Assembly (NCBI GenBank): GCA_025786725.1
Contig: JAHLTZ010000024.1
Location: 124,001-188,000 of the forward strand
Length of the DNA: 64,000 bases
Direction: 5' to 3'
Source of the DNA: Syncephalis fuscata S228
Taxonomy: Eukaryota; Fungi; Zoopagomycota
In this document: one piece after another, positions 1-64,000 of the stretch
Numbering within the stretch: position 1 is the stretch's first letter
Layout: every line of letters starts with the position of its first letter
Notes under the pieces: model-generated
The model's database searches: none
What the model was told of the DNA's origin: nothing
The model's input: the letters and a program-made list of their open reading frames with translations, nothing else
Position numbers and translations under genes: made by a program

Positions 1-12
1 TTGGCAGCTTAC

Positions 13-139
13 CTGATCCATGAACCAATAAGTCGGTTGAGACTACATTATTGCCGCCACCTCCATCGCCACCACTGCTATTGTTACTGTTGTTGCCATG
101 GCCATTACCGGTAGGAATCATGGCCGTGGACACCTCCAT
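13..139 (-). CDS. Probable exon of a gene running off the left edge (Gly/Asn/Ser-rich, MEVSTAMIPTGNGHGNNSNNSSGGDGGGG...)
   Basis: Open minus frame ending at a G|GTAAG donor at about 12; low-complexity peptide with no recognisable domain. Confidence 0.4.
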
Positions 140-380
140 CGCGCTGTCTCGTATACTGCCTGCCTGTCTATGCAATAGCCCAATGGCAGATAGGTAATAG
201 ATCCAAGATGAATCGCCGTGAAGCTTAATTGGTAATATATTATATAAATAGATAGATATAACAAATATTCATATACGCTATTGACACTGAATGGTCGATG
301 ATGAAAGTATATGTAGTCAAAAAGTTTAAGATGATTCAGTAAGACCACAAGGATCGTCAAGGGGTGTGAGTGTGAATAGA

Positions 381-403
381 TGTGTGTGTGTGTGTGTGTG
401 TGT
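381..403. repeat. (TG)n microsatellite
   Basis: Direct reading. Confidence 0.9.
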
Positions 404-908
404 CTCTTACTCAGACGCTTCTTTCCTTTAAACGATGTGTGAATAAAGTATGGACACGTGAAGCATAACCAATCAATCGATTAATGTTAATTGCTTTGAT
501 TGCTATTATAGTTGCGCTATCAATACTATGTCAATCAATATTACTTTTGGTTACTTTCTATTTATTATAAATACTATTTGGTAGTTGCTACACTTGCGAA
601 TGACACACTCGTCTTATCCTCATCTATTCCAAGCCTATAAGTATTCTGGTGGTACTAGCTATAACATGTAGAATCAACTAACATAAACTATACTGGAAAA
701 GTTATCGGTGGCAAGTCAAGAAGTACTGCGTAGACATGAACAGTTAAAGCGACAAGACAATAGAGTTGTTCGTTTATCGATTCATCTGTCTGAGACGCTA
801 CCTGGAAGTAAAGTTGCACTAGAAAAAAGTGAAACGTCATTTGATTCTATTGCTGAATCAGACACAGAAGACAAGTAGCCAACTCTTCTCCTTTAACTGA
901 TCATAACA

Positions 909-1218
909 ATGGTAAATATTGCAATGTATATAATGAATACAATATTTATTATATTTACTATAATAGAGTAGCAATAACAATAATAGCCAATTTACAAAGA
1001 ACAGTAGTAGTAGTAGTAGTAGTAGTAGTAAGATGTCAGGAAAGCCAGCTTGTCAAAAAGAAGCATGCGATATTCAAGCTTGTTTACAATCCAATGGATA
1101 TAACGAAATGCGTTGTCAGAAATTTATTAAAGCGTTACGTCAATGCTGTCAACAATTACAAGAAACTGGTGGCAATTCGCCTGTTTGTCCTAAACAGCGT
1201 ATTCAATCCTCTTCGTAA
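909..1218 (+). CDS. CMC4: Mitochondrial IMS twin-CX9C protein Cmc4/MTCP1-like
   Basis: PACQKEACDIQACLQSNGYNEMRCQKFIKALRQCC matches the Cmc4 pattern; ATG 909-911, intron 912-966, in-frame exon 967-1218 containing an (AGT)n poly-Ser. Confidence 0.88.
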
Positions 1219-1325
1219 ATATTAATAAATATCAATAATCAATCAGTAATTAATTAATTTATTATTATTATTATTATTATGGTCAGTGCTCTTATTTACT
1301 ATAATCATACTAAATAGATACGTAT

Positions 1326-3839
<2,514 letters not shown>

Positions 3840-3989
3840 TAGTATAAAGAACCTACGTAAACCTGTATAGATTCTTCGTAAACAGCGATTGTTATAAGCA
3901 AGTGTGAATAAAAAAGAAAATATTTACAAAGTAAAACGTTTCACGTAATTTATTCACACTTGTTATTCGGCGATTCTTTTGACAACAGA

Positions 3990-4229
3990 ATGTTTTTGGC
4001 TTCTTTAAGATCCGCAGTGGTGCGTTCATTCGAGTCGGGCACGCTTATGCGTACTGCGACAACAGCAGCCACCTCAACGTCGGTATTTGGCGCACTAAGC
4101 CAGGTGCGTGGTATGAAAGTGCGCGCTTCAATCAAGAAACGCTGTGATGGTTGCAGCATTGTACGTCGTCGCGGTAGGAGATTTGTTATTTGTAGCCGGA
4201 ATCCAAGGCATAAGCAAAAGCAAGGATAG
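3990..4229 (+). CDS. RTC6: Mitochondrial ribosomal protein bL36m
   Basis: Presequence followed by [38 protein letters not shown]. Confidence 0.93.
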
Positions 4230-4323
4230 ACGCCAAACTACTGACCAGCCATTGAATACAATACATTAAATAGCAATTGAATAAATACTCGCGTGCTTTT
4301 AATATAATAATTTATTATGTTGG

Positions 4324-5777
4324 TTAAAATCGGTGTTGTCGGCTTGCCTTAAAAAGCCACCAAGGAAGCTGCCACGGCTTAATGGCCAGCTGTGGATTAA
4401 ATACATTAAAATGTTCTTTTTGTAATTGATTAAGATAAGCCCGTGCCGGTACCTAGTTGTTAATAATACGTTGGTGTATTTTAGTTGTATTTAAACACAA
4501 TATTAATATTAATGTTGATTATTAGTAATAATACTAATAATAAGCCAAATCATTCATAGTCACTTACCGCAGCCAACATTGCTGTTGTACTCATAGTCGG
4601 CAGTTTGTCTTCCTTTATATGCTTATTGGCAATCTCCAAATGGCCATAGGCAGTTGATGCTATATCGTAGATAACTTCATTGATATGACTTGCATCGGGT
4701 CCTCGACGAAACATGTCCTCTTCAGATGCGCCATGCTAATTAATAATATTAAACACATTGTGTATTAAACATCAGATAGCATGCAATATACATTAGTGCT
4801 TACTTTTGCAAATAGCTCCGACGGTAGATAGGAAGTGCGCTTAGATGCATGGTATGGCGTGGCACGTAGTAAAGTAACAATGCCATATGCCTTACCAATA
4901 TGACTTGCTGTATGATCAGCCGCTAAATTACGAATACCAAGCAGCTCTAATTGCAAATAAATAGCCGATGCATGCGTGGCCTCTGTATAGTTTTCAAGTT
5001 CGGCTAAACTGTTATAATAAGGCTGTATCACATCCTTTTCCTATCATTGTCTTTATTAACAATCCATTACAGCCATCAACAATCGTCTCATCTTACCCGT
5101 TCATTAATAATGCGTTTAATCCAAGAAGCCGATACCATTGGTGCGCCGCCACTTGCTACCTTGCTAGTCAACGTATGCGCTATCGCTACAATGACTGGAT
5201 GTTGTTTTGGCGTATTTCCCTAATAATATACATTTAATAAAGCTTATTTCAGCTTGCTTCACCTACCGAAAATACTTGGTCAATAGCATCCCGCCAGAAT
5301 TGCAATCGCATCTGACCAATATGATGTTCTGAGACTACATCACGTATTGAGCTAAGCTCAATGAATAAAGCGCGCAGTGCCCAGTAGCCATCGCGAACTT
5401 GTCGTGGATAAAGTAGGCCGGCAAGATAATGATCATAGTCATGCTTTCTATATCAATATAAACAAATAAATGCATGTTATTTCAAGCTACTCTAAAGCTT
5501 ACCGAACAAGATCACGGCAATAAGAGAGTGCATCCTGCGGCGATACTTTAGTACTAGGTGGCAATGAGCCACTGCTACTACTGTTGCCGCTACTTGTGGT
5601 GGCAGCAGCATTTGTATTGGATGCTACAACGTAACTGCGTCGAGTATACACATCACACACAGTTGGATTCCATGTTATACGCGACAAAATACTTTGTACT
5701 GGTGGAATAGCCGCTTGACGTGCAATTGCACTATATTTCATAGCTGGGATGGTCATTAGCGAGAATACTCGATTCAT
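4324..5777 (-). CDS. NDUFAF6: Complex I assembly factor 6 (squalene/phytoene synthase-like), multi-exon
   Basis: YCRDLVR-KHDYDHY, RLQFWRDAI, LENYTEATHAS, HTASHIGKAYGIVTLLRATP; N-terminal mitochondrial targeting-like sequence. Confidence 0.9.
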
Positions 5778-6082
5778 GGCTATTCTAAAGGACAATTAAA
5801 ACGTTATTTCAGGCGTATGCCAAAGTGCAGCCGGTAATAACGTCAATGAAACGAGACAACACCAGGGAATAACAGAGAAACAAGGTTAACAGCAAGTGTG
5901 GCAGAACATGGTTTAAAATAACCAAGCTATTGAGCGTCTCTTCAACGGACCACTTTCCGTTTTCTATTATTTCCCGACTTTACTACTTGGCGACTTTTGT
6001 CCTTTAACAGCGGCAGGTTTGTTCACAGCCTACAACAAGTGTATAACAATTAGTCGTTCATTCAGCCCGTACAACACATACT

Positions 6083-7796
6083 ATGCAAAGTATACTGCGT
6101 ACCTGGCGAGACCAACCGCCAAACCAACAAACAGCGACAGACAACGACAATAGCACTCAAAACCCGCAGTCCGACCGCCCAACTGACCTAGAAGCAGGCC
6201 ACAGTAGACGTGAGGCCGAGCCAACGACTCCAACCAACAACAGCAACAACAATGCTACAGCTACGACGCCGGCCACAACAGCCCCAGAACAGCTTAGTAT
6301 GGCTTGTGACCCGCTAACTTATGGGCGCGGCCTTTACTTTGGACCACAGTTCATTGGCACGACCGATAGTGCGGAGGAGTTGGGGGATACAGTATGGCGT
6401 CGGGTCGGCAGAGCAAGTGGAACTAGCAATCGGCTTTCTTTAATACTAAACGATGAAAGTGAGTTCAATCGACAACGAAGTAATAGCACACAAAATGCAA
6501 CCAATAGCTTGAAGAAATTAAAGGTAAATAAGTTATTAGTCATTTACCACCGACTAACTAAGGTGCTAAATCGTCTAGAACAATGATGAAAGTAACACTA
6601 CGAGTTGTACAGAAATTCACTGTGCTTTCAATGTCCATAACATTGCTCTAGTTCAGACAGGGACATCTGTTGCTAATAAAGAGAAAGGAGCGGTAGAAGA
6701 TGGCGGCAATGTTCCAGCGACAGCACATGGTCGATATCGGTTAACTTTCCAACTAGATGCATTGCGTCCAGGGAAACTTACCGTGGCTTGGCTGTCGCAA
6801 CAATATCCAGCCCATGATACACCTGGTTGCATAGCGTACGTAATAAATATTTAAAAAGTATATTGGTACTAATGTATTGGCTATCATTAGAATACGCAAT
6901 GCAACTACGCCACTGCCGGTACCAGCCACACACCACACGACATTTACTCAAGGCGTAGATCAGCTGTATAATGCACCAGATGAGCATCTTCTATCGCCGG
7001 ACGAGTTACCTGATCAACAGACGCTTATTCTACGCTCTATAGCCGAGCCTACTGAGACTGACAATACAGTCAATGAAATGGCTCCAAATGGCATTATTCA
7101 AACCGCATTGACTCGAGTGGCAACTGCCATTTCACTGTCAAATCAACAAGAAGATGCCACTCAGCCCGACATGGTAAACGCATGTTCATCAACAAACGAT
7201 ATTACCGACATCCCAATGATTTCTCTGAACAGCCATACCTCTACTGATATTCCATTACTAATTCTAATGGAAGCCGAGTCAGGCAAATATATTAATACCT
7301 AACTATGTAAAAGACTAAACATTATATTAGGCTCACAGTCATTGCTTACATTTGCATCGTTGACAAATCCATTAACGGATGGCGTAAATTCGATGACTAT
7401 TTTATTACAAAAGTTCCGAGTAAGTATAGTGGATTAATGTTGTATATGATTACTAAATAGATGTTCGTTGTAGACCAGAGGACAAACATATGTACTTGAA
7501 CGAATATATGGCGTAGAAGAAGAGGAAAACACGGTCAAGGTTGAGGCTAATAGCGATACTCTACCGACCACCGAAGAGACAGGAACCTGTGTTGTCTGCA
7601 TTGCAGATCCATCAATGGTAGCCGTGCTTCCTTGTCGCCATTTATGCCTATGCATGGAATGCGCGGAAGAACTAAGGAACCGCAGTTGTTTCTGTCCTAT
7701 TTGTCGACAAGGTAAATATACAATTAGTAATTATTTGACCGTGATACTAACATTGATCTAGCATTCCATACGATGATTTGTATTGGTGATCAGTAA
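6083..7796 (+). CDS. RING (C3HC4) E3 ubiquitin ligase, MGRN1/RNF157/LOG2-like, multi-exon
   Basis: YFGPQF; YVLERIYG...CVVCIADPSMVAVLPCRHLCLCMECAEELRNRSCFCPICRQ. Confidence 0.85.
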
Positions 7797-7840
7797 TTTT
7801 GGTGAATATGTGTGATGTTATTGTTATTGCTGTTATGGTT

Positions 7841-8491
7841 GCATTTTACTTTGACTCCAAATGTGGGAGTCTCCAAAGTACAATCCGTTTCAATCAAGGT
7901 CATGTCATTATTATACATAACATAGTTATATTACTTTTTATTAAATGTTGTTAATAAATTGATTTAAATAAATAATGTAACATACCAGTCGGTTTCTTTG
8001 GAATATTTGAGGCCAATTATTATTGTTGTTGGCCATGTGTAGAAATATTGATCGAATATTAATAGAAGCCATATGACTGCAATTCCATGTCATTCCTCAT
8101 TTGTTGTTAGTGCATCTATCTACAACATGGATTCTTGCGTTTGAATGGTTTGTTCTATTTTCTAATATTCTACTATTGCATTTTGAGCATGTTTGCAATG
8201 TAAGAGCAAGATTAATATAATTAGTATAAAGTTGTTTATTAAACAGCCACTTTTTCTATAACCAATCTGACTAAATAAATGGCATTTTGAACAACTAATA
8301 TCACAATGACAATATATACATTAAAGCAATAATAAAGATAACTAGTTGATTACATTATTGTATTGATAATTACACATGAATTAATTAATATTGGATGTAA
8401 TATTATACATGTTGTAGTAATGAACAAGTATTTAATTATATTTAAAAGTGAAGGAATGAAATGGATAAATAGAAATGTAGGAGTCACAGTA
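7841..8491 (-). mobile_element. Degenerate non-autonomous element with TIR-like ends carrying a Fanzor/TnpB C-terminal remnant (copy 1)
   Basis: Minus strand 8204-7941 reads LTLQTCSKCNSR...RIHVVDRCTNNK*GMTWNCSHMASINIRSIFLHMANNNNNWPQIFQR; imperfect inverted ends TACTTTGACTCC (7847-7858) and GGAGTCACAGTA (8480-8491); homologous copy at 37.6-38.1 kb. Confidence 0.7.
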
Positions 8492-11400
8492 GCTCCCCTA
8501 AGAGTAATTGGTTGTCGATCTTATGTGTCGACCAATAAATATCAATAAGCTTTACCAAGTTATTAATAGCAACATTAAAAGTAAAATAATACAGCATACT
8601 TGGTGAATAGATGTGATAAACTATTAATTACATTCAAAATTAATTCGTTTAATGAACAGATTAGAATATCAGTGGCACATGTCTATCCGAATAAATTATA
8701 CCAAACAAGATTATATTAAATAACCATTGGCTGTAAATCGTATTCTCTACTATAGTACTAATACCGCGTGACATTTGGACTGAACTATATTTAGACACGG
8801 CATATGGTTATTCATTGCCGCAATATGCATCCATGTCTGTAGGTGCTCATTCTCTATGCCTATGAAATCGCATAGCTGATAATAAACAGCGAATGGCATC
8901 AATGGCTACAGAAAATTTAACGCAATGACTGTAGATGTCCGACACTATCAATACAGCATCAGCTTATGCATGCGTGCATGATTTTCGAGCCGCCACGTAT
9001 TGACGAGCTATTGACCGTTCTCTTTCCCTTTCTTGCTTGCTGCTTTCATTAATTTTGTTTATTCACTTTGAGCGAACAGTGAGTTTGTGTGCGCGCAAGT
9101 GTTTCAGACGTAGCTTTGTTATCGCTTTGGCAATTATTTTGTATAAAACCACGCCGTATTACACTTTTGCATTTCTTTAGTACATCCACCTTCCCCTGGC
9201 CGTTTTTCTAGGCGAGTAAGCAAGAGAGTAGACGAACCACTCCTACAGAATCATCTCCAACGTTCCACACTCTACGTGTCACCACACCCCCACCGCCTGT
9301 GTCTGCCTTTACCGACTACAGTCTTCGTGTTAAAACACAGTAACAGGTGAGTAAGATGCTGGATATACAGCCTACACGGAATCATCCATTACGCCTTTGT
9401 CCTGTCGTTTGCACGTTCTTCAGCTTTTTTTTGATATTCTGAGATAGCCACACCTATTTACAGGTTTCATTTGCTCGATTATTTCGCCCCAACATTCGAT
9501 GCAAATGAAGCAGCAATTCTCGTGCTGCACAATCAACATCCGTCACAAAACTATGATATCTCGCTAAATACTTTACTCATTTGTTTCACCGCTTCTTACC
9601 CGACGGCTACTTGTCATACCATTCCACGTGGCTACTTACTGTTGCGGGCAAGAGATGAATTTCCTTATTCATGGGTTTTACCACATTTAGTTTCAAATTC
9701 TTTCTCTTTCTTTACCACTAACTTCGCTTCACGTTTCCCTATGTTCTTTCGCGGCTATAACGGTTAAAAGTCTATTTCTAGCACTTTATCGTACTATCAC
9801 ATCATATCCGTTGATAAAAACACTACCCTGGGCCATTGTTTGTAATAGCGTCACTCTGTATCCTCGCTTTTACGAACTGCTTTTACTTAAGCATAGTCAG
9901 GGCAACTCTACCAAAGTGCGTTCAGAAGGCTATTACAGCACTTTGTCCTTGACCTATTCTCTTTATCCTTCTTACTTTTTCACGTACACGCCTGCTACAT
10001 AGTTCTCTCCTTCTCTACGTTGCTTTATTGGTTTTGCTTTACCTGTGTCAATAACGTGTTATTCTTACTGTAGTGCAACGTAAAGCTTCGACTCGCTATC
10101 GCCTACAATACAGACGACACCAACACTTGTTAGTGTCGTTACTCCACACACACACACACCTATACAAACCTATACATACATAAATACGTAACACCAAACG
10201 CACTTACAAGGCTTTTGTTATCACTACTACTACTACCACCCACCACTACCAGGGAGAACTTGCGAATATCGGTTGAAAACGGTAAGTCAACTGCGGCCAT
10301 GATACAATAAGAGGGACGGTGGAGGTTCTGCAGATTTAAAACTATTGTAGGATTGGCACGGCATGGCACAGAAGTTGCTGCCGCTGCTGCTGCCACGGCT
10401 ACTTATTATTCCAGTCCATTATTACTGGATTGATTAATTTAAGCAAACATATTCTTATGGTCATCAATACGACTATTATCTACTTGCATTGCCCCTGGCA
10501 TTGTAAATATGGGTTTTTATTTATATACTACGGCCATAAGCCATTATGTGCTATTCCACATGTTATACAGGGGCTGTTATTTGCAGGAGATTTAGGTGCA
10601 TTTGTACTTTTGAGCTTACTGGTTCCGTTGATATGTGCCATAAACATTTACCGACGAGTACAATCAAGTGCATTTGATATTATTTTGTTAAATTTCTACG
10701 TAGCTAAAACAGCCACTGCACAATTATGTATGTATTTTACGTATTTACACTATTGCAATAACAACAATACTGTGATATAATGATAGTAATAATAATGTTT
10801 ATTTTATTATTCTAATTGATGGAAATAGCCATTATATTTCCAAATGCCTTTTTGATTTAACCGATGCCATTCCTTGCTTTATCCCTGCCTAGTCGATTGA
10901 TTGCTGCTATTCTATTTAGTTGGAAATGACGACAATAGTAATGATGGAATGCTGATATGCTAATAGCATTATCATTATAAATGTCGGCTCTCCTTTCCCC
11001 TCGTTCTCCTTTGAATTGCAGCTGCAACAATAGCGATGACGGTCATCGGCGGTTTAACAAACTCTAATACGACTACCTAAACTGCTATCTTTGATCGGTT
11101 TGAATGTGCCTACCTTTAACAACTTGCTGTTACAACTGGAATGCCCCTTTCAGTTCGGCCACTGTTCGTTACATACGAACATAAGCCGCATTTCTATATT
11201 TTAATGCTCTTGCTTCGCTCTTGTACTGTCCTGCCCCTTGATTCCCTTATTACTCTCACGCCTAAACCGCACTGCTACGGCGCTTTTGTATAACGCTTTC
11301 CCACACTCGTACATTCACGATCGCTCGCATACGGCCTTGCACTGTATCCTGCTTAGTGGTGTATGTAACTGCGTGTCAGTAGCACTACGAGTTTCCCACC

Positions 11401-13764
11401 AATAAGATCCATATCTGACAAAATAGCGGTGGTGTGGTGATTGAGGAGTACACATTAGCACCATCTCGATCACACTCGCCAAATCTGGTTCTTTTTCTCA
11501 GCTGCGTGAGTGTGTGGGGTATTCACCGCCATAGATCTTGGAATCATTCTTCTATAGAATTCATTGACTTGCCCACACACACAGAAAGAAAAGAAACAGA
11601 TAAAGCACTGCACTGCATTGACAATCGCACACGTGTGGAGGATCTTTGATAGCTTAATTGACACGGTGACGAGTTGTGTATTCAGTCCGTATATTGCCAA
11701 CCGCGTCATTATTGCCATTCAATACACCGTGTTTCCACTCGGCAGAGAAAGTTTTCTTAGACAATTGGAATCATTCTTGATATTTGTTGTATCATTTCCT
11801 CGAAACATTCGTTTGTACACGCCAAACTTGTACTGCGCTTCTTTGTTCATACATTGGTTAGACCTTTTTAATACAGGCCGATTTTCATAAATTGCTGCTG
11901 CTGCTGCTTTAGCCAGTCCCACATCTCCTCACTATCAATTCGTGTCATTACCGCGCAGCCCCTTTTGGTTTTAGTTAAACAATACTCTGACTCTGGTTCA
12001 TTTAAACATCATAGACTATACACTTGCAATAGTGATAGCACTTTGTTCTATTAGGTAGGTAACCATCTTTTTTGGCTTTATTATTATGATTATTATTACA
12101 CAATTTTATCCTCATTTCCCTTGTTTATTATTACTATAGTATTAATGGTAATAGTAGCAGTATTATGATTATTACTATTTTATTATTTATTAGTGGTAGT
12201 AATAATAACAATTATATCAATGATTTATTATTATTATTATTATTTTGTATACTTAATTGTACCCGTCTATCCTGATATGTACCCCCTCTTCTCCCCTATT
12301 TCCTGCACAATGTAACAACAGCATGGTTCTAACAGCCAACCGGCCAAGCTGGGTGGAATAGCGATAGCCACTCAATTATGTATCTGCTGCCATATGGCAT
12401 TGGGGCAGAAAGCATGCATAACTTTGCATGTGACTGGCCATGGCTTTGGTGGTTGCACCAATTTCCATGTGCTTTTTTATAGTGATGGTCTAGTCATCCA
12501 TCATGACTGGATCGTGTGTGTGTATGTGTGTATGTATTGTGTGTAGTACAGCAATGGCGATAATAATAATAACAATAACACAACTGTTGTTTTGTATATC
12601 GCATGACTTTATTCTCAGTGAAGGGGTGAAATAGTGTGTGTGTGTGTGTGTCTGGGATATGGCAACTGGTGTTTGATGTTTTTAATTCATACACAAACTA
12701 ACCATACTTGCTTATGTTTCAACTATTTATATTTATCTTGGCATTCTTTGTTTATTTCAACACTTGCTTACCGAATTAACCTGGACCATTTACGGCCACC
12801 ACCTGACTATTCTACCATGACGTTACTTTTCTTTGTAACAAAAACAACAACAACAATAACAACAATAATAACAATAACAACAATACAACGTTTAATCACC
12901 ATTGCTATGGTTGTATTGGCACGTTCACACGCGCACTGATACCCGCATGGCTATGCATATGTTTCTTGACCGCGTGTCGTTCTACCTTTTAATCCATCCG
13001 TTTTATTAATAACCGGTTTACGGCCACTCGACGCACTCACACTGGCTATTTCTGACTTGTCACTATTTTCTGGCGGGCCCTGGCATCTGCCTTTCACTAT
13101 CTCTCTCTTTCATACACACTACACTTCTGATACACAATTATCCGGGCTTTACTCCTCGGCATCCGCACTCTATAGATCTCCTTTGTCTGTTTTTATTCAC
13201 ATTTCGCTGGCTTCTCTTTCATTACCATTCTATTCCGCTCTTTCGTTTACTAACGATCATCTTCCCTTCTTTCATTCTATTTCCTTGCTCCAACTGTTCA
13301 TTCTTTGTTGTCACACATCGTACTTGATTTATTACAGTGCCGTGTGCATTTGTGTGCGTTCCTATCCTCTACTTCTCTGTGTGTGCGCTTTCATTTTGTT
13401 TCTTAGAAGTTGTTATCAATCTGTTTAGACAAGGTGGATCCTCTATTCGTACCGCCATCTAACATTATTAACAATCCATACCAACATCAAAACAACAGTC
13501 TCTAACCACCCAACCAATTATTCAACTACAAATTCACCTTATAGACGTTATTCTATTGCATCGCTTTAAAAAAACGACCACAACAGCATAGCGTCAACGA
13601 CCGGTGAGCTTTGTTTTATTTCTTGTTACACGTTCTCGATCGTGTTATTGTAATTGTTGCAGCATAGTTCAACAGCTACGGTTGCTATTACTGCATCTAA
13701 TTGTCAACGATAATTACTACACGTATAGACGGTTCTACATATACACATACAATACAAGTCAGTC

Positions 13765-16700
13765 ATGACATCTCCCCTACTGCCCTATGCAAGATGCGAT
13801 TCCCCCGTTGCTTTCAATAATGAAAACAACATGGGACGCGATACCCAAAGAATCACCGAAGTAAGTGGATTAATGTAAAACAATGTGGCAATTATAGCTA
13901 AATTTTATTAGGTGTGTCAACAATTCTTTCTAAATGAGGAAATGCCGGCTGGCCATTTATGGCAATGGTCGGTTTCCGAATTGTACGGCGTCATGATCGG
14001 TATGTTTCGTCGTCTTGGCATCTTCCCTGACACGATGCCAGTGGCTGAGGGGGCCTTAATTGCTTTCTTAGACGATGTGTGCGCTGGCTATCTAGAAAAT
14101 CCATATCATTCATTTGCTCATGGTGCAGATGTTGCATCAGTTGTGTATGATTTTCTACATATGCCACATGCTATGACATGGCTTACACCTCTCGACCGTG
14201 TATCAATGATGATCAGTGCACTTTGCCATGACATTGGCCATGTAAGTAGTGGAATATAGTCGATATTAATAGACAAATAACTAATCATTTGTTTGTTATA
14301 TAGCCTGGTTTAAATAACGTCTATCAAGTCAATGCCAACACAAATTTGGCACAGCAATACAAACAAGAATCCGTCCTTGAACGCTACTCATGCGATGTGA
14401 CAGCCGATTTGCTACGCAAGCATGATTTGCTTCGCTGGATTCCACAGTCATTTGCTGACATGGAGACGCAAGGTCACGAGGAAGAATCTATAGCCGAAAA
14501 GACCGATTCGGATAATACCGCTGCTGATAGCAAAGAAAAGCGCACACCAGCCGACTATATATACAAACGTATTAACGACACGATTCTTTATACGGATATG
14601 AAGTTTCATTTTGAGCTGCTGGATCAGCTTCATCATCTAGTAGATGAGCTGCACGGCTGCGATGTTTGTGAAGGCGACGAAGATGATGACGAAGATGATG
14701 ATGCATTAAGTACAGCAGCCGAAGAAGAGGAGATGGAAAGAGAAGAAGATAGCATGACCAGTGATAACGACGATGATACCAGCAGCGTTAATAGCGATAA
14801 ATTGTTCGGTCCTAGCTATCTGGAGTCGCAGTTAAGCCGCCAAAGTAGCGATGCAAGCGAACAACACAACACATCAGCCACAGCGTCTGGTCCACATACT
14901 CAATCGACCACTACGCATACACCGGCCGATATGCTACCCACTGTCTGTTTATCACCGGCTCAACGCAGCACTCTCTGCTCTATCATACTCCATGCGGCCG
15001 ATATTTCCAACACCGCTCGTCCATGGGCCGTCTTTAAATGGTGGAGCCATAGCATTAATACCGAATTCCGCCACCAAAACCAACGTGAACGCGACGAAGG
15101 TCTTCCCCTATCGCCAGGACTTGACCGTCCCGCTGACGAGGAAATGACCGGCAATATTGAGTTCGCCGAACTCGTCCGTCCCTTCTTTGTTGGTCTATCT
15201 GAACTTATTCCAGAAATGAGGCCATTTTTACAGAACTTGGACGCCAACGTGCAACGTCTACGCGTCATGGAGAATGCTAAACGCAATGCGCATTCAAAGT
15301 CGCCTCTTTCTCCACTATCGCCACGTCGTATTGGCGAACGTCGTGTTAGTTTGGCCGCTGGCCATCTTCTGGTACCAGCCGACTGGCAAAACCGACTTAT
15401 TCGTCGCCGCAATACATTGGCGCATATGGTAACACGCCGTAGCTCATTACGACGCACCCTTAGCCGTCCTGGTTTTATGACATCGTCACGTTCATCATCT
15501 ATAGGCGCTAGTGCCACAGATGTTACACGCGGATACACTGGCGGTGGTCGAATGGACCAAGATGGCATAATAGATAGAAACGAATCATTTATTCTTACAG
15601 GTAATATTACACATGGTATTCCTACAACACTTAGGCCATCGCTGGTCATGCGTACAAATAGCGAGGCAGAACTGCGTGCACATCGTCTACGTCGTGCCAC
15701 AGTACCATGCTCTACCGCATACAATCGTCCCAGCGCTGATGCATATACTTACTGTGATCCACGCGCCGACGAATTAGAGCACCGCACCGCTCAACATCTA
15801 AGCCAATCACTTATGGCCGATGTCAGCGCTGCTGCCATCAATTATCAAATCAACGAAGATTACGTTATGCAACCAAAGCCATCAGCTGCGTCTACTGCAC
15901 CTAATCCACTGTCTTTGACACAGTCATTAGCTGCAACACTTCCGCTTTTATCGGAAAATACAATCAATGATGCCATTTACCCGGCAATGCCTACTGTTGC
16001 ACCTTCGTCCTTCTCCTCTGTCTCCTCCTCCGAAACTGCTACGGCTAGTTCGTCCATTACCCGTCACTCGGTACCACTGTCTATTCCGGCTCCTTCCTCT
16101 TCGTTGCGAGAATCACGTCGCGGCAGCGCTGTTGCGCCACTTAGCATACACACTGCCGTTAGCACTACGGAAGACCATATGGCCGATCACCGCCACACCA
16201 AATCACTGCGTATCGACACGGCCACCACTAACCAAAGTAGCAATGGCAGTCACTATGACTATGAACATCTTTCAAGTGCCACTCCAACCAGTGATTTATT
16301 TTCACCAACATCAACCCACTACTTACAGGAAGAAGATATTAATGATCACGACAATGATTTATCTACCACGCATTGTGAGGCTTCTTCGGTACGCAACTAT
16401 AATATAGGGGAAAAGCGAATGCGGGGTGGTGAGAGAGATATTGAGGAGTAGAGGGAAGGGGATGTGAAGGCAAAAGGACACGCTTTGGACTTGTATGTAT
16501 ACTTATATGTTATGGCCATTTTCTCTATTGTTATTATTATTATTTGTATAGCCCCGTGATGCTTTGACCAATTTATGTTTACGTACACTATCACGTGCCG
16601 CCCGTGCACTTTCTTGGCTACCTTTGACCGTCAACGCTCAGTATCGCAGTCCACTGGCTATGTCCAAACCATCACAGCCTACTACTCCAACCAAGACACC

Positions 16701-16776
16701 CAAGTCAGCAAAAACCGCATCGCTCCATTCGAGAAATAGCTCGTCGCGATCAGCTCAAGTATTTACGGCTCTATGA
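13765..16776 (+). CDS. Class I (HD-domain) 3',5'-cyclic nucleotide phosphodiesterase with long disordered C-terminus
   Basis: NPYHSFAHGADV, ALCHDIGH|PGLNN, TDMKFH, HAADISN; exons 13765-13860, 13912-14241, 14304-16388 and probably 16552-16776 (stop at 16451 if the last intron is retained). Confidence 0.9.
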
Positions 16777-17628
16777 TGGTCATTAATCAGCAAAGGACTT
16801 GCGGTGTAGCTATCAAGACAACGACCATGATGATAATAACAACAACAATAATAATAATAACGATGACAATAATGACGATTTTATGCTTATATTGCCGCGT
16901 TCTTATATTTTCTCGCGCTTTTTTTCGTTCTATTACTATTCCTACCGCGTTATCGCCTTATCCATTTTCTGTCTCTTACTTTCACTTCTATGTATTGATG
17001 CGGACATGCACGTAAATAGATGGATTTGGATTTGGATTTTATGTGTGCTTGGTTTATCCATCTAGCTATTTATTGACATGTGCCTTTACTCTTTACACTT
17101 CTACTTCTACTCTTTTCTTTGCTACTCGATTGCTTCGTTTATTCTTGCCATCCGGTTACTGTTACACGGCCATGGATCCATGGTACTATTTCTGCTATTA
17201 TTTACCGTAATTTTATAGCCGTCTTGTGTATAGCATGGTGACGCTGTAAATTACAGTAAATAAGAAAAAGATGGAAATAGTGAACGGATGAGACAATGAG
17301 CTAAGCGATGTAACGAATATTCAGATATATATATAACTAGATGTAGAACAAATGAAACAATATGCATTGGCTGTTCAGTCTAAGCTATCTTTTACTATGG
17401 TTGTTATTTGCAGTTTTATTGAATATCTACTATAAATCATGTATTCCATTTTTAATATACTTTAATTATGTAATGTAGCTACTGTTATAACAAATGAATA
17501 CTACGTACATTCAATGTTAGGTGTCATTAACATTATACAGTTTATATTTTATTACCAAATTATTCATTAGTTAGTGTTATTTGGTGGTCAAATGACTAGT
17601 TTTTGTAACATTCGCGCAACTGAACTAC

Positions 17629-18585
17629 ACATTCAATCTATTGAACATGGGGACAAGTGGTGAGTTTTATTTAATCATCACATCATCACATTGTTTGTTT
17701 TTTGGTGGTCAAATGACTAACATTTAATAACATTCTTTTATTGAACATGATGATGGGTGGTGAGTGACATTAATCATCAAATACTCATCATCATAGATTC
17801 ATTATCCAATATGCATATATTCAGTGTATATATATCCTCTATTCACCTATATCATTCCCATTCTATTCTATACTACTATATAGCATTATACAATATACTA
17901 GACTCATTTTATTGTTTATATGTCCCAATGTACTTTACTCATTCCACTCATTGCGCTATATACACTATAACTTTGACATAATTTTTATACTTTCTTACTA
18001 TATATTTATCATTTTGTATATCATTCTATACTCGCCTAGTCTTTTTCTATCCAAAACTGTTTCTATTTTTATTCTAGCTTTATTATTCATAAATGTCGAC
18101 TAATTCCATTCATTGCTCATGCATACATACTCAATAACTTTAACATAGCTAATCGTCATTGCACACCGTATATTCTTTATATTGTATATCGTTTTATCGT
18201 CTAGTATACACACACCATCTATTGCAGTCGTCCTTTTTGTTCTAGCTTTATTATTAATAAATCTCACTTTATTCGCCCCATTCATTCAGCAAATTATATG
18301 TAATTGGAATTTATAACAATAAATGTATTCAGTATAGCATTTTATGCTATATAATAGTATAGTATACAGAGTTAATGATTTATATATACTGAATATATGC
18401 ATACTGGATAATGAATCTATGATGATGAGTATTTGATGACTGATGTCACTCACCGCCCATCATCATGTTCAATAAAAGAATGTTATTAAATGTTAGTCAT
18501 TTGACCACCAAACAAACAAACAATGTGATGATGTGCTGATTAAATAAAACTCACCACTTGTCCCCATGTTCAATAGATTAAATGT
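17629..18585. mobile_element. Foldback/MITE-like element with about 205-bp terminal inverted repeats, non-coding
   Basis: 17629-17835 is the reverse complement of about 18380-18585 with few mismatches; modular sub-repeats TTGGTGGTCAAATGACTA and TATTGAACATG; further copies in the window. Confidence 0.85.
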
Positions 18586-18856
18586 TGACACGATTACCAC
18601 TGTTACTAACACCATGTTATTAGCCTACATGACTAAAACCGCCATTTACTTACTTTTTCTCTATGCTGCGTTCTCGCGACCGCTTTAGCATATGTTACAG
18701 CTGGCAATTCGATCTTCGTCTTATCGATTCTATTTTATTCTGTCGTCAACTATGTTTAATAAACAACAAAAAACTCATTTATTCCATTTTTAAATACTAT
18801 TTGTATGGTGCCATTTCTTTATTACTGAATATATTTGAAACATTAAAGTCTGTTAA

Positions 18857-20605
18857 TTATAAGGATTTTGGCGATAATGTAAGCTGTTCTAGTCCTATAT
18901 CATCAGGTGATACTGTCACGGTGATTGTTTTAGGCGACGAGACAAGGACGTGACGGCTATCTGGTTCAGAAGGCGAATTTAATATCATTGCGGGAGTGCT
19001 ATTTGATTCTGTCGCCGATTCTGGTATCTTGCCAACAATGCTATCTGTGCTTGAATCATGCTGTGACGACATACTACCAATACTTAGTCGACTAGCTGCT
19101 GTCTTTCGTCGCCAGTGCTGTGCGGCATGAATCTAGGCATTGTCGCATTATTAGCCATGCTAATGTATAATGTAAAATATTATATAGATGACTTACAACT
19201 GTGACAACACTACTAATACGTCGAACTGCATGGCGTACATCTTCCTCCGTAACTTCAATGCGCTGGCAGTTTTCTTCATAAGGTATAAGCGGTAGTCTGC
19301 CATCATCAGTCACCCAGGCGTGTTCACGTATCTCCTCCATTTTCATTCTATGCTCTGACTCCTTATTAAGCATACCTTCAAGTAATGCAACAAGGCGCGG
19401 GTCGGCATCCTCATAAGGAATTGATAATGGTGTTTCTCGGATGGCCGAGTAAACATCAAGGATTGATTCGCCAACAAAAGGCAAGCGTCCAAAGCATAAA
19501 CAGAACAGTGTTACGCCCATTGACCAAATATCGGCGGCTTTACCTGAATAGTTATGTCGTTCAACGCTTACAAGCTCCGGGGCCATAAAAGCTGGGCTAC
19601 CGGCTGTGCGCTTCATAGTATCGTTGCCATGTTCAAACATTTCCGATACGCCTAGATCAGCAATCTTTAGCTCTCCTTCTTGTGATAGCAGCAAGTTGTC
19701 TGGTTTAATGTCTCTATGGACAATATCGTTCTCATGTAGATATTCAATGCCCAAAACTAGATCGCCGAAATATTTACGAGCTTTATCAACTGGTAATGGA
19801 TCACGAATTTGATTAAGCGAAATCTCCATTAGAGTTCCACCAGGGCACATTTCAAATACTGTTAGCAGTATTAATGTTGTTATTAAAAACAATTGATTAA
19901 TTAATATTATTTTAAATGTTATTATAGTCATGCCAATAAATGTAACTTACCCATAAATAACGTATCGTGTTCGGAATCATCAAGTACTTCGTAGAGATGG
20001 ACAACATTTTTGTGAGCTAGTTTTTTGTAAATAGCCATTTCTTTACGAACAAGTCGCAATGGATCGACCTCTTCTTCTTCTTCTTCGCTACGCATCGAGC
20101 CGGCCATAGCAGTGGTATTCTGAAAAGGCTCTGACTCGTTGTTTTTATCATCGGACTGTGTGCCGCTTGAGGCACCAGGCATAGGAGGGGGACCAGACAA
20201 TAAAGATCGTCCGCGACCACGGCCACGGCCACGCATAAATGGAGTTGGGCGGCCTCGAGCACTACGTAGCTGTTGCTCGCGTACCCGCCGACGTAGTCGA
20301 TGTTTACTAAACTGCTTTATAGCCTATAGTTATACGTATACACGCAAGCATACAAGTCATTTATTCATTCATTCATTTATTCATAAACATGATTCATTAT
20401 ATACATATTATATTATAAAAAGATATCCATACATGTTTTATGTTTTACTTACATATTCCTGTTTGGTACGTTGATCTACACCAAGCCGCACTACACCAAA
20501 CGAACCTTGACCAAGCTCTTCTTTAATCACATACTGATTAAGCTTGTAGGTGCCATCTTCGGTTTCCGTGTAGTGAGCACTAGTTGTTTCCTTAACTGTC
20601 GTCAT
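18857..20605 (-). CDS. Ca2+/calmodulin-dependent protein kinase kinase (CaMKK/Ssp1-like), multi-exon
   Basis: LNQYVIKEELGQGSFG, Arg/Pro-rich insert after subdomain II, HRDIKPDNLL, D(L)GVSEMF, TAGSPAFMAPE. Confidence 0.9.
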
Positions 20606-22133
20606 GACATGCAGCTGAAGAAGCAATCCAGTAGGCAGGGCGTAATTTAAAAGATAAAAGTGGTTTAGTAGACTGCAGAGTAGTAAAAGGTAAAGGTTTA
20701 TACTTGATTAAAGCACACGGGTCAGCAAAGATGCCAAGTAGGCCGATTTTGCATGTGTGTGAAATAAACGTATATTTGGCAACTAACGAGTTTATTTGAT
20801 AAATTCGTCATAATTTACTACTGATATGTATCAAATAAACATGTAACAAAAATAATAACAATAGCTAGCTGGTTGATAAAATGCTAGTATAACAGACAAT
20901 TTATATATTCATGCTTTGTATTGATCGTGAGGATAGAAATAAATCATTGTCGAAACAATGGCTATCATTTAGATAGACAATAATAGGCTGGACAAGCAAT
21001 GATTTATGTATAAAAAAGTAAATGATATTACAATGTAAATTATGTATTTATGCAGCAACAATGACAATTGTGCAATAGACAGACAATGTATTATTAATAA
21101 ATGCAGCAATACTTTGAATTATAATATAATATTAAAATACAACTATGTTGTCATATACTATAACATTAATATTTAACCACCTATTCTTGGCGATATACTT
21201 TAGATGTAGACATTCAAGTTATAGAAACCCGGCGTATAATGTAGTATTAACGTTGTTAGTTACATAGGCTATGAAAACAATATCATTAAGAGTAGACAAA
21301 ACTGTCATTCGATTGTTGTTGATTGACAAGCTAATGTTTTTGAAATAGCATTTATGATTTATTTAATGGTACTACAATACCAGTAATATATTGGCGATTC
21401 TATAGCGTATCAAAATAGTTTATTCTTTTTAAATATGATAAAACGAGTAAAAGCCAAATAACGCTTCACAAAGTTTAATAGCTATCATATAATTTAATAT
21501 ATTTAATTACATTTAACTTAAATTATATGGCTGTTAGTTTAATGCCATTTAATGGTGTATTTAATGGTTTATATAAAGTATTCATTGATCATTGGATTAT
21601 TACTGCTTAATAAACTTGAATAACATACCAACAATGTTCCAATGTTATTTAATAATATGTTGGATGTTAATGGGGATGATACCACAATGCTATTAGTCGC
21701 AATAATGATGCTGATATTGATATTGGAGTAATAGTAACATTATTGGCGGCTATATCAACTGTAGCAACATAGAATTAATAAAGAAATGACAATAATGGCA
21801 TTAGTATTAGTTTACTAAGTACATTAACTGTATTAACACATTGGCAATAACACCATTTGTATTAACCGCTATACAATTCAATAGCTGTGTGGACTAACAG
21901 TATTGCGCTAATCTAAGTAGCTACACATATGCTACTTGTCATTTAGCCTATCCACATTGTTCTGTAGCATTTACCTACAATCATTTGGGGTAAAAAGAAT
22001 ACTAATAATCAAATCAAACCAGCATTTAATACGGCGATTTTAGCCAAAATATCAAAAAAACAGCAGCTACGTCCGCAAGATGGTTGTAGAGCATCCAGTT
22101 CGTCCAGACAAGACAGAAACGGAGCAAAAAGAG

Positions 22134-22219
22134 TCCGAAAACCCGGATTTGAACCAGGGACCTAGAGATGACGGTTTAGGCACTACAGTCTCCCGCTCTA
22201 CCAACTGAGCTATTTTCGG
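22134..22219 (-). tRNA. tRNA-Tyr(GTA) with 13-nt intron
   Basis: CCGAAAATAGCTCAGTTGGTAGAGC GGAGA-CTGTAG[TGCCTAAACCGTC]A-TCTCT...GGTTCAAATCC...TTTTCGGA; 73-nt mature length; downstream T5 Pol III terminator. Confidence 0.95.
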
Positions 22220-24193
22220 ATAAATTGTAGTCAAAAATCACTATTTTATAGCAAAAGTGTGTGGCTAGTTTATAATTTGATTTTTAAATGCCAATACAGC
22301 TTATGGTAATTCAGGGGTGGTTTATAGTTAGAAAACACAATAAAAGCAGTGGCTAATTATGATATTTTTGTTGTTTAGACATGTTGAAGTGCACACCATT
22401 AGTTTATAATAAGTAACATACATCGGTTTAACCAGTAAATCGATAGCACTATGTATAGTCACATATATATATATAATATACTAATAAACATCAAATAGCA
22501 ACTGGTTGCTAATATGTATTAAAATACAGTGTTTATTTAATGCCTTGTTTAAAACTATGGCTTACAGTAACTATGCTATTAGTTGATGGATGATGGTTAA
22601 ATTATTGGTTATTAACAAATGTTATTAAAGCTAATTAATGACTATTGGTTTATAGGCAATCAAGTATTTAAAAATACATTATACGCACCAATTATTACTG
22701 AATTTGACTAAGCGTATTAATTAATGTCACATCAATCTTTATTTAACTATAATTTATATTAATCTATTGGTTAGTATGTGTCTCGTCTATCACTCATAAC
22801 TTGTATGAATGTGCAATATTGTTTACATTATATTTAATTATTTATCAGGTGGGTAAATAGCTATGCAGTCAACAAAAACAAATGTTTAATTAACATTGAC
22901 TGTCATTGGCTAACTTCAATAATTGAATGCTGGCTAAAGCAATGCTGGAACATTGCCAATCCAAGCTTCTCATTTAATGTAACGTAAATCTGCTAATTAC
23001 CAAAAACATTGTGTGTATTTGAATGATAGTCAGTAAGTTTAAATAGTAAGTTATAGTAGTGCTAGTATTTTGTAAAGTATATGCCAACACAACCATTGCT
23101 CAGTATCTGCGCATTATATAGCTATCTACAATACACACTGTCTACCAATTCGTCTACTTATTATTCTGCATTATGTTAGCCATCGTTAGTGCTATATAGC
23201 AGCAATATGTCCAATGTTATTCTCATTGCTGCTGTAATAAAATATAGTGTTGTGGCACGACCACTTAATCAGCAATTTTGCTTGATATGTGCTATACCAG
23301 TCTGCCTTTTAGCAGCATGTTACCCACTTGTTAACAATCAAAATACATACAGCTACAGTTTTAAATAGTTTAATTATAAGTAGTGTATACACTAGTATTA
23401 TTGTAACAATGTGCTTGCTCAGACTTGGAGTTTCGAATGTATGGACAGAAATACAGTGTTAGCGGTTGTCTATGAATATGTGATAAAGATAGGATGAAAC
23501 TGCGGCTAAGGCATAAAGTTGCTAGTAATTTGCTCACTATATTCAGCTCTATCGCTTTTTACAGTAAACACAGACCTGGAGTTGTTTGGTTGCACACATT
23601 CTGAAACAGGCTAATATTCCACGGAACTGGCAGTTTTAGATTGAAACATTGGCCGCTATTTCTATGAACATACATTATTTTATTAAAACCTGTGATGGCT
23701 ACAGCCAACGTAGCACATGATTACTCATATCAGCAATATCAGCTTATGGGTGGCTATACTGCTAGAGGTATAGTTTAGAATTGCTAAGTTAGTACGGTAA
23801 ATGGTATTGCATGTGTAGCATTGGAATAGAGTATTGGCTGAACACTATGCATTTAAATAGTGCTGATAAACGTAACTTTATTTCATTAATGCAGCAATAA
23901 TTATGCATACTAGCTATGCAAAGTCATTTATTTGAACCTGATGTCTGGTAAATAGACCATTATAAACAACTAATCAACACTTTACTCGTACAGCCAATAA
24001 GACCTACATCTATTGGCTACTCTTGCATTAGTTTTTATAAATCCTGGTATTCGTTAATCATTATCAGGGCCTTAACTGGTACTCAAACACAATACTGGGG
24101 TATTCTAAGAAACCAACAGGCCTTTAGAGTAGCACATTGCTGGTCAGAGCAATTTGCGCATTATGGTCACATTCATGTAGTACGAGAAGACAT

Positions 24194-24230
24194 ATAGTCG
24201 ACGTCGACTATGTACTCAAACAGTATAAAA
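24194..24230 (+). promoter_or_regulatory. 18-bp perfect palindrome followed by a TATA box upstream of the LPMO gene
   Basis: ATAGTCGACGTCGACTAT (24194-24211); TATAAAA at about 24224-24230. Confidence 0.45.
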
Positions 24231-24406
24231 CTCGTTAAATGTATCAATAAATTAGCAATAAACATCCACAATTCAACTGATTCACCTACCCAATACTTTA
24301 CTGAGTTTTACTCAACGATCCAAATCGCAACAGGTTGCAATACGACTTTCCACCAACAACAGTACTCATAACTTGCTGTTTTCTTGCTAAATTACTATCA
24401 ACAATC

Positions 24407-25074
24407 ATGGTTTCCTCGATAACATTATTTTTGCCGCTGTCATCGGTCTTGGTGCTCTTGAAGGCGTGCTGGGCCACGTAAGCCTAGCAAAACCCATTCC
24501 ACGTGGTAGCTGGAACAATCCCAAATATCCAGTTGACTATAACTTGGAGGCTCCACTGAACAATGCGCAATTTCCCGGCGACCTTCCTTGCCGCCACAAG
24601 CAACGAGGCCCAGTCATGGCAACATACAGAGCTGGCCAATCAATTAATGTCAATTTTAAATTCATCAACAAGCACAAGGGCGGTCACTGCCAATTCGGCC
24701 TGTCTTACGATAACGAGAACTTTGTAGTGTTGAAGACCGTCTTTGGCAACTGCTTTGATGTAGATAGCTACACCGTTCCACTTCCTGCTGGCACCAAAGG
24801 TGGCGATGCCGTGTTTAGTTGGAGCTGGGTAAACGCTGAAGGTAATCGCGAATACTACAATAACTGTGCCGACATCCATATCGATGGCCCGTCAAATGGC
24901 AGTGTCACAGGCCAGATAGTAATGGTTGCCAATATGCCAAACACGCCCTTCATTGACCAGTGGATCTATGGCAAGGGCACTGATGGCCACGAATTCTACA
25001 AACAATGTCCAGTCATTACTATTCCATCTGGTGCCCAAGCACGCGCCGATGGTCGTGTTAATGATCGTTATTAA
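24407..25074 (+). CDS. Secreted AA11-like lytic polysaccharide monooxygenase (chitin-active type); apparent 1-nt frameshift in the signal peptide
   Basis: Signal ...FAAVIGLGALEGVLG|H gives His1; HKGGHCQFGLSYD; WSWVNAEGNREYYNNCADI; ATG at 24407 is one base out of frame. Confidence 0.75.
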
Positions 25075-25469
25075 TGTTGCACTAACGATATTCAATAGTA
25101 CAGATTACCATGCTAAATAGAGATACTATTAAAAATAAATATTTGGCGAACATGTAATGCACAGAAATAATGTATCCCATTCAATGTATAATAGTGTGCT
25201 TTTATATTTACTTGAACATAAAAGTAAAATACAAGCACACTGACGATAAAGCCGCCGATAATTGTAGTATGTATTTAATTACTTGCATTATATTTGTAGC
25301 ATATTAAAATGGCTGCATTTGATACAACTAAATCTGCATTATCCACCTTGACAATAATGGCAGTGGCTTAGTTGGCTAGTTGTTTTATTCATTTATACCA
25401 ATACTACTACGCTATGTTGTGTTTCATGTTACATTGTTATATATTTTGTTTTTATTAGCAATTTATTAT

Positions 25470-26214
25470 CATTTGATGGTCAAATAACTATAGTGAATAA
25501 TATTCGTGTAAATGAACTAGACATTTAATTTATTGAACATAATGATGGGCGGTGAATGACATCAATTATCAAATATTCAACATTGTAGATTCATTATCCA
25601 GTATGCATATATCCACCACTTATCTATATCATTCCCATTCTGTACCACACTATTATATATCATTTTATATTACACTGAACACATTCTATTGTTTATATGT
25701 TCCAATACACTCCACTCAGTCCACTCATTGGATTATTTGTGTTATAGTTTCAACAGCGTTATTTATACTTGTCTATTGTACATTTATTCTATTTATATCA
25801 TTATATTGTATAGTATCAACACGTTATTTAAAACCGTTATTTGTTTAATACTAACTTGGTTACTAATAAATTTAAATTATTACGTTTATTTGCTCATGCA
25901 TATATGTACCATGTAACTGTCTGGTAATAAATCAAGTAATGCGAATCGACTATGGCTTTGATGCCAGTAGAGCAGATCGACGAGTATGCATGGCAATATC
26001 AAGTTCAAGTGAAGTAGGAACGCGATGAATTGATGAGTATGCAATAGAAAAGAAAGCTAAAAATCAAACAGCGTACAGCAATAACATAGTATTGCAATGA
26101 CGATATATGCGTACTAGATAATAAATATACTATAATAAATATTTTAATGATTGATACTATTCAGCATTTAGTTTCATGTTCAATAAAACGGATATGTAGT
26201 TAGTTGCATAAAAA
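25470..26214. mobile_element. Diverged copy of the foldback element family
   Basis: Left arm homologous to 17580-17900; reverse TIR remnant CATGTTCAATAAAA...GTAGTTAGTTGC at about 26176-26208. Confidence 0.7.
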
Positions 26215-28224
26215 ATGCTTAGTGCAAATGCTAACACATAATGCTTAGCGCAAATGCTGGCACATAATGCTTAGCGCAAATGCTGGCACATAATGCTTAG
26301 CGCAAATGCTGGCACATAATGCTTAGCGCAAATGCTGGCACATAATGCTTAGCGCAAATGCTGGCACATAATGCTTAGCGCAAATGCTGGCACATAATGC
26401 TTAGCGCAAATGCTGGCACATAATGCTTAGCGCAAATGCTGGCACATAATGCTTAGCGCAAATGCTGGCACATAATGCTTAGCGCAAATGCTGGCACATA
26501 ATGCTTAGCGCAAATGCTGGCACATAATGCTTAGCGCAAATGCTGGCACATAATGCTTAGCGCAAATGCTGGCACATAATGCTTAGCGCAAATGCTGGCA
26601 CATAATGCTTAGCGCAAATGCTGGCACATAATGCTTAGCGCAAATGCTGGCACATAATGCTTAGCGCAAATGCTGGCACATAATGCTTAGCGCAAATGCT
26701 GGCACATAATGCTTAGCGCAAATGCTGGCACATAATGCTTAGCGCAAATGCTGGCACATAATGCTTAGCGCAAATGCTGGCACATAATGCTTAGCGCAAA
26801 TGCTGGCACATAATGCTTAGCGCAAATGCTGGCACATAATGCTTAGCGCAAATGCTGGCACATAATGCTTAGCGCAAATGCTGGCACATAATGCTTAGCG
26901 CAAATGCTGGCACATAATGCTTAGCGCAAATGCTGGCACATAATGCTTAGCGCAAATGCTGGCACATAATGCTTAGCGCAAATGCTGGCACATAATGCTT
27001 AGCGCAAATGCTGGCACATAATGCTTAGCGCAAATGCTGGCACATAATGCTTAGCGCAAATGCTGGCACATAATGCTTAGCGCAAATGCTGGCACATAAT
27101 GCTTAGCACAAATGCTGGCACATAATGCTTAGCGCAAATGCTGGCACATAATGCTTAGCGCAAATGCTGGCACATAATGCTTAGCGCAAATGCTGGCACA
27201 TAATGCTTAGCGCAAATGCTGGCACATAATGCTTAGCGCAAATGCTGGCACATAATGCTTAGCGCAAATGCTGGCACATAATGCTTAGCGCAAATGCTGG
27301 CACATAATGCTTAGCGCAAATGCTGGCACATAATGCTTAGCGCAAATGCTGGCACATAATGCTTAGCGCAAATGCTGGCACATAATGCTTAGCGCAAATG
27401 CTGGCACATAATGCTTAGCGCAAATGCTGGCACATAATGCTTAGCGCAAATGCTGGCACATAATGCTTAGCGCAAATGCTGGCACATAATGCTTAGCGCA
27501 AATGCTGGCACATAATGCTTAGCGCAAATGCTGGCACATAATGCTTAGCACAAATGCTGGCACATAATGCTTAGCGCAAATGCTGGCACATAATGCTTAG
27601 CGCAAATGCTGGCACATAATGCTTAGCGCAAATGCTGGCACATAATGCTTAGCGCAAATGCTGGCACATAATGCTTAGCGCAAATGCTGGCACATAATGC
27701 TTAGCACAAATGCTGGCACATAATGCTTAGCGCAAATGCTGGCACATAATGCTTAGCGCAAATGCTGGCACATAATGCTTAGCGCAAATGCTGGCACATA
27801 ATGCTTAGCGCAAATGCTGGCACATAATGCTTAGCGCAAATGCTGGCACATAATGCTTAGCGCAAATGCTGGCACATAATGCTTAGCGCAAATGCTGGCA
27901 CATAATGCTTAGCGCAAATGCTGGCACATAATGCTTAGCGCAAATGCTGGCACATAATGCTTAGCGCAAATGCTGGCACATAATGCTTAGCGCAAATGCT
28001 GGCACATAATGCTTAGCGCAAATGCTAACACATAATGCTTAGCGCAAATGCTGGCACATAATGCTTAGCGCAAATGCTGGCACATAATGCTTAGCGCAAA
28101 TGCTAACACATAATGCTTAGCGCAAATGCTGGCACATAATGCTTAGCGCAAATGCTGGCACATAATGCTTAGCGCAAATGCTGGCACATAATGCTTAGCG
28201 CAAATGCTGCACATAATGCTTAGC
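26215..28224. repeat. Satellite array, 26-bp unit ATGCTTAGCGCAAATGCTGGCACATA, about 77 copies
   Basis: Period of 26 read directly; nearly invariant, with rare variants (TAACACA, AGCACA). Confidence 0.98.
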
Positions 28225-28229
28225 AATAA

Positions 28230-28797
28230 ACTCACTTCACTTATGTATCCTTTTCATTATATATTCATTCTATTCTATATTATTTTATGCTCATATAGTT
28301 TTTTCTATCCAAAACTGTTTTTATTTTTATTCTAGCTTTATTATTCATAAATGTCGACTAATTCCATTCATTGCTCATGCATACATACTCAATAACTTTA
28401 ACATAGCTAATCGTCATTGCACACCGTATATTTTTATATCGCATATCATTTTATTGTCTAGTAAATATGCGCTAGCTGTTGCAGTTGTCTGTTTATTCTA
28501 GAGCTATTATTAATAAATTTCAACTCATTTACTTCATTCATTTAGCAAGTTATATGTACTTACAGCATATAGCAATAGAATGCGTCCAGCATATAATAGA
28601 ATGATGTATAATAGTATAGACATATATTGTTAACGATATAGGTGAATAGAGGATATATGCATATTGAATAATGAATCTACAATAATGGCTATTTTAAACT
28701 TTAATGTCACTTATCACCCATAATTATATTTAATAAATTGAATATCTAGTTTATTTACGCAAATATTATTCATCATACTTATTTATCTACCAAATTA
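28230..28797. mobile_element. Truncated copy of the foldback element (internal part plus right TIR)
   Basis: 28300-28430 nearly identical to 18040-18170; 28655-28797 is a reverse TIR similar to 25470-25610. Confidence 0.75.
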
Positions 28798-29190
28798 TTT
28801 TTATTTAATAAATGAATGATTAGTTATTATATGCAAATATAATATTTGTATAATATTTATTATTACAGTTCACTTTATTAAATGCAATAAAGTATATTGA
28901 TCATATTGTTATTGATTGAGAGGTGCAAAAGTATAAACCTTTGCACCTACTTATTTAGTAGCTATGTGCTTTTATTTAATGGTTTGCTCTGGTATTGTTT
29001 GGTAATATCAAAGCATAATAATTATAATTGTCATAAATAATATATTATTAAATTGATCCAATATAACTTTAATTTTGATGTGGCATCATCAAGTACTTAT
29101 TTGTTGATATTGTTGTGATGGTATACCACCACATACTTTATATGATGGATACTGCTACAGCTGCTGTATCACATTACTTACTTATTTAAA

Positions 29191-29925
29191 GTGGCGTATT
29201 AGTGTGTTAGCGGCCGGCTACCTACAATTCTAAAATAATAAATACAATGTTAGTACGTTAGTAGACAATTGTCCTGATTGATATTTTGTATTTGGTTTTA
29301 GTGTGCTAGCGGCCGGCTATTCATAATAATAATAATACTTACGTTATGTGTCCATGGCCGGTTATATAAAATCTAAAACAATAATGATGTTAGTGTTAGT
29401 GTCGGTGTTGATGCTGGTACCAATGTTAGTGCTGGTGTTAGTGTTGGTGTTGTTGTTGGTGCCGATGTTGATGTTGATGTTGGTGCCGATGTTGATGCCG
29501 GTGCCGGTGTTGATGCTGGTGCCGGTGTTGGTGTTAGTGTTGGTGCCGATGTTGATGTTGGTGCCGGTGTTGATGTTAGTGTTGGTGCCGATGTTGGTGT
29601 TGGTGTTGATGCTGATGTTGATATTGATGTTGTTGGCGTTGGTGTTGGTGTTGGTGTCCGGCTATCTAAAATCTATAATAATCAATAAATGTTAGTGTTA
29701 GTATCCGGTATCTAAAATTTAAAACAATATATATAAAGTTAGTTTGTTGCAATGTTGTGTAGCCGGCCGCTAGCACACTAAAACAATTTGGTGATTTTTA
29801 TTTATGATATAAATTTGTAATTATCAATACAGGTTAGTAAGTTAGTGAACTAAATCTAAAGTCATCAATATAACATTGGTTGTTATATTGCTTGGTAGCC
29901 GGCCGCTAACACACTAATCGCCATT
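29191..29925. repeat. Nested inverted-repeat element around a (GTGTTG/ATGTTG/GTGCCG) hexamer tract
   Basis: TGGCG(T)ATTAGTGTGTTAGCGGCCGGCTACC at 29192-29222 versus its reverse complement at 29894-29923; a second pair at 29295-29319 and 29760-29783. Confidence 0.75.
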
Positions 29926-30159
29926 GTCCTTGAACTTGATACTTGATGGCTTGTAAATCTAAAGCATTATATGCAGAGTTAGTGACTGATTTAAGTTAGT
30001 TACTTACCATTGCATAATCAGTGTATCATAAAGAAGGACCGGTAAGTGGTTTGTTAAAAGTGAAAAGGGAAAGAGAAGAAGAGCTGCCAATGCAACATCG
30101 TGCTAGCAGGTATTTACAGGCAGTGCATATAATGGCACTGCTGTATGGCCAGTACAGAG

Positions 30160-30425
30160 TGCTACTATATGCTACTACCATAGCTAAACACACTATTGCT
30201 AGCACGGCGAGCAATGGAAGGTATAGAGGTAAGATGAGGAGAGGGTGAGAAAGTAACAGTATATGCTTGGTAGCATATATCCAGCATACACTATTGCTAG
30301 TACGGTAAGTAATGGAAGATTAGAGAAGAAGAGGAAGAGGAAGAGAAGAGGAAGAGGAAGAGAAAGAGAAAGAGAAAGAGAAAGAGAAATAGAACAGTAT
30401 ATGTTGTTTGGCAGCATATATTCAT
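30160..30425. repeat. Degenerate tandem repeat (about 100-140 bp units) with purine tracts (GAAGAG/GAGAAA)
   Basis: Repeated TATATGCT...CACTATTGCTAG...AATGGAAG units. Confidence 0.55.
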
Positions 30426-30749
30426 CATAGCTAGCATACTAGCAGCTGCCCACAAGGTAAAACGATACCGCTAGCACTGCTGTATGGCGTCATACAGCAG
30501 GGCGGTATGTAGTACCGAGACTAGGCATGCTTATACTAATAGACTAACAATGACATATAGCAAGCAAGGCATATACTGAACTTATGGAAACAAGTGTAAA
30601 GTAGGAAGGTGGCTAGTGGATGAATGCTGTCAAGTGTGGAGGAAGAGAAAGAGGAAGGTGTGACGTAAATCGTGTGCTATGCGATCGGCAGTCTGTTTTT
30701 ATAGTGTGGGTGCAAGTGCTGATGTAATATGAATAAACAATTATTATGA

Positions 30750-31978
30750 TTGGTGCTAATTGACTATTTTTAATAACATTCGCGTAATTGAACTGCACAT
30801 TCAATCTATTGAACATGAGGACAAGTGGTGAGTTTTATTTAATCATCACATCATCATCATTGAGATTCATTATCTGGTATGCATATATCATCACATTATG
30901 TGTTATTACCATCTATACTCATCACTTTTCTTGATTAACATTAAAATCATAACTAATTGACATGATTAGTTTGTTTATAAATAATCTTAATAAAACATAA
31001 CCCGTTCATATCCATATTATCTGTTTTATCAATATAACTCAGTGAACAAACTAAGTGTGATAAGTCAATTTTTATTAATAAAAGAGTTGGAACCATACCG
31101 ACAACGACTATAGACAGCGTATAACCAATATATAATAAAATAATAAACGTTATAATGAATACGCAATATTGAACGAGATTAGCAATGTTCAAGTTATTGA
31201 GCATATATGCATGAGCAGATGACCGAATTAGTCAAACTTTATTAATAATAAAGCTAGAACAAAAAGGACGACTGCAATAGATGGTGTGTGTATACTAGAC
31301 GATAAAACGATATACAATATAAAGAATATACGGTGTGCAATGACGATTAGCTATGTTAAAGTTATTGAGTATGTATGCATGAGCAATGAATGGAATTAGT
31401 CGACATTTATGAATAATAAAGCTAGAATAAAAATAGAAACAGTTTTGGATAGAAAAAGACTAGGCGAGTATAGAATGATATACAAAATGATAAATATATA
31501 GTAAGAAAGTATAAAAATTATGTCAAAGTTATAGTGTATATAGCGCAATGAGTGGAATGAGTAAAGTACATTGGGACATATAAACAATAAAATGAGTCTA
31601 GTATATTGTATAATGCTATATAGTAGTATAGAATAGAATGGGAATGATATAGGTGAATAGAGGATATATATACACTGAATATATGCATATTGGATAATGA
31701 ATCTATGATGATGAGTATTTGATGATTAATGTCACTCACCACCCATCATCATGTTCAATAAAAGAATGTTATTAAATGTTAGTCATTTGACCACCAAAAA
31801 ACAAACAATGTGATGATGTGATGATTAAATAAAACTCACCACTTGTCCCCATGTTCAATAGATTGAATGTGTAGTTCAGTTGCGCGAATGTTACAAAAAC
31901 TAGTCATTTGACCACCAAATAGCACTAACTAATGAATAATTTGGTAATAAAATATAAATGTATAATGTTAATGACACA
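30750..31978. mobile_element. Foldback family copy; 31241-31978 is a near-identical inverted copy of 17521-18262
   Basis: Identical spurious ORFs on opposite strands (17757+/31742-, 17912+/31587-); partial forward TIR at 30750-30890. Confidence 0.88.
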
Positions 31979-32172
31979 ATATTTAAATTAAGTAAATGTC
32001 AGGGGCCATAAGCTTTTAAATTAAAAGCTTAAAATAAAATAACACACGACATGTGTTTATTAGTGTAATAGCATTAATGCAAATGAGTAGGACGATTAAT
32101 TAAATAAACGATAATGATGTTGATGTAGAATTTATGATTTTATTTTTAAAGTAGTTAGATAATAATAGTTAA

Positions 32173-34581
32173 TTATTCAATATGAGCATCGTTATTATTT
32201 TGACTTTGCTTAGATGCCGGTATCGCTTTTGCTGAATTCTTTTCAATATGGCGACGATATACGGTGGCAGAAAATCCATAACGCCATACAAGCAGTGTTT
32301 GGGTGCAAACCCACCAGAACGTGCCAATGCCGCCGACTACTGATGGCCAACGACCAATTCGCCACGCTGACATGTGCCACATGCCTTGAAGGAAAAGGCA
32401 GAAAATAACACACAAACGAACAATAAGTTTTCTTGAGTAGGGGCGGGCAACAATTGGATGCTTTGCTGCAAATGAAGTGGCCAGATCCATATCGCCAACG
32501 GCCACAACAATGTAGGCCAGTACCCAAATCTCTAATAAGCCGAGTTGGATAGTGGGTATCCCCCACGTATCCAGCATGGGGATCCAACGATGATCGACCC
32601 ACACACCGTAAAGATAGACCCAAGACACACCGAGATCCGTGTTAAAGAATAGCAAGGCCGGGCATAGTGGAAGGCAGATAATCCATAGAAAATGACCGTA
32701 AATAGCTGTCCATACCATTGAGTGGTCAGCCACAGCATAAAGACGATGACGCCACCGCAGTAATTGTATTTGAGGCAGCATTAATAAACGTTGGTGTAAA
32801 TAATCCATAGGCATGGATTGTGTACGTTGTAGAGAGGCCAATGAACGGTCTCGCCACTGGCTAGTTTCGCCGCAAAAGGCCAGGTAGGATAAATGGAGCT
32901 GTGGTAATAATAACGATAGAGTCACAATTATAAAAATACTACTAAACCAGCGACGAAACTAAATATTTATACATTAAATAAAGTTCATTTCATAATATAT
33001 TACTTACCAGTGATTCAAAGTTGGAGTGAATAATTAAGCCACTTAAACCGACATCCAATTCTTCACGATGACCATCTACTCTAAATAAAACTGTATCCTC
33101 ACCTACACGTCCCTGTGTATCAGTGGCTACTATACGCAGTTCATGCGGTTGCTGGTCGTTGTATTCGTCAGCCGACCATGGCACTGTCCATAATGGAATA
33201 TATTCTCCAGGAGCACCATCACGCGATCCACGTCCACTATATTTCATGTTACCTTTCATAATACCGTCTACGTACACCGTAACTTCTGGCAAATCTGTAT
33301 CTGCAAATATCAACGCTCTAATATGCGTGCTACGAGCAATACGTGATATAGGTTCACGGTCCGGCATAAGGTAGCGGGCATCCTTTGGGTTGGTTATAAG
33401 TATTACAGGAGAAGATGGCTGCTTTTCGGGTAATTCAGCTGAAATAATTGGCATAGGGATTTCAGGAACTTCTAATATTTGATCAGTAATACTAATCATA
33501 TCATGATCAATGGCCAGTATACGATAGCTGGCAGTTAGCTTTAAATCGGGCAGCTCTAGTTCCATAAATCCCGATGGTTTGTATCCTTGCAACATATCGC
33601 CTAATCCACCGGCCAGTCGATGCAAATGGCCACATAAATACATGCTAATACCGCGTGAAAGTTCATCAAAAGTACGGCCATCTGATGTGATGCCAAACAC
33701 GGTCGTTGTTACCGGATAATGGCTCAGTAGGAATGTATGTTGAGATGTTCTAGATTCATCTAATGCTTGAGCAAATTGGTTCATCTCATTGGTATCGACA
33801 TATCCAAAAAAGTTGTATAGTCGACCCGTGCCAATTTGTGGGCACCCATCAATGGCTACAAATGAGTAGTTACCAAAGGATCGTTTTACATCGAATGACC
33901 AGCCACCATCATGGGGTGAAGCGCCGTATTGTCGATAATAATTATTCTTATCCTTCCAGCCATTAACGCTAAAACAATCATGATTGCCACGTAAATCATG
34001 CCAGAATTTACCCTCTGCCTTGTCCAGTACACCTGACGACTATGATGGTCACATTTAGCAAACGTCTATAGTAATTATTCGCAACCCACCTTAAGAAGCC
34101 GATGGTAAGTCTGCCATTCATCCTCAAATTGTACACCGGCCAGCACTCGCTCACTTTTAGCATCAGTTAAATCTCCAGTAACGAGTACAAATGAAGGCGA
34201 TACTAATGGCAGTGTGGTTTGCAGAAAATGCATCAGGTGAGCAACACCACCAACCGTGTGATATCGGCTGATGTGCAAATCGCTAATCTATACATTACAA
34301 TCAACAGCGGCTATTAGGTGACAAGTTTTAAACCGGCATTTTAACGTTCTCATTACCTGCATAAAATATAAAATGTTATCTGGTTGGTCACCTATAATGG
34401 CAGTATCATTGGGCCAGCGAGGTGCTAGACTAGTTTCTGGTTTACGTGCCAATAGTGATAATTTATCGGGTGTTAGCGTATCTCGCGCATTGGAATCAAG
34501 TTGATATCCACATATCCAGGCCAGTATAGACAACGGCAGCCAGACAATAGCTGTCATACGTATCTGCCGTTGAGTAGGCAT
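32173..34581 (-). CDS. TMEM62-like membrane metallophosphoesterase, multi-exon
   Basis: ISDLHIS, TGDLTD, DLRGNHD, SHYP, LCGHLH, ELELPD; C-terminal TM helices. Confidence 0.87.
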
Positions 34582-35449
34582 AATGAAGCTAAACGATACA
34601 GTTAAGCTGCTACGTTTACGTGTGTGCACAATACAACAAAAGAACGTTTGAAAACAAGATATTAAGAGTGAACCGGCATTTTATTCAACTGCAACTGTGT
34701 GTGTTTTTTATATTCGATGCGTAGTTGGTTTGTGGCATTGTTATCGCTTGTCATGTATTTTGATTGGTGGATTTTAAACATCTATGATGTTACCAAAAAA
34801 GGAAACAATAAATGACGTGGAAGCGTCATTTGTCATAAAATAGACAGAAATAAGAATACAATAAAAGTGCTATTATTGATATTATCCATTACTTTATTAG
34901 TGTATTTTATTGTATATAATTCATCGCATTCAGCACAGCTGTCATAAAGTGTAAATAGCTAATAGGTGAAATCACGTTTTAGTAAATAAATAATATTACA
35001 TTCAGTTGCTACTAGTTTTGTTTACTTTTAAATACTGCTACAAAGCATCATCAATCCAAGCATGCTGGTTTTGACAATTATTTAAACAATTTTTATTATA
35101 GGTATATAGTGCGGTAATGTAATTAAATAAAATTTATTATTAAGATTATTAGTACTATTTAAATAATACACTACTGGCCATAATAATTGGCGGTATATAT
35201 TATAATACATCTCACAAATAATATACGAATTAATATGTCAAGCATTGTAACTAACGTATTTTATTTATAACAACGTATTGGTTCCTCTCTTTTCTGATTG
35301 CAATATTTATATCCAATCCAAACATATTGAATTTGACTACATATGTTTTGTATTATATTAAGCATATTGCTCAAAACTTGTTTAGACGTCATGCAACCTC
35401 ACCCACTTCATTCCATTGTTATTTCGTTACTACTACCTAAATCTCTACA

Positions 35450-36372
35450 ATGTTTGGTGGGATCCGCTTTGCCTTTTTGGAAGATAGCAAGTAAGTCTTT
35501 GGAGATATATGGAGTAGCGTTGTTGGTCCATTCCATTAGAACCAGCACAGAAGATTACCTGCCAAACAGTGATGACAGCGTCTAATCGTTATGTTTGCTG
35601 TTATAGCTATGGCGATCAGAGTTGGGCCAACCGTTTACGACATGGACGCTTTTACGAGCTGGTTTATGGCATTGGTTTGACAGTTGCTGCTTAACCTGGA
35701 TAATAGTAGGTGCAATGGATCTTTTATGCATAAGCATTAACGCCAGTTATTAGTCATTTATTGAAACTTGGCAAGTATCCGATGCTTTTAACGCTAGTAT
35801 AGTAGGACTAATAGATATTTCAATATAGTGGATCCACTATATTTGCCATTCTATTAACAATCTGTGTCATTGTTATACCGATTGAATCGTTTATCCGGCT
35901 ATTGGCACTAGGACGAGTAAGTCACTTTTGCTATAGCATTTATAAATACTTATGAATATGCATAGCAATTTTTCTTATCAGCTATGGATATAGGCGATTT
36001 GATGCTAGGTATTATTATGACCATTATTGCTTTGGCTACCGCATGGGGGGAATGTTCCACAACAAAGCATCGAATCGCCGCACTGATGGCCGTTCTTTGT
36101 TTGGCTCGCAATGGAGTACAGCTTATTCGTTTATTAATGGCTATTCGCAAGTAAGTATCGTTTATTAAAGGCAATAGAAGATATTTATTGGATCAAGTAG
36201 AGATCGAAGAAATCGAAGTGCTCGTGAAGCCACTATTGAATTTACCGATGAACGTGGCTATTCAATGGAATCTGAACGTCATGACGGCGGGTTTGTTCTA
36301 GGCGATAGTGATGATGAAGATGTAGCCGAAAAGACACGGAAGCAAGGACGTGTCGATACGTTGCCGGTATAA
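35450..36372 (+). CDS. Small 4-TM Ion_trans/voltage-sensor-like protein built from short exons, missed by the ORF track
   Basis: Spliced reading ...IPIESFIRLLALGR|QFFLSAMDIGDLMLGII...LCLARNGVQLIRLLMAIRK|DRRNRSAREATIEF..., acidic tail; 5' exons uncertain. Confidence 0.68.
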
Positions 36373-36486
36373 TTAGTACTAATATTAGCTTAATAAATAA
36401 ATATTACTATTTGTTATGTAATCTTGTTGAAATAGGATTAGCAGATGCTATATCTTTATTGTATCATATGTCACTAAACATTACAG

Positions 36487-37429
36487 CTACACCTTGCGAC
36501 CAAGTCGCTTGGCTTCGCGCTCCTTCTTTCGTCGTGTATCGACATTTCTGTCTCGCCAATTACTTTTCCGTAATTTTAGCGGGCGATTACCGAGATACTT
36601 GCCATTCATTTCACGAAGTGCTCGAGAGAAATCATCTGGATCCTTGAAACTGACAAAGCCAAATCCACGGGTCTTTCCCGATCGTTTGTCACGCACTACA
36701 CGTGCCTTCTGCATCGATGGATACTTACTAAATGCTTGTGCAAGATGTTCGTCCATCACCTCATTGCCTAAATCACCTGCAAAAATTCTGAAATCATCTA
36801 CATTATATTATTAATATTATAATAATAGCCCGTTATTACGATCACTTACTTTCATCCCATTCGGCGAGTGTTGAATCCTCCCATACTTCTCCTCCACCTA
36901 CTCGTAATGTCGTGCGTATCTTTTTGGCCTTTCCACCTTTGGCTGCACTTTCTGCTTCCTTAGTCGATGTGGCGGTAGACTTACGTGCTGTGTAGGCCGA
37001 CTGTCCATAGCTTGAAGTACTGGTTGATCCGGCAGCGGCATAAGCACTTGATGCGTATGCTGGTGCCGTATCTGCTTTATAGTACCCACCGCTCATGGCC
37101 GGACTTGACATTGCCGCTGGTGTGGATGTAATCTGACGTACGGAACTGCTATGGGCGGAAGAACCCACTGTAGGATATTGAGCAGCAGTAGATCCTGCTC
37201 CTGATGTTGTTGGTGGTGCAACATAGACTGCATGGCGACCATAAGCTGGTGCATGACCAGGTACAGAGAATGGTGCTCTTCCACCGCGTACACCTCGAGC
37301 TCGTAGAGCCCCGCCACTAGCACCACCACCTCTTGTGTTGGCTGCACCAGAGGCGGTTGTTGTCATCGAGACAGGAGCGTATAGGGCGGGATCTGCCGAA
37401 AAGGCAACATCCGCTGGTCGTTTTGACAT
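36487..37429 (-). CDS. RBM42: RRM protein RBM42-like (tri-snRNP associated)
   Basis: LRVGGGEVWEDSTLAEWDE|NDFRIFAGDLGNEV, KTRGFGFVSF, EMNGKYLGNRPLKLRKSNW. Confidence 0.9.
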
Positions 37430-37617
37430 ACTATTGAGTAGCTTACGAAGATTGATGGTAAATGCAGATAGTTACCTATACGATTAGTATACGTATATGT
37501 GAAACAAATAAAGCGATGAAAGTTATAGATGCAGAATCGAGAATAAAAACGAAGAAGGATTACGAATTTGATCAGCGATATTATAATAAATAATTCAGTA
37601 TTTTGTTTGTATTTTGT

Positions 37618-38141
37618 TTAAAATATTGTTAATAAATTGATTTAAATGATGTAACATACTATTTGATTTCTTTGAGACATTTGAGGCTGATTATTGTTGT
37701 TAATCATGTGTAGAAAGATTGATTGAATATTAATAAAAGCCATATAATTTCAATTTCATGTCATTCCGTATTTGTTGTTATTACATCTACGTACAGCATG
37801 GATTCTTGCGCTTGAATGGTTTTTTATATTTTACAATACGTTACTATTGTATTTTGGACATATTTGTGCTGTAAGATCAATATTAATATAATTAGTATAA
37901 ATATTTATTAAACAGCCACTTTTCGTATAGTCAATTTGACTAAATAAATAGCTATGTATGTATGTTAGAGCAATAATAAAAATAACTAATTAATCACATT
38001 ATCATATTGCTGATTACACGTGAATTAATTAATGTGGGATGTAATATTATACGTGTTATAGTGATGAATAGATGTTTAATTATATTTAAAAGTGAAGAGG
38101 TGAAATAGGTAAATAAAATATAAAAGTCAAAGTAAAATAAC
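37618..38141 (-). mobile_element. Second, more decayed copy of the Fanzor-remnant element
   Basis: Collinear homology to 7940-8490; minus strand reads LTAQICPKYNS...RIHAVRRCNNNKYGMT*N*NYMAFINIQSIFLHMINNNNQPQMSQR. Confidence 0.68.
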
Positions 38142-38445
38142 TTTTTAAATTAAACTAAATAACTTAATAGTCAATTTTAGCTTTAATCATTTGTATTAAT
38201 CTGGTAACGTATGTTATCACTTTTTACATTATTGTAAATAAATAAAGTTAATCAGTATCACAGTGTTTATAATAAAAAGTTTATTCATTGATTGACTTTG
38301 CAAAAGTAAATAAAAAGTTTTATCGACGAGCATTGCAAGTTGGCAGATAGGCAGACAAAATTAACAAGAATGCATCACAATAGATATCGCTTTACAATTA
38401 GAACCATAGTAATGATGATACTGTGCACCAGGCACATCAATGCAT

Positions 38446-39623
38446 CTAACACCATGGGCCAAAAGTAACGTCAAACGCGCGTAAGTGCATTAGTAGATTA
38501 AAATAAGGAACGCGTGAATTAGCACAATTAGGATCCTCGCACTTGTCATCCTGGCACTCGGTAATCTTTGGACTGAAACCGGATAAATCGCGAATACGAG
38601 CAACAGTCCAGCCTAGCCATCCTGTTTTCTCCTCAACATCCTTTTGAATCCACCACCGGAAAGGTACTTCTCTCCTGGGGCGTGTTGGAAACGTGCAACA
38701 TTAAATATATTGCTGGGCGGAAGATGTGGTACTGGGTCATTGTTGAATGTGACACGCGTGAATATTTTAAAGCCAGCATAGGCCATCACTTTAGCAAAAA
38801 GTGGATTGCCTACGCGCGGCGAGCCATAAGTAATAATGCGAATACGTGATGGCGGTATTGGAGTCACAGAGGCAAAGTTAAGTCCAGTGAGTTGTGCCGT
38901 AGCACCGCCGAGACTATGTCCAGTGAAATCAACTGAATAGCTGGGATATTGATTGGCCAATGCCACCATCTTCTGTCGAGTGGCACCAGCAATGCGTAGA
39001 GCCGATACAACAAATCCTGCATGAGCCATAGTGCCTTTAGGTGTACCAGGGAAATCTGACAGATCCAATGGCACCCACGAAAAGTCAACAATAGCGTTAA
39101 CAGGTGTCAATGTACCACGGATGCTGAGAATAATGGCTTTTAGGCGATGGTTGACTGCCACAAAGTATTTTATCTGTGTAATTTTATCCTCATCAAGAAT
39201 GACAACTTCAGTGCCTTCGGTACCATCTTGACAATGGCCGAGACAGGTCCACGAACGAATCATATTATCGGCAAGGCAGTAAGAGGCACCGGCAAATTTA
39301 GCATAGGTTCGAGCAAGATCATCGGAAGCACGATTAACCTTAGGCAATGTCTCTCCTGGGGTGACCGTGCATTCTGCCGGCATTGGTTTATTACTTGGCA
39401 CATCAAATGGCAATAAGGATGCCAATTTAAGCCAATTATTGATATATGTAAGCATGCTGGGACTGCTGGGTAGATCATTTGTCAATTGAGTTACTGGCAC
39501 CGTGGCAGCTTTGCCAGTCTGGGAATTCATCATAACATCGCCAGGAGTAGTGGCACCAACGCTCGATAATAGCGTGGCGCCAAGCAGTAAGAGTAAAGAC
39601 GAGCGTAACGTGTGGAGCATCAT
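38446..39623 (-). CDS. Secreted class 3 (Rhizomucor/Rhizopus-type) lipase with propeptide; frameshift near 38650
   Basis: Signal peptide, SIRGT, AHAGF, TGHSLGG, DPVPHLPP; C-terminal EDPNCANSRVPYFNLLMHL...GPWC* lies in another frame. Confidence 0.88.
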
Positions 39624-41030
39624 GAAATAGTAATAGTGGTCGTGGTGGTGATAATGGATGAGTGATGTTGGCTAGTTGGTGCACGGTGTGGCAATAATAG
39701 GCGGAGATCAGCTATTTCAACAACACAAATCAATGAGCACTACGCAAACGCGTACACAGATGTTAAAATCCAGTAAATGTTTTTGTCAATAGACAGCTGA
39801 AAATACTTGGGATCAAGAAAGCGTACAAAGAAAAAGGTTTGAAACTGAGTCTCGTGGTGATAAAGGCGTTAATGAATAAAGAAAACGATACAATAGGAGG
39901 AGATGAAGGCACGTATAGCTACATGTGCGTGGGGGCAATGCGAGGGGTACTGCCATCTTATACTAAAACCGCCCAACGATTTTTGCGCATAACATCAAAC
40001 TACGCCGTGTTCATACTGCCTCCACTTACACGTGCAAGCAATTAAGCGAGATAGGCGATACACAAGAGGTCAGATGATGCAAGAATAAAACGAACGTGAG
40101 GCAAACAATTAAGAACCCGTAGGACTGGCTAATAGCCGGTGTTAAGCTACTGGTACAAGCCCAGCTATTTTACCATCTAAAAATACCAATACTGGTGTAT
40201 TAATTATTTGAATAACTATTACGGCCATTCTACTGCTAGTTACGGCCCATAAATTACAGATTAACTCACTTCCCCGCTATTTTGTGGAGATCCCGAATGC
40301 TTGTGTTACATCGGCCTATCCGACTCATTCCGCCTATCCATTTATTTGAAAGCAATCTTTTTTTATTATCACAAAGACGCTCACCAAAAGGCCATTGAAG
40401 TTGTACACCTGGGTGGTCTGATGTCTAATTGTCTACCAACGAATGGCCAGATAAGCTATGACCAGGGAAATAATCATAAAAAAGCACATGCTTATGCCGT
40501 CAAATACTCAAATGTTTATTTACGCAATACTGGCAGGTCGGGCTAAGATTACCGAGCCAGTGATGGTCCTACCAAGCGATGACACAGCATGCCATGACAA
40601 GAGATTGCCCATCAATGACGATGCGTGTTGGGTGGCGTACCAGCGATAACGCCGTGCAAACTGCAAAAGGGGACGTGAAAAGGAGAGTGCCATTCGACTT
40701 GTATAAGCACGTTAGAATTTTCACGCTATCATTAGCATAGCAATGAGTGAATAAATGATGTTTTCATGCAGTCACTCTCACTACATCCATATGCGTAAAT
40801 GACTTATAGCACTACGTACCTATTGATCAAGGTCGACTATGGTTCTTTCTTTCTTTTCCATTTCGTATCACCAAAGATTAGGTGACTACACTTATTGTCG
40901 CCCAACAATAATTATTGTCTGTTGTTGTGGTGCAAACTAGATATAGCACTGTCTCATTATTTAAAAAGGTGAGATAATAGCAACGTGACGGTATAATACT
41001 TGTTTGGCTTATCCTAGCTTAGCGATAACC

Positions 41031-41552
41031 ATGGGCCGTATTCTTCAAGTTTACTTGGACAACGAAAAAATCTATGTGTGTGCCAAATGCAACACACATA
41101 TTGCTCTACACAATGATATTATTTCAAAAGTAGGTACAAGCCATTATGGTTGATGCACTAGCTTTGACTTTACTATATAGGCATTCCAAGGCCGCTATGG
41201 ACGGGCTATATTATTTGCTACCGTGTAAGTTTTCTAATCCATCAATGAAATAGTCACTACTATAGCGGTTTAGCTATAACGTTACTCCTGGCAAGAAGGA
41301 GGATCGCGAACTAATGACAGGGCGACACACCGTCGCAGATGTTCAGTGTAATTCATGCCAAACAACACTTGGTTGGCACTATGTAAGTATACCGACTATC
41401 TACTATAATATATAGTCACACTAATGCTTAATCGTTTATGGTCTATTTAACAACATACACAGTATGCTGCCTTTGAAGCTGAACAGCGCTATAAAGAAGG
41501 CAAATATGCCATTGAGAAACAAATGATTTCAAAAGATAATCAATGGGACTAA
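41031..41552 (+). CDS. Yippee/Mis18 zinc-binding protein (Moh1/YPEL-like), 4 exons, missed by the ORF track
   Basis: MGRILQVYL...CAKCNTH...ISK|AFQGRYGRA...[24 protein letters not shown]|[15 protein letters not shown]. Confidence 0.92.
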
Positions 41553-41772
41553 TGGTACTTTCAACTTTATCTAATTTAATAAATTTGTTTAACAAGCTTT
41601 ATTTGCCTCATCCATGTTCTATAACCACTTACCCAAATGTTTTGCATTCTTTAATAACTCAGCACTGTTTTTATTAACGGCAAATAGCCAAACTCTATTT
41701 TCTCTCTTCACCAATTTAACACACACAACCTACATCTGTTTTTATAATACCGTTGAATTCTACCTATTTCCC

Positions 41773-43978
41773 ATGTCTGATGACGAAGGCGACATTTATA
41801 GCGATGTCGATGACTCGCCACTTTTTATTCCTACTAACAAAACAGAGCCAAAAGCCAGCAGTCTTAATGATCAGTGGCTGGCTAAACTGCCTATAGAAAC
41901 AAAAGATGTTGTGGTATGTACATTCAATCAGTGAATTTAAGCGTAGAACGGTGGACTAATGCAACTATTTGGCCGTCTAATAGAAAGCACCAAAAGCTAT
42001 TCAGAGTAAATCTATGGGTCTGCATGCAACTGCTACGAAACAACGAACATCTCGACGATCTCGACGTAGAACTACTTCACAGGATGAAGCTAACTCGAAT
42101 CCAGCAGAGGAATCAGATTCGCGACCAACAAAAGTGGCAAGACGAAATGCACCACTAGCGGATGGCAGTGAACTACAGGCTCAACCGCTAATAACACCTG
42201 CATCATCAACGGGATCGTTGGCAGATGAGACAAATGCTGCTTCTACTGAAAGTAAGTGGCACAGCAGTGTTTATTATTATCAATATATGTTTATGACATA
42301 ATGCTATTGCCTAATTAGATGAGTCACGGTCTCGACATATACCTTCACACTTATATCGTGTATCGGATCGACGTAGCAACCAGCCCACTGTACGATTTCA
42401 ACCTGTCAGAGTACGACTGGCACCACAGCATGGCGTACCACGGCTTCCAACAATTGTGCCTGAAGATATGGCTGATTTATTGTTGGAACAAATGCTACTG
42501 GCTAGTATGCAAGAAGAGGCTCGTAATACATCTAGAGCCCAGCATCTTGCTAGCATTATATGGTCACCAAAATTCTGTCGTCAGCTTGTTACACGAGTTA
42601 GTAGCGCACTAACCAGTGCTATGTCAGTGCTAGCTATAGAATATCCAGTAGTGAGTAAAAGTTATTATATTATATATTAAATTATTAATGATTATTAACT
42701 AATACAATTTAACAACAACAACAACAATAATAATAATAGTTATTGGAGATCTCTAATTCAGTACTTGAAAAGTTACGACAGGTAATAATAATGTAAATGT
42801 ATTTATACAAATACTTATGTCGATAAATAGGAAATAACGGAGGCATTGGCTGATGAATCATATATCCTGAAGCAGTGTCATCTTATAGCAAAGATGGCTG
42901 TTGAAGAAAAAAGACCATTGGCTCAATTGCTCTCAGAAGCATCTGCACTGGCGTCGTTGGAAAATAGCACATCTACCGACTCATCTACTAGTAAAAACTT
43001 GATAGAAAGAACCGAATCAACTGAAGAGACGTTTATATCTGTAAAAGAAGAAGCCATGCTATTTAATGATCAATCGCTTTCAACGATAGGCGTGCCTTCT
43101 ACAGTTACAAATATAAAATCAGATTTATCTGATACGTTGGATGGTAATATTTCATTATCTGATACATCGGATACAGTACTATCAGTAAGTAGTGCATTAA
43201 TACACATAGCTATGACTAAGCGCTAAAAAGTCACTAGAGGATGAGTACGTAACCGATGATGATATGATGCTTTGCAGTGTTTCCTCTTCTACCACTTGTT
43301 CTCCTTCACGCTCTATTGATTCTTCTGTAAATTCATCGCCTATCGCTTCTCCATCGCAATTATCTTTAACATCTATCAATGGAGCTACATTATCCATTAT
43401 TATACCGCCCACTTCACATACCACAAGAAATACGAATACAGTGAATGATGAACTGACCACTGTGACTACTACTACCATAACTACTAGTACTACAGCCATT
43501 ATTAGCAATGATAATGATCAGAATAGCTCTAGTAGCATATCCGCTTCTCTTATTAATAATAATTCAAACATATTACAAGTGGATGATCTAAAATCCTTAA
43601 TCAAAGAAACTGATTCAAGTAAGTAATCAACAGTAGTAACAACAACACTGTTGATAACAATATGAGTATCAATATCGATAACAATAACAATAATAACAAT
43701 AATAATAACAATAATGTATTTGATGGATTGTTTTATATAATTACTTTTATTTAATACGCCACAATTGCTTATTCTATCATTGTACAGATTCATCTGCATC
43801 AACTTGTGTAGCATCACCACAGGTAGGACCGTCATTTTCTAGATACGAAGTATCACAGGCATCAAGTGTTCCTTTCATGGACGCATATCTTACCGTATCT
43901 GAATATCAAAGACTAGTCGAGTTGTTGAAGAAACTACCGCCACAATTTCGCAAAGACTATTTAAACAAGCATTTGTAA
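41773..43978 (+). CDS. Uncharacterised multi-exon Ser/Thr-rich protein
   Basis: Chain of open exons with canonical splice sites from MSDDEGDIYSDV to ...DYLNKHL*; no family recognised. Confidence 0.6.
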
Positions 43979-44121
43979 TTTACACTTTACGCATCAAATT
44001 TATTAAGCCTATCACGTTCATTGCTTATTATTTACACCTTTTTACTTTCATTACTTATTATTAAAACTTATTACTTTCATTGCTTATTAAAACTTTAGCA
44101 TTAATAACATTTCTTTCATTT

Positions 44122-47100
44122 CTATGTGGTTCCGCTATACTTGGCTAATTTAGCTAGCAAGCAGAAATTAAATTCTTGTGCATCCAGTCCTTTAACAATA
44201 CCGTCCATATTGTCAACGCCTACAAGTTCGCCAATCCTTCCTCGATCTTTTCCAATTAAAAAGGCCACCATGTCCTTTTTCTCTGGTGCTACTGGTGCTA
44301 GATAGTCGCGTGGCACTTGTGGTATAACTTGTTGGCTCGCCGTTAACTGTATTGTGCAATTGCCGTTGGCATGCACTTGAGTGACTACCGCTTCTTCATT
44401 TTCATTACCATTCTGCCATGGCTGTCCGTTGACTCGATGTTTTGGTATAATTGTCACGCAAATGCCTTCCAATGGCCAGGCTGTATGGTAAATATCATTA
44501 TCTAAATGGATTGTATAGTCATTATTTACATGCCATCAATGTTGTTTATCCATTGAATAACTTACCAGTCTCTCGTGTTGCGTCACCAGAGCCATAGTCA
44601 CCGCCATGACGACCGCTACCATCAGCGCCAGAGCCATTTGATTGACCACCAGCATTTGCATTTGTTGCTTGTGTACTAGGTGTATGTGGGCCAGGTGTTG
44701 ATGGGAAACGTGGTGTTTGAGCCATCGAACTAGGTGTAGCCGGTGCCGGTGTCATTGGACCAGGTGTGTTAGGAAAGATGGATGAACTAAATAAACAATT
44801 ATTATTATTATTTATACATATATTCTAATATGAATACACTTACCTTTCCCATCCTCTATTAGTTGCAGATGCAGATGCAGATGATGTTGTTGTTGCTGCT
44901 GCTGCTGTTGCTGCTGCTGTTGTTGTTGTATTGGCATCGCCCCATTGATCAGAATTCATAGGTGTGCCAACAGTAGATCCCCATCCATCATTTGTATTGC
45001 TTGTGCTAGTGTTTGAGCTCCATCCATCAGCAGCACTGCCACCACGACTAGAGCCCCAATTATCTGTACTGCTTTTAGTCGTAGTGTTACTTGAACTGCC
45101 CCAGCTATCACTTGTTGTGCTATTGCCACCACCACCAGACCAGGCTGGTGTTTGGTTACCAGCATTCCAGGCCGGTGTACGATTGCCCGGATTCCAGGCT
45201 GGCGTGCGATTACCCGCATCCCATGCTGGTGTGCGATTGCCTCCACCACCTGATGCATAAGGATTCGGTGTACGGCCACCAGCACTGATAAATGGTGTTT
45301 GAGCACCGGCTGAACTGTATCCACTGGCTGGTCGACCATTGGCACCTCCAGCAGTGATGGATGAAGTATAAGTGGGTGCCACTGATGTGCCAGGCATATT
45401 TGGTGAAAACTCTACAGCAGGAATTGTGCCACCGGTTGATCTAATAATAAAACCTGTTAATACACTGTAGCATATGCTATAATATAGTCTCTTACGTTTT
45501 AACATGTAGCTTTGTCTTATCTATTGCCACTATCCGGGCATTTGAGTGCAATTCTACACGAGCACCTGTATTGGTGCATTCCTTGACAATACCAAGTAAG
45601 CCTTTGTCTTTTCCTTGAGTAATTACTACTGTCTGTCCAACAAGTCGGTCATTGCGCTGATTGTATCGACCGTTGACCCGAGCAATAGGCGGAGCCGGTC
45701 TAGCAAATTTATCATTGGCCATGGCCTAAATATCGTATTACATTGTATATTATGTTATTAGGTATCTATCAAGATATACGTTTTTATTACGCAATATTGC
45801 TTACCTGTCTGGCACCTGTATTGGCCATACTGCGTACTTGTTGGCCTCGTACCATAAATACACCGCTGTTCTCGGTCACTTCACGAGATCGAATAAATAC
45901 TGAACCCCGATGAATATATAAAATAACACCTTCTCGGCTCTATTTACAAACGGTTATAAATAACTGTTACCAGCATAAACTATTCGTTATCCTTACCGAT
46001 GAATCAACCTCCTTTACTTTGTCACCGACTCGAATAACATTGCCATCTGCATCGGCCGCCACTGCACGTCGAAGATCTCGTTTCTGTTTAGCTACTTGAT
46101 GTGGTTTTACCAATCCTACTTGGCCATCTTCACGTAGTAAAGTAAGATATTCACGATCCACTCTGACCACAATGCCCACATGTTGATTACTATCGTAATG
46201 ACCATTATCATTGTTGCATGTATTAGATAAGTTAAATGCTTTTATGTTTTGTCTAGTTAATTATAGATACTGTTACTTACTCTAAAAACTCTACACAGTC
46301 ATGTAGATCAAATGGACTCACTACCGTTTGAGCCACAGTCACATCACCTGCTTCACGTAAATCTTTGGAGAATACACTGATCTAATGCAATTGTTAGTTA
46401 TGCCTATTTACCGCATATCGTTCTATGTCGCTTGTACCTCTTTCATTGTGGTATCTGAGATGACTGTCACAATACTATCGGCCACCTTGACAATTAGACC
46501 TGTTTCATCTTTATATCGGCCATTGATAACCTTGACGTGGTCACCTTGTTGGAATCGTTTGCGTAGTGCTTCAATAGGCAAGCTAGTGTTTTTCTATATT
46601 TAAATAAATAGTTAATTAAATATATATATATTCATAATCTAATCAATGCAACTTACTCGTACGCCATTACCGGCATAAACAATAATATCCGCCGCCGAGC
46701 CTATTACTCGATCGATAACACCATGTGCATTCTTTAAAACACCTTGTGTGATGGTAACATGATCGCCAGGATGAAATTGACTTGGATCAGCTTGTGTCTT
46801 TAGTAAAGGTTCAGCCAATGATGATAAAGATAAAGCTGTAGTATAAATAAATATTAGATTACATTGTATCTATATTCATTAAATTACTTACCTCCATCTT
46901 CATCATCTTGTTCATTTGAAGCAAATTTACTAATTTCCTCCAATGTAGCATTAACATCGTCCGTTATCTATGATCAATAGTGTATTAGAATTCAATAGTC
47001 TATCATACCACTCTATTATTAACACATACCAAAGCACTAAGCTTAACTCGTTTCTCTAAAAAGCCATCCCTGAATAAATCAGTGCCATTGGTAAATGTAT

Positions 47101-48506
47101 TGCCACGACCCGGTAGAATGTCTTTCATGCCTTCCAAATTACTATTATTATTATCAATAGTTATTATTGTATTAAATGGGGTCATGTTTATTAATAATAA
47201 CTTACTATCGATCTTCAGGATTAAATAAACGTTGTGGTGGACGTGATTTAACCTTTCGTTTTGCTGAATCATCCTATAACAATACTGTTAATTGCCTATT
47301 TACAATTAGTCTCTATACTTACCAAAGCGCTTGTTCATCTTTCAAATGGAATCGTGGAATTAACTTAACTATAACTGTATCGCCTGATTCAGACACTTCC
47401 AATACCTGAATTGATTTAATTAGTTAGCTAATTTAAAATCAATTATGATTAATCGACTTACTTGAGCTAAATCATTAAGAAATTTGCCACGACGAATACG
47501 AACCCATGAACGTGGCTTTAATACCGTATCTTTCTTGGTTACCTTTAATACATCAACCATCTGACCCACTGGTACTAGAGAGAATGTACTGGCATATGCA
47601 AAGGGCACATTCTCAAGACACTATCCATGGTAATTAATAGAATAGATAAGTATCCTATATACTAAATGGTAATAACAACAGCAATAATAATAAGAATCTA
47701 CCTTTTGCGCCGATGCTGGTTGACGTGCTTCAATATACACGTAACCTTTAAGAGAGTCGCGGGTAAATGCCGAAAGAACATCAAACCGACCAGTTAAACA
47801 CTTTTTAATCAAATGAACAATAACATCCCATTCTTTGCCCGGCTAGTTTACAATCTAATTAGACCAATTCTACTATATTAATATAGAAATACTATTTATA
47901 TTACCTTGCATTTGACCATCCATAATTTTGGACCTTTAACATCTGGCAACTTCATTCGTTCAGTAACATGTTCAATATTGCCACGTCGACCACCAGAGGC
48001 GTAATCATCGCGTGAATAGCGTTCTCGTAACTGTGCAGCCAATTCTTCGGCGTTTATTTCTTCATCACGAATACGTCTTCTATCCAGCTGTTGATGTCGC
48101 GTTGCACCTTTATCGCCAATTTCTTCGTCATCCGGTAGATCTTCGTTAAGGAATCCGCCTAATAAGCATATTTGTATTACCAGTAAGTATTACTGTATAT
48201 TGCGTTAAGGTATATAGCTTACCTTCACCGAATTCCTCTTCTTCTTCCTCTTCTTCGTCATCGTCGTCGACTTCGGCCTCGTCAAGGAAGAACGTATTGC
48301 GATTACGCTTTTTTGGACGACGATGCTATTTAGTATAGATTGAATTAGCATAGGTAGATAGATATAGCCATGTACAGTCATCTAGATCTATCTTCAGTAC
48401 TTACATGATCGTCATCAAGTTCATCGTCTTCCTCTTCCTCCGAATCTAACACATCGTCGACTTCCTCTTCGGAATACTCGTCGAGAAGTTCATCGTGATC
48501 TGACAT
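44122..48506 (-). CDS. SPT5: Transcription elongation factor Spt5
   Basis: Acidic N-terminus, NGN domain (LKGYVYIEA), KOW motifs, CTR repeats GNRTPAW. Confidence 0.95.
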
Positions 48507-48751
48507 CTTGAGTTAAGCAATAGAAACGTGTGGATGTTTGTAGAAGAGATGCGATAGAGCAAGGCAAGAAGCAGAACAAGAGTAAACCTTACTGCTGAGA
48601 ATAAGTAGCGGTTATTAGTAAATAGTGTATCAAACAAGATTTAAATATATTAATAGAATAAACGTGAATTTCATTCAGCTAATTAATTAATTTAATTGGT
48701 CTTTCATTGAATGTTTATTTTAATCATTATTTATATAAATCCACCTTTTCT

Positions 48752-51700
48752 ATGAATTCCACTTCAATGAAAGGCCTTCAATGGCCCAAGACCAGTAGTA
48801 TTACTGCTAACAATAGCCTGAATTTGTCTATTGGACAGCTTTCTATAGCACATTCAGCTATAGAACAGCAACAAGAACAACCGCAACAAACCACTCCAGA
48901 ACCATACTTTCCACTTGGTAAATCGTTGCGATTACTACTCAATTGTCGTCAAGCGGTACTTGACAAGCAATATCCCATTTGGCACAGGGACAGTATCGTG
49001 TTGGTAAATAGAATGGTACTAGAACAGGTCAATGGGTATTAACATGTTGTATTATAACAGATGTTGTTACACAAGCACTATATTCACTCGATATTCATCT
49101 TGGTCCATCACAAATATCACCACAGAAAGAGGACCCATCTGGGTCGACAAATTTAGTATTATTAGAGAATACATGTCTATTATTACAGGAACGCGTAAGT
49201 AGTTTGACAATAGTACTAATATGTAAATACTTATACTAGAATTACAGTTGATAGAGAAACAAACAAAACAGCTACAACAACAACCTTCAGAGAAAGAAGC
49301 GGCACTTTGTTTATTGTTGTGGTTATTACGTAGTAATCAACATGGAAAACTATTAAAACAATATATATGTCGTGTATTATGTAGATCAGATAAACGAAAA
49401 AAACTTTCTATGGTCACTATGATACAACAAATATGGCAATCATTGACTACACCAACAGAATCATCAAATAATAGAACACAACTATTTACAGGTAACTAAT
49501 CAATGGTTAATAGATTAACAGCTAATATATGGTAATAGATGCCATTGCTGTATGGGGTTTATCTCAATTAGTGGATATTATAAATGCACTAGCCTGGTCT
49601 GCTAATAATGATGGGTAAGTAATTATAATAATATTATTTAAACATATATATATATATTTACATCATTATATAGCTTATTAGTAGATAATAAGAAACAAGC
49701 AACACGACTTACCGAAATGTGTGTTTCTTTAACTGTAGAAATGACAGAAACATGGTCAATTATTGCCATGATGGTAGAGCGTCCATTGACCAATTCAACA
49801 CCCAATCGATTGATTATAGTAATAGAGGAGGAGGAGGAGGAGGAGAATAGCGATATTCCATTTGATAGCATACTACCATCTTTAATAATGGCATTAGATA
49901 ATATGCATCATGTAAGTAATAAGTAATATAAAGTGATATAAAGTGATAAAGTAATATAAAATAATTAGGATACATGGCTTCAAACACAAGGACAACAGGC
50001 ATTAGTAGATAAATTAAAGAAATATAAAACAGATTGCCAGACAGCAGGATCATTACAACAAAGACATGGTAATAGATGCTTTATTAGTAATGTAAAGGTT
50101 ATTAATGATCATTTAGATACAATACGACAAGTAGCAATATTCTGGTCATTAGTGGCACCTGCATTAAAGTCTAATGTAACACGAATGCCTCGATCTAAAT
50201 TCATATTACTGTTGGAAGAGACTATTAACAAAGTAAGTGTATTAAGTTTAATTTTAATATTTTATATTTATCACATAATACTAGGTGGAGCATAGTAACC
50301 CCTTTGCTTGTATACTAAACGTTATTTTGTTATTAGCTAGACGTAAATCTAGTTTTGTTGATGAATTACTACAGCCAACTGAAAATACAATTGATGGGGC
50401 GCAAAGTGTTTATGATTCAATAATTCATATGATATCAATGATTGTAAGTATTTAGTGAGATAATCTAACCAAAATACTTATGTTATTAGATGGGATCATC
50501 GAGTGAAATAGACATTCAATTGGCCTTTATCATTGTACGCCGTATGATTATGGCATCTAAAGATACTTTGGATTCTGTAAAAGAGCTTGTTGGACCTTTA
50601 ATGGTTATGAGTGGAGAGCGTGATGCTGTGTCACAAGGTGTAGCCGGATTATTGACAGACATTTCCGTCCAATATCCTTTATATGATGATAGAATACTAC
50701 GGCTATAATAGATGTATTATTTAACTTATGTTTACATTTCCGCAGCAAATATTTGATCTTTTAATAGCTAGATTAAAGGATAATGATAGAATTCAACAAA
50801 GAGGCGCACTAATGGTTTTAAAGAATATTTCGATACATCCTGATGCATCTCTGCTCTTAAATATTGAGTCTAATCATTTGTAAGTAATAATATGATGATG
50901 ATGAATCAATTAACTAATAGAATGATGTAGATTGGAATTAAAAGATCAATTAATGATCATGTTGACGATAGATGATGTTGAGTTGCGCAATATTACAGCA
51001 CAATTATTTAGATATCTACGTAAGTAGCAGTAATGACTAGTTATATACTGTCTAATTGTATTTATTAGCCTATGATACTACTCTATCAACATTAATGAAG
51101 CAGTTAACGAATACTGATGAGCGAGTTAGAAGTGCGAATGAACAGGCACTATTAGATGCATTACTTTATCATAATAGTGGCATAGTTGTATGGTTCAAGT
51201 TTATCGAATTAATCCGGTAAGTTGTTGATTAAAGAGTTGATATTGAAAGTAATTTATGAATTTAGTGAACTATTTAATACATTATCCTCAGATACAACTC
51301 GTTTACAAGGTAAATAGCTATATATTTGTATAGTCTAATAAATAATCTAATTTATGATTTGCTAGATGCTAGTGCTCAGGTTATAGCAAAGTGGTCATAC
51401 AAGGTAGATTATAGCCTATATATATATATATATGTACATATTGTAATTACTTACTATTGTTTGTTTGTTTATTTGTTCATTATAGGTTCCATCACAGCTA
51501 TGGTTTCAATTAATACCAGAGCTTATACGTGTCACTTATGAGTATGCCGATAATCGAGGCATGATTATGATATGGAGAACAATAGGCCATGTATGGCTAG
51601 AATTACCTACAGCAGTGCCTATTACTCTACAACATTTGATCGATATAATGAATAAGCAAGATCAGTAAGTCATTAATACACATTAACAATAATATTATTA

Positions 51701-53305
51701 ATATTGATATTGTTTATAAAGTGATTCATTGAATGAACAAAATATACAAAGACAATTATGTACGCGACTATGTCCTTTGCTTATTCTTAAAGTAAGTAGA
51801 TGGTTTACAAGTAGATTAAACTATACTGATTAGTAATATAGACTATTCCAAATGGCGTGTTTGATGCTGCTGAAGAGACACAGGATTTACAAATAATAGA
51901 GAAAACAGATGTATTACGCGATATATTATATCAAAGGTAACTAATAGACTAGCCTATCATCAACACCAAAATGAATATTCATCTATAATTAACAAATTAT
52001 CTAGATGTGAAGCTGAACAAGATGCCCTGGCCATACGAAGAGTTGCCTATGATGTCATTGTTAAATTACCCAATATATTTCCATTAATTTCTAATCAATT
52101 ACGGCAACAAGTAGAAAGTGGCAATAACAACTATTTGGCCATTAGAAATTGGCTATACGCACTTCATCAATATATTACACGATATTTTGGCCATTTAAAG
52201 CAACACTCTATTGAGCAACACGAGGACAGAAAAGAGGCCTTGTATTCACTAATGGAAAACACCGTCTTATTATTAATTCAACAATCTTCACATAATGGTA
52301 AATTTTATTACTAATATTGTTAATTATCATTGATTATTATTAATTATGTTAGATGGTGCACAAGAAGTAACATTTGCTTGTATGGATACCTTTTCCGTAC
52401 TACTTTCCTGGTCCATTATTAACGATGTTTTGTCAATATCGTCAGTGTCACCTAGCACAAACACGCTAATTGTCGAGTTAAACACGTTAGCAATAGAACC
52501 AACTAGTCCAAAACTGTTTATTCACTTGATACATCGCCTACTAGAACTACTTGGCACAGCCTTATCAACAGATTTAATAACCGCCAATGAGCATTCGTCA
52601 TTAGGCATCTGTATGGTTAATATACTTATTATGACAGCTCGTCGACTATCAAGTCAGCTCTTGGGTGGACAAGATGAACATGCTATGAAAACACCTCAAT
52701 GGCTTTCCGACTTGCATCACATGCAAGCATTAAACACTTTGGCCAATCATACTATGCCCGTGTTATTTCCAACACTACAGACTATTTTAACATCTTTTAA
52801 ATCAAATAGTCCTGCACTTAACCAGTTTAACAGGTTGTTGGCCAGCTGTTTCCAGGTAATAGAGTTTAAAGTGTTATGCATAGCACTTAGTATTAACGAC
52901 AATAATATATAGTATATGTTTCATTATACCTTTCTATACAAGACTGAATTTAAAGTTTATTATGAAGAAATGGTCGATTTGGCCATTAATCTTCTGATTA
53001 CGTGTCCTGTTTATCCTATCACTATTTGTGCCGAGGTAAGGCGTGATCTAATTACCGATAAACCATTAGCTCATTGTGCTTGACTGCTCTAGGCACGTTT
53101 ACAAGCCATTAAAGTATTACTGGCACTACTAGTTCCCCGCACTCGTAATACGACGGCGATTATTGTCATGACACCATGGCGACTGTCCCGGTTACAACAA
53201 ATTCATGCCGATACCATCTCAAGCCAAGCGTCATCGACGGATACACTCGTGCAAGAACGGCTTCTACTAACCAAGTTATTGACGTCAATTGACGCCATCC
53301 AGTAA
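48752..53305 (+). CDS. Large ARM/HEAT-repeat-like helical protein with many short exons
   Basis: Leu-rich helical exons with consistent GT-AG junctions, e.g. LNDTDERVRSANEQAL and RLCPLLILK|TIP. Confidence 0.65.
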
Positions 53306-53684
53306 TTTGTGTGATGCAAATGAAAATGGCGCCATTACTGAACACAGTCGCGTCATAAATCGCAATTTGATTGGCCAGTGGCACCTTTCTCGTTTGCTCA
53401 CACAAGTTTCCCCTTGTAAAGATGCAGCGCTGACCTATAAACAGCTATTTCTTACTCACACTTTTACTTATAACCAAACCATCTTTCAGTTATTGTATTC
53501 GTCTGCGCTACCGATTTTCCAAGTAGAATCCCTTAATATTTCTACATACTGTCTTGTTACCCGCCAGCTACTACTGAATAAGGCGGCACGTATTAGTTAT
53601 TGAATTTGATCGATTAACGGACATTGTGTCCGACGACGTTGACTTGTACTTACGCGTGTACAGGCATAGTCAATACTGCACCTT

Positions 53685-55734
53685 ATGATGTCTCACGACC
53701 TATCCATCGGCGTTTCTAAATTATCCGTAGAACCTGACAACATGAATGGACAGCCGTCAACGCTGACGGTTACAGCACCGGATACAACGGTAGCAGTGAA
53801 TACAAGCGTACAAACAGGCCATGTAATGTCCCCATTAGCGGAAGCACACCACCACGCCCCCACCGATGACCATCGATGCTATAGACATCGATCTGCTGAT
53901 CGAAGAAAAGCAGATGAGCGTATACATACTGAATTACAGCAGGTAAGTTGATTTGCCAACCAATTACGAAATTATTAACAGTATTTTATTAGGAATTACA
54001 GCAGTATTCAACAGCTGATCAAGACGCAATCCAGCAAGTCTGGAAGCTATTTGGTAGTGCAACGCCACAACTACGTCGAATAATGCTAGGTGGCATGCTA
54101 TTTCATTCTTGTCTGCCGCAGCTATCGTATCTTTCTCAGCATCTTGATCCATGTTACGTATCGACTTTCTTGCTACGTTACCCACCGAAATATCGTTCAA
54201 AATCCTTCGACATTTGGATGCACAGTCGCTGTGTCGTGCTGCACAAGTGTCGTCGATATGGCGACATTTAGCCGACGACGATGCAGTTTGGCGACGTATT
54301 TGTGAACAGCACATTGATCGTAAATGCACCAAATGCGGATGGGGTCTACCGCTATTGGACCGATCAAAACGAAGACGTTGCAAAGAAGATCGAGTAGTGC
54401 AAGAGCAGGCCGATCGACTACGCGGTGTTAGCCGAACGGATAGTCAAGAATATTTACGAGACCATGACGGCGCGTTGATTGAAAAGCACTCGGATAGCGA
54501 TGATGATCAGCACCAGAGTAAAAAGCCGCGCTTAACACATTCGACCACCGAATGTGATAATAGTCAACCAACAGCCATTACCGGTGCTGTTTCAGAACCT
54601 GTATGGCGTAGACCATGGAAAGAGGTGTATACAGAACGAGCTATTATTGAACGCAATTGGCGATGCGGTCAATATACATCTCGAGTACTAAAAGGCCATA
54701 CCGACGGCGTTATGTGTCTACAGTTTGATGATACTTATTTATGCACCGGCGGCTATGACGCTACAGTTCGTGTATGGTGTATTAAAACTGGCCGATGTCT
54801 ACGCCTGCTTAAAGGCCATACTCGGTGTGTACGTGCACTAACATTTGACGATGTTAAACTTGTAACTGCCTCAATGGATCGCACAATACGTGTATGGAAT
54901 TATCGCACTGGCGAATGCATGCGTATACTTGAAGGCCACACAGATGGCGTGGTGTGTATTAGTGCCAATCGTACACTGCTAGTTAGTGGAGGTGCCGATG
55001 CAACAGTCAAAGTATGGAACTTTGAGCAACGGTCCTGCCATACATTAAGAGGCCACACCGACTGGGTAAATGCGGTAGAGCTGCACCGCGACCGCTGGGT
55101 GTTCTCTGGATCCGACGACACTACAGTTAGACTGTGGGATTTAAAAAACTTTTATTGTGTTCGTATATTCCAAGGACATGTGGGACAAGTACAATCTATT
55201 TCTATTACGCCCAGCGGCAATGCTATGACAGATGAGGAATTTATTGCTTGGCTAGCTTTAGGCAAGGATGGGTCATCTACAGCATCAGTATCATCGTCGT
55301 CATCATCACCACCTGGGTCATCTGGAGCACAACATTCAGCATTATCACCCTCGACATTATCCACCAGCACAAATACCAACAATTCATTAGCTACATCACG
55401 TTCAGCCTATCATTCGCATGTACCACAGCTAATGACAGGTGCATTGGATAATACACTGCGTGTATTTAATCTACGAACTGGCGAATGTGAACGTACCTTC
55501 TTTGGCCACGTAGAAGGTGTTTGGTGCGTAGCTGTGGATTCATTACGTGTCGTAAGTGGTGCACACGATAAAACACTGCGTATATGGGACCCCAATACCG
55601 GCACCTGTATGCACTCATTCAACGGCCATCGAGGTGCCGTAACATGTGTCGGTCTTAGCGATACACGTGTTGTTACGGGCAGCGATGACTGTGAGATTCG
55701 TATTTGGGATTTTGGACCACAAGAAGGTATATAG
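53685..55734 (+). CDS. MET30: F-box/WD40 sulfur regulator Met30/SconB/Pof1
   Basis: HRCYRHRS, D-domain, IDFLATLPTEISFKIL F-box, CEQHIDRKCTKCGWGLPLL, seven WD40 repeats. Confidence 0.92.
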
Positions 55735-55876
55735 GAAGACAAGCATTTGTACAGAATTTTATTTAGTGTAGAGATATATTAGTTTATTATTTTTATGGTT
55801 TAGGAATAAATATATATTATTAAAACAATTAGTATTTAAATCATATAATCGGTTTATTCAGTTCATACTACATATA

Positions 55877-57670
55877 TTATAAAGCATGTGCATGATTAAT
55901 AGAATGAGAACCTAATGAAGGTGACGGCGATTCAGTAGGTTTTTCACCTATAGGATAGGCCCCTTCTGATGATAAAGAGTGTTGATGGTTATAATAACGT
56001 TGCCATTTTTGGCGTATATAGGCTGATACCACCGTCATTAACATACTTGTTAAAGGCGCAAATAAAAAGGCACAAAACACTTCCCAGCCAGGTACATAAA
56101 GTCCATCGGGGAATATCCATAAATACCAGCCACGACCAAAGTGGCCATATGCAATACCACCCACTACTGGTACAGATAAAATACCAAATAGCATACCGAC
56201 GAGCACGTCCAATCCTTGCACTAGTTTAAATGGACTAAAAAGACCCAAGAGAATAGGAGGAAAGGTTGCTGCAGCAAGTAGATCACCGATTAGATACAAT
56301 TGTAGTACATCCATACGCTTTAACGTTAGCGCAACAGCCGGTATATTGGCGGCAACAGCAAGTAGACGCACCCAATGAAGTGGTAGTCTATTTTGTAGTA
56401 AATCACCGCCAATAATGGCCGTCAATGCGCTTTGAAGTGTATCAACGCTTGAACAAACAAGTGAAATGGCCAATATTAAACAGAGACACAGCACGCCAAG
56501 CGGCATTGACTGCAATAAAGAGAAGAATGCTGTGCCACTTGCACTATCTGGCGTCCAATCCTTTGACCAAGCGGCTAATAGTCCCGATGCACCCAATGGT
56601 ATAGTAACTAATAAAGTTAACAGTGCAGCAATATAGACCGATTGACGTAAAGCACGATTTGTTTCTGCAGCATAAACACGTTGCCAAAATCCCTAATCAT
56701 CGATAATAAAGGTACTTAATTATAATAATTGTGTAATGTCAAGTAAATTACCTGGTGGAATAGATCGGCAAATGACACTGCCGCCGGTAAAACGAATATC
56801 ATTTTCCAGCCTAGAGGACTTGAATTCAACAGTCCAGATGAACTAGGCTTGCCCGGTTCAATAGAAACAGTAGTGGACACCGATATAATACCAATAATAA
56901 CAAGGATAACAATGAAATAGCCTAAATAAGCAAACATTAATAAAAAGGCGGCAAAAGCCATTTAACAAACCTTGAAATCCGTCAGTAATTAATGATGAAC
57001 GAAATCCACCATAGGCTAATAAATGGTAATAAATGATAAGTATGATTGGATGTGATTGGATATGTTTATGTATCCACCTGTATAAATAGTAGTTACTAGC
57101 GCAAGAATGGCTACTGGCACAATAGGATCCAGTTTGGTAAGCAATTCAATAACACCGCTGAGTGCTGTCATTTCACTTGTCATATAGACAACCATGAATA
57201 CAACTGATACAAGGCTGACCAGCCAATGGACTACAGGTCCAAATCGTCGTTTTATAAAATCTGACATCGTAAATCCATCGGGAGAATGTAACCGTACATA
57301 TGGACCAAGAATGGCAAACATAAATAACGGCAAAATACAGGCCAGTGTATAGGCAGCAATGCCCAATATACCAGCTACTGTAGCAATTTCTGGCAATGAA
57401 AATAGCACCCATGCACCCATACCTATAATAAAACCATTGTTATTTTACGCTAAATAGACATGTATTATGATGGTAAATAATACTATTGGTGAATATATTA
57501 CCAGTAGCAAAAAAGTTGACACCTAAAATAAATGGCTTTTGCGAAACGCCCATACTAAAAAACTCCTCAGTGCCACTTAGACGACGACCGGCATAAATAC
57601 CAATGGCCATAAAGGCCGCCAAGGTAAAATAAATAATTAAATTGGCTTGTAAATCAGTTAGTACCGCCAT
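55877..57670 (-). CDS. Sodium:solute symporter family transporter (Dur31-like), multi-exon
   Basis: NFFATG|MGAWVLFSLPEIA, YGGFRSSLITD, DLFHQ|GFWQRVYAA; many TM helices. Confidence 0.85.
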
Positions 57671-58048
57671 TTTAGTTATTGCTGAATAGTGCTGGTTCTA
57701 CAATCAATAATCAGCTGTTATACTCGTTAAATGCAGCAAATGAGTTGTAATTTTTTAGAATGCAATCGTTAGATGAATAAATAAGGCACAGTATAGGGGG
57801 TTGGCATGGTTGGCATGTTTAGTTACTAGTATTTATTCTTTACTTGTATGGCTATTAAACGTCTAATAGTGGACGGCATCCTTGACTAACGGGGCAAATC
57901 GGTAATTAATTTTTTATTTTTTTTCGGTATCTGAGTTTTAGTGATGACACAGATATTAAAATAAAAACTATTCTTTTCGTTCTAATATAACGACCACTAC
58001 GAAGACGACGAAGACGACGACGCATGTTCCTTTTGATCTCAATTCAAC

Positions 58049-59322
58049 ATGGATACAAGCGCAGCAACAGCAGCCGGGATCGTTAAACCCGCACCGGCCA
58101 TGTCGATCCCAAAGGAGTACGAGGGCCATGAGACGCGTAGTGGTTCCTGGTGGCCCAGCAGTCTATGGCAGGAGTTGCAGGTAAAGCGTCGCGCGCTTGA
58201 TCTGCCCTGTCCAGGTGCATTTGAACATCTGCATAAAGAGGTAAAAGGTAGTTGACGATTGCTGTAATCTCTGCGATCTACAGATACGATTCAACGTCGG
58301 CGACTGATTTTTTGCTATTACTGCTACTACTACTACTACTACTATAGGCACGTTTTTAACAAACCATCTGTTTGATGGCGCGCGCGCCGATATTACCAAA
58401 ATGTTATCGCCTAACTTCCAAGTATCGCATACATTCTCGCTTGGATCGTCGGCACTACCCTCGTCGTATATGTTTAACTCGGTATTTATGAATGAAAAGG
58501 TAAGGTATAACGAGTCAATAGCGAACGAGTCTAATACCATAATGGATATTAGTCATTCCTACAAGGCACGCTAGAAATGGACGGCAGTGTTCAAGCACGT
58601 GTACATCATGCAATTTCAAAGGCATTAACCTTTAAATGCAGCGCACAAGTAAGTAAAAATATCTTGTATAATAAATACGCGTATTTTATTAACACTGTGT
58701 GGTTATTATAGCTCACATCTAAAGAGGAGCATTGTATGTTCCAAGGAGAGATGGACTATCAAGGTGATGATTACACGATGAACCTTAAATCGATCAATCC
58801 TTGGATAGAAGGCACTGGCGTGTTTGTTGGTTCGTATTTGCAATCAATTACGAAACAGCTATCGTTGGGTGCAGAGTGCATTGTGCAAAAGCCAACTGTT
58901 GACATGGAACAGACACAAATGGCACTTGTAGCACGTTTAAAGGAAAAGGACGCTGTTACCACAGTACATCTACAAGGCATGGGCATTGCTCAAGCTTCCT
59001 ATTATCAGCGCGTTAATGAAAAGGTCGAGGTGGGCGCAGAACTACAATTGGCCGCTACCAAAGCACGCCGTGAAGCCATTTGTACAGTCGGTGCAAAATT
59101 CGATTTCCACCAGGCTACACTACGAGCACAGGCAGACACAACTGGCCGCATATCCATGTTACTTGAAGAGAAAATATTCCCCGGATTCACCTTTACCGTA
59201 TCGGGTGATCTTGATCACATGAAGGCAAGTATTGTATAAAAGATATAGTTTATAACTAATGAATGATCCATTATTAATAGGGCGAGAGTAAATTTGGCGT
59301 CGGATTTATGCTGGAAGGTTAA
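58049..59322 (+). CDS. TOM40: Mitochondrial import channel Tom40
   Basis: LPCPGAFEHLHKEVK, GARAD, SPNFQVSHTF, YLQSIT, SYYQRVNEKVEVGAE, KFGVGFMLEG*. Confidence 0.95.
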
Positions 59323-59503
59323 TATTGAAAACATTGTAGACGAATATAATTTTATTCTAGTCTGTCTATTGTGTTTTGTGTTTATATTTATTGTATTTGT
59401 GTGTAATTGATTAAGTAGTTAATTAGTTAGTGTCTAGTAGTGTAAATAAGTGTATAAAAAAAAGGCGCTTTCTTTTTTCTAAAAGACCCATTTTGCATTG
59501 AGC

Positions 59504-62284
59504 ATGTTAACAGCAACACGGCTGTTGACGGCCTATCAAACTCGTCTACTTTCTACGAGTTATAATACGAGTCGAGTGGCTGTAACGACTTCTACATCAT
59601 GGTAATCATAAGAATTATTCATTAATTCTATAAATATTCACGTATAATTAGGCAAGGCTATAGACTGACGCGACGGTCATGGCCAGCATTACAGCGTATA
59701 CGTATGGCATCGACGACAAGTGGCAACGATGCAGCTGTTGATAAAATTCGTAATATTGGTATTATTGCGCATATTGATGCAGGTATAGTAATTGTGTATA
59801 TATATAGTCTATATACAATGTATTTATTACAATAATGTTAGGAAAAACAACAACTACAGAACGTATGTTATATTATGCTGGTCTTACACGACGTATTGGA
59901 GGTAATTAGACGCAGTTAACAAAAAAGTTATTTATATACTAATTTCTTGTAACTAGAGGTTGATAGTGGCGATACAGTTACCGATTATTTAACACAGGAA
60001 CGCGAACGCGGTATTACTATTCAAGCTGCAGCTGTTACACTTGGCTGGCGTGATGCAAAAATCAATTTAATTGATACGCCCGGTCATGTTGATTTTACAG
60101 TAGAAGTCGAACGTAGTATACGCGTACTTGACGGTGCGGTAGCGGTTCTTGATGGTGCAGCCGGTGTTGAAGCACAGACGGAAACGGTCTGGCGACAGGC
60201 AGATCGATACGATGTACCGCGACTAGTATTTGCCAATAAGATGGATCGAGTGGGTGCTAGCTGGCATCGAGTATTATCAGATCTATCCAATACACTTGGT
60301 GCAATCGCACTACCTGTACAATTGCCGTATTTTAAAGGCACCGATTTTATTGGTATTATTGACATTGTCCGTATGGAATTACTAACTTGGAATAAGGCTG
60401 ATTCAGGCAGCACTTATGGTCGTGAATTATTAGGCACTACACATCTCTATTACAATGAAGCATTATTAGCGCGTAATAGGCTGGTTGAACAGCTTGCTGA
60501 GCTTGATGATGATATGATGGAAGTATTTCTTGCAGCTGAAGACACAGCACAACAAAATGATCACAATCCACTTGAATTAATCGCCATAGAAGCGATTCAA
60601 TCAGCTCTTCGACGATGTACATTAGCAAATCGCGCTGTACCTGTATTATGTGGGTCATCACTACGTAATATGGGTGTTCAGCCGTTGATGGATGCTGTTA
60701 TTGACTATTTACCATCGCCATTGGATTGTACAGCACCACAAGGTATACTTAATGATGGATCTATTGTACAGTAGGTGCCGATCCATCTAGCAATAAAATA
60801 TCGCCCACTGCCGATAAACAAGAACTATGTGCTCTGGCCTTTAAAGTCATTAGCGATGTACAGCGAGGACCTATGGTATTTGTACGTGTTTATTCAGGTA
60901 ATAATATAGTGCGGAATAATATTATTGACAAGTAAATATTAACATTACTATTTTAGGCATATTAGAGAATCGATCCATTTTGTACAATGTCAATACAAAT
61001 ACAAAAGAACGCGTCAATCGTTTATTTCAAATGTATGGCGATCAAACAGAACCATTAGATCAACTATCAGCCGGTAACATCGGCGTTCTAGTTGGTTTAA
61101 AGCATACACGCACAGGCGATACATTGGTACTGGAACAGCAACACCGACGTCAACGAAATGCAGTTGCCCGACTAGCCGGTGTAGATATTCCGCCACCTGT
61201 ATTCTTTTGTGCAATTGAACCGGCTTCTAGTGCTGATGAAAAGCCGTTACAAGAAGCACTGGACCATTTACTACTTGAAGATCCATCACTTCGCGTTCGT
61301 CTTGATAATGAATCAGGCCAAACATTATTGTGTGGTCAAGGTGAATTACATCTTGAAGTAGTCGGCGATCGATTAAAGCGTGACTTTAATGTTCGTGCCG
61401 AACAAGGCAAAGTGCGTATTTCGTATAGAGAAACAATTGCTATTGAACACCAAATCACCCTGCTTTATGATCGAGAATTATTTGGCACCCGTGGCCGTGC
61501 TAAAATAAGTATGACATTGACGCCCATGATGGTTGATTCTGATACAGGTCGGCCAATTTCACCTTATAATCAACCAGTCGATACTGAAGGCAATGTTATT
61601 CATATCAACCCCGAATGTTTAACCGAAGAAACGATTACAACTGCCACGGCTACTTCTACCGATCAACGAGGCACTAATGGTTTGGATATGGCAAATAATT
61701 CATTAGATAATACCACAGCAACTGCAGTGGTAGATGCCGTACGTGAAGGCATTGAAGCTGGATTAGCCCGTGGCTCATTATTAGGATTTCCTGTAACACA
61801 CGTAGCAGTTCGTGTGGATCAATTAGTGCTTTTTGCTAATGAGTCAACACCAGCAGCATTGCGTGCTTGTGCCGGCCAAGCAATCGGTGAAGGATTGGCA
61901 CAGGCACAGCCTACACTGCTTGAACCAACTATGCGTGTACAAATCCGTGTTCCTGAACGACATGTTGGCGCTGTTATGAGTGATCTGGGCGGTGGTACAC
62001 GACGAGGCCGTATTCTCTCAATGGACGACGACAGTGATGATTTAACCAACCAACAAGAATCTACATTTACATCTACAGCAGCATTAAAGCACGATACCAA
62101 TACAGCTTTAGCACAGCATCGACGTTTATCGGCCTCGGTTCCATTAGCGGGATTACTTGGCTATGCATCTGCATTAAGGTCGCTTACCGCGGGTACTGGT
62201 ACTTTCACTATGGAACTCTATGGCTATGGCTCATTGTCAGCCACTCAACAACAAGCAATTCTAACAGAGATGCGCGGTTATTAG
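59504..62284 (+). CDS. MEF2: Mitochondrial ribosome-recycling EF-G2 (RRF2mt)
   Basis: [64 protein letters not shown]; frame break at about 60770. Confidence 0.9.
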
Positions 62285-64000
62285 ATAGTATACTATTTGT
62301 ATAGAAATATATTGCTGCATATTGGCTGGTTTATTCTTTTTGTTTTATAATAGACTTTTAACTTGATGAATATGCTGTGTTTGATTACAAACCCAATACG
62401 TCGATTTGTACAGGTCTGGTGATAACTTAATTTGACTCCGATATACTTAAATGACGACAATACCAACAACAACAACACAATAGTGATTTTAATAGTAGCA
62501 TGTTAATAATGATAATAGTAATCGCAATAATGATATTAGTCAATTAATAACAATAGTAATAATGTTACCTTTATTAATAGATTAATAGTAATAATATTAA
62601 CTTTGTAATCGATATGTTTATTTGATATGCACACACACACACAACACTTTGATTTCCCCACCTGATCAAATACCCGCAGTTTCTTTCTCCAGTTCATATT
62701 TGCTCTCATTCTTTTTAACTCTTTATTCTCTCTTCTCTCTTCTCTTCTATCTATTTCTCTCTATTTCTACCGTTATCGTACGTCCTTGGTTTGTCGGGTA
62801 GGCACTATTAAATTGATTGCTACTGTGCTTTGTTTGCATTGCTGTTCGTCGCTTAGTCCTGCCCTATCGCATAAATAGTTACTGCTGTTGCTATCTTCTA
62901 ACAACAGCGATCAAGTAACTCGATAGCAAAAGCGTATTGGACTGATTTCTTATCCCAGTGACGAACGAGGCCTTTAAGATCTACAATAGCGGTGGTGATT
63001 TCATAGCGTCATTGCTGCATATAGTCTCTTGTTTAATCAATCGATCTATTACTGGCAGTGTATAAAATAACACCCTTGTTTGCCAGGCGTTCTCTTTTTG
63101 TTATATCGTCATAGCTTTTTGACCATATCACCTGCTTAACTTTCCTCTTTCTCACTTCCCACTGACTTCTTACTTACTCCACTTGCTCACCACTCTCTTC
63201 TTTCTCACTTTCTTCCTCGTCACTACTACCATCACTACTTCATCGCCTTAGCCCATCTACTATACTTTCACACAAGCAATAACAGCAGCGCACGTAAAGA
63301 GTGGACACACGCACAAGCGCACGCACAAACACACATAACCAGAGTACAATCGCGTATTTTGCTTCTTTGCGTTTCCTGTGTGTTTATAGCATACATTCAC
63401 GCTTTTTACGCTCAATATTACGTTGCCTCCAGTACAGTAAGTAGTTGGTCAATACACCGCTGCGAGATGAGAAATTCCTATACGCATAGTCATAGTCATT
63501 GTCCTGTATAACATGACTTTTATTTTTTACGCATCATCTCATCATAGATGGCAAGTCTATTTAATAGTAAAATGTTGATGCGCAGCCATAAGGCTAATAA
63601 CAGCATTGCTGTGGGTTTATGTTGTAGTAGATGTTCACTGTAGCCACTCTAGAACAATTTTCTTGTACAAAGAGGCACACGTGGGCTACATAGCGCGAGT
63701 ACTCACACGTGGACAACGATCAAGTACTGTCCTCTCTAGTAGCCCCTTCATCTAATTGCTTGTTGTAACTCTTTTTCTCTTCATACGTTTACTGTACTAT
63801 TCGTCTTTTTCATTCTCACTTAATTTCAATCATTTGCTTACTGATTCCGCTGTATTAATGCAAAATCTCATTCTGTTACTTACATTCTGACTAATATAGC
63901 CTCTTGTTCTTTTGACCATTCGTTATCGCATACTGCCCGTTTTACAGCAAACAGTTTAGAATTGGTCGACAAATTGTGTTATGATGGCGAGTAACAGAAA

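What the first reader, a model, noticed from the sequence alone, without database searches (positions are those of the whole stretch)
7841..8491. Hidden Fanzor (eukaryotic TnpB/OMEGA nuclease) remnant in a short element with TIR-like ends
Seen: this 'intergenic' AT-rich stretch translates on the minus strand (8204-7941, 88 codons, one internal TGA at 8097-8099) to LTLQTCSKCNSRILENRTNHSNARIHVVDRCTNNK*GMTWNCSHMASINIRSIFLHMANNNNNWPQIFQR. Known: TnpB/Fanzor C-termini read T-S-x-x-C-x2-C...C-x(n)-C...W-N-R-D-x-x-A-x-x-N-I...R-P-x-x-F, i.e. zinc finger plus RuvC-III. Inference: combining the two copies with the family motif gives LTSQTCSKC...RIHAVRRCTNNKCGMTWNRDHMASINIRSIFLHMANNNN.RPQIFQR; the S, the fourth C, RD and R come from the family motif rather than either copy. 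Only about 290 bp lie upstream before the other end, so this looks like an internally deleted derivative that kept just the 3' end. That would imply a Fanzor family in this genome. The ORF track misses it completely.
Basis: partly seen in the sequence, partly recalled or inferred. Interest (0 to 1): 0.9.

Follow-up and report, generated by a model that had tools for sequence, protein, structure and literature searches.

The report
Decayed Fanzor1 tail inside a MITE
This stretch is one old, dead copy of a short jumping element, present in hundreds of copies in the fungus Syncephalis fuscata, that still carries the broken tail end of a Fanzor1 RNA-guided nuclease gene; it shows Fanzor transposons once lived in this genome but is otherwise ordinary transposon debris.

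Summary

**The element.** Window 7837-8496 is a 660-bp copy of a short element with terminal inverted repeats (TIRs).
- A DNA search of the genome gave 651 first-look candidates; 40 were scored, at 81-87% identity.
- The 20-nt TIR core occurs 413 times, against 1 for the control pattern.

**The Fanzor remnant.** The minus strand at 8204-7995 encodes 70 codons that line up with the extreme C-terminus of Fanzor1 proteins.
- The two window pieces match a Mucor circinelloides 912-aa protein at residues 837-871 and 878-908. The second piece is 24/31 identical (E 6e-16).
- 12 of 15 sister-copy peptides hit Pfam PF07282 (Cas12f1-like TNB domain).
- A profile of the full-length relatives hits the solved Spizellomyces Fanzor1 structure at 1.9e-70.

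**State of the remnant.** It is dead.
- RuvC-I and RuvC-II are missing.
- The window copy has TGA at the fourth zinc cysteine and C-S in place of R-D.
- Only 5 of 26 independent copies keep the frame, and substitutions show no codon-position bias.

**Parent and RNA.**
- No intact parent Fanzor of this lineage was found in the assembly. Only a longer (~900 bp) deletion derivative and decayed relics of other lineages were found.
- There is no support for a conserved omegaRNA fold.
- The element's left end now forms most of the 3'UTR of the upstream RING-finger gene.

Other first readers of this scan noted Fanzor relics elsewhere in this genome.

The parts
7837..8496 (.). One 660-bp copy of a high-copy non-autonomous TIR element (MITE-like, 'class 1').
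   Evidence: The own-genome DNA search gave 651 candidates, 40 scored at 81-87% identity. The ends come from the alignment of 30 copies. This copy has no TSD. An 8-bp TSD is seen in sister copies: L010 with 0 mismatches, L015 and L026 with 1, L008 with 2.
7837..7866 (+). Left TIR. This is the end next to the 3' end of the Fanzor remnant.
   Evidence: Family alignment. The core TACTTTGACTCYYACATTTT occurs 203 times forward and 210 times reverse in the genome, against 1 for the control.
7847..7880 (.). Subterminal palindrome. The TIR core is followed by its own inverted copy, which forms a bulged 12-bp hairpin.
   Evidence: Read directly from the sequence. It appears as the 3'-terminal hairpin in the MFE fold. 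Most sister copies have it in degenerate form (alignment).
7995..8204 (-). Fanzor1 C-terminal remnant of 70 codons, covering the (T)SQ-CxxC...C..C zinc ribbon, the RuvC-III position and the R-P-x-x-F-Q-R tail. It is a pseudogene fragment.
   Evidence: Translation. BLASTP to Mucor P0263 at residues 837-871 (E 4e-5) and 878-908 (24/31 identical, E 6e-16). PF07282 hits in sister copies.
8097..8099 (-). In-frame TGA at the codon of the fourth zinc-binding cysteine.
   Evidence: This codon is TGC or TGT in 20 of 30 sister copies and TGA in 4.
8076..8081 (-). The two codons at the RuvC-III R-D position. They read TGC AGT (C-S) here.
   Evidence: Class-1 copies mostly have TGC AAT. Class-2 copies have CGC AAT or CGC GAT. 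R832 and D833 are invariant in the 14 full-length relatives.
7980..7985 (-). GTATGT splice-donor-like hexamer 9 nt after the FQR codons.
   Evidence: Sequence. The Mucor and Parasitella homologues have a GTATG/GTACA donor-like site directly after FQR/FRR, followed by a short intron-like stretch. This is an inference and was not tested.
8205..8466 (.). Non-coding part of the element on the 5' side. The deletion or replacement breakpoint relative to the ~900-bp class lies at 8204/8205.
   Evidence: Alignment with class-2 copies. An RNA contig from a class-2 copy departs from the window sequence right after 8205 (loose ends).
8467..8496 (-). Right TIR, with a 5-nt deletion in this copy.
   Evidence: (pair I24).
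37610..38134 (+). Second, more decayed copy of the same family in the window. Its left end is missing and the remnant carries three stops.
   Evidence: blastn at 78% over 560 nt; tblastn with a sister peptide at E 1e-22.
7797..7963 (+). 3'UTR of the upstream RING-finger gene (stop codon at 7794-7796). It runs about 127 nt into the element.
   Evidence: A spliced RNA contig (introns 7420-7473 and 7712-7761 removed) covers 7760-7963 with 1 mismatch and then ends in adapter sequence.

Best explanation
**What it is.** The stretch is a fossil copy of a miniature, non-autonomous DNA transposon. The family has about 30-nt TIRs and, where still visible, an 8-bp target-site duplication. It probably arose by internal deletion of a larger TIR transposon that carried a Fanzor1 gene as a passenger.

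**What was kept.**
- About 290 bp of one end.
- About 370 bp of the other end. This part holds the last 70 codons of Fanzor1 (zinc ribbon, RuvC-III and the C-terminal tail) plus about 160 bp between the ORF and the TIR.

**History (inferred).** The short element was amplified to hundreds of copies by a transposase supplied in trans. That transposase is not identified. Amplification then stopped, and the copies have since drifted neutrally: about 16% pairwise divergence, with a strong bias towards transitions.

**Present state.**
- The peptide is not made and has no function. It lacks RuvC-I and RuvC-II, has a stop at a zinc cysteine, and has lost the catalytic R-D.
- The only current role shown for this copy is passive. 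Its left end is transcribed on the opposite strand as most of the 3'UTR of the neighbouring RING-finger gene.

**Shown versus inferred.**
- Shown: repeat family, TIRs, homology to the Fanzor1 C-terminus, decay, the longer sister class, the 3'UTR overlap.
- Inferred: the deletion origin, mobilisation in trans, and the superfamily of the transposase.
For: **Copy number and ends.**

**Homology.**
- Window pieces against Mucor P0263: E 4e-5 and 6e-16, colinear at the C-terminus.
- Sister peptide L039 against P0125: 43% identity over 108 aa, E 3e-25.
- 12 of 15 sister peptides hit PF07282.
- The A1 profile gives 123 hits, and the long ones match at their extreme C-terminus.
- The A2 profile hits the solved Fanzor1 structures at 1e-53 to 2e-70.

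**Deletion series.** The ~900-bp class has identical ends and about 430 bp more Fanzor coding sequence. The breakpoint is at 8204/8205.

**No selection on the peptide.**
- Mismatch to the majority by codon position is 0.083 / 0.110 / 0.070.
- 12 of 26 copies are frameshifted, 9 carry stops and 5 are open.

**Parent missing.**
- Full-length queries match the genome only by their last 110-140 residues.
- Their N-terminal parts and the N-terminal profile A5 find nothing better than E 0.02.

**3'UTR.**

**Literature.**
- Fanzor1 rides non-autonomous TIR elements, MuDR-like in Mucorales (PMC3627910).
- hAT is the most frequent association (PMC10530073).
Against: - No full-length element with these TIRs and an intact Fanzor was found. 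Deletion from a Fanzor-carrying parent therefore cannot be told apart from capture of a Fanzor fragment by an unrelated element.
- The genome searches score only the best candidates, and the assembly has 371 contigs, so an intact parent could have been missed.
- The window copy has no TSD, and most copies have poor TSDs.
- The transposase superfamily is unresolved. The 8-bp TSD fits hAT, but no hAT dimerisation domain was found (and the control was silent). MULE transposase domains exist but were not linked to these TIRs.
Confidence: 0.8

Rival explanations
1. Guide-RNA hitchhiker. The element kept the Fanzor 3' end and the ORF-to-TIR spacer because this is the omegaRNA (fRNA) gene. On this reading the MITE copies would be, or once were, guide-only elements served in trans by a Fanzor1 protein, which cuts empty sites and restores the element by homology-directed repair.
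For: - In Fanzor and TnpB systems the guide RNA overlaps the 3' end of the ORF and the transposon end or TIR (PMC10530073, Discussion).
- Both deletion classes kept exactly this end.
- The single-sequence fold of 8110-7833 (minus strand) is somewhat more stable than shuffles (z -2.2) and has a terminal hairpin.
Against: - RNAalifold on 21 copies gives -7.2 kcal/mol and essentially no covariation.
- Conservation of this part (mismatch 0.14-0.29) is lower than that of the interior (0.07-0.09).
- No intact Fanzor1 was found that could use it.
- There is no DNA similarity to the region downstream of the Mucor or Parasitella genes.
- In the one RNA data set, this copy's left end is covered as the 3'UTR of a plus-strand gene, which is antisense to the putative guide.
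- Subterminal sequences are needed for transposition anyway, so their retention is not specific evidence.
Confidence: 0.08
2. Fragment capture. A pre-existing non-autonomous hAT- or MULE-type element picked up a piece of a Fanzor1 gene (Pack-MULE-like transduplication) and then amplified. On this reading the TIRs never belonged to a Fanzor-carrying transposon.
For: - No parent with these TIRs and a whole Fanzor was found.
- MULE transposase domains are present in the genome.
- The longer relics with RuvC-I (C317, C190) share neither DNA nor TIRs with this family.
Against: - The fragment lies in the position and orientation expected for a Fanzor passenger gene, with the ORF 3' end facing the transposon end.
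- Two nested deletion classes share both ends.
- Fanzor1 genes inside non-autonomous TIR elements are the documented norm (PMC3627910, PMC10530073).
Confidence: 0.1
3. Chance open frame, or an unrelated zinc-finger peptide in AT-rich intergenic DNA.
For: The two window pieces alone give only a sub-threshold zf_UBZ hit (E 0.042) and no PF07282 hit.
Against: Colinear matches to the Fanzor1-like C-terminus at E 6e-16 and 4e-5, together with the family-level evidence.
Confidence: 0.01

Closest known systems
Fanzor1 (eukaryotic TnpB-like RNA-guided nuclease), Mucorales clade. Examples: Mucor circinelloides HMPREF1544_02846 (P0263), Parasitella parasitica (P0264). Solved relatives: SpuFz1 8GKH, GtFz1 9CER, PpFz1 9CF0.
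   Same: The C-terminal module is the same: (D-E-Y)-x-T-S-Q-x-C-x-x-C ... C-x(2-4)-C ... W-N-R-D-H-M-A-S-x-N-I-R-S-I-F-L-H-M-A-x-N-N-N-x-R-P-x-x-F-Q-R. The window copy is 24/31 identical to P0263 over the tail.
   Different: - Only the last ~70 of about 570-1040 residues are present.
- RuvC-I (DPG) and the central domains are absent.
- The DEY glutamate is absent in this class.
- There is a stop at the fourth Cys, C-S replaces R-D, and W replaces R before P.
- It is not a gene.
Fanzor1-carrying non-autonomous TIR transposons. Examples: MuDR-like ROr-4/PBl-3/MCi-4 of Mucorales (Bao & Jurka 2013, PMC3627910); hAT-associated Fanzor1 (Jiang et al. 2023, PMC10530073).
   Same: A TIR-bounded element without a transposase, with Fanzor1 sequence facing one end. 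The closest protein relatives are mucoralean.
   Different: - Those elements carry a whole Fanzor1 ORF and are kilobases long. This one is a 660-bp stump amplified to hundreds of copies.
- The TSD here is 8 bp, against 9 bp reported for the MuDR-like elements of Mucorales.
- The host is a zoopagalean fungus. No paper in the searchable library mentions Fanzor for that group.
MITEs (miniature inverted-repeat transposable elements) derived by internal deletion of autonomous or passenger-carrying DNA transposons.
   Same: Short length, TIRs, TSD, high copy number, no coding capacity, insertion next to genes and use as UTR.
   Different: At 660-900 bp it is at the upper end of MITE sizes. Its interior is recognisably a nuclease-gene fragment.
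Bacterial PATE-like derivatives of IS200/IS605 that keep the transposon ends.
   Same: A non-autonomous derivative that keeps the end where the TnpB-family guide RNA is encoded.
   Different: There is no evidence here for a conserved RNA fold or a partner nuclease. The transposition chemistry also differs: this is a TIR/TSD element, not a single-strand Y1 element.

Membership tests
Fanzor1 / TnpB superfamily | C-terminal zinc-ribbon/TNB domain recognisable by profile (PF07282) | tested here: met
   12 of 15 sister-copy peptides hit PF07282, the best at 33.7 bits against a cut-off of 26.3. The window pieces alone do not hit it, but they align colinearly to Mucor P0263 residues 837-908.
Fanzor1 / TnpB superfamily | Relatives are bona fide Fanzor1 (link to solved structures) | tested here: met
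   A profile of 14 full-length hits (A2) against the PDB gives SpuFz1 at 1.9e-70, GtFz1 at 1.1e-56 and PpFz1 at 1.1e-53. The profile of the remnants themselves has GtFz1 as top PDB hit, at E 0.023.
Fanzor1 / TnpB superfamily | RuvC-III catalytic Asp in the N-R-D motif | tested here: not met
   The window has TGC AGT (C-S). The class-1 majority is C-N. R-D survives only in a few sister copies. R832 and D833 are invariant in the full-length relatives.
Fanzor1 / TnpB superfamily | RuvC-I Asp (DPG motif) and the central/REC-WED domains | tested here: not met
   Absent from the 660-bp and ~900-bp elements. The N-terminal queries and profile A5 find no partner of this lineage in the genome.
Fanzor1 / TnpB superfamily | Conserved Glu of the D-E-Y-x-T-S-Q motif | tested here: not met
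   The window reads I-N-L-A-L-T-L-Q. The motif is kept only in class-2 copies (I-D-E-Y-L-T-S-Q).
Fanzor1 / TnpB superfamily | Uninterrupted ORF | tested here: not met
   TGA at 8097-8099. Only 5 of 26 independent copies are open over the 70 codons.
Fanzor1 / TnpB superfamily | Associated structured guide RNA (omegaRNA/fRNA) at the ORF 3' end reaching the transposon end | tested here: inconclusive
   The single fold has z -2.2. The alignment fold gives -7.2 kcal/mol without covariation. No strand-specific or small-RNA data were available.
MITE / non-autonomous TIR DNA transposon | Terminal inverted repeats | tested here: met
   A ~30-nt TIR shared by 30 or more copies. 413 core matches against 1 for the control. 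The window copy's right TIR has a 5-nt deletion.
MITE / non-autonomous TIR DNA transposon | Target-site duplication | tested here: inconclusive
   An 8-bp TSD with 0-2 mismatches at zero offset in 4 of about 18 copies. There is none for the window copy, and most others are degraded.
MITE / non-autonomous TIR DNA transposon | High copy number, short length, no transposase | tested here: met
   Length is 660 bp (class 1) or about 900 bp (class 2). The only coding trace is the Fanzor fragment.
hAT or Mutator superfamily (source of the transposase) | Autonomous element with matching TIRs and the superfamily's transposase | tested here: inconclusive
   PF05699 (hAT dimerisation) gave no match, but the control rang nowhere. 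PF10551 (MULE) gave 15 matches, four of them with open frames of 204-243 aa.

The most novel reading that the evidence does not exclude
The family could be a guide-only satellite of a Fanzor1 system: a MITE that kept the omegaRNA gene and TIR and spread in Syncephalis. It may have arrived by horizontal transfer of a Fanzor1 transposon from the mucoralean hosts that this mycoparasite feeds on. If so, hundreds of dispersed guide-RNA genes would once have been, or in other strains still are, served in trans by one nuclease.
Probability: 0.07. Interest if true: 0.75.

Novelty: new member of a known kind. Interest (0 to 1): 0.3.

Why it matters
- It documents that Fanzor1-bearing DNA transposons were once active in Syncephalis fuscata, a zoopagalean mycoparasite. 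No paper in the searchable library reports Fanzor for that fungal group.
- These transposons left a large MITE family, with hundreds of copies.
- For annotation, it explains many short 'Cas12f1-like TNB' hits and small spurious ORFs in this and related genomes. Thamnidium elegans has similar annotated fragments.
- It gives one concrete case of such debris being used as a gene's 3'UTR.
- The closest full-length relatives are all from Mucorales, the hosts of Syncephalis. This makes the family a possible test case for host-to-parasite transposon transfer, but the present data cannot decide that.
- It adds no new mechanism to Fanzor biology.

Tried and rejected
- **Pfam on the two window pieces alone:** no TnpB-type hit. 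I used sister copies instead.
- **PF01385 (OrfB_IS605) in the genome:** nothing. This is uninformative for Fanzor.
- **Single full-length relatives against the PDB:** nothing at E 0.01. Only the profile worked.
- **N-terminal parts of P0125 and P0129 against the genome:** nothing.
- **Closest-clade N-terminal profile A5:** one marginal hit, E 0.02, which belongs to a different and more divergent relic.
- **Broader profile A3:** found relics at C317:733831-734270 (with DPG) and C190:176254-176694. They are frameshifted or decayed and share no DNA or TIR with this family, so they are not the parent.
- **Conserved omegaRNA structure:** not supported.
- **DNA similarity to the region downstream of the Mucor and Parasitella Fanzor1 genes:** none beyond the coding tail.
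- **Functional small zinc-ribbon peptide:** rejected, because there is no codon-position bias and most copies are broken.
- **A fuzzy-regex TIR pairing script:** timed out. I replaced it with a Hamming search.
- **Fetching the MULE transposase loci and the 11.6-kb TIR-bounded intervals:** I did not pursue this by other means.
- **Supplement search for Syncephalis in Jiang et al. 2023:** no supplements are held.

Full report
**Organism and setting.** The window is G000:C157:124001-188000 of a 29.4-Mb assembly in 371 contigs. A window ORF (54151-55734) is 97% identical to an NCBI protein of Syncephalis fuscata. That protein lies on a contig of 443,508 bases, which is the length of C157. The genome is therefore S. 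fuscata, a zoopagalean fungus. From general knowledge, it is a mycoparasite of Mucorales.

**Observation.**
- The stretch is a discrete repeat. A DNA search of the genome gave 651 first-look candidates, and the 40 scored were 81-87% identical over nearly the full length.
- An alignment of 30 copies with flanks places the termini at 7837 (GG...) and 8496 (...CC), so the copy is 660 bp.
- The TIR is about 30 nt with the core TACTTTGACTC(C/T)(C/T)ACATTTT. This 20-mer, with up to 2 mismatches, occurs 203 times forward and 210 times reverse, against 1 for the reversed control pattern.
- An 8-bp TSD is visible at zero offset in L010 (0 mismatches), L015 and L026 (1 each) and L008 (2). The window copy has none, and its right TIR carries a 5-nt deletion.

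**Identity of the coding trace.**
- The two window pieces alone give no TnpB-type Pfam hit.
- They do align colinearly to the C-terminus of a 912-aa Mucor circinelloides protein, P0263. Piece one covers residues 837-871 (13/35 identical, E 4e-5). Piece two covers 878-908 (24/31 identical, E 6e-16).
- Better-preserved sister copies settle the question. 12 of 15 open-frame peptides hit PF07282 (Cas12f1-like TNB domain), the best at 33.7 bits, E 4.1e-8.
- Their profile (A1) has Guillardia theta Fanzor1 as top PDB hit, across T-S-Q...C-x-x-C...W-N-R-N...N-I (E 0.023).
- Against 1.84 billion representatives, A1 finds 123 proteins. The best is a Thamnidium elegans fragment at 3e-18. The long hits (559-1037 aa, from Rhizomucor, Cunninghamella and metagenomes) match only at their extreme C-terminus and carry PF07282 there.
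- A profile of 14 such long proteins (A2) hits the solved Fanzor1 structures: SpuFz1 at 1.9e-70, GtFz1 at 1.1e-56, PpFz1 at 1.1e-53.
- A2 shows the invariant D of D-P-G, the E of D-E-Y, three Cys, R-D and N.
- The nearest full-length relatives of P0125 are all mucoralean: Mucor, Parasitella, Helicostylum, Benjaminiella, Umbelopsis. None is from Syncephalis.

They exist in natural sister copies.
- T-S-Q is common.
- The codon at 8097-8099 is TGC or TGT in 20 of 30 copies.
- The R-D position is CGC GAT in a few copies (L008, L044/L054, L046/L055). It is CGC AAT in most ~900-bp copies and TGC AAT in most 660-bp copies.
- Both changes at the R-D position are CpG transitions (the mutational reading is an inference).

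**Anatomy and origin.**
- A second class of about 900 bp (for example L052:126-911 and L051:8570-9372) has the same two ends. It keeps about 430 bp more Fanzor coding sequence upstream of T-S-Q (...P-I-I-I-A-Y-G......F-I-G/N-D-W......A-P-T-K-L......I-I-D-E-Y-L-T-S-Q).
- The two classes diverge exactly at 8204/8205. An RNA contig from a class-2 copy departs from the window at that point.
- Both classes lack RuvC-I.
- Full-length mucoralean queries match the genome only through their last 110-140 residues, at hundreds of places (360 and 420 candidates).
- Their N-terminal parts match nothing. The closest-clade N-terminal profile A5 gives one marginal hit, which belongs to another, more divergent relic.
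- A broader profile (A3) finds two longer relics of other lineages. C317:733831-734270 has an A-V-D-P-G RuvC-I motif but also frameshifts and stops downstream. C190:176254-176694 is the other. Neither shares DNA or TIRs with this family.
- With PF07282 the genome has 87 matches, about 26 of them over the cut-off.
- The genome therefore held several Fanzor1 lineages. Within the sensitivity of these searches, none is intact now.

**Decay.** Among 26 independent copies:
- Mean pairwise identity is 83.7%.
- Transitions outnumber transversions about 3.4 to 1.
- Mismatch to the majority by codon position is 0.083 / 0.110 / 0.070, so there is no third-position excess.
- 12 copies are frameshifted, 9 have stops and 5 are open over the 70 codons.

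The peptide is not under selection.

**Guide RNA question.**
- In Fanzor systems the guide RNA overlaps the ORF 3' end and the TIR (PMC10530073). The element keeps exactly that part.
- The single-sequence fold of 8110-7833 (minus strand) has z = -2.2 and a terminal bulged hairpin, formed by the TIR core and an adjacent inverted copy at 7847-7880.
- The alignment fold of 21 copies gives only -7.2 kcal/mol with no real covariation.
- This part is less conserved than the interior.
- It shows no similarity to the downstream regions of the Mucor and Parasitella genes.
- I rate a retained functional omegaRNA as unlikely and untested at the RNA level.

**Transcription.**
- One public run holds the stretch. 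It is kept as contigs and behaves as RNA, because two GT..AG introns of the upstream gene are spliced out.
- One contig covers 7474-7709 and 7760-7963 with a single mismatch and then ends in adapter sequence.
- The RING-finger gene (stop at 7794-7796) therefore has a 3'UTR that runs about 127 nt into the element's left end.
- Another contig begins at 8429, inside the right end, and runs beyond 9000.
- The interior 8210-8425 is uncovered. Coverage of 7994-8205 comes from contigs with 4-10 mismatches, which are other copies.
- Contigs cannot give strand or level.

**Transposase.**
- The 8-bp TSD fits hAT, which is the most frequent Fanzor1 partner (PMC10530073). No hAT dimerisation domain was found, although the control was silent.
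- MULE transposase domains are present, four of them in open frames of 204-243 aa. MuDR-like Fanzor1 elements are known from Mucorales, with 9-bp TSDs (PMC3627910).

**Verdict.** This is a real and well-supported Fanzor1 C-terminal fossil inside a highly amplified, now inert MITE family of S. fuscata. The kind is known: Fanzor1 riding non-autonomous TIR elements, and deletion derivatives of such elements. The fungal group is new for it.

Noticed in passing
window 7420-7473, 7712-7761, 7794-7963: The upstream RING-finger (C3HC4-like) gene has two short GT..AG introns that are confirmed by a spliced RNA contig. Its 3'UTR continues about 127 nt into the MITE and ends near AATAAA-like motifs around 7953-7975.
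   Followed up: partly
window 8429-9000 and beyond: A second RNA contig (968 nt) begins inside the right end of the element at 8429 and runs past 9000. The gene it belongs to was not identified: there is no ORF of 60 aa or more on either strand between 8549 and 9470.
   Followed up: no
G000:C317:733831-734270 (L068:2106-3305, minus strand): A longer Fanzor1 relic of another lineage. It has I-T-T-D-G-Y-S-V and A-V-D-P-G (RuvC-I) in a 235-aa open frame, then a frameshift, an F-G-D...I-D-E-Y segment and a stop-ridden zinc-ribbon region. It shares no DNA or TIR with the MITE family.
   Followed up: partly
G000:C190:176254-176694 (L069:1722-2246, plus strand): A 175-aa open frame that matches the central part of Fanzor1 up to L-V-F-G-D-W. 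The frame ends soon after that motif, and the downstream frames were not analysed.
   Followed up: partly
G000:C22:4302-15884 and G000:C168:48175-59769: Two intervals of about 11.59 kb, each bounded by perfect TIR cores in inverted orientation and each with a PF07282 hit at the same offset (about 7.5 kb). They could be a large composite or parent element, or a segmental duplication that contains several MITEs.
   Followed up: no
G000:C90:23312-23599, C351:15327-15614, C336:21728-22015, C339:307853-308140: MULE transposase domains (PF10551, E 1e-16 to 6e-19) in open frames of 204-243 aa. These may be live Mutator-like elements. A TIR core of the MITE family lies about 930 bp from the C351 hit, but it points away from it.
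   Followed up: no
G000:C113:205291-205422, C113:169724-169853, C204:10780-10910: In three places a full copy is directly abutted by an inverted ~135-bp partial copy of the remnant region (query positions 129-268).
   Followed up: no
L014/L018, L005/L025, L012/L020, L022/L024: Pairs of copies on different contigs share their flanking sequence as well. These are segmental duplications or uncollapsed haplotigs, so raw copy counts are somewhat inflated.
   Followed up: no
L070:5540-5680 (Mucor circinelloides), L071:5600-5740 (Parasitella parasitica): In both mucoralean Fanzor1-like genes a GTATG/GTACA donor-like site follows F-Q-R/F-R-R directly. After a short intron-like stretch there is a ~55-nt block conserved between the two species. 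The annotated stop may therefore lie inside an intron. The MITE has GTATGT 9 nt after F-Q-R.
   Followed up: partly
P0121 cluster (Thamnidium elegans): Thamnidium elegans has several annotated 71-288-aa 'partial' proteins that consist of the same Fanzor1 C-terminal tail. This suggests similar relic families in Mucorales.
   Followed up: no
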